Positions 1 through 52,045 are shown, counted from the first letter of the stretch. The stretch: 52,045 nt of DNA from Alphaproteobacteria bacterium (GCA_017457005.1 JAFTII010000004.1:1-52045), one strand, 5' to 3'. The notes: a model not told the origin generated them from the sequence alone. Numbers and translations are program-made.

Positions 1-618
1 AGTATCACAACCTAAATCTGTACTATTATCAACACGATTACGACAATTATCCGCATAACATTTTTGACATTTGGACGAGCAATCTGAAAAATAACTCTCA
101 CATCCGTAATCACAAGGCTCTACACTGGTACGATTATGACAATTATCAGTATAACATTCTTTACATTCTGTCGGACAACCTTCAGCCTCAAAAGTAGTCT
201 TACAACCATAAGGACAATTAGTTACTCCCTCTACGGTGTCACAAGCATCAATACATTCTTTATAGTGAACTGTTCCGTCATTACATTCATCTCCAGATGG
301 TGCTTTAGTTCCTGAACAATTATTTGAAGTATATGGATATTTATCAAGCTTGCATTTACAATTACTATAGCAATAACCGACCCAAGGGTAATTTCCCATC
401 AAGTCGCAAGTCATATCGCCTTTTTGTGCAGTATCAAGCCAACCGTTCGGACAACCTCGCTCATTATTAACAACCCCATCTTTAGGATTATCTTCTAAAC
501 CATTAGAGCGATTAGTGTTGTCTCCCAAAAAATCAGGCAACCAATAAACTTTGGCAGCCCCTGAACTTGCCATCAGAATATAACCGACTGTAGCAAGCAA
601 GCAGATAAACTTCCGCAT
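1..618 (-). CDS. Cys-rich secreted repeat protein (runs off left edge; not in ORF track)
   Basis: ATG at 618 after GGAG RBS; open frame MRKFICLLATVGYILMASSGAAKVYWLP...CPYGCKTTFEAEGCPTECKECYTDNC...CDYGCESYFSDCSSKCQKCYADNC...GCDT; signal-peptide-like N-terminus. Confidence 0.85.
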   Translation of the reverse strand, partial: MRKFICLLATVGYILMASSGAAKVYWLPDFLGDNTNRSNGLEDNPKDGVVNNERGCPNGWLDTAQKGDMTCDLMGNYPWVGYCYSNCKCKLDKYPYTSNNCSGTKAPSGDECNDGTVHYKECIDACDTVEGVTNCPYGCKTTFEAEGCPTECKECYTDNCHNRTSVEPCDYGCESYFSDCSSKCQKCYADNCRNRVDNSTDLGCDT

Positions 619-956
619 TGCTTTGACTCCTATAAAACCTGTGTACCAATTTCAGGATACCAAAAATGATGAATGCTGTCAATGCAGAAAGTTAAATCAA
701 GGTTTTAGAAAACAAGAAACAAATATTAATATTGCAAAGCAAAACCCAGCAATTTAAGCCGGTATAGATATATAAAAAGAAAATTTTTATTGATTTAGAA
801 AACAGCTGATGAATAAGAACAACTCCTTACCCACGATATAGACTATCAGCAAATATTCAAGAGGGCAAGAAATATTTGTTAGTTAAGCCAAAAAGTAAGA
901 TAAATTTAATTGAATATTTAGAAAGTGATGTATAAGCTCAACCCATAACTTAGATT

Positions 957-982
957 CTCAATCAAGGGGATTCTTGATTGAG
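957..982. promoter_or_regulatory. 10-bp perfect inverted repeat upstream of hppA
   Basis: CTCAATCAAG-N6-CTTGATTGAG, ~50 bp before the hppA start. Confidence 0.35.
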
Positions 983-1034
983 CTGTTATAATTTTTATGA
1001 ACTTTTATTGGATTAATATTTTAAGGAATCAGAT

Positions 1035-3449
1035 ATGATAAACTTAAGGAAACTCGGATATATGGCTCTGTCTGTACTAACGAGTATATTGTTTTCTGCT
1101 AATGCTATGGCTTCAGAAATTGATCTGAAAGTTCCTTCTTTAGATATTGCGTATAATATCTTCGGATGGAATGTCACCGGTTCAGAGTTGTTGCTATACG
1201 GCATGGGTATATGTATCTTGGGAATGGCATTTGGCGTGTGCGAATTTTTGAACATCAAAAAATTGCCGGCACATCAATTAATGCTCAATGTCTCTAACAC
1301 AATTTACGAAACATGCAAAACCTATATGAAACAACAAGCTAAATTATTAGTAATTTTAGAGTTGTTTATTGCAGTTTGTATTTTTTATTATTTCTTTTAT
1401 CTGAATGCTACACCGTTATCTAAAGTGTTGACGATTCTTATGTGGTCAATATTCGGTATTTTAGGTTCTTATTGTGTGGCATGGTTTGGTATGAGGATTA
1501 ATACTTATGCCAATTCACGCACGGCATTTTTATCACTTAAAGGCAAACCTTATCCGGTTATGAGCTTGCCGCTCAAATCCGGAATGTCTATCGGTGTGTT
1601 GCTGATTTGTGTGGAATTGATAATGATGATTGCGATTTTGCTTTTTGTACCTAAGGATAGTGCCGGAGCATGTTTTGTCGGATTCGCTATCGGAGAATCA
1701 TTAGGTGCGGCAGCATTACGTATTTGCGGTGGTATTTTTACCAAAATTGCCGATATCGGCGCAGATTTAATGAAAATTATTTTCAAAATTGATGAAGATG
1801 ATGCACGCAACCCTGGTGTTATTGCAGATTGTACCGGTGATAATGCCGGCGATTCTGTCGGTCCTACTGCTGATGGATTTGAAACTTATGGTGTAACAGG
1901 CGTTGCCTTAATCAGCTTTATCGTATTGGGTGCCGGAATGATGTATGCACCTAATGGCGATTTGGTATTAATGAACAACGGCATTGACTTCCAAGCACGT
2001 TTAATTGTTTGGATTTTTGCAATGCGTGTTCTGATGATTTTGACCTCTATGATTTCATATTGGTTAAATTCTAAAGTATCATGCTGGTTATTTGGTAAAA
2101 AAGCCGCATTTAATTTTGAGACCCCGTTAACATCACTGATTTGGTTAACTTCAATTGTATCCATTTTGGTAACTTTTGGCGTGTCTTACATTATGTTAGA
2201 CGGATTTGGCGATATTTGGTGGAAGTTATCGGTTATCATTTCTTGTGGTACATTAGCTGCCGCTCTGATACCGGAATTCACTAAAATATTTACTTCATCC
2301 AAATCTAAACACGTGGAAGAAGTTGTTAATGCCAGTCGTGAGGCCGGAGCTTCATTAAATATTATTTCCGGTATGGTTGCCGGTAATTTTTCGGCTTTTT
2401 GGCAAGGTTTGGTAATGGTTGGCTTAATGGCTGTAGCATTCTTTACTGCTCGTAACGGTCTTGATGCTTATATGGTATATCCGAGTGTCTTTGCTTTTGG
2501 CTTGGTTGCATTTGGTATGCTTGGTATGGGACCAGTTACTATTGCCGTAGATTCTTACGGTCCGGTAACGGATAATGCTCAATCAGTATTTGAGTTATCA
2601 CAAATAGAAAGCCAAAAAGGTATTGCGAAAGAGATTGAGAAAGAATACGGTTTCAAACCGGACTTTGCAAAAGGCAAACATTTCTTAGAAGAAAATGATA
2701 GTGCCGGTAATACCTTTAAAGCAACTGCAAAACCGGTATTAATCGGAACCGCCGTAATTGGTGCGACTACGATGATCTTCTCCATTATTTTGTTGTTGAA
2801 CTTGCAACTCAATTTATTGGCTCCGGAAGTTTTGTTCGGAATAATCTTAGGTGGTGCAGTTATCTTTTGGTTTTCCGGTGCATCTATGCAGGCGGTTTCT
2901 ACCGGAGCATATCGTGCCGTAAACTATATCAAACAGCATATTAAGCTTAATACTGCAAAAGCTGCTTCTATTGAAGATTCTAAAAAAGTGGTACAAATTT
3001 GTACTTTGTACGCACAAAAAGGAATGTTCAATATCTTTATTGTGATTTTCTCATTTACAATAGCGTTTGCATGCTTTGATGCTAATTTGTTTGCCAGCTA
3101 TCTGATATCCATTGCGGTGTTTGGTTTGTTCCAAGCACTATATATGGCAAATGCAGGTGGTGCATGGGATAATGCCAAGAAGGTTGTTGAGGTTGATCTT
3201 AATGAAAAAGGCACTCCTTTACATGATGCCTCCGTTGTCGGAGATACTGTAGGGGATCCTTATAAAGATACCTCTTCAGTAGCATTAAACCCGATTATTA
3301 AGTTTACAACATTATTTGGGTTGTTGGCTGTTGAAATGGCGGTATCCGCACCTCGTTGTGTGGCAATCGGTCTAGGTATTGCATTCTTCCTGTTAGGATT
3401 ACTGTTTGTATGGCGGTCGTTCTATCGGATGCGTATAGAAAAACTCTAA
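1035..3449 (+). CDS. hppA: Membrane-bound ion-translocating pyrophosphatase, divergent K+-independent type
   Basis: GGIFTKIADIGADLMK, EDDARNPGVIADCTGDNAGD, DSYGPVTDNA, GNTFKATAK, GGAWDNAKK, GDTVGDPYKDTS motifs; many TM helices. Confidence 0.95.
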   Translation: MINLRKLGYMALSVLTSILFSANAMASEIDLKVPSLDIAYNIFGWNVTGSELLLYGMGICILGMAFGVCEFLNIKKLPAHQLMLNVSNTIYETCKTYMKQQAKLLVILELFIAVCIFYYFFYLNATPLSKVLTILMWSIFGILGSYCVAWFGMRINTYANSRTAFLSLKGKPYPVMSLPLKSGMSIGVLLICVELIMMIAILLFVPKDSAGACFVGFAIGESLGAAALRICGGIFTKIADIGADLMKIIFKIDEDDARNPGVIADCTGDNAGDSVGPTADGFETYGVTGVALISFIVLGAGMMYAPNGDLVLMNNGIDFQARLIVWIFAMRVLMILTSMISYWLNSKVSCWLFGKKAAFNFETPLTSLIWLTSIVSILVTFGVSYIMLDGFGDIWWKLSVIISCGTLAAALIPEFTKIFTSSKSKHVEEVVNASREAGASLNIISGMVAGNFSAFWQGLVMVGLMAVAFFTARNGLDAYMVYPSVFAFGLVAFGMLGMGPVTIAVDSYGPVTDNAQSVFELSQIESQKGIAKEIEKEYGFKPDFAKGKHFLEENDSAGNTFKATAKPVLIGTAVIGATTMIFSIILLLNLQLNLLAPEVLFGIILGGAVIFWFSGASMQAVSTGAYRAVNYIKQHIKLNTAKAASIEDSKKVVQICTLYAQKGMFNIFIVIFSFTIAFACFDANLFASYLISIAVFGLFQALYMANAGGAWDNAKKVVEVDLNEKGTPLHDASVVGDTVGDPYKDTSSVALNPIIKFTTLFGLLAVEMAVSAPRCVAIGLGIAFFLLGLLFVWRSFYRMRIEKL

Positions 3450-3462
3450 ACGTGATGCAGCT

Positions 3463-3496
3463 AAAAAAGGAAAGGTCTTTCGGCCTTTCCTTTTTT
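3463..3496 (+). terminator. Rho-independent terminator
   Basis: AAAAAAGGAAAGG-TCTTTCGG-CCTTTCCTTTTTT. Confidence 0.85.
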
Positions 3497-3570
3497 CTTG
3501 CAATTTATCTGATTTATGATAGATAAAAAATAATTACCGTATTATTGTTTAATCTCAAATTTTTGTGTTT

Positions 3571-4359
3571 ATGAAAAATTTATTATTAATTTTCACTGTA
3601 ATATCTGTTCTTATTTGCAGTGGTTGTTCAACAAGTTTTGTTGAAGTTCCTTCTCATGACCAATTACTTTATGCTATTCAAAAAGTGGACGGCAAAGAGC
3701 AATGGGGAGTTGTATTTAAGAAAGATACAAAAATCTCATCGGCTCAAAACGGACGATTACATGGTAGTATTACTACAGAATATATCGGATACCCGTTTGC
3801 TTACAGCGGAATAGCTTGCAAGTATGATTCTATTACTATAGAAGAGGTCGGCCCTAAAGAAATGTTTGTCTGTGTAAAAGATGGTAACAAGTATTATTAC
3901 AACATGGATACTAATTGGTACGCAGATGAAAATCCGGTTACAAAAGTAGAATACGTCGGCAGTGGTAAAGGATTATGTATGGGTAATACTCATGAATACA
4001 AATTTTATACTGCAAACGGAGTGTATTCAACAACCAAAGGCCCGTACGAAGATATAAATGTCGGTTATTTCGGATACAGCATTAAAGAAAACGGGAAGTG
4101 GGGTTTTTATTACGGACGTCACGATATTGAAAACTCCAAAGATGAACGCTATGTGCAAATTCTTCCTTGTGAATATGATGAAATTATAGAAGGATTTTGC
4201 AGCAGTGAGTTCACAACTTATGTTTTTGCTCGTACCGGCAACAAGTGGCAAACATTTAATAATCACGGAAAACCTGTTAAGATGGGAATCGCCACCGTTA
4301 ATAGAGCAATACAGTGGAAAAATCAAAAAAAGAAAGACAGTAAAACTTTCTATTTCTAA
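3571..4359 (+). CDS. Hypothetical lipoprotein with WG-repeat-like motifs
   Basis: MKNLLLIFTVISVLICSGC lipobox; GKEQWGV and KENGKWGF motifs. Confidence 0.6.
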   Translation: MKNLLLIFTVISVLICSGCSTSFVEVPSHDQLLYAIQKVDGKEQWGVVFKKDTKISSAQNGRLHGSITTEYIGYPFAYSGIACKYDSITIEEVGPKEMFVCVKDGNKYYYNMDTNWYADENPVTKVEYVGSGKGLCMGNTHEYKFYTANGVYSTTKGPYEDINVGYFGYSIKENGKWGFYYGRHDIENSKDERYVQILPCEYDEIIEGFCSSEFTTYVFARTGNKWQTFNNHGKPVKMGIATVNRAIQWKNQKKKDSKTFYF

Positions 4360-4402
4360 AAACAAACGGCTGCACAACACAATCTGCAGCCGTTTGTTTT
4401 TT
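4358..4402 (+). terminator. Rho-independent terminator
   Basis: AAAAACAAACGGCTGCA...TGCAGCCGTTTGTTTTTT. Confidence 0.85.
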
Positions 4403-4507
4403 AGAAAAAATAAAAAAAATGTAACACTTTATAAGTAATTTTTATGTTATAATGTCTTAACAAGCCCAAACAATGGCTCTAATCTCCTAAAAACAGGATA
4501 TATAGCA

Positions 4508-6763
4508 ATGCTCAAAAAGCTAAATATATTAGGGATTATAATGCTGACTGCAACATTTTTATGTATGGCGGCACCGTCAGTATATGCCGCTTATGATCCG
4601 TCTAATATTGAAGAAATGTCTGTTGCTAAGTTTTGGAGAGCGGTAAACGGGTATGATGCAGAAGTAGATGAAGAAAAAGAATACCTTATTTGTGGCGGAA
4701 ACGTCTGTGATACTGAAACTCAAGAATGTCTGGTGTTAGTATCAGAAAGAGAAGAAGTTGCTACTAAAATAGCCAAAATATTAGATAAAATAGGATCTTT
4801 CGGTATAGAATTTTTACCGACTATAGGAGATGTCATCATTTGGGTAAGAGGAGAAGGCAAAGTATATTCCTATGAATATAAATGTGTTATGTCTTCAGGA
4901 AATGAAATCAGCCAATTAACGTCTCAAGGTTGGAAGGTTGCTACGGAAGGAGGTTTTGTTCAAAAACAAAAAATCAGAACCGAAGGCGCAGTCTTTAAAG
5001 GTACCCAAAAAGAAGAAACCTGCTATAGTGACAGTACCGGAAAAACATATTGTTTGCTGACAAAAGAAAAAGGTGGTGAACTGAAGAAAGCAACCGTCGG
5101 ATACGGCAAAGATAATACCGCTTTTCAGACCTGTGAAGTCATTCCGGTAAAACTTTATCAAAATCGCAAATGCTTTTTCTGTCCGCTATTTACGATTCCA
5201 TACGCTATTGCAAATCATATAACATCAATTTCTTTCGGAGCATTTGCTAAAGCATTTGCTCAATTAATCGCCTTAGGCTTGGCTATTTGGGTTTCTTATC
5301 AGACCTTGAATCACGTATCTTCAATTACCAAACAAGATGCCGGAAAGTTTTTGTATGGTTTACTCAAGCAAAGCTATAAATTTTTAATTGCATTTTTTTT
5401 ACTGATATATTCCGTAGAAATATACAATTACGCCATAATTCCTATCATGAAAAGCGGTATAAAATTTGGCTCTTTAATGCTAAGCGAAAAATATGCTGTT
5501 GTTAAAACAAATAGTGAGCAAAAAATTACTAATTGGGAGAAAATGGAAGAAATTAATCCCGGTATCACTAAGCGTAGCAAAAAAATTACTCTGAGAGACG
5601 GAGATACCAGATATTATAGTAGTGAGTTGTACGTTGAATTAGATAATTTTATTGCTCAATTACAACGGACAATATCTTTTATGCAGGTTACGGGTTCTTC
5701 AATGATTTGTGTCGGAGGAAACGCCATTAAATTTAAGGGCAACGTACTAGGATTTGGTGATGGAATCCAGTTAATAATAGAAGGGATAGTTCTTGCCGGA
5801 TTCGCTTTTTTAATTTCTATCAGTGTCGCTTTTTATATACTTGATGCAATTGTTCAATTAGGTTTGGTAGGGGCGCTAATGCCATTTCTGATTGCCTGCT
5901 GGCCTTTTAAGATTACTTCAAAATATACCAACATCGGTTGGAATATGTTTTTGAACGCTGTCTTTTTATTGATGTTTACCGGTGTAGTAATCACAGTAAG
6001 CATTAGTTTGATTGAAGCTGCTTTGAGCTATACGGCTATTAGTGATGAATGTACGAATGGGCAATGTTCTATAGATAGTGTCAAAATGGGTGCTTTATAC
6101 AAAATTGCTCAAGCAATTAATAGTCAGGATGAAGAAAAGCTTGAAAACTTAACCGATATATCATCTATAGGGTTCTTAATACTGATATTTGCATGTATTT
6201 ATGGTTTTATGTTTGTGAAGAAGAACTCCGAGCTTGCCGGCAAATTCGCCTCGGGTGCATTGTCGCCGATTGCGCCTGAAGTTGCAACTATAGGCGGATC
6301 AGCCATTAAGAGTATGGCTCTTAAGTCAACTCAAAGTACAAGAGAGGGAATAGATAGAGTTGCCAAACGTACTGCAAGTTCGGTATGGAATGTTGCTACT
6401 CATCCTGTCAGAACCGCCAAAAATGTAATGAACTTCTTCAGCTCATCTTCCAACAATGATGATAATAATGAAGATAGTAATGATACTTCATCTGCCAATT
6501 CTTCAGCGGGTAAGGGGGTAAGACCTAAAATAGGACAAAGCAATACTCAAGATACTAAAAAACAAACAAAGAAACCAACTGTAGGAGAAAAAGCAACGCC
6601 TGCAAACGGTAATGAAGATAATGATGAAGATACAGACACAACGGAAGCCAAGGTAAAACGAGCCCAGTATTCCGGAAAACGTAAGCAAAATGCGAAGGCT
6701 AAAAACAGTAGCCACAAACAAAGACAAAGAAGTCAAAATAGTTCAAGAGCAAAAAATATATAA
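4508..6763 (+). CDS. TrbL/VirB6-like polytopic membrane protein
   Basis: Signal peptide, soluble N-domain, TM cluster with GALMPFLIACWPFKITSKYTNIGWNMFLN (VirB6-like core), long hydrophilic C-tail. Confidence 0.6.
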   Translation: MLKKLNILGIIMLTATFLCMAAPSVYAAYDPSNIEEMSVAKFWRAVNGYDAEVDEEKEYLICGGNVCDTETQECLVLVSEREEVATKIAKILDKIGSFGIEFLPTIGDVIIWVRGEGKVYSYEYKCVMSSGNEISQLTSQGWKVATEGGFVQKQKIRTEGAVFKGTQKEETCYSDSTGKTYCLLTKEKGGELKKATVGYGKDNTAFQTCEVIPVKLYQNRKCFFCPLFTIPYAIANHITSISFGAFAKAFAQLIALGLAIWVSYQTLNHVSSITKQDAGKFLYGLLKQSYKFLIAFFLLIYSVEIYNYAIIPIMKSGIKFGSLMLSEKYAVVKTNSEQKITNWEKMEEINPGITKRSKKITLRDGDTRYYSSELYVELDNFIAQLQRTISFMQVTGSSMICVGGNAIKFKGNVLGFGDGIQLIIEGIVLAGFAFLISISVAFYILDAIVQLGLVGALMPFLIACWPFKITSKYTNIGWNMFLNAVFLLMFTGVVITVSISLIEAALSYTAISDECTNGQCSIDSVKMGALYKIAQAINSQDEEKLENLTDISSIGFLILIFACIYGFMFVKKNSELAGKFASGALSPIAPEVATIGGSAIKSMALKSTQSTREGIDRVAKRTASSVWNVATHPVRTAKNVMNFFSSSSNNDDNNEDSNDTSSANSSAGKGVRPKIGQSNTQDTKKQTKKPTVGEKATPANGNEDNDEDTDTTEAKVKRAQYSGKRKQNAKAKNSSHKQRQRSQNSSRAKNI

Positions 6764-6786
6764 CTCAAGAACTAAAAATAAATTCA

Positions 6787-7704
6787 TCAAATTATCAATT
6801 CATCTAAGCGTTCTTCATTAATGCCCACAGGGTCTTGATGAATTAGCACTTGCGAACTGGGATAGATTTCTTTTATCTTATTTTCAACATTACAAGTATA
6901 TTCATGAACCTCATTTAATGATAAATTACCATCATACTCCAAATGAAGTTCTATTATGTAAATTCCTCCGGAATCTCGTGTTCTCAAATCATGTATGCCC
7001 ATCACGTGACTGGCACTCATAGCGCATTTTATAATCGTATCTCTGATATCTTCATTAAGTTCTTTATCCATTAACATTGCCAAAGCAGATTTTATTATTT
7101 TTTGGGTATTAAATAACAGATAAATAGCTATTACGAATGCTGTTAGTGTATCAAACCAAACAATATTCCATTTTTGCACCACCCACAAACTTATTAATAT
7201 TGCCAGATTGGTTGCAACATCTACCAAATAATGTAAAGCATCGGCTCTTATGGCTTGAGAATTCGTTTTTTTTGCAACATAAGTTTGAAAACAAATTAAC
7301 ATAAAGGATAAAAGTAAAGATACAATCATTATGATTATACCAATGTCAGTTTTAATTATCGGCTGCGGATACAATAAGCGTAAAAAAGCATCATATATAA
7401 TAAATAACCCCGATCCGATAATAAAAGCCGCCTGTGCTAAAGCACTTAGAGCTTCAGCTTTACCATGCCCGAAGCGATGCGAGATATCAGCCGGACGACA
7501 AGAGAAACTGATGGCCCAAAACGTTACTAAGGAAGCCAATAAATCTGCGGAGCTATCAATCAGAGAAGACATAATTGCTAAAGATTCGGTATAAATCAAA
7601 GCAAAAGTTTTTAATCCGATAAGGGACAATGCCACAGCAATACTGGAATAAGCTGCAATTTTTTTAATTCTCAAGTCCCGTTGAGTTAATATTTGCGGTG
7701 GCAT
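6787..7704 (-). CDS. fieF: Cation diffusion facilitator (FieF-like)
   Basis: SLAIMSSLIDSSAD, HRFGHGKAEAL, ADALHY, IHDLRTR, VLIHQDP. Confidence 0.88.
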   Translation of the reverse strand: MPPQILTQRDLRIKKIAAYSSIAVALSLIGLKTFALIYTESLAIMSSLIDSSADLLASLVTFWAISFSCRPADISHRFGHGKAEALSALAQAAFIIGSGLFIIYDAFLRLLYPQPIIKTDIGIIIMIVSLLLSFMLICFQTYVAKKTNSQAIRADALHYLVDVATNLAILISLWVVQKWNIVWFDTLTAFVIAIYLLFNTQKIIKSALAMLMDKELNEDIRDTIIKCAMSASHVMGIHDLRTRDSGGIYIIELHLEYDGNLSLNEVHEYTCNVENKIKEIYPSSQVLIHQDPVGINEERLDELII

Positions 7705-10700
7705 TTTTTATTTTCTCCATATCTTTTTCACTAAGTTCATAAAAAACGCCTTTAGCATATTGGGCAAAGTTTTTCAATAAATCTATAGAGGCAATTTTAT
7801 CAAATTTATAAGCAACCCAATATTTATTGTTTTTTTCATAAAAATTCAAGGTTAAATAATTATTGTCCTCAACTGCCAAATCAACACTGAATAACTGGGT
7901 AGGATTTTTCAGCTCCGTTGTTGCTCCGATAAAATGAGAATTTAAAAATACTTTTACAATATTAGCCGATAAGTCTTTATTATTAATATTATTTACACTG
8001 ATAATTCTTCCGAATTGCAGATTCCAAATGCTGCTGAATGTCCAATTTTGCGGATTCAAATCTAAATTAATTAAATCCATTTGTGCCAACCAAACTTGAA
8101 AACTGTTCTCACTGCGAATATAAGCTCCGCGGCTGCCTCTTCCTAACTCAACATCAATTTCTCCGACATTTATTTTCGCAATGGAATTTCCTTTATTATT
8201 TTGTAAATCTATAAGCACTGCACTTGATTCATCATTTTCAATCGGCAAAAGTCCGAAGTTTTTTAATGATTCAAATTCTGATGATTTTTTTTCATAGTAG
8301 GTTGCCGCTATTAAATTAGTCAAAAGATTACGAATACGATTTTGATATACCGGATAATGAGGAGTTTCCGCCAGTTGCCATTCTCCATTTTTATCTTTTC
8401 TAAAAACCAATTTTTTAAGGTTATTCTGTAAAACTATTTGTTCCACATTGTTTATTTTATTTGCCAAGTTTGGAAAAACAGGCAGGTTTTCTTGCAGATC
8501 ATTAAATTTATTTTCATACTTATTTACCGCAATTATGGAGATAAATAAAGAAAATACTCCGCTTAAAATTATAATTAACAAAATTTTATTGAAACGGAAT
8601 TGTTTTTGTTCTTTTACTTTTTTTAATGATATTACCAGCGGTGCAGCTAAGATTAACAGTCCTAACAATGGTAACATATAAACATTAATCCGAATTAAGT
8701 TGTTTTTTAAGTGTGTATTTTTTTCATTTAATTGAGTTCGTATTTTGTATAATTCTAATCGGTCATCATTTATTTGTTTTCTGATTTTGGCGATAATTGC
8801 CAGTTCATCGGGGGTGAAGGCATTGCGTTCTTCAAAATTTCGTTTTTGAGATATTTCTTCAATGCCTAATTTAGCTTTAGCTAAATTATCAAGTATTTGT
8901 TTTTCTTGAATCCTAAAATTTTTTGCAGCTTCAATTTTGTGTTTTTCTAATTTTTTAAATTTTCGTTCATAATAATTTTTTCCACGTAAAGCTAGCAAAG
9001 TATGATTGTTGATAAGTACATCTAAAGCATTAAGGACAAAGTTGGCATTATCCAATAAAGCAATAGCATATGATTTATCCAACACTATTTGGTGTTCGGT
9101 CCAAAAATTATCATAAAGAAGATCTGTGTCGCCAACCAAGATAATATCCAAAGGAGAGTTTGATCCTTTAATATGAGCTGCGATATATTTGGGGTTTTTA
9201 TCAGCTTTAAAGTTTCGTAAAATAATCGCAGGATCAATTCGGTCGTACACGGCTCTAGCTGTTAATAATGCGGAATTGGAACTTGCTTCCAATAACGGTT
9301 CAAAAGTTATATTTGCATTTTTAAGAGGGACAAATGTTGATGCGGAAGTCAGCATCATTTTTTTCAGATTGGAGGTTATAGGGGAATGTTTATTAAAATT
9401 GTTGCCAGTTAGATAGAACTGAATAACATCTTGCGTAAATTCCGGATTATTTCCGGTGGCATTGCTCGTGTTGACCAAAGATGAATTATCCAAATCAGCA
9501 ATAACAGCCTGTTCTATAAAACGTATTCCCCACATTTCCGGCAGATTTTTATAATCAGATGGTTTGAATTCTTGAGTTGTAGGTGCAAATAATTGTTGCG
9601 CTTCGGTTGCTATATCAAAAAAAGCTAAAATTTTGCCACCGCCAAAACTGAATTTTTTAATTTCATTTATGGCAGATTCCGTCAAATTAGTAGGATGTGC
9701 GATTAATAAAATATCTATATTTTTCAAATCAGGTTTTTCTTGAGAAATTACAAATAAATCATAAAAACGAGAGAGTTGTTTTGAAATTTCCCATTCAGAT
9801 GTAACCACATTGTCAACAGAAGTCTCAAACATCGGCAGAGATGTTAATATACCCAAACGAGGTTTCTTGTGTGATAAAAGATAAAATGCTTCGGTTAAAT
9901 CCTGTTCTATAAAAGCTTTTCTTGAAATCGGAAAAAACGGTATAACTTGTTTTTTGTTATATTCATCGGTTAATTCTAAACCTAAATAGGCATTTTGATT
10001 TTGATTAATAATCGGTAGGGGTTGAATACCTGCGGCTAAAGCTCTGTCTTCAGCATCGCTGAATGGTTTAGGATTATATTTTTTTATGGAAATTTTTTCG
10101 TTACTTAATTTTGCATATTGTTCTAACAGAAGATTGATTCTATCGGCTAACAAACGAACATCAGGATTCTTTTCTCCTAAAACCGGAGAATAATATAATT
10201 TAGCATACACTTTGCCATTAATATTGCTGATAACTTTTTGAGTAGATTCCGTTAAGGTAAATATTTTTTCTTCGGTAAAATCTAATTTATAATGACGAAG
10301 ATAAAGATTAGAGATTGTATTTATACTTCCGAATATAAAAAAAACAAACAAGCAAAGCAAAAAGTAATAAAGAGGATTGGATGACTTAAATATACTTACG
10401 GTACCTGCTGTCCGAAAATTTATGATGATAACGGTAAAGAAATTAAACAATAAAATAATCGTTATAAAGAAAATAAAATCACGAAGCTCAAATAATCCCA
10501 TACAAAAAGAATTGAAATGCGCCAAAAAGCTAAAAGAAGCAATCAGGTTTACAAGACTGGGAGATAAATAATTTCTGATATTTCCTAATACAAATTCAAC
10601 TCCGCTTAAAAAGAATAATAAATTTGCTAAAACTCCTAAAACTAAAGCAATTACTTGGTTTTTGGTTAGAGCTGACATTGTTTGAGCTATAGCTAACATT

Positions 10701-11134
10701 GCCCCGCTTAAAAATAATGTAGCAAGGTATCCGGCTAAAATTACACTATTATCGGCATCGCCCAAAAAATTAACGCAAATCCATAAAGGGGTGGTTAAGA
10801 ACATTGCTAATGCACAAAAAAGCCATGAGGCTAAAAACTTTCCCCAAACAAAATTTGTAACTGATATCGGCAGAGTTATGATTTGTAATATTGTTCTGCT
10901 TTTAAATTCTTCAGCCCAAGTACGCATTGCAACAGCTGGAATAAATAATAAAAACAACCATGGTATATATTCAAACATCGGCAATAAATCAGCTTGCCCA
11001 CGTTCAAAAAAATGTCCCAAGAAAAATGTACATGCACCGTTTAAAAACAAAAAACAAATCAGATATACCAATGCAATTGGCGATGTAAAATAACGATAAA
11101 ATTCGTTTTTAATTATGGTGCATAATTTGCTCAT
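7664..11134 (-). CDS. Fusion of GldF-like ABC-2 permease, GldG-like auxiliary domain and DUF4340-like domain
   Basis: EFYRYFTSPIALVYL/MRTWAEE/LTKNQVIA permease; LDFTEEKIFTL...LVGDTDLL...NANFVLNALD GldG region; TM then C-terminal soluble domain. Confidence 0.75.
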   Translation of the reverse strand: MSKLCTIIKNEFYRYFTSPIALVYLICFLFLNGACTFFLGHFFERGQADLLPMFEYIPWLFLLFIPAVAMRTWAEEFKSRTILQIITLPISVTNFVWGKFLASWLFCALAMFLTTPLWICVNFLGDADNSVILAGYLATLFLSGAMLAIAQTMSALTKNQVIALVLGVLANLLFFLSGVEFVLGNIRNYLSPSLVNLIASFSFLAHFNSFCMGLFELRDFIFFITIILLFNFFTVIIINFRTAGTVSIFKSSNPLYYFLLCLFVFFIFGSINTISNLYLRHYKLDFTEEKIFTLTESTQKVISNINGKVYAKLYYSPVLGEKNPDVRLLADRINLLLEQYAKLSNEKISIKKYNPKPFSDAEDRALAAGIQPLPIINQNQNAYLGLELTDEYNKKQVIPFFPISRKAFIEQDLTEAFYLLSHKKPRLGILTSLPMFETSVDNVVTSEWEISKQLSRFYDLFVISQEKPDLKNIDILLIAHPTNLTESAINEIKKFSFGGGKILAFFDIATEAQQLFAPTTQEFKPSDYKNLPEMWGIRFIEQAVIADLDNSSLVNTSNATGNNPEFTQDVIQFYLTGNNFNKHSPITSNLKKMMLTSASTFVPLKNANITFEPLLEASSNSALLTARAVYDRIDPAIILRNFKADKNPKYIAAHIKGSNSPLDIILVGDTDLLYDNFWTEHQIVLDKSYAIALLDNANFVLNALDVLINNHTLLALRGKNYYERKFKKLEKHKIEAAKNFRIQEKQILDNLAKAKLGIEEISQKRNFEERNAFTPDELAIIAKIRKQINDDRLELYKIRTQLNEKNTHLKNNLIRINVYMLPLLGLLILAAPLVISLKKVKEQKQFRFNKILLIIILSGVFSLFISIIAVNKYENKFNDLQENLPVFPNLANKINNVEQIVLQNNLKKLVFRKDKNGEWQLAETPHYPVYQNRIRNLLTNLIAATYYEKKSSEFESLKNFGLLPIENDESSAVLIDLQNNKGNSIAKINVGEIDVELGRGSRGAYIRSENSFQVWLAQMDLINLDLNPQNWTFSSIWNLQFGRIISVNNINNKDLSANIVKVFLNSHFIGATTELKNPTQLFSVDLAVEDNNYLTLNFYEKNNKYWVAYKFDKIASIDLLKNFAQYAKGVFYELSEKDMEKIKNATANINSTGLEN

Positions 11135-11260
11135 CGTGTCATTACTCCTTTATTTATGATGATTCTATATGAAAAAGTTAAAAATAAAGTGAATAATTAC
11201 CAATGCGGGTTAATAATTTTTTATCAATTTTCCTTTATTATTTTTAGCGGAGATAGAGTT

Positions 11261-11926
11261 ATGATATCATATCTGATTTATGGTTTTTTATATGGAGCGG
11301 CTATTCCTTTTATGGCTCGCCGGTTTGCTAAGTTTATGCCCGCTACACCGGCAAATGCTCTTTGGCAATTGATTAAAATTAATCGTTTTTTACCACAAGT
11401 ATATTCATGCAAAGAATTTAAGCGTTTTGCTTGGCGTTCATTCATGAGTGCAGTTATCGTCGCAATACTGACTTATTTGTTTGCTGCCGTTTTAGGAGGC
11501 GGCAATACCGGTTGGAGTATATTTTTTCTATGGACGTTATTATTGTTGGCGGAAATTGATTGGCGCATGTATTTACTTCCGGATATTTTAACCGTTCCGT
11601 TATTAATTGGCGGATTTGCATATTCCGGATTGGGAAATGGCTGGATTATACCGGCAGAAAGCTCTTTAGGAACGATAGTGGGATATTTTTTACCGGTTAT
11701 TATCGGTTTTTTATTGCTACCTCGCAATAAAAATGCTTTTGGAGGAGGAGATATTAAGCTTCTTGCGGCAATAGGTGCATGGGTAGGGATAGTACCGTTA
11801 TTATATGTTATTAGTAGCGCCTCAGTTTTAATGTTGTTATATACATTGTTGTCAGGGCGGAAAGAAGTTGCTTTTGGACCGGCTTTGGCGTTATCGGCAA
11901 TTGGAGTAGCAATTTTATTTTTTTAA
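11261..11926 (+). CDS. Prepilin peptidase, family A24
   Basis: AEIDWRMYLLPD and GGGDIKL catalytic Asp motifs, AFGPAL; ATG 11261 follows GGAG RBS. Confidence 0.85.
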   Translation: MISYLIYGFLYGAAIPFMARRFAKFMPATPANALWQLIKINRFLPQVYSCKEFKRFAWRSFMSAVIVAILTYLFAAVLGGGNTGWSIFFLWTLLLLAEIDWRMYLLPDILTVPLLIGGFAYSGLGNGWIIPAESSLGTIVGYFLPVIIGFLLLPRNKNAFGGGDIKLLAAIGAWVGIVPLLYVISSASVLMLLYTLLSGRKEVAFGPALALSAIGVAILFF

Positions 11927-11957
11927 TACGAACAGATTAAAATTACGGAGAATTATA

Positions 11958-12683
11958 ATGGCAGGAAAAAAGAAATCTACAATAAGTCTTTATTATGATG
12001 ATGAGCAACGTCGTTTATCTAAATTGGTAACAGGTTTCAGTTTTGATATGTTTATAATGTTTGTCATTATTGCCGATGCCGTAGTTTTAGGATTGATGAG
12101 TTCCGGTATTGCTGATATATATTATAGCAAAATCTTATTTTTGCTGGATAGACTTTTTATGGGCATATTTATCGTAGAAATGTTCTTAAAAATGTATGCC
12201 CTTAAAAAGAAATTTTTTAATTCGGGATGGAATATTTTTGATTTGATTGTGGTAATTATTTCTTCTGTTCCGGAAGCAAGTTCTTTTATTGTTCTTAGAA
12301 CTTTTCGTCTTTTTCGGTTATTAAAATATGTACATCGTTTTTCTAAATTGAATAATTTAATTAATATGATAATTGGTCTATTGCCGACATTTGCATCTTT
12401 TCTAATGATATTCCTGATTTTCTTTTATGTTTTTGCAATTATGGCAGTTAGCTTTTTTGGCGATGTATTTACAGCCTTTTCTACTTTAGGGACGTCAATG
12501 GTTACTTTACTGCAATGTCTTGCGTTAGATGGTTGGTTGATAAATGTTGCTCGTCCGGTAATGATAGTATTTCCGTATGCATGGATATATTTTGTAAGCT
12601 TAGCCGTTTTGTCATTTTTATTGGTGGTAAGTTTTGTTGTATCTTCCTTTAGCCAGATACAAAAACTTTCCAAAACAAAATAA
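11958..12683 (+). CDS. Voltage-gated cation channel, 6TM bacterial Nav/Cav-like
   Basis: WNIFDLIVV (S3), LRTFRLFRLLK (S4), pore loop LLQCLALDGW..VARP, PYAWIYF. Confidence 0.88.
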   Translation: MAGKKKSTISLYYDDEQRRLSKLVTGFSFDMFIMFVIIADAVVLGLMSSGIADIYYSKILFLLDRLFMGIFIVEMFLKMYALKKKFFNSGWNIFDLIVVIISSVPEASSFIVLRTFRLFRLLKYVHRFSKLNNLINMIIGLLPTFASFLMIFLIFFYVFAIMAVSFFGDVFTAFSTLGTSMVTLLQCLALDGWLINVARPVMIVFPYAWIYFVSLAVLSFLLVVSFVVSSFSQIQKLSKTK

Positions 12684-12698
12684 GAATATCAATTTAAT

Positions 12699-12728
12699 AT
12701 GCCGGTTATTATTACCGGCATTTTTTTT
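12699..12728 (+). terminator. Rho-independent terminator
   Basis: ATGCCGGT-TATTATT-ACCGGCAT followed by T-run. Confidence 0.8.
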
Positions 12729-12749
12729 GCGAAAAAATTTTTCGGATGA

Positions 12750-12778
12750 CTTGACAACAATATTTTGAATTCCTAAGT
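12750..12778 (+). promoter_or_regulatory. Putative RpoH (sigma32)-type groES promoter
   Basis: CTTG-N18-CCTAAGT resembles the alphaproteobacterial heat-shock consensus CTTG-N17/18-CYTATNT. Confidence 0.5.
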
Positions 12779-12820
12779 AATGAAATAGAAAAATTGAATA
12801 TAAACTAATGGAGTATAAAT

Positions 12821-13111
12821 ATGAAAATAAGACCTTTGCAAGACCGTGTATTGGTTAAGCGCTTAGAAGAAACCACCAAAACCGCCGGTGGCATTATCAT
12901 TCCTGATACAGCTAAAGAAAAACCGAGTGAAGGTTTGGTTGAAGCCGTAGGTGCTGGTGCTGTCGGAGCAGATGGAAAACTTATTCCGATGACAGTTAAA
13001 GTTGGAGATAAAGTTTTGTTTGGCAAATGGTCAGGTTCAGAAGTAAAGCTTAATGGCGAAGAACGTTTGCTGATTAAAGAGTCTGAGATTTTGTGTATAG
13101 TTGAAGAATAG
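12821..13111 (+). CDS. groES: Co-chaperonin GroES
   Basis: [14 protein letters not shown]...[15 protein letters not shown]. Confidence 0.99.
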
Positions 13112-14767
<1,656 letters not shown>

Positions 14768-14782
14768 TCAAAAGTTCATCTT

Positions 14783-14818
14783 AAAGAACCTTATCTTTAC
14801 GGATAAGGTTCTTTTTTT
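14783..14818 (+). terminator. Rho-independent terminator
   Basis: AAAGAACCTTATC-TTTACG-GATAAGGTTCTTT plus T-run. Confidence 0.85.
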
Positions 14819-14871
14819 ATTGGAATTTTTCAAATATCTCCTATATTAAGATTATAACCCTGAGGAGAAAT

Positions 14872-15333
14872 ATGATGTTGGATGTAAATAAACTAAAAGA
14901 GGTTGCTCATAAAATTCACATGAGTGAAGAAGAGTTTGTAGCGGAAAAGAAACGGCTTGCCGCTAAAATTTTACATCTTAATGAACCTCGTAAACCTAAA
15001 AACGGGATAATTTATATTGTTTTGGCATTTTTCTTGGGAACAACCGGAATTCATAATTTTTATGCCGGATATTGGGGAAGGGGATTATCTCAATTGTGCT
15101 TAAGTCTGATTGCTCCGTGGTTTTTATATATTCCATTACTGTTTGTGGCGATATGGGTGTTATTAGAACTTTTGTTTGTTAATAAAAGTGCTGCTCATAT
15201 TGTTTTTAGCGGAAGCCGAAAAGTAATAGTTGTTTTGCGTATAATTTCCATAATTATATTGGCATTAGCTTTTTCTAATACCTCAATGGTAATAAATGAA
15301 CCTGATTTTCAAGAAGTCCTGATAAATATATAA
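14872..15333 (+). CDS. TM2-domain membrane protein
   Basis: KNGIIYIVLAFFLGTTGIHNFYAG TM2 signature. Confidence 0.8.
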   Translation: MMLDVNKLKEVAHKIHMSEEEFVAEKKRLAAKILHLNEPRKPKNGIIYIVLAFFLGTTGIHNFYAGYWGRGLSQLCLSLIAPWFLYIPLLFVAIWVLLELLFVNKSAAHIVFSGSRKVIVVLRIISIIILALAFSNTSMVINEPDFQEVLINI

Positions 15334-15540
15334 GCATTATTTTAATTCTATGCGCAATTATGCCGATTAGTGCTGTAAATACAACAGTCGGCAATACTTT
15401 GTATTGTAATCAAGTTGTTGATTCTTATAATTGTTTGTAATATTTTGTAATAAAGTTTGAGATAAAATCAAATTATTACTTTACAAAGCATATCATTTTG
15501 AGTACTAATTAATTCAGTTATAACTTCTCGGAGGCTGAAT

Positions 15541-17736
15541 TTGAGAGAACAAATTAGAGAAATTACCCGTTGGTGTTTACGTACGGTATTCACTTTATTC
15601 AAGGTAAGATGTAGTATTGCGTTTAAAGAAAACAAAGTACCTCACAAAGCTGTTTATGTATCTAACCACGTTTCATTTCTTGATCCGTTGATGCTTTTTG
15701 CCTTTTTGCCCGGCAACCCGTTGTTTGCTTTAAACGGACACTTGTATCGTAATCGTTGGATTAGGCTGATTATGTGGTCAGCAGATATCATGCCTTTTAA
15801 TCCGATTGAACCTTCAGATTTGAAAGAGCTGATTTCTATAGTTAATAAAGGACGTTGTTGCGTTATATTTGCTGAAGGTCGTATGACTTCCAATGGTCGT
15901 ATGATGAAAATTTATGAAGCCCCCGGTTTGTTGGCTGATAAATCAGGCGCTCCGATAATTCCTGTATGGATTAACGGTCCGCAATACGGATATTTTTCCA
16001 AAACCAAAGGCAAACTTCCTCATCGTCCATTACCCAAAGTAACGATTACCGTAAGAAAGCCTGTTAATTTTAAATTAAAAGATGAGTTACGCCGTCAGCG
16101 CGATCACATCAGCAATGAAGTTTATATGATTATGCGTGATATGTGTTTTGAAGCCTCATACAACAGTAGTCATAATATTTCTTTATTCGCTCAGTTGATG
16201 AAAACTGCAAAAGTTCATTCTAAAAAAGGTTTTATGAGACGTCCGGCATTTGTTGAGGATATTAACCGTGTTCCTAATTCATATAAAGACATCGTCATAA
16301 AATCTTTTGTTCTTGGTAAGTTTTTTAAGCGCAAAACGTTGCCTAACGAAAATGTAGCATTGCTTTTGCCCAATGCCATAGCAACTCTATGCACATTTTT
16401 TGGTTTATCTGCTTATGAGCGTGTTCCGGTAATGTTAAATTTTTCTGTTGGCGCCAAAAATATGGTGTCAATGTGCAAAACAGCCGTTTGCAAAATGGTA
16501 ATTACTTCGCATTTGTTTATCCGTAATGCCAAATTAGAACCGGTTATTGAAGAATTACGTGCCGCCGGTATGGAGATATTCTATTTGGAAGATTTGCGTA
16601 AGCACATAACTTTAGCAGATAAAATCGGAGCATTTATTCGTTACAAGACCAAACGTGTTCCTCACCCTGAGGGCGGTAATAAAAAAGCTGTTATTTTGTT
16701 TACATCAGGGTCAGAAGGCGCTCCTAAAGCTGTTGTATTGAGCCATGCTAATATTATCTCAAATATTAAGCAGCTTTCATCTATTGAAACAATAAATATG
16801 ACCGACATTATTTTTAATGCGTTGCCGATGTTTCATAGCTTTGGCTTAACTGTCGGAACATTATTTCCATTGTTTGAAGGAGCAAAATTGTTCCTGTATC
16901 CTTCCCCATTGCACTATCGTATCATTTCTGAAATTGTCTATGAAATTGGTGCTACGGTGATGTTTGGTACTGATACTTTCTTCCGCGGTTATGCTAAAAT
17001 TGCACACTCTATGGATTTTCATAATATTCGTTTTATGTTTGGAGGTGCTGAAGCAATAAAACCGGATACACGAAATATGTGGGTTGAAAGATTCGGTGTT
17101 CGCGTAATGGAAGCCTATGGTTCTACCGAATGCTCTCCGGTTGTTACTGCCAATAACAGTATATTTAACCGTTTTGGTTCTATCGGAAAACTGTTGCCTA
17201 AGATTCAATACAAAATAGAAAAAGTTGATGGTATTGATAAGGGCGGAGAGCTTTGGGTAAAAGGTCCAAACATTATGATGGGATATTATATGCCGGATAA
17301 TCCGGGAGTGCTGGTTCCGTTAAAAGATGGTTGGTATCATACCGGCGACGTTGTTGATATTGATGAAATCGGTTTTGTATATATTAAAGATAGAATTAAG
17401 CGTTTTGCTAAAATCGGTGGTGAAATGGTATCTTTAAATGCTGTACATGAGATGATTGTCAAGGCATACGAACAAAGCGGTTCGGATTATTCATACGGTG
17501 TTGTATCAGTTCCGCATGAAAGTAAGGGTGAACAAATAGTGTTAGTTACTAATAATAAGAACGTAACACAAGATTGTTTACATAATTATGTTCGTGCCAA
17601 TGGTCTTCCTGAATTATATTTACCGAGAGTAATTTTGTTCAAAGAAAGCTTGCCGGTATTTGCAACCGGAAAGGCAGATAATATTACTCTTAAGAAACAA
17701 GTTCTTGAAGAATTGGGAATTGAAACTAAAAAGTAA
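15541..17736 (+). CDS. aas: Bifunctional lysophospholipid acyltransferase / acyl-ACP synthetase
   Basis: NHVSFLD and FAEG acyltransferase motifs; FTSGSEGAPKAV, YGSTE, WYHTGD, RFAKIGGEMVSL AMP-binding motifs; TTG start after GGAGG. Confidence 0.9.
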   Translation: MREQIREITRWCLRTVFTLFKVRCSIAFKENKVPHKAVYVSNHVSFLDPLMLFAFLPGNPLFALNGHLYRNRWIRLIMWSADIMPFNPIEPSDLKELISIVNKGRCCVIFAEGRMTSNGRMMKIYEAPGLLADKSGAPIIPVWINGPQYGYFSKTKGKLPHRPLPKVTITVRKPVNFKLKDELRRQRDHISNEVYMIMRDMCFEASYNSSHNISLFAQLMKTAKVHSKKGFMRRPAFVEDINRVPNSYKDIVIKSFVLGKFFKRKTLPNENVALLLPNAIATLCTFFGLSAYERVPVMLNFSVGAKNMVSMCKTAVCKMVITSHLFIRNAKLEPVIEELRAAGMEIFYLEDLRKHITLADKIGAFIRYKTKRVPHPEGGNKKAVILFTSGSEGAPKAVVLSHANIISNIKQLSSIETINMTDIIFNALPMFHSFGLTVGTLFPLFEGAKLFLYPSPLHYRIISEIVYEIGATVMFGTDTFFRGYAKIAHSMDFHNIRFMFGGAEAIKPDTRNMWVERFGVRVMEAYGSTECSPVVTANNSIFNRFGSIGKLLPKIQYKIEKVDGIDKGGELWVKGPNIMMGYYMPDNPGVLVPLKDGWYHTGDVVDIDEIGFVYIKDRIKRFAKIGGEMVSLNAVHEMIVKAYEQSGSDYSYGVVSVPHESKGEQIVLVTNNKNVTQDCLHNYVRANGLPELYLPRVILFKESLPVFATGKADNITLKKQVLEELGIETKK

Positions 17737-17740
17737 TAAG

Positions 17741-17768
17741 AAGAGCCGCCTGAAAGGGCGGCTTTTCT
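17741..17768. terminator. Bidirectional terminator
   Basis: AAGAGCCGCC-TGAAAG-GGCGGCTTTT between convergent genes. Confidence 0.8.
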
Positions 17769-17782
17769 GATAAATTTAAAGC

Positions 17783-17920
17783 CTATTGCAGTTCAAAAAA
17801 TTCTTTACCTACACCGCATAACGGACAAAGATAATCTTCAGGCAATTCTTCAAAAGGAATTTCTCCGTCATAAACATATCCGCAAACGGTACAAACCCAT
17901 TTTTTATTGTCATTGGTCAT
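17783..17920 (-). CDS. Rubredoxin, 45 aa (not in ORF track)
   Basis: [45 protein letters not shown]; two CxxCG motifs; GGAG RBS. Confidence 0.92.
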
Positions 17921-17922
17921 TG

Positions 17923-18435
17923 TTATTCTCCCTTAATTTGTTTTTGATATTTTTGAAAACTTTTCATTACATCATCTTTGAAATATGACCGATAATCTAA
18001 ATATGTTAAAGGTTCTGCTTCTTTATCGGAATACGCAGATATAACTTCTGCAACATACAAAGTATTACTTTTTAACGGATACGAATAAATTATTTTACAC
18101 CTGAAACGCGCTAAATTATCTTGTAAATAAGGCAGATTATCTTGCTCAAAATAATCAACATTTGCCCACTTATCTCTATCCCGACTGCTCTGAAACCCAA
18201 AATTAGCTACAATGAACGGATCTATTCCTTTGCACAATACAGATAATGAAAATTCTTTGGTTTTATCTATACATGACTTTGTGTAACCGTGATTAGCACA
18301 AGATAATGCGATAGCAATCGGATTGTTGGCAACCTGCATAACCGCATCAACAATACAACCGCAAAAACGATTTTCATCTTTAGCACCCAGTACATATAAT
18401 CCGTGTGTAAGCTTATATAAGGCATTTAAATCCAT
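17923..18435 (-). CDS. Flavin reductase-like protein (similar to N-domain of high-molecular-weight rubredoxin)
   Basis: [41 protein letters not shown]. Confidence 0.85.
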
Positions 18436-18487
18436 AGTAATCTCCCTTTACTATGGATATAATCAGTCAAAACCAAAATACAAGTTA

Positions 18488-18688
18488 TTAATAATGCGGA
18501 GGAGGAGTTTCTTCGCTTTGCGGTTTTACCACGTCACGTTCAATTAATTTTAATAAATATTGATTCTGTTTGGTTAAAAGGTCAATCTTGCGTCCTTGAT
18601 CAATAACGACCTGATTTAATTCTTCTAACATTTTTTGTTGTTCGGAAAGAGATATTTCAATATCAACAAAACGTTCTTCTGTTTGCAT
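18488..18688 (-). CDS. slyX: SlyX family protein
   Basis: EERFVDIEISLSEQQKMLEELNQVVIDQ...ETPPPHY. Confidence 0.9.
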   Translation of the reverse strand: MQTEERFVDIEISLSEQQKMLEELNQVVIDQGRKIDLLTKQNQYLLKLIERDVVKPQSEETPPPHY

Positions 18689-18761
18689 ATTTTTAACTTT
18701 CTGCTTGTTCAAATAATGCTATATGCTATCATTATTTTAAAATATTACAATTGGAAAAACA

Positions 18762-20270
18762 ATGCCTCTGCAACTTGATATTAATCCGCAATTTTCCAGA
18801 GCAATGGAGTTGATAGAAAACACCTCCAATCATCTTTTTATTACCGGAAAGGCAGGTTCCGGCAAATCCACACTGCTTAATTATATTAAAGAGAATAGTA
18901 CAAAAAATATTGTAGTAATTGCTCCGACAGGAGTATCTGCTCTTAATGTTAAGGGTCAGACCATACATCGTTTTTTTTCATTTCCGATTAATGTAACACC
19001 TGAAAAAATCGCTTGTTTTGAAGTAACCCCGCGTGTAAAACGTATATACAAACAGCTTCAGACACTGATTATAGATGAAGTATCAATGCTAAGAGCTGAT
19101 ATTTTAGATTGTATAGATATTTTTTTGCAGATTTACGGTCCGGATGCCAATAAGCCATTTGGTGGAGTGCAAATGGTGTTTGTGGGCGATTTGTTTCAAT
19201 TACCGCCGGTAGTTAGTAGTAATGAAATGTATTATTTCAGCAATCGTTATTTATCTCCATATTTTTTCAGTTCAGAGGCATACAAAAAGATAAATATTGA
19301 AATTGTAGAGCTTACTAAAATTTATCGGCAAAAAGATATAAATTTTATAAATTTATTAAACAAAATTCGTAATAACAGTGCAACCTCATCGGATTTGGAT
19401 TTATTGAATAACCATTGCCAAAAAACAAATGAAGATTTTATTATTACACTTACAGCGACGAATAAAATGGCCGATGACATAAATAAACAAAAACTGGATC
19501 TGTTACCTTCACGAAGTTTTATTTCTCAAGCAATAATAGATGGGAGTTTCAGCTCGGAATATTTTCCGACCGGAGAAACTTTGGAACTTAAAGAAGGTAC
19601 CCAAGTTATGTTTTTGAATAATGATATCAAAAATCGTTGGGTTAATGGTAGCTTAGGGAAAATTGAGGGCATAAAATTAGGTGAAGATAAGATTCGTTAT
19701 CTTAAGGTCAGATTACAAGATAATGCTAAATTGGTAGATGTTTTTCCGTATGAGTGGGAAATTTATAAATATTCATTAGTCGGAAAAGAAATCATATCAG
19801 ATGTTGTCGGGTCATTTTGCCAGTTTCCGGTACGTTTGGCTTGGGCAGTAACAATTCATAAAAGCCAGGGGCAAACATTTGACAATGTGTGTATTGATAT
19901 CGGAAACGGAACTTTCGCTGCCGGACAATTATATGTTGCTCTCAGTCGTTGTACATCTTTAGAAGGCATCACTCTTCTTCAAAAAATTTTGCCTCGCCAT
20001 ATTTTATGTGATGAACGAGTTGTGAAGTTTATGGATGATAATTCTTCACCAAAAGATACACCTGTAAAAATAAAAAGATTGTCTTTTGCAGCTTCCAAAA
20101 GACAAAAACTACAAATAACCTACCAAAAAATTAACAATCAAACATCTCATCGGATTATTATTCCGCGTTATATTAAAGGAGAGAACTTGTTTGCATTTTG
20201 TGTTCAACGTCAAGCACAACGAACTTTTAAGATAGAGCGAATTTTAGATATAAAAAACTTTAATGATTAA
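18762..20270 (+). CDS. Pif1-family SF1B helicase with C-terminal WYL-like domain
   Basis: GKAGSGKS, APTG, IIDEVSM, GDLFQLPPV, QFPVRLAWAVTIHKSQGQT, YVALSR; C-terminal ITY...R.I.P...AFCVQRQAQRTFKIERI. Confidence 0.88.
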   Translation: MPLQLDINPQFSRAMELIENTSNHLFITGKAGSGKSTLLNYIKENSTKNIVVIAPTGVSALNVKGQTIHRFFSFPINVTPEKIACFEVTPRVKRIYKQLQTLIIDEVSMLRADILDCIDIFLQIYGPDANKPFGGVQMVFVGDLFQLPPVVSSNEMYYFSNRYLSPYFFSSEAYKKINIEIVELTKIYRQKDINFINLLNKIRNNSATSSDLDLLNNHCQKTNEDFIITLTATNKMADDINKQKLDLLPSRSFISQAIIDGSFSSEYFPTGETLELKEGTQVMFLNNDIKNRWVNGSLGKIEGIKLGEDKIRYLKVRLQDNAKLVDVFPYEWEIYKYSLVGKEIISDVVGSFCQFPVRLAWAVTIHKSQGQTFDNVCIDIGNGTFAAGQLYVALSRCTSLEGITLLQKILPRHILCDERVVKFMDDNSSPKDTPVKIKRLSFAASKRQKLQITYQKINNQTSHRIIIPRYIKGENLFAFCVQRQAQRTFKIERILDIKNFND

Positions 20271-20319
20271 CTATTTGTAACTATATATTGTTTTATAATA
20301 TAGCAATAAACGGAGAAAA

Positions 20320-21195
20320 ATGATGAAAAAAGTTTTGGCATTTGATATTGGCGGTACCAAAATTGCTTACGCAATTATTGATGAAAGCGGAAATTTTATA
20401 AATGAAATAATAAAAGTTACAACTCCTAAGACATCAAATGGTATTTATGAATTATTAAAAACAGTCATCAAAGGGTCTGAAGACGAAATAGATGGTGTTG
20501 CAATTGCAACAGCCGGTGCAATAAATAATGAAAATAATAAAATCATCAGCCATGTTGGTAATTTACCGGAAAAATATAATGAATTAGATTTTACATCACT
20601 TACTTCTAAACCGATTTTTTTAGAAAATGATGCCAATGCCGCCGGTTGGGCAGAATTTAAGCTTGGTTCTGCCAAGGGAACGCAAAATGCTGTAGTGTTA
20701 ACCTTAGGTACCGGTGTTGGTTCTGGTATTATTGTTAACGGCAAACTTCTTAAGGGGAAATCCGGTTCGGCCGGAGAAATGCACGTCAGATTCGGTTTCG
20801 GGCATAATCGGAAGTGTACTTGCGGTTTATGGGATTGTTTAGAAACTTATGTTTCCGGCAATGCTTTAACTACCGATGCCCAAATATATATGTCACCGGA
20901 TGCCACCAGCTATGATGTTATCCGCGGATTAAAAGAGAATAATCAGAAAGCGCAAGCTGCATTTGACCATTGGCAGGAATGTTTGGAAAATGCGTTGGTT
21001 ATGGTTTGTAACCTTTTTGATCCGGAAGTAGTTGTTTTATCAGGCTCTATGGCACAGTTTGTGGAATATGATAAATTGCAAAAAGAGGTTAATCAAGACA
21101 TTCTGACTCAGCCTACAGAACTGAAACTTGCCAAGTTTGAAAATAATGCCGGTATGCTTGGGGTTGCTTTATTACTTTTGGAAAGATTAAAATAA
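20320..21195 (+). CDS. ROK family sugar kinase
   Basis: DIGGTK, ENDANAA, LGTGVGSG, CTCGLWDCLE. Confidence 0.92.
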   Translation: MMKKVLAFDIGGTKIAYAIIDESGNFINEIIKVTTPKTSNGIYELLKTVIKGSEDEIDGVAIATAGAINNENNKIISHVGNLPEKYNELDFTSLTSKPIFLENDANAAGWAEFKLGSAKGTQNAVVLTLGTGVGSGIIVNGKLLKGKSGSAGEMHVRFGFGHNRKCTCGLWDCLETYVSGNALTTDAQIYMSPDATSYDVIRGLKENNQKAQAAFDHWQECLENALVMVCNLFDPEVVVLSGSMAQFVEYDKLQKEVNQDILTQPTELKLAKFENNAGMLGVALLLLERLK

Positions 21196-21569
21196 TGAAA
21201 TATTCTTTATCTGTTCATGAATTTTCATATAATAAAATTAAAAATGGTACCAGAAAAGTAGGTGTACACCTCTTTGATAAAAAGGCTCAACAAATTAAGC
21301 TTCATGATACTTTAGAGTTATGCAATATATCAACAAAAGAAAAATTAAATTGTGAAGTACTTGGTATCGCTATTTTTGATAATTTCAGTAATTTGGTTGA
21401 TGCACTCACACCGCAAGCATTAGGCTACACCAATAAGGAAGAAATAATGATACGACTGGAGCGAATGTATCCGCCGATAGTGCAAAAAAGTTGTAATGCG
21501 GTTGGTTTTTTCTTAAGAAAAACCGATGAAGACATAAATTTTAATGTACGACCGGAGTTAGAAAGATAA
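21195..21569 (+). CDS. ASCH/PUA-like protein
   Basis: KIKNGTRKVGVHLFDKKAQQIKLHDTL resembles the ASCH N-terminal motif (degenerate). Confidence 0.65.
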   Translation: MKYSLSVHEFSYNKIKNGTRKVGVHLFDKKAQQIKLHDTLELCNISTKEKLNCEVLGIAIFDNFSNLVDALTPQALGYTNKEEIMIRLERMYPPIVQKSCNAVGFFLRKTDEDINFNVRPELER

Positions 21570-21643
21570 AAAAAATAAAAAAAAATAAAAATATGTCTTG
21601 CATTTTTTTTATTATGTGCTATTAAATACCTCGTTCTACCGAT

Positions 21644-21718
21644 GCGGGCGTAGCTCAGGGGTAGAGCGCAACCTTGCCAAGGTTGATGTCGTGGGTCCGA
21701 ATCCCATCGCCCGCTCCA
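21644..21718 (+). tRNA. tRNA-Gly (GCC)
   Basis: GCGGGCGTAGCTCAGGGGTAGAGCGCAACCTTGCCAAGGTTG...CGCCCGCTCCA; cloverleaf with encoded CCA. Confidence 0.97.
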
Positions 21719-21722
21719 ATTC

Positions 21723-21756
21723 ACAAACCACCTTTTCAGGTGGTTTGTTGTTTTTT
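21723..21756 (+). terminator. Terminator after tRNA-Gly
   Basis: ACAAACCACCT-TTTC-AGGTGGTTTGT plus T-rich tail. Confidence 0.8.
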
Positions 21757-21834
21757 ATTTATTAGACATTTTTAACCAATACATTATAATATTATTCAAT
21801 TAATAAATAAAAACAAATAATAGGAGTTCCATAT

Positions 21835-22608
21835 ATGGTTTCCGTTATAGGTATGATTCGCTATTCTGTAGAAGCTTCATTTGCCTTTCCTGATAGAAAT
21901 AATATAAAGTCCTCTGTTTTTGATGAACCTTATTTCTCTCAACGATTAATAATGTTTAAGGGAATTACTTTAAAAAGTTTTGCCGAACAAACTTGTAAAG
22001 ATTTTGTATTATTAATATACCATTCAAATAAAATGCCTGAAGATAAAAAAGCAATCTTCTATGATATTGAAAAACAATATTCATTTATTCATAACATTTT
22101 TATTGATGGGGCTAAAATTGAATTACCTAAACAATTTCAAAAGCAACGAATTATGACTTTTCGTATTGATAACGATGATGCCATGCCTATCAATTTTATA
22201 GAAAAATTGTTTAATATATACAATAATAATATTCCTTTTTATGATAATGTAGCTTTTTCTATTCCGAAAATGCGTAAGCTTGCCCACGTAGAAAAAGACA
22301 TGTTTAAAACTAATGATTCCCTATTTATCTCTAACTCAATGGGATTAGCATATTTATCCACCGAAGGCAAACATGTGATGAGTTTAGGTAATCATAGACT
22401 TGTGCCTTATCATTATCATACAATGTGTATTGATGGTTTTGGTGGCTTACAAATTATCAATGGTACTAATATTGCTAATGGTTTTAACAAAACTCATTAT
22501 AAACAGAGTGAACCATCTTACTATACAGAACAAGAAATACGTAAAATATTACAATCTGAAGGATATCCTGATATGGATATTCAAAACATACCTATTATAA
22601 AAGAGTAG
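21835..22608 (+). CDS. Putative glycosyltransferase (putative rhamnosyltransferase family)
   Basis: RLIMFKGITLKSFAEQTCKDF and FRIDNDDA motifs. Confidence 0.7.
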   Translation: MVSVIGMIRYSVEASFAFPDRNNIKSSVFDEPYFSQRLIMFKGITLKSFAEQTCKDFVLLIYHSNKMPEDKKAIFYDIEKQYSFIHNIFIDGAKIELPKQFQKQRIMTFRIDNDDAMPINFIEKLFNIYNNNIPFYDNVAFSIPKMRKLAHVEKDMFKTNDSLFISNSMGLAYLSTEGKHVMSLGNHRLVPYHYHTMCIDGFGGLQIINGTNIANGFNKTHYKQSEPSYYTEQEIRKILQSEGYPDMDIQNIPIIKE

Positions 22609-22639
22609 TGTTGATTAAAATACAATAAAAGGATTGAAG

Positions 22640-23419
22640 ATGATTGATTTACATACACATTCTTACGTATCTGATGGTTTTTATTCTCCAAGTGATTTGG
22701 TAGTTAAGGCTGCAAATAAAGGAATAAAATACATGGCATTAACTGACCATAACACCGTAGGAGGACTAAAAGAAGCAGCTGCTTGTGCAAAACAGAATGA
22801 TGTTCATCTGATAAATGGAGTGGAACTTTCTTGCGAAAAAAATACTCATATTATCGGCTTATTCTTAAAACGGCTTAATCTAATAAAAAACAAAGAAAGT
22901 ATTCGTAATAAATACATGAAACAATCATTAGGAATTTATGGATATACTGTCTCTGACTATGGAAGTATTCGTAATGCACGAGATGCCTTTGTAAAGATGA
23001 TTATAAATTGCGGTAAGGCGTTAAATAAAACACAAGCTATAGAACACTTTATATTACCTCCTTTGGGATATGGTGAGGAAATAGATTTAATTCACAAATC
23101 AGGTGGTATTGCAATTTTAGCTCATCCCAACCGAATATTAGACATCAATAAAGATTCTTTACCAAAATTTATAAAAAAACTAAAAGACTATGGTATTGAT
23201 GGAATAGAAGTTTATCAATCTGCACAAACAGATAATTATACCGATTTTATTATGAAATTAGCTATAGAAAATAATTTGTTAATTAGTGGAGGGAGCGATT
23301 ATCATACTTCTGACAATTCAGTAAGAGAGCTTGGTTTTTATGGTAATCAAGAAAATCGCAAACCAATACCTTTACAAATACTAGAAAATCTTTTGCAAAG
23401 CAGCAATAAATATAAATAA
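22640..23419 (+). CDS. PHP-domain phosphoesterase (TrpH/YciV-like)
   Basis: DLHTHSYVSDG, ALTDHN, GVELS, LAHP, GGSDYH. Confidence 0.9.
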   Translation: MIDLHTHSYVSDGFYSPSDLVVKAANKGIKYMALTDHNTVGGLKEAAACAKQNDVHLINGVELSCEKNTHIIGLFLKRLNLIKNKESIRNKYMKQSLGIYGYTVSDYGSIRNARDAFVKMIINCGKALNKTQAIEHFILPPLGYGEEIDLIHKSGGIAILAHPNRILDINKDSLPKFIKKLKDYGIDGIEVYQSAQTDNYTDFIMKLAIENNLLISGGSDYHTSDNSVRELGFYGNQENRKPIPLQILENLLQSSNKYK

Positions 23420-23612
23420 ATATTACTTACTTTTCAGAGTATAATTTACAATTTTGGGTAATAATAAAAAAGATATATTTGTTAAATGGAGAGATTGACT
23501 ATAACGTTTTTACCTTTTTTTTAAAAATTTCTTTCATTTTAGTTGAAAATTAAATACAATTAGATATAATAAAATATATTTAGAGATAATTGAATATATT
23601 TGGAGAGTTTAA

Positions 23613-24659
23613 GTGATTAGTTTAAAAGATATCAATATTACTACTGAAATGCTTGGTATTATTTCCCAAATTGATGAGTTTAAAGGAAGTTGGAATGCTA
23701 TTAGCAGAACCCCAGAAAAACTACAATCATTAAAAAAAGTAGCAACTATTGAAAGCATAGGTTCTTCAAATAGAATTGAGGGTAATATTTTAACTGACAG
23801 ACAAGTTGAAACCATCTTATCAAATATAAAAAAACAATCTTTTTCCACCAGAGATGAGCAAGAGGTAATAGGATATGCTGACCTGATGGAAAATATATTT
23901 GATAATTATGAGGTAATTCCCTTTACTGAAAACTATATAAAGCAACTTCATAAGATACTTTTATCATATTCAAGCAAAGATGAAGCACATAGAGGCAATT
24001 ATAAAACTTTATCTAATAGTGTAGCAGCATTTGATACTGATGGTAAGCAAATTGGTATAGTATTTGAGACAGCCACTCCATTTGCAACCCCAGAGTTGAT
24101 GAGAAAACTAATATCACAGACAAGGGAATTATTAGAAGACAATGCTTTACACCCATTGATATTGATTGCCTTATTTGTTGTTCATTTTTTAGCAATTCAT
24201 CCCTTCCAAGATGGTAATGGCAGATTATCCAGAGCATTAACCACATTACTATTGCTAAAAAGTGGGTATTCTTATGTTCCATATAGTTCTATGGAAACAA
24301 TAATAGAAGAGAATAAAAATACCTATTACAAGGCATTAAGAAATTGTCAGCAGACATTTAAAACTGACAATATTGATTACAATGTGTGGTTGATGTTTTT
24401 TTTACAGACAGTCTTGAAACAAAAAATAAGATTAGAAAATAAAATCGGATTAGAAAAACAACAAGGATTAACTTTAAATCAAACAAGGATTCTTGAATTA
24501 TTTAATGAATCTAACCAGTGGACAAGTTCAGAAATTGCCAAAACAACTAATATCAATATAGCAACAGTGAAAAAAGCATTAGCAGAATTAGTTGATGGTG
24601 GATTCTTGATTAAAAATGGTTCTACCAAGGGTGCTTGGTATGAGAAAAATAAATGGTAA
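23613..24659 (+). CDS. Fic-domain protein with C-terminal winged HTH
   Basis: HPFQDGNGRLSR catalytic motif; SNRIEGN inhibitory-helix motif; C-terminal TSSEIAK...GSTKGAWY. Confidence 0.92.
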   Translation: MISLKDINITTEMLGIISQIDEFKGSWNAISRTPEKLQSLKKVATIESIGSSNRIEGNILTDRQVETILSNIKKQSFSTRDEQEVIGYADLMENIFDNYEVIPFTENYIKQLHKILLSYSSKDEAHRGNYKTLSNSVAAFDTDGKQIGIVFETATPFATPELMRKLISQTRELLEDNALHPLILIALFVVHFLAIHPFQDGNGRLSRALTTLLLLKSGYSYVPYSSMETIIEENKNTYYKALRNCQQTFKTDNIDYNVWLMFFLQTVLKQKIRLENKIGLEKQQGLTLNQTRILELFNESNQWTSSEIAKTTNINIATVKKALAELVDGGFLIKNGSTKGAWYEKNKW

Positions 24660-24706
24660 TGAAATAATGCCGGTAAGCGATAGCGAATGAGCGCCGTGAA
24701 CGAAGC

Positions 24707-24730
24707 AATCCCATCGCCCGCCCCAATTCA
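24707..24730 (+). repeat. Duplicated tRNA-Gly 3' end (att-like)
   Basis: AATCCCATCGCCCGCCCCAATTCA vs AATCCCATCGCCCGCTCCAATTCA. Confidence 0.85.
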
Positions 24731-24835
24731 AAAAACGTTTTTTTAAAGTGCCTTTTTTAAAAATTTATATTGAATTTAAGATTAATAACAGATAACCTGA
24801 CAAGCGATTTGGATTAATTTTTTTAGGAAATAAAA

Positions 24836-26110
24836 ATGTTAGATATTAAATTTATTATAGAAAACCCACAGTTCGTTAAAGAAAGTCTTGCAAAGAAAGG
24901 TTTTGCCTCTGAGAATGTGGATAATTTAATATCAACTTATTTGGAGATGAATAAGCTCAAAACTTCATCACAAGCTTTAGCTGAAGAAAAAAATAAACTT
25001 AGCAATTCCATCAAAACGGCAACTGCGGACGAACGTCCGGCAATCATTGCCAAAAGTAAAGAAATCGGAGAAGAGTTTAAGAAACAACAAGAACAACTTA
25101 GTAAAATTGAGGCAGATTTTGAGCTTCAAATGCTTAAAATGCCTAATTATCCGAGTTCCGATTGTCCTGTAGGTGAAGATGAAAGCGGAAATGTGATTAT
25201 TCGCAAAGTCGGCACACCTCGTACTTTTGACTTCACTCCCCGTGACCATGTTGAACTTATGGAATTAAATGATTGGGCAGAAATGGAACGTATTGCCAAA
25301 GTATCCGGATCCAGAACTTATGCAATTAAAAATGATTTAGCTAAGTTGGAATTAGCCATACACATGATGGTTCTTGATAAATTGCGTGAACACGGATTTA
25401 CGGTCATTACGGTTCCTTCTTTATCTAAAGAAAAACCTTTATATGGGCAAGGTTATCTGCCGTTTTCACGAGATGAAATTTATTATATGCCTGCTGATGA
25501 TATTTATTTATCCGGTACTGCAGAACTTATTTTAAATTCATTACATGCAGATGAATTGTTGCAAGAAAATCAATTGCCGATTCTTTATGCCGGATTTTCT
25601 CCGTGCTTTCGCCGTGAAGCCGGAGCAGCCGGTAAAGATACACGCGGCTTAGTACGTGTGCACCAATTTATGAAAACAGAGCAATTTGTTATCTGTAAAA
25701 ATGATATTGCAGAGAGTGAAAAATGGCACCAAAAGCTATTGGCAATTTCAGAAGAAGTTTTGCAAGATTTAGAATTGCCGTATCAGGTATTGGACATTTG
25801 TACGGGTGATATGGGCGCTCCTAAATATCGCCAATATGACTTGGAAGCATGGGTTCCCAGTCAAAACTGCTATCGTGAAACCCATTCTTGCTCCAATATA
25901 ACAGATTGGCAAGCTCGCAGAACAAATTTACGTTATCGTGACAATGCAGAAGGTAAGGTCAGATACGCTCATACCCTTAATAATACCGGAATTGCCACAC
26001 CACGTGCATTAGTTCCGTTTATTGAGAATCATCAAAATGCAGATGGTACAGTAAATATTCCGACAAAATTGCAGCCTTATTTAGGTGGAAAAACAAAAAT
26101 CGGAAAATAG
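24836..26110 (+). CDS. serS: Serine--tRNA ligase
   Basis: N-terminal coiled coil; GTAE, FRREAG...RGLVRVHQF, HTLNNT. Confidence 0.97.
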   Translation: MLDIKFIIENPQFVKESLAKKGFASENVDNLISTYLEMNKLKTSSQALAEEKNKLSNSIKTATADERPAIIAKSKEIGEEFKKQQEQLSKIEADFELQMLKMPNYPSSDCPVGEDESGNVIIRKVGTPRTFDFTPRDHVELMELNDWAEMERIAKVSGSRTYAIKNDLAKLELAIHMMVLDKLREHGFTVITVPSLSKEKPLYGQGYLPFSRDEIYYMPADDIYLSGTAELILNSLHADELLQENQLPILYAGFSPCFRREAGAAGKDTRGLVRVHQFMKTEQFVICKNDIAESEKWHQKLLAISEEVLQDLELPYQVLDICTGDMGAPKYRQYDLEAWVPSQNCYRETHSCSNITDWQARRTNLRYRDNAEGKVRYAHTLNNTGIATPRALVPFIENHQNADGTVNIPTKLQPYLGGKTKIGK

Positions 26111-26129
26111 CTGATAAGTAAATTTCCCG

Positions 26130-26169
26130 ATACACCCTAAAGTTGTTGCAACTTTAGGGTGTATTTTTT
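26130..26169 (+). terminator. Rho-independent terminator
   Basis: 16-bp stem ATACACCCTAAAGTTG/CAACTTTAGGGTGTAT plus T-run. Confidence 0.88.
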
Positions 26170-26188
26170 ATATACATCAACAAAAAGA

Positions 26189-26217
26189 TTGAAACAAATA
26201 TTAAAAAGTGCTAATAT
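26189..26217 (+). promoter_or_regulatory. Putative sigma70 promoter facing the structured locus
   Basis: TTGAAA-N17-TAATAT. Confidence 0.45.
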
Positions 26218-26223
26218 ATAAAA

Positions 26224-26450
26224 TGAAAAAAGAGGTGATGGCCGGGCTTCGTGAAGGAAGTTATTACCAGCAATAACCGCCCGTTTAGTAGTTATCAACG
26301 GACTTGCTCCGGCCACCATTAATTTTATGACCATTCCGCTCCGCTATTAAATTATATGGGAGCGGTGTTGATAAGCATAAGGCGGTATCAACACCGCCGC
26401 TGATAAATACTGGGAACCTTCACATTCCCGAGCCAATTTATGACTCGCTG
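26224..26450. ncRNA. Candidate structured non-coding RNA locus, family unknown
   Basis: GC-rich patch with several hairpins, two inverted homologous modules and flanking convergent promoter-like sequences. Confidence 0.5.
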
Positions 26451-26452
26451 AT

Positions 26453-26481
26453 ATGCTATATCAACATTATTCAAATTTCAA
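26453..26481 (-). promoter_or_regulatory. Putative sigma70 promoter facing the structured locus
   Basis: Minus strand TTGAAA-N17-TAGCAT. Confidence 0.45.
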
Positions 26482-26580
26482 GCTTTAATTAATTTGATTA
26501 TCGGCAAATCATTCTTGCTTGTAACATTCAATATTACTATAATATTGTCATAAATATAATCTATCTGAACGGATATAATA

Positions 26581-27246
26581 ATGTTATTGGATAAATCTAA
26601 ACTTTTGTATGCCCTTTTTGATTGGGACGGAACATTAGCAGATAATAGGGCCGTTGTGATAAAATCAATAGAGCAAGTTTTGGCAGAATACGGACTTGGC
26701 AATTGGGATGACGTTAAAAAACTTCGTAATCCTAAGTTGTCATTAAGAGATAATTTTGTTAATTTTTTTAAAGATAATGCGTTTGCAGCTTATGAACGTT
26801 ATCTTCAAATTTATAAGCTAAATTCGCCTCAAATGCTAAAAAGTTTTCCGTTTGCTGCTGAGGTTATACATTATCTTAAAAATCAGGGTGTGGAAGTCAT
26901 AATAATGACTAATAAAGACAGAAGACTATTAGATATTGAGTTACCGCTATTATATAATCCGGATTTATTTTTCAGAATTATATGCGGACACGAAGCACCC
27001 AAAGATAAACCGTATCCGGAACATATATATTATTCATTAAGAGGTCTGTTGTCGCCTTCAGAAATAAATCAGCAAAATGTTTGGATGGTTGGGGATAGCA
27101 GCCAAGATAGTGATTGTGCAATTTCTGCCGGAGCAACTCCGATTAGGGTGCATGAAGATTTATTTAAAGAACAACGGAATTCTTCTCAGATGATACAATA
27201 TTTTAAAAGTTTTGCGGAATTTTATGATTTTTTAGCAAAATATTAA
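26581..27246 (+). CDS. HAD-family hydrolase (phosphoglycolate phosphatase-like)
   Basis: FDWDGTLAD, TNK, KPYP, VGDSSQD. Confidence 0.9.
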   Translation: MLLDKSKLLYALFDWDGTLADNRAVVIKSIEQVLAEYGLGNWDDVKKLRNPKLSLRDNFVNFFKDNAFAAYERYLQIYKLNSPQMLKSFPFAAEVIHYLKNQGVEVIIMTNKDRRLLDIELPLLYNPDLFFRIICGHEAPKDKPYPEHIYYSLRGLLSPSEINQQNVWMVGDSSQDSDCAISAGATPIRVHEDLFKEQRNSSQMIQYFKSFAEFYDFLAKY

Positions 27247-27282
27247 AGTCCTGATTATAAGCTTTTTATCAGGAGAATATTT

Positions 27283-28845
27283 ATGTTTGAAAATTTAGAT
27301 ATCAGTAGGCAAACTCTGTTTAAATATATATTATGGGCAATATTTATTATCGGTATATTATTGCTGAATTTCTTTTTTGTGAAAGATTATATATCATCTA
27401 ATTCTTCTCAAATAAAAGATTATATTTTACGTGATGAAGATATAAATCCTACACGCGAAGCTGCTGTAGCCGGATTATTTTATCCGGCAGATGCCTATCA
27501 ATTAGAACGTGCGATTGATGGCTACTTAAGCCTAAATCCATCAACTTTTAGCCGTCGCCCACATATTATGGTTGTTCCGCATGCCGGATACCTTTATTCG
27601 GCAGAAGTTGCAGCAAAAGCCTATCAACAATTGCTTCCTTATAGTACTGCTATCAAAAAGGTAATAATTTTAGGCCCTTCTCATAAAGTTAATATTAAAG
27701 GTGCTGCTCTTTCTCGTGCTACAGGATTCCGCACTCCGTTAGGTCGCATTAAAACCGATAAAAATACAACAGATTATTTTTCTGCCCTTAAAGGATTCTC
27801 TTTCAATGACTATGCTCATAAAGATGAACATGCTTTAGAAGTACAACTTCCGTTTTTGCAAAAAACACTCAAAAATTTTTCCATCATTCCTATAATATAC
27901 GGTCAATCATCTCCTGAAATGCTGGCTGATGCAATAAGTCCGATATTGGAACAAGATGATGCTTTATTGATTGTTTCTGCAGATTTATCGCATTACCTTA
28001 ATGTTGAAGAAGCCAAGCTTCAAGATTCTCAAACAAGAGATATGGTTTCTGCCGGAGAAAAACTAAAAGCACATCAGTCTTGCGGAGCAACCGGAATTAA
28101 TACAGCTATGATTTTAGCTAAAAAATTCGGCTTGAAACCAAGTTTACTTGATTTTGCCAATTCCGGAGACGTATCCGGAATTACAGATAGTGTTGTCGGA
28201 TACGCTTCTTGGGTATTTGCCGGCGAACCTGATTTAGATAAAAATTTAACTCCCTTAGAGCAAGAAGTTGAAAATTTAACATTTTTTGCTAAGCATAATC
28301 GGCAAGATATTATAAAAATTGTCAAACAGTCTTTAGTATTAGCAACTAAGGATAAAAATTACACTCCTACCCGAGAAGAATATCCTGATGTCATGTTTGA
28401 TAAAGGCGCCGCATTTGTAACTCTTGAAATTGATAATAAATTGCGTGGTTGTATAGGATCTCTGCTTCCCACTCAAGCCATCAGTTTGGATATTGCTCAA
28501 AATGTATATGCCGCAGCCAATAAAGATAAGCGTTTTACACCATTAAAAGACGATGAATTGCCGAATATAGATTTTACGGTATCATTGCTTAGCAGTTATG
28601 AACGTATTAACTTTAAAAGTGAAGAGGATTTATTAAATAAGATAAAGCCCTATGAAGACGGTTTGGTAATTAGAGACGGAGACCGACAGGGGCTTCTTTT
28701 GCCATCTGTATGGAAAGATTTTTCTACCCCTAAAGAGTTCTTAAATGCACTTAAAATAAAAGCAGGTTTAAGCCCTTTATATTGGTCAGATAAAGTAAAA
28801 ATATATAAATTTAGAACTGTGGAGATAAAAGATAATGAAGCATAA
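27283..28845 (+). CDS. AmmeMemoRadiSam protein B/A fusion (MEMO1 + AMMECR1) with N-terminal TM helix
   Basis: AVAGLFYP, PHAGYLYS, EHALEVQLPFL, SADLSHY, VVGYAS; then GAAFVTL, LRGCIGS, LLPSVW, LKIKAG. Confidence 0.9.
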   Translation: MFENLDISRQTLFKYILWAIFIIGILLLNFFFVKDYISSNSSQIKDYILRDEDINPTREAAVAGLFYPADAYQLERAIDGYLSLNPSTFSRRPHIMVVPHAGYLYSAEVAAKAYQQLLPYSTAIKKVIILGPSHKVNIKGAALSRATGFRTPLGRIKTDKNTTDYFSALKGFSFNDYAHKDEHALEVQLPFLQKTLKNFSIIPIIYGQSSPEMLADAISPILEQDDALLIVSADLSHYLNVEEAKLQDSQTRDMVSAGEKLKAHQSCGATGINTAMILAKKFGLKPSLLDFANSGDVSGITDSVVGYASWVFAGEPDLDKNLTPLEQEVENLTFFAKHNRQDIIKIVKQSLVLATKDKNYTPTREEYPDVMFDKGAAFVTLEIDNKLRGCIGSLLPTQAISLDIAQNVYAAANKDKRFTPLKDDELPNIDFTVSLLSSYERINFKSEEDLLNKIKPYEDGLVIRDGDRQGLLLPSVWKDFSTPKEFLNALKIKAGLSPLYWSDKVKIYKFRTVEIKDNEA

Positions 28846-30538
28846 AATAGCTATTTCTGAAGAAAAATTAGATGAAATTTTTGCAGAACATGTGCGAGAT
28901 GTTGTTTTAATAGATGATAAATTTTCAGGATACCGGAATCTTAGTGAAGGAAATAAAAAAGCTTTACAATATTTGGTTAGAGCCGCCAAGGTTATGAATA
29001 TCGTTGCTATGGAACAAGATCATCCGCAAAACTTGGCATTAAAAAAAGAATTGGAAGAAGCCGCAAAAACCAGCTCTCATGCAGCAAAAGCATTACGTTT
29101 GTTCAATTCTTTAGGCGGTGCAAGCGGACATAATGGTATAGATTTTGAGCCTATAGAAATATTTGAAGGTATTAATTTGCTTAAAGGCAAAAATTTCTAC
29201 CCTCAAGATTTGAGTGTAGAAAAATTTCATCAGATACTGAAAGATATGCTCAAATCTGGTCAACAAGATAATGTAAAAAAGATTTTGTCAGCTCGCAGTA
29301 TGGTAAGATATTCTGATGACGGTACACTTAAAGCTATAGACTATACCGAATATTTTGCAGCGCAATTTTCCGCAATTGCAAATGACTTGGAGCTTGCAGC
29401 TTATTATTCAGATAATCATGAATTTAATGAATTTTTGAATTGGCAAGCTCAGGCACTATTGCAAAACAATGAAGACATGGACATGTTGGCAGATAAACAT
29501 TGGGCAGTTATGCAAGATACCCCTTTAGAATTTACCATCAGTCGTGAAAATTATGAAGATGAAATGACCGGAACGGTTTTAGAAGACGAAGAATTAAAAA
29601 AATTATTAACAGAAGCCGGAATAGAACCGATTGCAAAAGATACTTTAGGGGCAAGAGTTGGTATCATAAATCAAGAAGGTACAAAACTTTTACTGACCTT
29701 TAAAGAGCAAATGAAGAAATTAGCAAATCTTATGCCGTTATCTGACAAATACCAACAGACCATAGCATCCGGAGAGACTATTAAGCAGACAATGGTAGAT
29801 GTAGATTTGGCTGCTTTATGCGGAGACTTTGCTCAATGCCGAGGAGGCATCACGACGGCGGAAAATTTACCTAATGATGATAAGCTTGCCATCAAAACAG
29901 GTGGTGGCAGACGTAATGTTTATCATCGTCAAGTCAGAATGAGTTATGATGAACAACGCGATAAAAGATTGTTGAATGCCTTAGTAGTTCCGGAATTACA
30001 CCAATATTACAGTCATGAAGCTGATCATATTTTTGTTATCGGACATGAGAATGGTCACTCTTTAGGCCCTAATAGCTCATACAAAGATGCACTTGGAAAT
30101 TATCGCCATATTATTGAAGAAAATAAAGCAGATGTTGTTTCTATAGCCATGATGCCTGAATATGTAAAAAGTGGCGTTATAGATGAACTAATGCTCAAAA
30201 AAATCTATACGACTTGGATTGTTATGCGTTCTTTATGCAAAGCTAAACCTATAGAATCACATAGAGTTGGCGATCTAATACATTTCAACTATTTATTGCA
30301 ACGAGAAGTAATAACTTTTAATGCAGATAAAAAGCTTAATATTGATTTTGCCAAATTACCTATAGCCATCAACAGTTTGCTGGCAGAAACAATTGAAATT
30401 CAGCTTTCTCGCTCTCCGCAAAAAGCAAAGGCTTGGATTGAAAAATATACCAAGTGGGAGGACATTCATATATATATTGCCAATACTTTACAAAGTTTGG
30501 GTGTTAAAAATTATATAGAAATTAGGACACATTTTTAA
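28835..30538 (+). CDS. Zn peptidase, M49 (dipeptidyl peptidase III)-like
   Basis: NFYP, NLPNDD, GHENGHSLGP (HExxH), EENKADV. Confidence 0.75.
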   Translation: MKHKIAISEEKLDEIFAEHVRDVVLIDDKFSGYRNLSEGNKKALQYLVRAAKVMNIVAMEQDHPQNLALKKELEEAAKTSSHAAKALRLFNSLGGASGHNGIDFEPIEIFEGINLLKGKNFYPQDLSVEKFHQILKDMLKSGQQDNVKKILSARSMVRYSDDGTLKAIDYTEYFAAQFSAIANDLELAAYYSDNHEFNEFLNWQAQALLQNNEDMDMLADKHWAVMQDTPLEFTISRENYEDEMTGTVLEDEELKKLLTEAGIEPIAKDTLGARVGIINQEGTKLLLTFKEQMKKLANLMPLSDKYQQTIASGETIKQTMVDVDLAALCGDFAQCRGGITTAENLPNDDKLAIKTGGGRRNVYHRQVRMSYDEQRDKRLLNALVVPELHQYYSHEADHIFVIGHENGHSLGPNSSYKDALGNYRHIIEENKADVVSIAMMPEYVKSGVIDELMLKKIYTTWIVMRSLCKAKPIESHRVGDLIHFNYLLQREVITFNADKKLNIDFAKLPIAINSLLAETIEIQLSRSPQKAKAWIEKYTKWEDIHIYIANTLQSLGVKNYIEIRTHF

Positions 30539-31920
30539 TGTACTATAGTTTATTTGAAATATTTTCTATCGGAGTAGGGCCTTCTAGTTCGCATACTGTT
30601 GGTCCCATGCGTGCCGCCAAAAGATATCTTGATAACCTAAAGTCCGAAGGTTGCTTCCCTTTAGTAAAAAACATTAAAGTTACACTATATGGTTCTTTAG
30701 CGCTTACCGGAGTAGGTCACGGAACGGTTAAAGCTATTATATATGGACTCATGGGGTTAGAAGCGGAAGCCATAGACCCTGGCAAACCGTATGTTGTTGC
30801 AGTTGAACGAGACGGAATTTTGCACTTAGGACAAGAACGAGCAATAAATTTTAATCTTAAAGAAGATATTGTTTTTGCCAAAGATACTTTTTTGCAGGAA
30901 CATTCTAATGGTATGAAGTTTAGCGCTTTCTCTGAAGATGGCACAGAACTTCTATCTGAAATATATTTTTCTATCGGAGGCGGAACAATTGCTCGCCAAG
31001 ATGAAATCGGCCGAAGAATTAGCCGAAAACCATATAATGTTCCCTATCAATTTGATACTTGCCAAGAACTGCTTAATATTGCAGAGAAACAAAATTTGAG
31101 TATATCCGATATTGTGTTGCAAAACGAAGTCTGTTTGCGCCCTGAAAAAGATGTCTATTCATATATTGAAAAAATCCATCAAGTTATGCAAAACTCCATA
31201 GAAAGAGGGATAAAAGCAGAAGGAACTCTGGGAGGAGGGCTAGGAATAAGACGCCGAGCAGGAGAAATATTTAAGAGCCTTCAAGACCGTTTTGAAAAAA
31301 ATAATATGGATTCCTTAATGATAATTGATTGGTTGAATTTATGGGGATTTGCAGTTGCAGAAGAAAATGCCTCAGGAGGACAAATTGTAACTGCGCCCAC
31401 AATGGGTTCTGCCGGAATTATGCCTTCGGTTATTCGCTATTATGAACGTTTTGCGCATCACAAATCTACGTTTAATATAAAAGACGGAATAATACGTTTT
31501 CTCACGACAGCTTCTGCAATCTGCAGTTTGTACCGTAGTAATGCTTCTATTTCCGGAGCAGAGGTCGGGTGTCAGGGAGAGGTAGGAGTTGCTTGTTCAA
31601 TGGCTGCTGCCGGATTAGTTGCTGCAATGGGTGGCACAAATTATCAAATAGAAAATGCTGCAGAAATTGCAATGGAACATAATTTGGGTCTTACTTGTGA
31701 TCCGGTTGGAGGTTTAGTACAAGTTCCTTGTATTGAAAGAAATGCCATGGGAGCGGTAAAAGCAGTGAATGCGGCACGCTTGGCATATAGCGGAGAAGGA
31801 AAACATCTGGTTAGTTTAGACAGTGTTATTAAAACTATGTATTTCACAGGTATAGATATGAACACCAGATATAAAGAAACATCTCTTGGTGGCTTAGCAA
31901 AACACATCACCAACTGTTAG
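30538..31920 (+). CDS. sdaA: L-serine ammonia-lyase, Fe-S single-chain type
   Basis: GPSSSHTVGPM, SGAEVGCQGEVG, LGLTCDPVGGLVQVPCIERN, YKETSLGGLA. Confidence 0.96.
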   Translation: MYYSLFEIFSIGVGPSSSHTVGPMRAAKRYLDNLKSEGCFPLVKNIKVTLYGSLALTGVGHGTVKAIIYGLMGLEAEAIDPGKPYVVAVERDGILHLGQERAINFNLKEDIVFAKDTFLQEHSNGMKFSAFSEDGTELLSEIYFSIGGGTIARQDEIGRRISRKPYNVPYQFDTCQELLNIAEKQNLSISDIVLQNEVCLRPEKDVYSYIEKIHQVMQNSIERGIKAEGTLGGGLGIRRRAGEIFKSLQDRFEKNNMDSLMIIDWLNLWGFAVAEENASGGQIVTAPTMGSAGIMPSVIRYYERFAHHKSTFNIKDGIIRFLTTASAICSLYRSNASISGAEVGCQGEVGVACSMAAAGLVAAMGGTNYQIENAAEIAMEHNLGLTCDPVGGLVQVPCIERNAMGAVKAVNAARLAYSGEGKHLVSLDSVIKTMYFTGIDMNTRYKETSLGGLAKHITNC

Positions 31921-32001
31921 AAAACAAAATTATTTTCTTGCTAAAAATAAGGTGGATTGTAGTATAAGAACTGTTAAGAGTATTAATTTGCAGGAGTTGC
32001 T

Positions 32002-32382
32002 ATGTTTTCAAAATTGTTCAAAGGCGAGTTTTCATTAGCAGAAACTTTTTGGAAATTTGGTATATTAGGTTTAATAATCTTAAACCTGTTGGTTAAGTTT
32101 TTTGCATATTTACTGAATGGTTATTTACAAGGTAATTCTATAAAGAATTATTTTTTTCATAATTTTCATTTTGTAGATTCGCCCAAATTAGGAATATTAT
32201 GGACTTTGTGTTACATAAGCAGTTTAATTATCTTAGCTTTTTACTCATGGAACATTGCTTTAGGAGTATGGCGTAGTGCCAATAATTATGAAAAAAGCGG
32301 GATATTGAGCTTTTTTGCCAAATTGTTTATTGTTGCTATCGTCATATATATATGGATAAAAGTATTACTTCCGGTATTTTAG
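32002..32382 (+). CDS. Hypothetical membrane protein
   Basis: GGAG RBS; GEFSLAETFW and GVWRSA motifs; about 3 TM segments. Confidence 0.7.
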   Translation: MFSKLFKGEFSLAETFWKFGILGLIILNLLVKFFAYLLNGYLQGNSIKNYFFHNFHFVDSPKLGILWTLCYISSLIILAFYSWNIALGVWRSANNYEKSGILSFFAKLFIVAIVIYIWIKVLLPVF

Positions 32383-32394
32383 GGGAGGGATGAT

Positions 32395-32541
32395 ATGAAG
32401 TATTTTTTATTGATTTTTTTTCTTCTGCTATCCGCTTGCCAAGTAGGCGAACTTACTCCTGAAAGAGAAGCTTTATATACTAAAAATACCGTAGATTGCA
32501 ATAAAACACCTCAAAAATGTATTGACGGTTATCCTTGGTAA
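32395..32541 (+). CDS. Small lipoprotein, 48 aa (not in ORF track)
   Basis: GGGAGG RBS; MKYFLLIFFLLLSACQVGELTPEREALYTKNTVDCNKTPQKCIDGYPW; LSAC lipobox. Confidence 0.75.
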   Translation: MKYFLLIFFLLLSACQVGELTPEREALYTKNTVDCNKTPQKCIDGYPW

Positions 32542-32573
32542 TATCAAGCAACTTATAAAGTGATTATAGGCTA

Positions 32574-32612
32574 AAAAACAACCCCTCATAGATTTTTCTA
32601 TGAGGGGTAAAA
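32574..32612. terminator. Bidirectional terminator
   Basis: ACCCCTCATAGA-TTTT-TCTATGAGGGGT between convergent genes. Confidence 0.8.
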
Positions 32613-32628
32613 TTAAGCATTTAAGCTT

Positions 32629-33840
32629 TTACTTTTTCAGAACAACCACACCCGGAAGCTCTTTGCCTTCCATCCACTCAAGGAAAGCACCGCCGGCAGT
32701 AGAGATGTAAGAGAACTTACTTTCCACACCGGCATTAGCCAAAGCAGAAACAGTATCTCCGCCACCGGCAACCGAAACTAATTTTCCAGCTTGTGTGAGT
32801 TCAGCGGCTTTTTCAGCTACTTTGTTGGTAGCATTATCAAACGGCTTCATCTCAAACACGCCGAGCGGACCATTCCACACCAAAGTTTTGCACTCTTCCA
32901 ATTTGGCAGAGATTGCAGCAATGGTTTTTTCGCCCACATCAAGCAAGCTCCAACCCTCAGCCGGAATATCAGCCAAAGACACGGTTTTGTGTTCAGCCAT
33001 TGGTTTGAACTCTTTAGACACTACCACATCAACCGGCAAGATGATTTCGCAGTTGTTGGCTTTGGCGGTTGCCATAATTTCTTTAGCTGTGTCAAGCATA
33101 TCCATCTGAACCAGAGAGTTGCTCTCATTCACGGTATCAATTCCGCTTGCTTTCATAAAGGTATGAGCCATACCGCCGGAGATAACCAGCATATTAACTT
33201 TCTTAACCAAGTTATTGAGCAAGTCAAGCTTGGTAGATACCTTAGAACCGCCGACAATAGCCATCAACGGACGTTCCGGATTGTTTAATCCCTTAGAAAG
33301 AGCATCAACTTCTTCAGCCATCAACAATCCGAAAGCCGATGGACGTTTTTTAACCGCTGCCACCATAGAAGCATGCGCTCTGTGAGCAGTAGAAAAAGCA
33401 TCAGAAACATAAACATCTGCCGGCTTAACCAACTCTTCGGCAAAAGTTTCATCGCCTTTTTTCTCTTCATTATAAAAACGAAGATTTTCCAACAACAAAA
33501 CTTCATCAGCTTTCATGTTTTTAACCGCCTCGGCTACTTTGTCGCCGATACAATCTTCCACAAACACCACATGCTTGCCCAAAGATTTTTCCAGTTCCGG
33601 AGCTACATGAGACAGAGAGTTTTTCATATCTCCTTTTCCCTCCGGACGTCCGAAGTGAGATATAACAACCACTTTAGCACCTTTTTCCATCAAGGTTTTG
33701 ATGGTTGGAACCGTACGATCAATACGGGCAGTGTTTGTAACGCGGAAGTTTTCATCCATCGGAACATTAAGATCGGCACGCAACATAGCAACCTTACCGC
33801 TTAAGTTGCCTAAATCTGCAATTGTTTTAAATTCCATCAT
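32629..33840 (-). CDS. pgk: Phosphoglycerate kinase
   Basis: RADLNVP, SHFGRP, LLENLRF, WNGPLGVFE, STAGGAFLEWMEGK. Confidence 0.98.
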   Translation of the reverse strand: MMEFKTIADLGNLSGKVAMLRADLNVPMDENFRVTNTARIDRTVPTIKTLMEKGAKVVVISHFGRPEGKGDMKNSLSHVAPELEKSLGKHVVFVEDCIGDKVAEAVKNMKADEVLLLENLRFYNEEKKGDETFAEELVKPADVYVSDAFSTAHRAHASMVAAVKKRPSAFGLLMAEEVDALSKGLNNPERPLMAIVGGSKVSTKLDLLNNLVKKVNMLVISGGMAHTFMKASGIDTVNESNSLVQMDMLDTAKEIMATAKANNCEIILPVDVVVSKEFKPMAEHKTVSLADIPAEGWSLLDVGEKTIAAISAKLEECKTLVWNGPLGVFEMKPFDNATNKVAEKAAELTQAGKLVSVAGGGDTVSALANAGVESKFSYISTAGGAFLEWMEGKELPGVVVLKK

Positions 33841-33919
33841 TTTTTTCCTAAATTTAAAATTATACATAAAGTAATTATTGTCAAATAGGGTAATAAATCA
33901 CTTTTTGTATGTTGTCTAT

Positions 33920-33974
33920 AAAAAAATTCCGCATTTTGACACCGATAAATTTACCGGTGCCAAAACTACGGAAT
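33920..33974 (-). terminator. Long hairpin/terminator between gap and pgk
   Basis: Minus strand TTCCGTAGTTTTGGCACCGGT...ATCGGTGTCAAAATGCGGAA plus T-run. Confidence 0.7.
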
Positions 33975-33981
33975 CCAAACA

Positions 33982-35079
<1,098 letters not shown>

Positions 35080-35294
35080 TTATTTTTTCAAGAAGATTCT
35101 GTTGTTTTTACTTTTATCCGAGCCTAAAAATCGGAGCTAAAAATATTTTGGCTAAAAATTAAAGCTTTATATACTAATGTATGCTAAATATGCAATATAA
35201 ATGTAACACAAAATAGACAAAAATATTTTGCATTTTTGAAAAAATATGCTATTATAATGCTAAGAGTTCAATTTTGTCAGCAATGGAGGAATAA

Positions 35295-37478
35295 ATGGCC
35301 AGCATCAGACAAATCAAATATAGTAAAGATTTTGATATTGAAGATATAGATATCAAAGAATTGGAAACTCAAGAAACCAGAGAAAATATTGCAGATGATT
35401 TTGATAGAGAACAAGCTCAAAGCATTTTTGATGTATATAACAAAATAAAAGGCGATAGTACCAAAGAAGCCAAATTCAAAGAGCTATATGCTTTAATGTC
35501 TGATATGAATAGTGCTGAATGGGCATACGATGGTAAAGAAAATAAAACACTGCTTAATGAAAAAGACGGAGTTCAAACCTTAAGAATCAAAAATTTGGGC
35601 GGAAGCGGACTGGATCTTGCCATTACAGATGACAAATCATTTATTTTTGAGCAAGGTGGCCTTACCGATTGGCAAGTTGCATCATTTGCAAGTTTTTTTG
35701 CTGACCATGGTATGACCCCGGAATCGTTTGAAGGGGTTAAAGACCTAAAAGTAACTAATGCCAAAGGCGAAGAAATCGGAACATTTGAACAAGTATATGC
35801 TTCTTATACTGATTATAGTCAATATGAAGGCAAAAGCGCAGAAGAATTATCTAAACTTCTTGAAGGTAAAGAAGGCTATACCGAATATATGGCTGCTATA
35901 GATAGACGTGGTGCTATTAAAGCTCAGGGTAATTTAACTCCGGAATTACAAGCTGAGTTGGAAGCTCTAAATCGTCAAATAGCAACTTTTGAACCGGCAC
36001 TTGTCAGAGCGCAAGAACAACAGCAGTCTCAAGAGGAAAAAGGCGCTGATATTCACGCTTCTGGTAATCAGCAAGAAGATGATAATCAATCCCAATCTCA
36101 ACAACAATCGTCTCCACAGACAGATAATGATGATAATAAAGACTACGAACTTCCCAAAGGAAATGAAGATGACTTGGGAGGTTATGATAATGTATCTTTT
36201 AATTCTTATATTGAAGGTGCCGAGAAAGATAAAAAGCCGAGCCTTAGGACATTTAAATCTACTTTAGGATTTCGTGGCGGAATTATGCGTGTTGATAAAA
36301 AATGTATTCGTCAACGCCGGATGCCCGATGGTAGTTATGTAATCAGTTTTTATAACAGCGAAGAAGATAAACTCAAAGACGGTAAGGTTGACCCCAAAAC
36401 CGGTATTGCCAAACATACCAAACGTTGTGCTTTGAGATATTATCCCGGCAAACCGCCAACAATCGGTGTTTATATTCCCCAAGGTTCTAAAGTAGAAGGC
36501 GGTGTAGCCAAAGGAGCTCTCGGAACATTAAAAAATATGGGCTACAAATATTTTACCATGCCTCCATCATATGATATCGGCGGAGAGGTGTTTGGCTCAT
36601 TTATGACAGCAGCCGGAGATCAACTGATGTGTCCGCGTCTTAAACGCTCCGCAGATGATACCGAAGGATGTGATATGGGTAATGATAACCTTAATCAAAT
36701 CCTCAAAGGCATAAAAGATAAAGATGAAGGTAATGATAAAGATCTTAAGCTTTTCAAAATGCGTCTGGTTGAAGAAATAAATTCGTATTACAAAGCATCA
36801 GATAAGTTAAGAGATAGCGCTGCAATGCTTGCCGGTGATGTGAAGTTTGATCATTGGGCTTCTTCAACTCTTCCTCGTTTGAATCGTTATATCAAAAATG
36901 GTACCGAACAAGGTTGGAATGCGGTTGATGTTGCTTGCGCTTATGCTGCTCAAGCTAAAGTTGCTGAAGCAATTCATAAAGGTGAGCTTACTTATGCTGA
37001 TGAAAACGGACAAGAACATCGTGTAAAATATGATTATCTGGCTGAGAAGGAACTGGCTGCGAAACAAGATGATATAATAGATAAAATGTTTAAGTCCGAA
37101 ATGCGCAAAGCAGAACCAAATGTTATTGCGTATTTTAAGGAAAATTGTCATGCCGGATCAAGTGAACAAAGTTATGATGATGAAGGAAATCAACAAGATC
37201 AATATAATGATAAAAATAATAAAAATCTTAGCCAACGAGATTTTGATAATGCTTCTCGTAAATTGGTAGATCACTTCCGTGATGACGTTGCCGGTGGTAC
37301 ATTTAGTGCAATTTGTGGCAAATATCCTGGCTCTGAGAAAACTAAAGATTGGCGTCCGGAGAGAACAACCGGTTATACCAATATCAAAATTGGTAATGAA
37401 AACAATAGATTTGGCAATCTTCACGGTAACAGAAGACGACAACAGTCAACGCCACAACGTCAGCAATCTACCCGATAA
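35295..37478 (+). CDS. Hypothetical 727-aa acidic soluble protein
   Basis: GGAGG RBS, long ORF, own terminator; Q/D/N-rich linkers; no recognised domain. Confidence 0.8.
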   Translation: MASIRQIKYSKDFDIEDIDIKELETQETRENIADDFDREQAQSIFDVYNKIKGDSTKEAKFKELYALMSDMNSAEWAYDGKENKTLLNEKDGVQTLRIKNLGGSGLDLAITDDKSFIFEQGGLTDWQVASFASFFADHGMTPESFEGVKDLKVTNAKGEEIGTFEQVYASYTDYSQYEGKSAEELSKLLEGKEGYTEYMAAIDRRGAIKAQGNLTPELQAELEALNRQIATFEPALVRAQEQQQSQEEKGADIHASGNQQEDDNQSQSQQQSSPQTDNDDNKDYELPKGNEDDLGGYDNVSFNSYIEGAEKDKKPSLRTFKSTLGFRGGIMRVDKKCIRQRRMPDGSYVISFYNSEEDKLKDGKVDPKTGIAKHTKRCALRYYPGKPPTIGVYIPQGSKVEGGVAKGALGTLKNMGYKYFTMPPSYDIGGEVFGSFMTAAGDQLMCPRLKRSADDTEGCDMGNDNLNQILKGIKDKDEGNDKDLKLFKMRLVEEINSYYKASDKLRDSAAMLAGDVKFDHWASSTLPRLNRYIKNGTEQGWNAVDVACAYAAQAKVAEAIHKGELTYADENGQEHRVKYDYLAEKELAAKQDDIIDKMFKSEMRKAEPNVIAYFKENCHAGSSEQSYDDEGNQQDQYNDKNNKNLSQRDFDNASRKLVDHFRDDVAGGTFSAICGKYPGSEKTKDWRPERTTGYTNIKIGNENNRFGNLHGNRRRQQSTPQRQQSTR

Positions 37479-37513
37479 AAAAAAGGGAGCTTGATGTTCA
37501 AGCTCCCTTTCTT
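37477..37513. terminator. Bidirectional terminator
   Basis: AAAGGGAGCTTGA-TGT-TCAAGCTCCCTTT. Confidence 0.85.
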
Positions 37514-37516
37514 CTA

Positions 37517-38053
37517 TTAAACTTTTTCAATCCACTTTATTTTGCTTTCATCATAGCGATCGTCAGGCTGTTTGGGAGTTTCCGCCGGATACCCCATCGG
37601 CACAATTGCAAACGGACGAATATTTTCCGGTAAATTTAACCTTTCTCGTAATGCATCAACAATTTTTTGCATTGGAGCAGCACCGCAATAGCAAGTTCCG
37701 ACCCCTTCTGCCCATGCCGCTAATAATAATGATTGGGTAGCTATAGCACAATCCACATCAACATAAGTCCATTTTTCATCATCTTTATCACGGCTAAAAG
37801 CTTTATCGGTGTCGCCACATACGATAACCACACAAGAAGCATTTTTAGCAAAAGATGTCCAGCGTTGAATATAGCGCAATTCTTCCATAAATTTTTTGTC
37901 TTCAATTACCAAGAATTCCCACGGCTGCATATTATGCGCACTTGGCGAATGTTGTGCGGCTTTAATGATTTTTTTTATAGTTTCTTTATCAATTTTTTTA
38001 TCTTGATATTGTCTGACCGAACGCCTGGTCAATAAGCCTTCCATTAATTCCAT
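37517..38053 (-). CDS. Nitroreductase family protein
   Basis: TRRSVRQY, SPSAHNMQPWEF, DCAIATQSLLLAA, PMGYP. Confidence 0.92.
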   Translation of the reverse strand: MELMEGLLTRRSVRQYQDKKIDKETIKKIIKAAQHSPSAHNMQPWEFLVIEDKKFMEELRYIQRWTSFAKNASCVVIVCGDTDKAFSRDKDDEKWTYVDVDCAIATQSLLLAAWAEGVGTCYCGAAPMQKIVDALRERLNLPENIRPFAIVPMGYPAETPKQPDDRYDESKIKWIEKV

Positions 38054-38115
38054 AATTAAACTCCAAAATTAAATCACTTGATTGAATTTTGCATAATATT
38101 ACCAAAAAGTCAAGC

Positions 38116-40566
38116 TTATTTGCCGTTTATTATGGTCAAAGCATCTTCCAACGTCAGCTCTTTGTCTTTCATTGCTTTCGGTATTGCATAATTAGTATGT
38201 CCGCTTTTCAGATACGGTCCATATCTGCCAGAAAGCAAATGAATTTCTTGTTTATTCTTCGGATTGACCCCCAATACCTGCCCGCTTGGGCGTTCTTTGG
38301 CACCGGACAATAATTCTTTTGCTCTTTCTAGAGTAATATTAAAAATATTATCATTTCCGCGCAAAGATTGAGACTTGTTGCCTTGCTTAACATAAGGACC
38401 GAACTTTCCGGTATTAACGGTTATATCTTCTCCCAAATCAAAAGGCATGGATACCAAACGAACAGCCTGTTCTACGGTCAATTCTTCCGGAGTTATTCCT
38501 TTAGGCAAAGCCGAACGTTTGGGCTTTTCGGTTGTAGCGGTTGCATCTTCGCCTAATTGTACATAAAAACCGTATGGTCCTTTTTTCAGATAAATATTCA
38601 TTCCGTTTAATTCACCGAGAATCTTATCTTCCGGATTCGTTGTTTTAGAACTTGCCGAAGCTTCTTCATCGGTGGTATCAACTAATGGTTTGGTATATTT
38701 ACAGTCCGGATAGTTGGAACATCCTATAAACGCTCCGAATCTTCCCAATTTTACGCTTAATTTTCCTTGTCCGCAGTCAGGACAAACTCTCGGGTCAGAT
38801 CCGTCTTCACGTGGCGGAAACAGATGATAAGCCAAAACTTCATCAATTTTTTCAATAACTTCACTTATCTGTAATGGTTTAACTGCTTCAATATTTTTAA
38901 TGAACTTAACCCAAAAACCGTTTAGCAGTTTTTTCCATTCCATTTCACCGGCAGAAACATTATCCAAAAACTCTTCTAATTGCGCCGTAAAATCATATTC
39001 TACATATTTTTTGAAGAAGTTCTCTAAAAATACGGTTACGATTCTTCCTCTGTCTTCCGGTATAAAACGCAATTTTTCTACTCTCACATATTTGCGTTCT
39101 TGCAATACCGCAATAATTGTTGCATAGGTTGAGGGGCGTCCGATTCCCAGTTCTTCAAGTTTTTTGACCAAACTTGCTTCCGTAAAACGCGGTGGTGGAA
39201 CCGTAAAGTGTTGTTCGGGAGTGATTTCTCCTTTGCTCACACTTTCTCCGTTTTCTACATTAGGCAAAATTTTGTTTTCATCATCTTCATCAGCATCATC
39301 TTTAGATTCCTGATAAAGTTTCAAGAATCCGTCAAAGTCAATAACTTGTCCGTTAGCCCGCAACATAATTAACTTATCAGCTGATATGGAATCAACTACC
39401 ACCTTATCCATAATTGCCGGATTCATTTGGCAGGCAACTGTTCGTTTCCAAATTAATTCGTATAGTTTATGTGCATCTGCATCAAGTTTTGCTTCCATCT
39501 TTTTGGGAGTGTTCATCACGTCAGATGGGCGGATTGCTTCGTGAGCTTCCTGAGCATTTTTAGATTTGGTTTTATATTCTTTAGGTACTTTAGGCAAATA
39601 TGCCTCGCCAAAATATTTTAAGATAGCATCTCGGCAAGCATCTATTGCTTCTTTAGATAAGTTTACCGCATCAGTACGCATATAGGTTATAAATCCGTCT
39701 TCATAGAGTTTTTGAGCAATCTGCATTGTTTTTTTGGCTGAAAAACGAAGTTTGCGAGCAGCTTCTTGTTGTAATGTAGATGTGGTAAACGGTGGAGCCG
39801 GATAACGATTGGTTTTTTTGCGCTCCACATTAGCTATACTAAACTCTTGAGCCTCAATTTTAGCTTTTGCTTCAAGAGCTTTTTCTTCAGAATTAAGGTC
39901 AAATTTTTCCAATTTTTTACCATCTAATTGGATTAAACGAGACTTAATCAGCGCCTGCGTTTTGGTAATCAACTCCGCATCAATCGTCCAATATTCTTCA
40001 GCCTTAAACTTTTCAATTTCAGTTTCTCTTTCACAAATCAGACGAAGAGCAACAGACTGCACCCGACCGGCTGATTTTGATCCGGGGAGTTTGCGCCACA
40101 AAACCGGAGATAACGTAAAGCCGACCAAGTAATCCAACGCACGCCTTGCCATATAGGCAGATACCAAATTATCATCAATTTGCCGAGGATTCTTAATTGC
40201 TTCTCCTACCGCTGATTTGGTAATTTCATGAAATACCACACGTTCAATTTTTTTATCTTTGAGTAGTTTTTTTGCTTTCAACTCCTCCAAAATATGCCAT
40301 GCAATAGCTTCTCCCTCTCTATCCGGGTCGGATGCAAGGACAATCGTATCACATTCTTTAACCGCTTTAACAATATCGGCCAATCTTTTTTTTCCGCCGG
40401 CAGATAATTCCCAAGTCATTGCAAAATCTTCATCCGGATTAACCGAACCGTCTTTACTCGGCAAATCTCTGATATGTCCGAAACTGGCTAAAACCTGATA
40501 ATCTTTGCCTAAATATTTATTAATTGTTTTAGCTTTTGCCGGAGACTCTACAATAACAAGTTTCAT
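38116..40566 (-). CDS. topA: DNA topoisomerase I
   Basis: VESPAKAKTI, DPDREGE, SAGRVQS, ITYMRTD, Zn ribbon, GxYGPY C-terminal repeats. Confidence 0.98.
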   Translation of the reverse strand: MKLVIVESPAKAKTINKYLGKDYQVLASFGHIRDLPSKDGSVNPDEDFAMTWELSAGGKKRLADIVKAVKECDTIVLASDPDREGEAIAWHILEELKAKKLLKDKKIERVVFHEITKSAVGEAIKNPRQIDDNLVSAYMARRALDYLVGFTLSPVLWRKLPGSKSAGRVQSVALRLICERETEIEKFKAEEYWTIDAELITKTQALIKSRLIQLDGKKLEKFDLNSEEKALEAKAKIEAQEFSIANVERKKTNRYPAPPFTTSTLQQEAARKLRFSAKKTMQIAQKLYEDGFITYMRTDAVNLSKEAIDACRDAILKYFGEAYLPKVPKEYKTKSKNAQEAHEAIRPSDVMNTPKKMEAKLDADAHKLYELIWKRTVACQMNPAIMDKVVVDSISADKLIMLRANGQVIDFDGFLKLYQESKDDADEDDENKILPNVENGESVSKGEITPEQHFTVPPPRFTEASLVKKLEELGIGRPSTYATIIAVLQERKYVRVEKLRFIPEDRGRIVTVFLENFFKKYVEYDFTAQLEEFLDNVSAGEMEWKKLLNGFWVKFIKNIEAVKPLQISEVIEKIDEVLAYHLFPPREDGSDPRVCPDCGQGKLSVKLGRFGAFIGCSNYPDCKYTKPLVDTTDEEASASSKTTNPEDKILGELNGMNIYLKKGPYGFYVQLGEDATATTEKPKRSALPKGITPEELTVEQAVRLVSMPFDLGEDITVNTGKFGPYVKQGNKSQSLRGNDNIFNITLERAKELLSGAKERPSGQVLGVNPKNKQEIHLLSGRYGPYLKSGHTNYAIPKAMKDKELTLEDALTIINGK

Positions 40567-40567
40567 C

Positions 40568-41686
40568 TTACTTACCTTTTATTAACGCTACTTTATTACC
40601 GCTTTGGCGCTCAATTTTACCACTCATTTCCAGTTCTAATAATTCTAAGGCTATTTCAGCCTCGCTCATTCCGCTGGCGCGAATAATCTCGTCCACATAT
40701 ACTCCATCAAAGTTCAAATAGTCAATGATTTTTGTTTTATTCAGATTTTGTGTTTGTTTCACGACATTATTATTTTCTAGTTTTAACTCTTGTTGTTTGG
40801 GGCGCTTAAGTACAATATTTTTATATTCTGACGGTATGTCTAAACATTTAATAATATCTTGTGCATTTTCAATCAAGAAAGCACCGTTTTTGATAAGATT
40901 ATTCGGACCGCAGCTTCTTGCTTCCAAAGGAGCCCCCGGTATTGCAAATATTTTACGATTATGGTCAGCTGCTATTTCTGCCGTAATTAAAGAACCTGAT
41001 TTATTGGTGGCTTCCACAACTAATGTTCCTGCGGATATTGTAGCCACGATTCTGTTTCTGCGAGGGAAATTATTGGCTTGGGGCAACGTTTCCGGACTGA
41101 ATTCGGATATTATGCACCCTTGCTCGGCAATTTGACAATATAAACTTTTATTTTCATTCGGATACGGAATGTCTGCTCCGGTTCCCAGTACGGCAATTGT
41201 TGCCCCGCTTTGTTGCTTGGCATATAAAGCCCCTTTATGAGCAGCCGCATCAATTCCTCTGGCCATGCCGGAAATTACCATAACATTTTGTTCGGTAAGG
41301 TCAAATGCGATTCGTGAGGCGGTTTTTCGTCCGTTTATAGAAGCATTTCTTGCCCCTACAATAGCCACTGCGGGAATTTGATTCAAAATATTATAATTGC
41401 CGATGGCATATAAAACCGGAGGAGCATCGGGAATATTCAAAAGTATTTGAGGATAATTCTTATCATCATAAGTAATTACGTGCATATTCTTTTTTATGGC
41501 ATTTTCATAAATATCCTCAGCCTTAGTTCGGGATAGTAAATTTATTTTTTTTACTTCTGATATATTTTCAATTGCATTTTTGACCGAACCATAGCGCTGT
41601 AATAGTTTATAAAACGTAATCGGCCCCAAATTATCGGAGTTGATTAATTGAATCGTATTAATTACGTTTTCTTCGTTATGCACCAT
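40568..41686 (-). CDS. dprA: DNA processing protein DprA
   Basis: VGARNAS, SGMARGIDAAAH, FPRRNRI, SGSLITA. Confidence 0.95.
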   Translation of the reverse strand: MVHNEENVINTIQLINSDNLGPITFYKLLQRYGSVKNAIENISEVKKINLLSRTKAEDIYENAIKKNMHVITYDDKNYPQILLNIPDAPPVLYAIGNYNILNQIPAVAIVGARNASINGRKTASRIAFDLTEQNVMVISGMARGIDAAAHKGALYAKQQSGATIAVLGTGADIPYPNENKSLYCQIAEQGCIISEFSPETLPQANNFPRRNRIVATISAGTLVVEATNKSGSLITAEIAADHNRKIFAIPGAPLEARSCGPNNLIKNGAFLIENAQDIIKCLDIPSEYKNIVLKRPKQQELKLENNNVVKQTQNLNKTKIIDYLNFDGVYVDEIIRASGMSEAEIALELLELEMSGKIERQSGNKVALIKGK

Positions 41687-41692
41687 AAATCT

Positions 41693-42331
41693 CTATTTTT
41701 TGAGTTTTATTTTACTTTCCTGTCCTTCTATTAATCTCGCAAAATTTGCGTGATGGCGTACTAATAACAAAACAACAATCAATGTATAAAAAATTGTATA
41801 AGTTATTCCTGCCATAAAATAGGTTAATATCGGTGTTAATGTTGCTGCGGTAATGGCTGCTAAAGATGAGTATTTAAATACAAATGCCGTTACAATCCAA
41901 ATCAACAAAGCCAACAAAGCAATTTTAGGAGTTAGGACCAAAACTAATCCGAAAGAAGAAGCTACCCCTTTCCCGCCTTTGAATTTTAGCCATACCGGAA
42001 AGTTATGCCCTAGTATTGCACAACCACCGGCAACTAAAGCCGCTAAAGTAGATGTATCTGTTAAATTACCAAAGATTGTAACATTACTTTCCGGAACAAT
42101 TGTTTTGGCAATATATGCTGCAATACCGGCCTTAAAAGCATCTAACAAAACGGTAAGCAAGGCAAGGGTTTTATTGCCGGTACGCAATACATTGGTTGCA
42201 CCGATGTTGCCTGACCCTATTTTTCTGATATCTCCATAACCGGCCAAATAGCAAAGAACCAAACCGAACGGTATTGAGCCGATTAAATATCCTCCGATTC
42301 CCAATATCCAAAAAAGTAAATTATCAGTCAT
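41693..42331 (-). CDS. plsY: Glycerol-3-phosphate acyltransferase PlsY
   Basis: GSIPFG, GSGNIGATN, GGKGVA, RHHANF. Confidence 0.96.
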   Translation of the reverse strand: MTDNLLFWILGIGGYLIGSIPFGLVLCYLAGYGDIRKIGSGNIGATNVLRTGNKTLALLTVLLDAFKAGIAAYIAKTIVPESNVTIFGNLTDTSTLAALVAGGCAILGHNFPVWLKFKGGKGVASSFGLVLVLTPKIALLALLIWIVTAFVFKYSSLAAITAATLTPILTYFMAGITYTIFYTLIVVLLLVRHHANFARLIEGQESKIKLKK

Positions 42332-42513
42332 CGTTCCTCCTCATCTTATATTTTGAATTGATTCTTTTCTAACCTACAATCCTAATTTTTGCAAGAGTTA
42401 ACATTTATTAAGCTAATCAGTTTAAACTGGTGGTCTGAAAAAGTCATAAATAATTAATGACAAATGGATTAAAGTTGTTAATATTGAAAAAAACAAACAG
42501 CAAAGGGTAAAGT

Positions 42514-43224
42514 ATGAAACCTGCATATAAACGTATTTTGCTAAAACTTTCCGGAGAAGGACTTATGGGCAACAAAAGTTTTGGTATGTCCGGCGAAGTT
42601 ATTAAAGACTTAGCTATGCAAATCCGAAAAGTTCATCAAAGCGGGGTTGAAGTATGTATCGTAGTTGGCGGCGGTAATATTTTTAGAGGAGCAAAAGAAG
42701 CCTCCAAAGGAATGAACCGAACCGTTGCGGATCAGGTGGGAATGCTTGCAACGGTAATGAATGCGCTTTATATTCAAAATGCGCTGGAAGACATTGGAAC
42801 ACCGGCAAGAGTCCTTTCCGGCTTAAGTATTCCTCAAGTTTGTGAGACATACATGTATCGTCGTGCATTGCGCCATCTTGAAAAAGGTCGGGTGATAATT
42901 TTTGCCGGAGGTACCGGAAACCCTTATTTTACAACTGATACCGGAGCAGCTTTGCGTGCATCTGAAATGCAGTGTGATGCTCTGCTTAAGGCTACACAGG
43001 TAGATGGTGTATATGATGCGGATCCCAAAAAGAACAGTAATGCCGTTCGTTATGATAAAATCTCTTATGAAGAGGTTATTCAAAAAGAACTGGCAGTTAT
43101 GGATATTTCTGCCGTGGCATTAGCAAAAGAAAATCATATTCCCATAATTGTGTTCTCGCAGCATAATGCCGATGCTTTAGAGCAAGCTGTTTGCGGAAAA
43201 GGAAAATTTACGATTATTAAATAG
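42514..43224 (+). CDS. pyrH: UMP kinase
   Basis: LLKLSGE, GGGNIFRG, GNPYFTTD. Confidence 0.98.
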   Translation: MKPAYKRILLKLSGEGLMGNKSFGMSGEVIKDLAMQIRKVHQSGVEVCIVVGGGNIFRGAKEASKGMNRTVADQVGMLATVMNALYIQNALEDIGTPARVLSGLSIPQVCETYMYRRALRHLEKGRVIIFAGGTGNPYFTTDTGAALRASEMQCDALLKATQVDGVYDADPKKNSNAVRYDKISYEEVIQKELAVMDISAVALAKENHIPIIVFSQHNADALEQAVCGKGKFTIIK

Positions 43225-43240
43225 ACAACAAGAGGTAAAC

Positions 43241-43804
43241 ATGTCTGATTTTATTGCAATAAAAAATGATAGCCAAACCAGAATGGATAAAACAATCGAT
43301 TCGTTTAAGTCTGACTTAGGAAGTTTGCGTGCCGGTCGTGCGCATATAAGCTTGCTTGACGGTATAATGGTTGAGGCTTATGGCTCTATGACACCTTTAG
43401 CACAAGTAGGTACAATTTCTGTTCCTGATGCTCGCACCTTATCGGTTAGTGTTTGGGATAGAGGGTTGGCTAAAGCTGTAGAAAAAGCTATTATGGAATC
43501 TGATCTCGGCTTAAACCCTGCCTCAGACGGACAATTAATACGTATCCCGATTCCTCCGTTGTCGGAAGAACGTCGTAAAGAACTTTTGAAGGTGGCCGGT
43601 AAATATGCGGAGAGCAATAAAGTTGCGATTCGTAATATCAGAAGAGACGCTTTAGACGGTATCAAAAAACTTAAAAAAGATAATCTTATCTCTGAAGATG
43701 AAGAAAAACGTTATGAAAATGAGATTCAAAAATTAACCGATGAAGCTATCAAAAAAATAGATGAAATGATGGTTCAAAAAGAAAAAGATATTATGCAAGT
43801 GTAA
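43241..43804 (+). CDS. frr: Ribosome recycling factor
   Basis: LRAGRA, LGLNP, PPLSEERR, IRNIRRD. Confidence 0.98.
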   Translation: MSDFIAIKNDSQTRMDKTIDSFKSDLGSLRAGRAHISLLDGIMVEAYGSMTPLAQVGTISVPDARTLSVSVWDRGLAKAVEKAIMESDLGLNPASDGQLIRIPIPPLSEERRKELLKVAGKYAESNKVAIRNIRRDALDGIKKLKKDNLISEDEEKRYENEIQKLTDEAIKKIDEMMVQKEKDIMQV

Positions 43805-43818
43805 TAGAGGCTAAGAAG

Positions 43819-44523
43819 TTGAGTTCGGAACTATTACAACATATAGCCGTTATTATGGATGGAAACCGTCGTTGGGCAAAAAAACACGGATTGCCTGGCA
43901 CAGCCGGACATAAAAAAGGAGCGGAGACCCTTCAGGAAATTGTGAAATTCGCAAACGAGCAAGGAATTAAATATCTGACTTTATATGCTTTTTCTACAGA
44001 AAATTGGCAAAGAGATGCTGATGAAGTTTCTGCACTTATGGATCTGTTGCGCCAATATTTGAGTAAAGAGCTTAAAGACTTGCAAGAAAACGATGTAAAG
44101 ATAGTGTTTATCGGCGAGCGTCAAATGCTTGATAGTGATATTACTGATAAAATGTCAAAAATTGAGCAAGATACAGCTCATAACGATGGCTTAGTTTTAT
44201 GTATTGCATTGAGTTATGGCTCCAGACAAGAAATTGTTGCGACTGCAAAAAAGATAGCATCTATGGTCAAACGTGGAGACATTAAAGTTAACGATATAGA
44301 TACAAAAATGTTTTCTGATATGCTTTATACCAAATCTATTCCCAATCCGGATATTGTAATTCGCACCGGAGGAGAAATGAGAGTAAGCAATTATCTTTTA
44401 TGGCAAATAGCATATTCTGAGTTATTTTTTTCTCCTACTTTATGGCCTGATTTTAATGCCAAAGAGTTAGAGCAAATAATCCAAAAATTCAATCAGCGGG
44501 AGAGGCGATATGGAAAAGGCTAA
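43819..44523 (+). CDS. uppS: Undecaprenyl diphosphate synthase
   Basis: HIAVIMDGNRRWA, AFSTENW, RTGGEMRVSNYLLWQ. Confidence 0.97.
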   Translation: MSSELLQHIAVIMDGNRRWAKKHGLPGTAGHKKGAETLQEIVKFANEQGIKYLTLYAFSTENWQRDADEVSALMDLLRQYLSKELKDLQENDVKIVFIGERQMLDSDITDKMSKIEQDTAHNDGLVLCIALSYGSRQEIVATAKKIASMVKRGDIKVNDIDTKMFSDMLYTKSIPNPDIVIRTGGEMRVSNYLLWQIAYSELFFSPTLWPDFNAKELEQIIQKFNQRERRYGKG

Positions 44524-45298
44524 GATTAATTCTCTGATTAAACGAATTGTGACATCATTAATTTTAATACCTATTGTTATAGGTAGTTTGTTTGCCGGTT
44601 ACCCTTATGTGCAGATTTTGGCATTTTTGGTTGGTTCTTTGCTTTCTTGGGAATGGGCGCAAATGGTTCCTTCGGTAAGAGGAGCTTTTTATGCGGTTTT
44701 ATATAGCTTTGTAGTTGCAGTCTCAATTTTCATGGGACCATCTTGTCCGTATTGGATTGTCTTATTCGGAGCAACCGCATTGGCATACTATAAATCTAAA
44801 GACGAAAGTCGCAGAAACCTTCTTATTATGGGTGTACCATATATTTCCATCGGTATCGGTTCAATAATGTGGCTATACGAATTACTTGGTTTTGGTGTTG
44901 TTTTTTGGTTTATGCTTGTGGTTTGGTTTATGGATATCGGAGGTTTCGTTGTCGGTTGTAGCCTCAAAGGTCCTAAACTTGCTCCTCAAATCAGCCCGAA
45001 CAAAACATGGTCCGGTTTAATTGGCGGAATTTTATTTTCAGTTTGTATCGGTAATTTATATTGTTGGTATATGGGAGCCGGAGCTCATCTGTTATACTAT
45101 GGAGTTTTGGCAGGAGTTATAGCATTTGTTTCACAAATCGGTGATTTAGTTGAATCTCGTATTAAACGCAGTCTGAATTTGAAGGATTCCAGCAATTTGA
45201 TTCCCGGACACGGTGGTATTTTTGATCGTATAGACGGTTTGATTTTTGCAGCTCCGTTTGTTTATGTTCTATTTCGTTATGTTTTAATTGTTTTATAA
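44510..45298 (+). CDS. cdsA: Phosphatidate cytidylyltransferase
   Basis: ISPNKTWSG, GDLVESRIKR, KDSSNLIPGHGGIFDRID. Confidence 0.96.
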   Translation: MEKAKINSLIKRIVTSLILIPIVIGSLFAGYPYVQILAFLVGSLLSWEWAQMVPSVRGAFYAVLYSFVVAVSIFMGPSCPYWIVLFGATALAYYKSKDESRRNLLIMGVPYISIGIGSIMWLYELLGFGVVFWFMLVVWFMDIGGFVVGCSLKGPKLAPQISPNKTWSGLIGGILFSVCIGNLYCWYMGAGAHLLYYGVLAGVIAFVSQIGDLVESRIKRSLNLKDSSNLIPGHGGIFDRIDGLIFAAPFVYVLFRYVLIVL

Positions 45299-45311
45299 GG
45301 TATGTTTAATT

Positions 45312-46442
45312 ATGAGTTGGCTTATTGATAGTGCTTATTACATTGTTCCGTTTATTATTCTTTTAGGAATATTGGTATTTGTTCATGAGTTTGGGCATTT
45401 TCTTGTTGCAAGAATGTGTGGAGTTGCCGTTTCAGAGTTTTCCATCGGTTTTGGCAAAAAACTATGGGGGCGTAAAGATAAATCAGGCACGGAATGGCGT
45501 ATCGGAGCAATTCCTTTAGGCGGCTATTGTAAGTTTCTGGGGGATGATGATGCCGCCAGTGGAACAGGAGACGTATCTTCGTTAAGTGAAGAGGATAAAA
45601 AGCGCGCTTTTAGTACCCAAAATCCATTTAAAAAACTTGCCATTGTAGTTGCCGGACCTGCAGCAAATTATGTTTTTGCAATTTTGATATTTGCTTCCAT
45701 ATTTTTCTTTTTAGGCAAAATAGATTTTCCTCCGGTTGTCGGCGATATCATCAAAGGGGGAGCAGCCGAAGCAGGAGGAGTATTAAAAGGCGATAGAATT
45801 ATCTCCATTAACGGCAAACAAATCAAAAGCTTTAGTCAAATAGCTCAAGAAGTTGCGATGCACACCGGCGGGGATATCAAATTAGAAATCAAACGTCATG
45901 GTGAAATCATCAAAAAATCTTTTCCGCTTAAAACTGTTCCTTTGACGGTTGAACCCAAACAAACCAATCCTAATCGTCCTCTTTTGGGGATTCGTTCAAT
46001 AAATGTTGTTGAAGTAGAAGATGTGGATTTATCTTTATGGCAATCTTTTTCAGATGCGACTTATGAGGCATGGAGAATTACTGTTGTAACATTACGCGGT
46101 ATCTCACAAATGATAACCGGACAGCGTTCTGCTGACGAAGTAGGTGGTATCATCCGTATTGCTGAAATGTCCGGAGATATTACCAAAACCAGTGGCTTTA
46201 TAGATTTTGTTGCTTTTATGGCTTTATTATCAATTAATTTAGGGCTGATTAACTTATTCCCGATACCGTTACTTGACGGCGGACATGTTGTTATCTATAC
46301 CCTAGAGATAGTTACTCGCAGAGAGCTTAGTGATAAAATCAAAGAATATATATTCAAATTCGGATTTTTGATTTTGATAGCTTTAATGTTATTTGCCACA
46401 TATAATGATATCGTTCACATATTTAATCGTTGGTTTTCTTAA
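45312..46442 (+). CDS. rseP: Intramembrane metalloprotease RseP
   Basis: HEFGH, single PDZ domain, NLFPIPLLDGGH. Confidence 0.96.
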   Translation: MSWLIDSAYYIVPFIILLGILVFVHEFGHFLVARMCGVAVSEFSIGFGKKLWGRKDKSGTEWRIGAIPLGGYCKFLGDDDAASGTGDVSSLSEEDKKRAFSTQNPFKKLAIVVAGPAANYVFAILIFASIFFFLGKIDFPPVVGDIIKGGAAEAGGVLKGDRIISINGKQIKSFSQIAQEVAMHTGGDIKLEIKRHGEIIKKSFPLKTVPLTVEPKQTNPNRPLLGIRSINVVEVEDVDLSLWQSFSDATYEAWRITVVTLRGISQMITGQRSADEVGGIIRIAEMSGDITKTSGFIDFVAFMALLSINLGLINLFPIPLLDGGHVVIYTLEIVTRRELSDKIKEYIFKFGFLILIALMLFATYNDIVHIFNRWFS

Positions 46443-46454
46443 AGGAATATAAAA

Positions 46455-48716
46455 ATGAAAATTCTGCAAACAGGGACTATCGCAGTAGCTTTATTGAGTA
46501 GTGTTTCCGCACATGCGGCATCTGTTTATGTTCGGGATATTAACATAGACGGATTGCAGCGGGTTGAACGTGAAACCGTGTTGTCTTACGTTGATATAAA
46601 AAAGAATACCTCATCTTCAGATAAAAAATTAGATGAAGCACTTAAGCAATTATATTCAACCGGATTGTTTAATGATGTATCTTTAAATGTTACTCCTGAC
46701 GGAATTTTGAATATTAAAGTTGAAGAAAACCCCATCATTAATCAAGTTTTATTTGATGGAAATGATAAAGTTGATGATGAAATGCTGACATCAGAAATCA
46801 GATTATCGCCTCGTTCCACTTATTCTCGTTCCAAAGTTCAAGAGGACATTCAGCGTATCTTAGAGGTTTACAAACGCTCAGGGCGATATGCGGCAGTTGT
46901 GGAACCTCAAATAATCAAGCGTGATCAAAACAGAGTAGATTTGATATTCAAAATAGATGAAGGTCCATTGGCGGTTATTGATAAAGTTAATTTTATCGGC
47001 AATAAACATTATGATTTTGATGACTTACAAGAAGTCATTATGAGTAAAGAAAGTCGCTGGTACCGTATATTCTCATCTTCAGAAAACTACGATGCCGAAA
47101 AAACAAATTATGATAAAGAATTATTACGCCGTTTTTATTATAAACGTGGTTACGCAGATTTCAGAGTTGTCTCTGCGGTTGCGGAGTTAAGTCCGGATAG
47201 CAAATCATTTGTTGTTACTTATGTTTTGGATGAAGGAAAACGCTATAAAGTAAACAAAATAGAAGCCGTATCAGATATTACCGATATCAGACCTGAAGCT
47301 TTGAATGAATATATGGAATTGGAAGTTGGTGATTGGTACAATAATGATAAAGTAGAAAAAACAATCACGGTACTTACCGATGAATTAGGGAAAAAGGGTT
47401 TTGCATTTGTAGATATCACACCGGAATTAGTCAAAGACACCGAAAACGGCAAAGTTGATATTTTATTCCATATTAATGAAGGACAACGAATTTTTGTAGA
47501 TAGAATTAATATTAAAGGTAATACCCGTACTCATGATGAGGTTATTCGTAGAGAGTTCCGTTTAGAAGAGGGCGATGCCTTTAATGTATCCAAGATTAAA
47601 GATTCTCGGCGCAATGTGGAGAATTTGGACTATTTTAGCAAGGTTGATATTTCCACCACTCCCAAAGATGCCAACAAAGCTGATTTAGATGTAACCGTAG
47701 AAGAAAAATCTACCGGATATTTCAATGTTGGGGTTGGATATTCTACTGTTAACGGAGCATTGGTAAGAGCCGGAGTAACTGAAAATAATTTCCGCGGATT
47801 AGGGCAACACTTGAGTTTAGATGCCGGTGTTTCTCAACGTCCACAAGATTACAACTTAAGTTTTACCGAACCATACTTCTTAAATCGTCGTTTGCGTGCC
47901 GGTTTTGATATTTTCCGCACGGAAGAAGATTACCAAGATGAAAGTTCTTATGACAGTTCTTATACCGGCGGACGTTTACGCACCGGTTGGAACTATACAG
48001 ATGACTTATCTCAACAAGTTCGTTATACCCTAAGAGAAGACGAAATTACCAATGTCGGAAGCGAAGCCTCTAAGTATATTAAGGAAGAAGAGGGAAGTTA
48101 TGTTGATTCTTCTATCGGTCAAACAATAGTATATGATAAAAGAGACAGTGCTATGTTCCCCAAAGAAGGATACTTTTTATCTTTCAGTAATGATGTTGCT
48201 GGTCTTGGTGGAGATGAAAAATACCTCAAATTTGATGCTAAGGCATATACTTATTATACTTTAGCAGATTACTATACCTTTAAGTTATTTGCCAATGCAG
48301 GCTATATTACCGGCTACGGTGGTAAAGATGTTCGCTTACCTAACCGCTATAACCTTGGTGGTAATACACTGCGCGGTTTTGATGTTGCCGGTATCGGAGC
48401 CAGAGATAAATATACTAAAGACGCTTTAGGCGGTAACTGGATGGTTTACACCGGAGGAGAGGTTAACTTCCCGATAGGTTTGGATGAAGTTGGCATTAAA
48501 GGAAGAACCTTTGTTGATATGGGTATGCTCGGAAAGCCGGATAATTTAAATACGGCTGATGTGGAATATTCTTCTTCTCCGAGAGTATCTGCCGGTTTTG
48601 GTTTCCAATGGCTTTCGCCGATGGGGCAGATAGATATTGACTTCGGTTTCCCGATAGTCAAAGAAGATTATGATGAAACTCAAGTATTCCGTTTGAATTT
48701 TGGAACACGTTTATAA
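46455..48716 (+). CDS. bamA: Outer membrane protein assembly factor BamA
   Basis: POTRA repeats, LRGF motif, C-terminal FRLNFGTRL. Confidence 0.96.
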   Translation: MKILQTGTIAVALLSSVSAHAASVYVRDINIDGLQRVERETVLSYVDIKKNTSSSDKKLDEALKQLYSTGLFNDVSLNVTPDGILNIKVEENPIINQVLFDGNDKVDDEMLTSEIRLSPRSTYSRSKVQEDIQRILEVYKRSGRYAAVVEPQIIKRDQNRVDLIFKIDEGPLAVIDKVNFIGNKHYDFDDLQEVIMSKESRWYRIFSSSENYDAEKTNYDKELLRRFYYKRGYADFRVVSAVAELSPDSKSFVVTYVLDEGKRYKVNKIEAVSDITDIRPEALNEYMELEVGDWYNNDKVEKTITVLTDELGKKGFAFVDITPELVKDTENGKVDILFHINEGQRIFVDRINIKGNTRTHDEVIRREFRLEEGDAFNVSKIKDSRRNVENLDYFSKVDISTTPKDANKADLDVTVEEKSTGYFNVGVGYSTVNGALVRAGVTENNFRGLGQHLSLDAGVSQRPQDYNLSFTEPYFLNRRLRAGFDIFRTEEDYQDESSYDSSYTGGRLRTGWNYTDDLSQQVRYTLREDEITNVGSEASKYIKEEEGSYVDSSIGQTIVYDKRDSAMFPKEGYFLSFSNDVAGLGGDEKYLKFDAKAYTYYTLADYYTFKLFANAGYITGYGGKDVRLPNRYNLGGNTLRGFDVAGIGARDKYTKDALGGNWMVYTGGEVNFPIGLDEVGIKGRTFVDMGMLGKPDNLNTADVEYSSSPRVSAGFGFQWLSPMGQIDIDFGFPIVKEDYDETQVFRLNFGTRL

Positions 48717-48736
48717 AAATTAAAGGAGCATAAAAG

Positions 48737-49750
48737 ATGGTAGATTCACGTTTTTACAAAAATAATGGCCCCTTAACATTAGCAGAAGTTGCTAAAATTT
48801 GTGAAGCCGAATTGACAGATATATCTAAATCTGATGTAAAAATAAGTAATTTATCAACCTTAGAAAAAGGCAAAGAAGGAGATATCTGTTTTTTCTTTGA
48901 TAAAAAGAAGAAGTCTCAAGGAGCAGATATAAAGGCAACCGCATGTGTTACTACAGCAGAGTTGTCCGAATATGTTAATCCTAATGTTATTAAATTGATA
49001 TCGGCAGATCCACATAAAGGGTTTGTTAATCTGAATTATGCTCTTTATACTGAAGTTTTGCCCCAAGCAGAAATAAAATCAACTGCAATTGTTCCCAATA
49101 GTGCAGAGATTGGCAAAAATTGTTTTATTGGAGACTACGCAGTAATTGGGGAAAATGTTAAAATAGGTGCCAATTGCATCATTGAGCCACATGTAGTTAT
49201 CGGCCACGATTGCATTATCGGAGATAACTGCCGTATCGGTTCCGGTGCCAACATCATGCATTGTCAAATGGGTAACAATTGTTACATTTATGGTGGCGCT
49301 CGTATCGGATGGGATGGATTTGGCTTTATGATGGTCAATGGTTCACACAAAAGGATTCCGCAGTTAGGACGAGTAATTATCGGCAACGATGTAGAAGTCG
49401 GCGCCAATAGTTGCATTGACCGTGGAGCCTTAGATGATACGGTAATAAGTGATGGTTGCCGTATAGATGACTTAGTGATGATAGCGCATAATAATCAACT
49501 TGGGCGCGGCTGTATTATGGTTTCTCAAACCGGTATCGCCGGAAGCTGTAAGTTTGGAGATTATGTTGTATGTGGTGGTCAAGTGGGGGTCGCTGATCAT
49601 TTGAATATCGGCAGTGGCGCTCAAATTGGAGCTCAATCAGGAATTATGCGCGATGTAGATGCCGGTGCAATTTTAATGGGTTATCCGGCCGTTCCCATTA
49701 AAGATTTTATGCGTCAGGTATCTTACATTCAAAAGGCCGTAAAGAAATAA
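48737..49750 (+). CDS. lpxD: UDP-3-O-acylglucosamine N-acyltransferase
   Basis: Hexapeptide repeats, [24 protein letters not shown]. Confidence 0.96.
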
Positions 49751-49765
49751 AAGGATTGAAATAAA

Positions 49766-50215
49766 ATGTCAGAAATTAAAGTTTATCATATAGAAGATAT
49801 AATGGATATGTTGCCACACCGTTATCCGTTTTTGTTGCTTGATCGCCTTGAGGTTGAAGAGGTGGGAGCCAAAGGTGTTGGTACCAAGAATGTAACAATG
49901 AATGAAGAGTTCTTTCAAGGACACTTCCCCGGTAATCCTGTAATGCCGGGAGTATTGCAAGTAGAAGCAATGGCACAAACAGCCGGAGCAATTGTTGTAT
50001 CAGCAGATCCGGATTATAAAAACAGCAAGAAAAGTGTATTATTTATGTCTATTGACGGCGTTAAATTTCGCAAACCGGTAAAACCCGGCGACCAACTTAA
50101 AATGCACGTTGAAAAAATACGTGAACGCCGTAATGTATATGTCTTTAAGGGCCAAAGTATGGTTGACGGACAAATTGTTTCAGAAGCTGAATTTACCGCA
50201 ATGATAGTTGGCTAA
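49766..50215 (+). CDS. fabZ: 3-hydroxyacyl-ACP dehydratase
   Basis: LPHRYPFLLLD, FQGHFP, MPGVLQVEAMAQ. Confidence 0.98.
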   Translation: MSEIKVYHIEDIMDMLPHRYPFLLLDRLEVEEVGAKGVGTKNVTMNEEFFQGHFPGNPVMPGVLQVEAMAQTAGAIVVSADPDYKNSKKSVLFMSIDGVKFRKPVKPGDQLKMHVEKIRERRNVYVFKGQSMVDGQIVSEAEFTAMIVG

Positions 50216-50235
50216 AAGCATCATAAACTTTTTAC

Positions 50236-50263
50236 AAAAAAAGGCAGCTTAGCTGCCTTTTTT
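50236..50263. terminator. Bidirectional terminator
   Basis: AAAAAAAGGCAGC-TTA-GCTGCCTTTTTT. Confidence 0.8.
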
Positions 50264-50283
50264 CATTATTGTTATATTATCAT

Positions 50284-51642
50284 TTACCATGCACCATCCG
50301 GCCACGATCCGTCATTGGTAATTTGGGTGTGTCCAAAAGTAAGTTGACATTCTCCCAAAATATCTCCACAAGTAGTTGCGTCAAATAGATAAGGAATCGC
50401 CGGAGTTGTTCCGTTTAGTCCTGTGCAACCATAAAACATCCATTCAGCCTTTTTTAATTCTGATGGCAATTTAGGGATATTGCCGGTCAAGCTACTACAA
50501 CCGTAGAACATATAACCACCATCAGTTAGTCCTAGTGGCAATTTAGGGATATTGCCGGTCAAGCTACTACAACCGTAGAACATATAACCACCGTTGGTCA
50601 GTCTGGAAGGTAATTCAGGGATATTGCCGGTCAGGCTGCTACAACTACGGAACATAGAATAACCACTGGTTAACCCTGAAGGTAATTCAGGGATATTACC
50701 AGTCAAGCCACTACAGTTTAAGAACATATAACCCCCATCAGTTAGTCCTGGTGGTAATTCAGGGATATTGCCGGTCAGGCTGCTACAATCACGGAACATA
50801 CTGTTACTCCTCTCTAATCCTGATGGTAATTCTGGAATACTGCCGGTTAAACCACTGCAACCATTAAACATTGAGGTGCCATTCGTTAATGTTGGTGGTA
50901 ATACTGGGATATTTCCCGTTAAACCGCTACAATAGTAAAACATATTGCTAGCATATTGTAAATTTGTGGGCAATGCGGGAATAGTACTTATAATAGTGCT
51001 TTTGCTGGAAAATGCATCTGCATAGCTAGTAACACTCGGCAAGTTAAGGCTTAATAAATGAGTTATATTGGCGTAAGTTGATGTAGATGTTAAAAAATGC
51101 TTTATCGTTCCGCTTAAAATGATATCAAAATCTCCTGTTTCTGTATAAGTATGAGAAACTGAAGTTGCTCCATGATAACTTTCTACCGTTCCATCGCCCC
51201 AATCTACAGTAAATTTTCCGGAAGCATATCCTGGTTTTCCTGTAATTAGCTTTACAACTCCATTGACTGCGGTAACATTATAGCGCATTCCGATAACACC
51301 ATCTATCTTTGTACAAACTCCATTTTGCCAATAATAACCAAGTTGACATTTAGTGACTTTATATTTATTTCCTTGTTCACACCCGATATCACAACTTTCA
51401 CAAGTAGCATTATCCGGACAACTGTCTAATCCATAACCTGAACAATCTTTCGGCTCACAATCAAACGGACAATATACTTGGCTCTCATCAAACGGACAGG
51501 TCAAATATGCCTGTCCCTCACATAATTCTACCGTCTTGGTATAACCTAACTCCGCACAACTGGGGCGTATCTGACAATTCTGCGCTTGAACTGATGAGAT
51601 AAAAGGAAACATTGTTAACAATAAAACTATAAACTTCCTCAT
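50284..51642 (-). CDS. Secreted mosaic surface protein: Cys-rich N-domain, PKD-like domain, 24-aa LRR-like repeats
   Basis: Signal peptide; PSCAELGY...CPFD...C; VDWGDG...HTY PKD motif; about 8 MFxxCSxLTGNIPxLPxxL repeats (BspA/DUF285-like). Confidence 0.82.
   Translation of the reverse strand: MRKFIVLLLTMFPFISSVQAQNCQIRPSCAELGYTKTVELCEGQAYLTCPFDESQVYCPFDCEPKDCSGYGLDSCPDNATCESCDIGCEQGNKYKVTKCQLGYYWQNGVCTKIDGVIGMRYNVTAVNGVVKLITGKPGYASGKFTVDWGDGTVESYHGATSVSHTYTETGDFDIILSGTIKHFLTSTSTYANITHLLSLNLPSVTSYADAFSSKSTIISTIPALPTNLQYASNMFYYCSGLTGNIPVLPPTLTNGTSMFNGCSGLTGSIPELPSGLERSNSMFRDCSSLTGNIPELPPGLTDGGYMFLNCSGLTGNIPELPSGLTSGYSMFRSCSSLTGNIPELPSRLTNGGYMFYGCSSLTGNIPKLPLGLTDGGYMFYGCSSLTGNIPKLPSELKKAEWMFYGCTGLNGTTPAIPYLFDATTCGDILGECQLTFGHTQITNDGSWPDGAW
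50400..50975 (-). repeat. 72-bp coding tandem repeats
   Basis: 57 bp identical at 50464-50520 and 50536-50592; 36 bp identical at 50609-50644 and 50753-50788. Confidence 0.92.
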
Positions 51643-51830
51643 AATAAATCTCCTTTTATTTTCGCAATAAATGCCGATAAATCCGTATCACACCAATAAT
51701 CATCAAAATCCGTATAACCTAAAGCGCATCCTATCGGTTTGTAATAAACAGTAGTATTTCCACAACCTACACTACAACTCTCACAAGTAGCATTATCCGG
51801 ACAACTGTCTAATTCATAACCGGAACAATC
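51391..51830 (-). repeat. 57-bp module shared by two adjacent genes
   Basis: 51391-51447 vs 51774-51830, 54/57 identical, encoding DCSGYxLDSCPDNATCESC. Confidence 0.92.
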
Positions 51831-52045
51831 ATTAGGCACACAGGTTGCACATACCTTACATTTGGTATCACAACCCTCTACCGTACCGGTGGTATCACAA
51901 CCGTATTCACAATTCTCTTTTAAGGGATAATCCGCATTCTCTGGATAATCACACGCACTTTCATAACATACCTTACACTTAATATCGCACCCATCAGCTA
52001 TATACGTCTCTTTACATCTTAAACCATTACAATCTATATCTGTAA
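51639..52045 (-). CDS. Cys-rich repeat protein, C-terminal part (enters from right edge)
   Basis: Frame stays open upstream of the ORF-track start: TDIDCNGLRCKETYIADGCDIKCKVCYESAC...CEYGCDTTGTVEGCDTKCKVCATCVPNDCSGY...; ATGA overlap with next gene. Confidence 0.85.
   Translation of the reverse strand, partial: TDIDCNGLRCKETYIADGCDIKCKVCYESACDYPENADYPLKENCEYGCDTTGTVEGCDTKCKVCATCVPNDCSGYELDSCPDNATCESCSVGCGNTTVYYKPIGCALGYTDFDDYWCDTDLSAFIAKIKGDLL

Follow-up and report, generated by a model that had tools for sequence, protein, structure and literature searches.

Between serS (24836-26110, plus strand) and a gene for a HAD-family hydrolase (26581-27246, plus strand; Pfam HAD_2, E 3e-28), the window analysed here (the whole stretch of 52,045 nucleotides) has a gap of 470 nt, and the question raised by this locus is what the gap encodes. 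The initial annotation, made from the sequence alone, had read it as two convergent promoters driving a tail-to-tail pair of paralogous small RNAs, each with a hairpin carrying the same GUGAAG loop, with one 6S-like hairpin of ~200 nt as a fallback. According to the comparative analysis described below, the strand and the fold are those of a single structured RNA of the minus strand, from ~26447 to 26226 (~220 nt), the transcription of which would start from a putative promoter on that strand. The view that the gap contains an unannotated, selected and structured RNA of a non-Rfam family, flanked by two conserved promoter-like sites that face each other, was borne out, and the division into two modules had to be given up.

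Genomes, covariance models and alignment

The genome that contains the window (G000) comprises 1.19 Mb in 38 contigs and is 88% complete. The related MAGs derive from uncultured gut Alphaproteobacteria of deer, human and chicken (e.g., 'Candidatus Scatocola faecipullorum'), and an alpha-type two-piece tmRNA in G000 (contig C17:15679-16139, 196.2 bits) confirms the class Alphaproteobacteria. Two covariance models were used, R1 for the whole RNA and R2 for its 3′ domain (92 positions), and R1 matched the window at 26226-26452 with 227.6 bits. Homologues at 21 distinct loci were assembled into alignment A4. The columns of the two pseudoknots (PK1 and PK2) lay outside the fitted model structure, and both pseudoknots were written in for pair counting on A4.

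Locus and promoter-like sites

The RNA points at the 3′ end of serS, a gene convergent with it that has its own intrinsic terminator (26129-26165, plus strand; 17-bp stem and T run), separate from the RNA. The window has no gene downstream of the RNA on the RNA's strand, so its role at present cannot be to regulate an ORF in cis. Other readings of the gap were rejected: a repeat or mobile element by the copy number of one in G000, a 65-aa ORF of the minus strand (26137-26334) by P6 indels that break the frame in relatives, and a 12-codon ORF of the plus strand, starting from the conserved ATGG of P5, by its absence in L157 (by eye).

The putative RNA promoter is located on the minus strand at 26481-26453, with a -35 hexamer TTGAAA (26481-26476), a 17-nt spacer and a -10 hexamer TAGCAT (26458-26453). 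It is faced by a plus-strand promoter-like site, TTGAAA-N17-TAATAT with a TG extension (26189-26217), which aims at the antisense of the RNA and then at the HAD gene. Both sites lie where the initial annotation had placed them. Such sites are common here because the region is AT-rich (6 in 600 nt vs 2.9 ± 1.6 in shuffles), and the hexamers by themselves are weak evidence for promoters, to which conservation lends credibility. The minus-strand promoter was present in 12/12 aligned genus-mates, with flanks that could not be aligned. The plus-strand element (TTGNAA-N16/17-TG.TAATAT) was present in 9/12 and is confined to a clade without the XRE gene described below, its nine carriers being exactly those that lack this gene; the remaining three retain the whole RNA with the plus promoter absent. 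In G000 and G023, which represent the two gene orders observed, the plus-strand site aims through the RNA gene at HAD/Memo.

Secondary structure and covariation

The boundaries of the whole RNA (26447-26226, minus strand) were predicted from the -10 hexamer at the 5′ end and from the P5 stem and a U tract at the 3′ end. Comparison of the sequences showed a fold with two domains, one at the 5′ side (P1, P2, P3 and P4, the last of them variable) and one at the 3′ side (a three-way junction of P5/P5a, P6 and P7), which PK1 and PK2 clamp together. All elements below are given on the minus strand.

P1 is a variable 5′ hairpin (GAGUCA...UGGCUC, 26430-26446), in which the RNAalifold pairs 8-13 / 19-24 covary. 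It is followed by hairpin P2 (GGGAAU-GUGAAG-GUUCCC, 26412-26429), in which 6/6 pairs change on both sides; this is the minus-strand GTGAAG hairpin of the initial annotation, which is therefore a covarying element. Junction J2/3 (UUAUCAGC, 26399-26406) leads to the long hairpin P3 (GGCGGUGUUGAU / AUCAACACCGCU, 26361-26398), which has ACCGCC in its loop, two-sided changes in 6/12 pairs, and G.U pairs at its base that are compatible with the minus strand only. P4 is a variable spacer hairpin (CCGCUCC...GGAGCGG, 26336-26365), which differs in length and sequence from relative to relative. The 3′ domain is closed by P5, of which the 5′ part (26306-26318) comprises UGGUGGCCGG (26318-26309), a bulged A and GC of P5a (26307-26306), and the 3′ part (26236-26247) comprises GC of P5a (26247-26246) and CCGGCCAUCA (26245-26236); 9/11 pairs of this helix change on both sides. 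Within the junction lie the variable hairpin P6 (26279-26303; 4/6 pairs with two-sided changes, and G.U pairs that are A.C on the plus strand) and hairpin P7 (GGUUAUUG-CUGG-UAAUAACU, 26259-26278), included on the basis of pair counts, and junction J7/5 (CCUUCAC(G), 26250-26257) connects P7 with the 3′ strand of P5. A U-rich tract (UCUUUUUU, 26226-26233) directly follows P5 and is the likely 3′ end or terminator tail here; a U-rich tail after P5 was seen by eye in ~7/12 genus-mates.

With RNAalifold, P1, P2, P3, P5/P5a, P6 and P7 were obtained from 11 sequences (50 pairs, with compensatory changes in 15). In A4, which was fitted to the nested model structure so that its counts lean toward that structure, 96.8% of 1109 cells were paired; the corresponding values were 86.9% in shuffles and 33-52% with slid partners. 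A conserved structured domain with covariation, as looked for in riboswitches, was found in that 36/55 pairs carried two-sided changes and 0/500 shuffles reached any of these measures. Few unpaired nucleotides are conserved family-wide, a scarcity that would be unusual for a small-molecule pocket. A third long-range pairing, between ACCGCC of the P3 loop and GGCGGU at the P6/P7 junction, was considered and rejected, with no covariation, no ACCGCC in L160 and L163, and no GGCGGU in L158.

Reciprocal long-range helices

PK1 is formed by the P2 loop with its flanks (UGUGAAGG, 26424-26417) and CCUUCAC of J7/5, the strand just 3′ of P7. Reciprocally, PK2 is formed by UUAUCAGC of J2/3, the strand just 3′ of P2, and the P7 loop GCUGGUAA (26271-26264); the strands of both helices were assigned by covariation and pair counts. 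From this reciprocal topology, two coaxial stacks are predicted, P2 on PK2 and P7 on PK1. In 21/21 sequences, PK1 and PK2 were both present as uninterrupted helices of 7 bp or more, with at least six sequence variants each. The PK1 variants were GUGAAGG:CCUUCAC (this genus), CCCAAGA(A):(U)UCUUGGG, GUGAGAG:CUCUCAC, GUAAAGA:UCUUUAC, GUGAAGAA:UUCUUCAC, GUAAAGAG:UUCUUUAC, UGUAAGGAG:UUCCUUACA and, at locus L180, GUUGAAGA:UCUUCAAC. Those of PK2 were UUAUCAGC:GCUGGUAA, AUCAGC:GCUGGU, CCAAAGC:GCUUUGG, UAACAGC:GCUGUUA, UCUAAAGC:GCUUUAGA, ACUCGCAAU:AUUGCGAGU, UACACAACG:CGUUGUGUA and AGUAGAACG:CGUUCUACU. Two-sided changes were counted in 5/6 pairs of PK1, which was 100% paired in the 19 sequences that have letters at these columns.

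Cognate and non-cognate strand partners were also compared across nine sequence classes. Cognate helices measured 7-10 bp for PK1 and 6-8 bp for PK2 (averages, 8.0 and 6.8 bp), against non-cognate averages of 5.2 and 4.1 bp, respectively. The lowest cognate value was reached by 14/72 non-cognate combinations for PK1 and 9/72 for PK2, mostly of closely related variants.

These two helices account for what had been taken as homology between two modules. GTGAAG does occur at 26251-26256 (plus strand) and at 26423-26418 (minus strand), the latter within GGGAAT-GTGAAG-GTTCCC (26429-26412), so the words reported as identical loops exist; they are not two homologous loops, however, and correspond to the two strands of one helix, PK1, the plus-strand 'GTGAAG loop' being the reverse complement of J7/5. 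Likewise, the words shared in the same order (TATT..CAGC etc.) are mostly the complementary strands of PK2, not parts of homologous modules, and another of them, TTATCAAC, is peculiar to this genome, where it is part of the variable P6. What looked like homology is inverted complementarity inside one RNA.

Strand of the RNA

Over 45 nested pairs in 21 sequences, G.U was found in 163 cells on the minus strand and A.C in 8. The G.U pairs are located in the P5 closing stem, P6, P7 and the base of P3, and are A.C mismatches on the plus strand. Since this asymmetry extends over both halves of the locus, both 'modules' belong to one minus-strand RNA. When folded separately, the minus-strand half was far better than its shuffles (z -4.54), and the plus-strand half gave z -1.54, with 13/200 shuffles folding equally well.

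The model of two paralogous small RNAs, tail-to-tail with one GUGAAG-loop hairpin each, can hardly be upheld against these counts. It has in its favour that both facing promoter-like sites exist and are conserved, and that the plus-strand stem GCTTY-GTGAAG-GAAGT can be paired in 63/65 cells within the genus. That hairpin (GCTTC-GTGAAG-GAAGT), however, showed zero compensatory change in 21 sequences and was paired in 27/37 cells in other genera, and on the minus strand its nucleotides are already taken up by P5a, by the strand of PK1 and by the basal part of P7. The G.U pairs in P6 and in the closing stem of the 'plus module' become A.C mismatches on the plus strand, this module by itself is no better folded than shuffles, GUGAAG and its complement covary as pairing partners, and the plus promoter is missing in 3/12 relatives that retain the whole RNA. 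A tail-to-tail pair is thus contradicted by all covarying helices as well as by the ratio of 163 to 8 in both halves. The fallback of one RNA of ~200 nt was nearer to the truth, except that its 6S-like hairpin did not hold, the two ends being unpaired with each other.

Comparison with known RNA families

Searches with Rfam at gathering thresholds returned tRNA only for the whole window. At E <= 10, the locus gave 18 weak matches only (best, 22.3 bits vs a gathering score of 80), with zero matches to riboswitch families, and nine diverged loci of relatives gave no match at E <= 0.1. ARAGORN had no match at the locus, nor had the covariance models for SRP RNA, tmRNA and RNase P RNA. The description of the RNA as belonging to an unrecognised family therefore stands against Rfam.

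The possibility that the locus encodes a divergent housekeeping RNA (6S RNA, SRP RNA, tmRNA or RNase P RNA) missed by the Rfam models was weighed in particular, because 6S RNA (RF00013) had no match in G000 at E <= 10 and was absent from the 18 weak matches at the locus, and the SRP RNA model was without a match anywhere in G000. Rfam thus finds neither RNA in this 88%-complete genome, and the whole region forms a long irregular hairpin on either strand. Nevertheless, canonical 6S RNA was found elsewhere in 5/5 genus-mates searched (58.7-63.4 bits), four of which carry the present RNA, and canonical SRP RNA was also found elsewhere in 5/5. RNase P RNA (contig C18:14627-15014, 300.9 bits) and the alpha tmRNA sit elsewhere in G000 itself, and the present RNA occurs in only 16/56 genomes of the genus. 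The missing SRP and 6S RNA genes of G000 are best explained by the unassembled 12% of the genome, and the chance that a housekeeping RNA lies here is judged to be next to nil. With 6S RNA, the present RNA shares a length of ~200 nt, an own promoter (putative here) and extensive pairing between halves; it differs in that its 5′ and 3′ ends form no closing stem (P1 and P5 are local) and in the lack of a central bubble.

The sRNA-Xcc1 family (RF02221) had no match at the locus, in G000 or in G034. Sub-threshold matches were found in G191 (14), G139 (1) and G142 (15), all away from the loci of the present RNA, and R2 run at four RF02221-match loci gave at best 17 bits, away from the match. The sRNA-Xcc1-like RNA, although present in the same bacterial family, is a separate RNA family. 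In the literature on XRE-linked riboswitch candidates, taken without supplements, no description of the present RNA was found: the main texts of PMC11109978 and PMC8632094 make no mention of XRE, HTH, helix-turn-helix or Alphaproteobacteria, and that of PMC5737381 makes no mention of XRE, helix-turn-helix, 'transcription factor' or Alphaproteobacteria, although the supplements of each may list motifs.

Distribution of the RNA family

By BLAST, the stretch was detected at 72-83% identity in 11/36 genus-mates drawn, with a conserved core at ~26233-26439 and flanks that could not be aligned among them. With R1, full-length matches above 190 bits were obtained in 15/56 genomes of the genus, to which R2 added one diverged copy (G061, 38.9 bits; a complete RNA by eye). 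Among 151 genomes drawn from the bacterial family, R1 gave full-length matches of 57-94 bits in seven genomes from three further genera, with two copies in one genome. A fourth genus yielded a match to the 3′ half alone, and one other match was weak. R2 had no match in the single genome of the order's second family, nor in 149 other alphaproteobacterial families, each represented by one genome. Within the genomes searched, the RNA was confined to a single family of uncultured gut Alphaproteobacteria. A loose DNA pattern of the 3′ domain was also scanned and hit 66 stretches of viral contigs and at least 120 of metagenome contigs; R2, run on all of the former and on 80 of the latter, matched 0/66 and 0/80, so these hits were attributed to chance and the scans carry no weight on phage or environmental distribution.

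Linkage to an XRE gene and its loss

Outside the genus, 9/9 full-length loci carry, on the same strand, an ORF of 135-164 aa with a helix-turn-helix (HTH) domain that starts no more than 40 nt after the end of the model, the XRE start codon being located ~30-40 nt past P5 or the terminator. Pfam HTH_3 matched 4/4 ORFs tested (E 1e-14 to 2e-7), and by BLAST to the PraR-like XRE of G000, seven loci matched (six of the outside-genus loci and L180). The same-strand leader position was observed at 9/9 loci outside the genus, at L180 and at 3/13 distinct genus loci, and is absent in this window. The RNA-XRE pair occupies three different neighbourhoods, namely serS-RNA-XRE-HAD on one strand, a position after a putative SecA-like ORF, and a position between putative lgt-like and ftsH-like ORFs, and one genome holds two RNA-XRE cassettes with unlike pseudoknot sequences.

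Loci of the genus have the cassette in inverted orientation between serS and HAD/Memo; an XRE-like ORF of 123-125 aa is retained in 3/13 distinct loci and lost in 10/13, this window included. The spacing between serS and HAD in relatives without the RNA is 34-140 nt. The PraR-like XRE gene of G000 lies at C10:20522-20995, behind a putative apolipoprotein N-acyltransferase-like ORF and without such a leader. In the 10 XRE-less sequences, compensatory changes were found in 10/45 pairs and 105/208 columns were invariant, which indicates that the orphan RNA is functional. Selection on the orphan copies, as read from these alignments, argues for a function of the RNA's own.

Proposed mechanism and alternative explanations

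We regard it as reasonably probable that the RNA is by origin the 5′ leader of an XRE/HTH_3 regulator gene, as it is placed at the other loci, and that the window holds an orphaned copy that is still under selection. The RNA would be transcribed off the minus strand, from ~26447 to 26226, by the TTGAAA-N17-TAGCAT promoter. In the usual setting, the 3′ strand of P5 could alternatively pair with the arm of a downstream terminator or with the ribosome-binding region. Formation of P5 and of the clamped fold would undercut the terminator or sequestering hairpin and switch the XRE gene ON, failure of the fold would leave it OFF, and the compact fold may be stabilised by a ligand or signal; with a regulator gene as the target, the gene context brings forward no ligand candidate. 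In this clade, in which XRE has been deleted, UCUUUUUU stands directly after P5; with a U tract in that place, the fold itself would serve as the terminator, ending near 26226. The orphan might then function by itself as a free RNA, or it might be a sensor gating read-through into the facing plus-strand promoter.

The expression platform was surveyed at 12 XRE-linked loci by MFE folds of fragments. At 4/12 loci, a stem followed by a U7 run was predicted, the 5′ arm of which takes in the final 3-4 nt of the P5 3′ strand. At L180, L139, L137 and L160, the P5 3′ strand or the next nucleotides can be paired with the ribosome-binding or start region, and 4/12 loci show no clear alternative structure. 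The association with XRE and the P5-overlapping terminator suggest a riboswitch-like leader. P5 is a GC-rich helix of 10-12 bp, with which terminator stems of 5-7 bp would compete poorly at equilibrium. A separate XRE promoter overlapping the terminator is an alternative that is counted against the leader model.

The same observations can be arranged around a stand-alone, trans-acting structured RNA with its own terminator, either dual-function in the manner of Bartonella Brt1 or a chance neighbour of XRE, for which XRE would be a partner rather than the target of attenuation. This is somewhat unlikely, even if it would suit the 10/13 genus loci that retain the RNA and promoter without XRE and with the structure under selection, as well as the terminators directly after the RNA in four loci and the U tract here. 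In the parts of PMC5387305 used here, moreover, Brt RNA is abundant with the downstream trp barely transcribed, and a trans role is proposed. Against it, the XRE start lies ~30-40 nt after P5 or the terminator at 9/9 loci outside the genus, so that a separate promoter would have little space; an alternative downstream partner for the P5 3′ strand recurs among the loci; and the RNA-XRE cassette duplicates as a unit. If the leader origin is accepted, the copy in the window might still be a relic in decay after the XRE deletion, with no present function. The loss of the downstream gene in this clade would fit a relic, but the XRE-less subset with its 10/45 compensatory pairs and 105/208 invariant columns between unalignable flanks, and the retention of the promoter hexamers in 12/12 aligned genus-mates, make this very improbable. 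A bolder extension of the leader reading would be to see in the family a new class of riboswitch, built on a reciprocal double pseudoknot, that senses a cellular signal and switches on a PraR-like XRE in gut Alphaproteobacteria. After loss of the regulator gene it would have been rewired here against the convergent promoter, so that ligand-dependent termination or read-through (transcriptional interference or antisense) controls either the HAD-Memo operon or the serS 3′ end; we put this forward as a speculation that is rather unlikely to hold as a whole.

Significance

To the few large bacterial RNAs of unknown function, this work adds a well-supported family of ~220 nt, in which two long-range pseudoknots covary, and it derives from a lineage of uncultured gut bacteria without genetics. 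Its usual target would be a transcription factor, in parallel with the poorly understood Brt/Trp circuit of Bartonella, which suggests an 'RNA gate before an XRE regulator' as a repeated alphaproteobacterial design. The selected orphan copies that face a conserved promoter-like site may be seen as a natural experiment on the change from a cis leader to a free-standing or antisense-acting RNA. The system is tractable at the bench, as the fold is compact and natural variants dictate the compensatory mutants.

Comparison with Brt/Trp and riboswitches

The closest functional parallel is given by the Brt RNAs of Bartonella (Tu et al. 2016; PMC5387305). In the parts of that source used here, these RNAs are 194-203 nt long, highly expressed and each located immediately upstream of a barely transcribed XRE-type gene; the proposals made for them are a terminator/riboswitch region and, besides this, a role in trans. 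They are described there as genus-specific by BLAST and present in 2-34 copies per genome in plastic regions, trp8 being a pseudogene and plasmid pBGR3 carrying one copy (Table 1), and a pseudoknot is not mentioned in those parts (PMC5387305).

On this partial description, the two families are alike in that both are alphaproteobacterial, ~200 nt in length and placed right before an XRE-type helix-turn-helix gene, with an own promoter (putative in the present case). Both have a 3′ stem-loop or terminator, both have been proposed to act by riboswitch-like read-through, action in trans is plausible in either case, and copies with a broken or absent gene occur in both (the trp8 pseudogene there, the lost XRE here). 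On the same description they differ in copy number (2-34 against 1-2 for the present RNA) and in the pseudoknots, of which none is described for Brt against two here. An unfiltered R2 search of pBGR3 (28,192 bp), with its single copy of Brt, gave at best 8.7 bits (E 3.2), away from the HTH gene. Homology with Brt is thus not supported by this comparison with one plasmid copy. The arrangement that marks Brt, an RNA of ~200 nt in tandem with an XRE/HTH gene, is found in the present RNA family, with the gene lost in the window.

Riboswitches of the ZTP/pfl type consist of two subdomains joined by a variable linker and clamped by a pseudoknot. The present RNA resembles them in this layout and in that the 3′ strand of the closing helix would compete with a terminator or ribosome-binding-site hairpin, as it does in those riboswitches, and differs in its much larger size, its two reciprocal loop-to-strand helices and its few conserved unpaired nucleotides. 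SreA and SreB of Listeria are members of the SAM-I class that are still located before genes. They were raised as orphan or trans-acting riboswitch RNAs in the discussion part of PMC5387305; the present RNA differs from them in its uncatalogued class and in the absence here of the downstream gene, and resembles them in an aptamer-like fold that ends in a putative terminator and would be released as a free RNA.

Gene context of the RNA and a candidate promoter of the HAD gene

In the window, a gene for a Fic/DOC family protein of 348 aa (23613-24659, plus strand; Pfam Fic, E 3.7e-17), whose C-terminus contains a winged-helix-like region with weak MarR/IclR-type matches, was found with serS directly downstream. 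The plus-strand ORF at 27283-28845 encodes a 520-aa fusion of Memo and AMMECR1 (Pfam Memo, 4e-55; AMMECR1, 9e-40), and the following ORF (28835-30538) begins in an overlap with its stop. Just 5′ of the HAD gene, TTGCTT-N17-TATAAT (26514-26542, plus strand) was recognized by eye and is a likely proximal promoter. This element was not reported by the promoter scan, its first hexamer matching at only three of six positions, and it was not kept among relatives in the alignment.

Variant copies of the RNA

In the genus-mate G023 (L049 and L140), serS is inverted relative to the double-pseudoknot RNA and the Memo gene. The RNA and serS therefore share a strand there, the RNA being 187 nt upstream, and the facing promoter-like element (TTGAAA-N17-TAATAT in the window) separates them. 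At L161 (contig C7 of G124, approximately 5893-5982), a lone 3′ domain was detected with 68.5 bits using R2, the covariance model of that domain; the 5′ domain was not recognizable in the 400 nt upstream, and the downstream XRE regulator gene was absent. L161, flanked by AT-rich DNA on one side and GC-rich DNA on the other, may be a remnant.

Related regulators and other RNAs

Elsewhere in G000, the genome of the window, a PraR-like XRE regulator with 52% identity to the RNA-linked XRE of G191 is encoded on contig C10 (20522-20995), approximately 120 nt after a putative apolipoprotein N-acyltransferase-like ORF assigned by reading, and without a leader of the RNA's type. Relatives of this regulator type were found by tblastn on 779 plasmid records, mostly of Rhizobium and Sinorhizobium.

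SRP RNA and 6S RNA were not found by Rfam search of the whole G000 assembly (88% complete), and both were present in all five genus-mates searched; the G000 genes are probably located in the unassembled portion of the genome.

Among the genomes searched, sRNA-Xcc1 (RF02221) gave no matches in G000 or G034. Sub-threshold matches of 19-37 bits (loci including L368-L371) were multi-copy in two sister genera, with 14 of them in G191 and 15 in G142, and G139 had a single match. These RF02221-like elements are a second leader-like RNA family of the same bacterial family, separate from the double-pseudoknot RNA.
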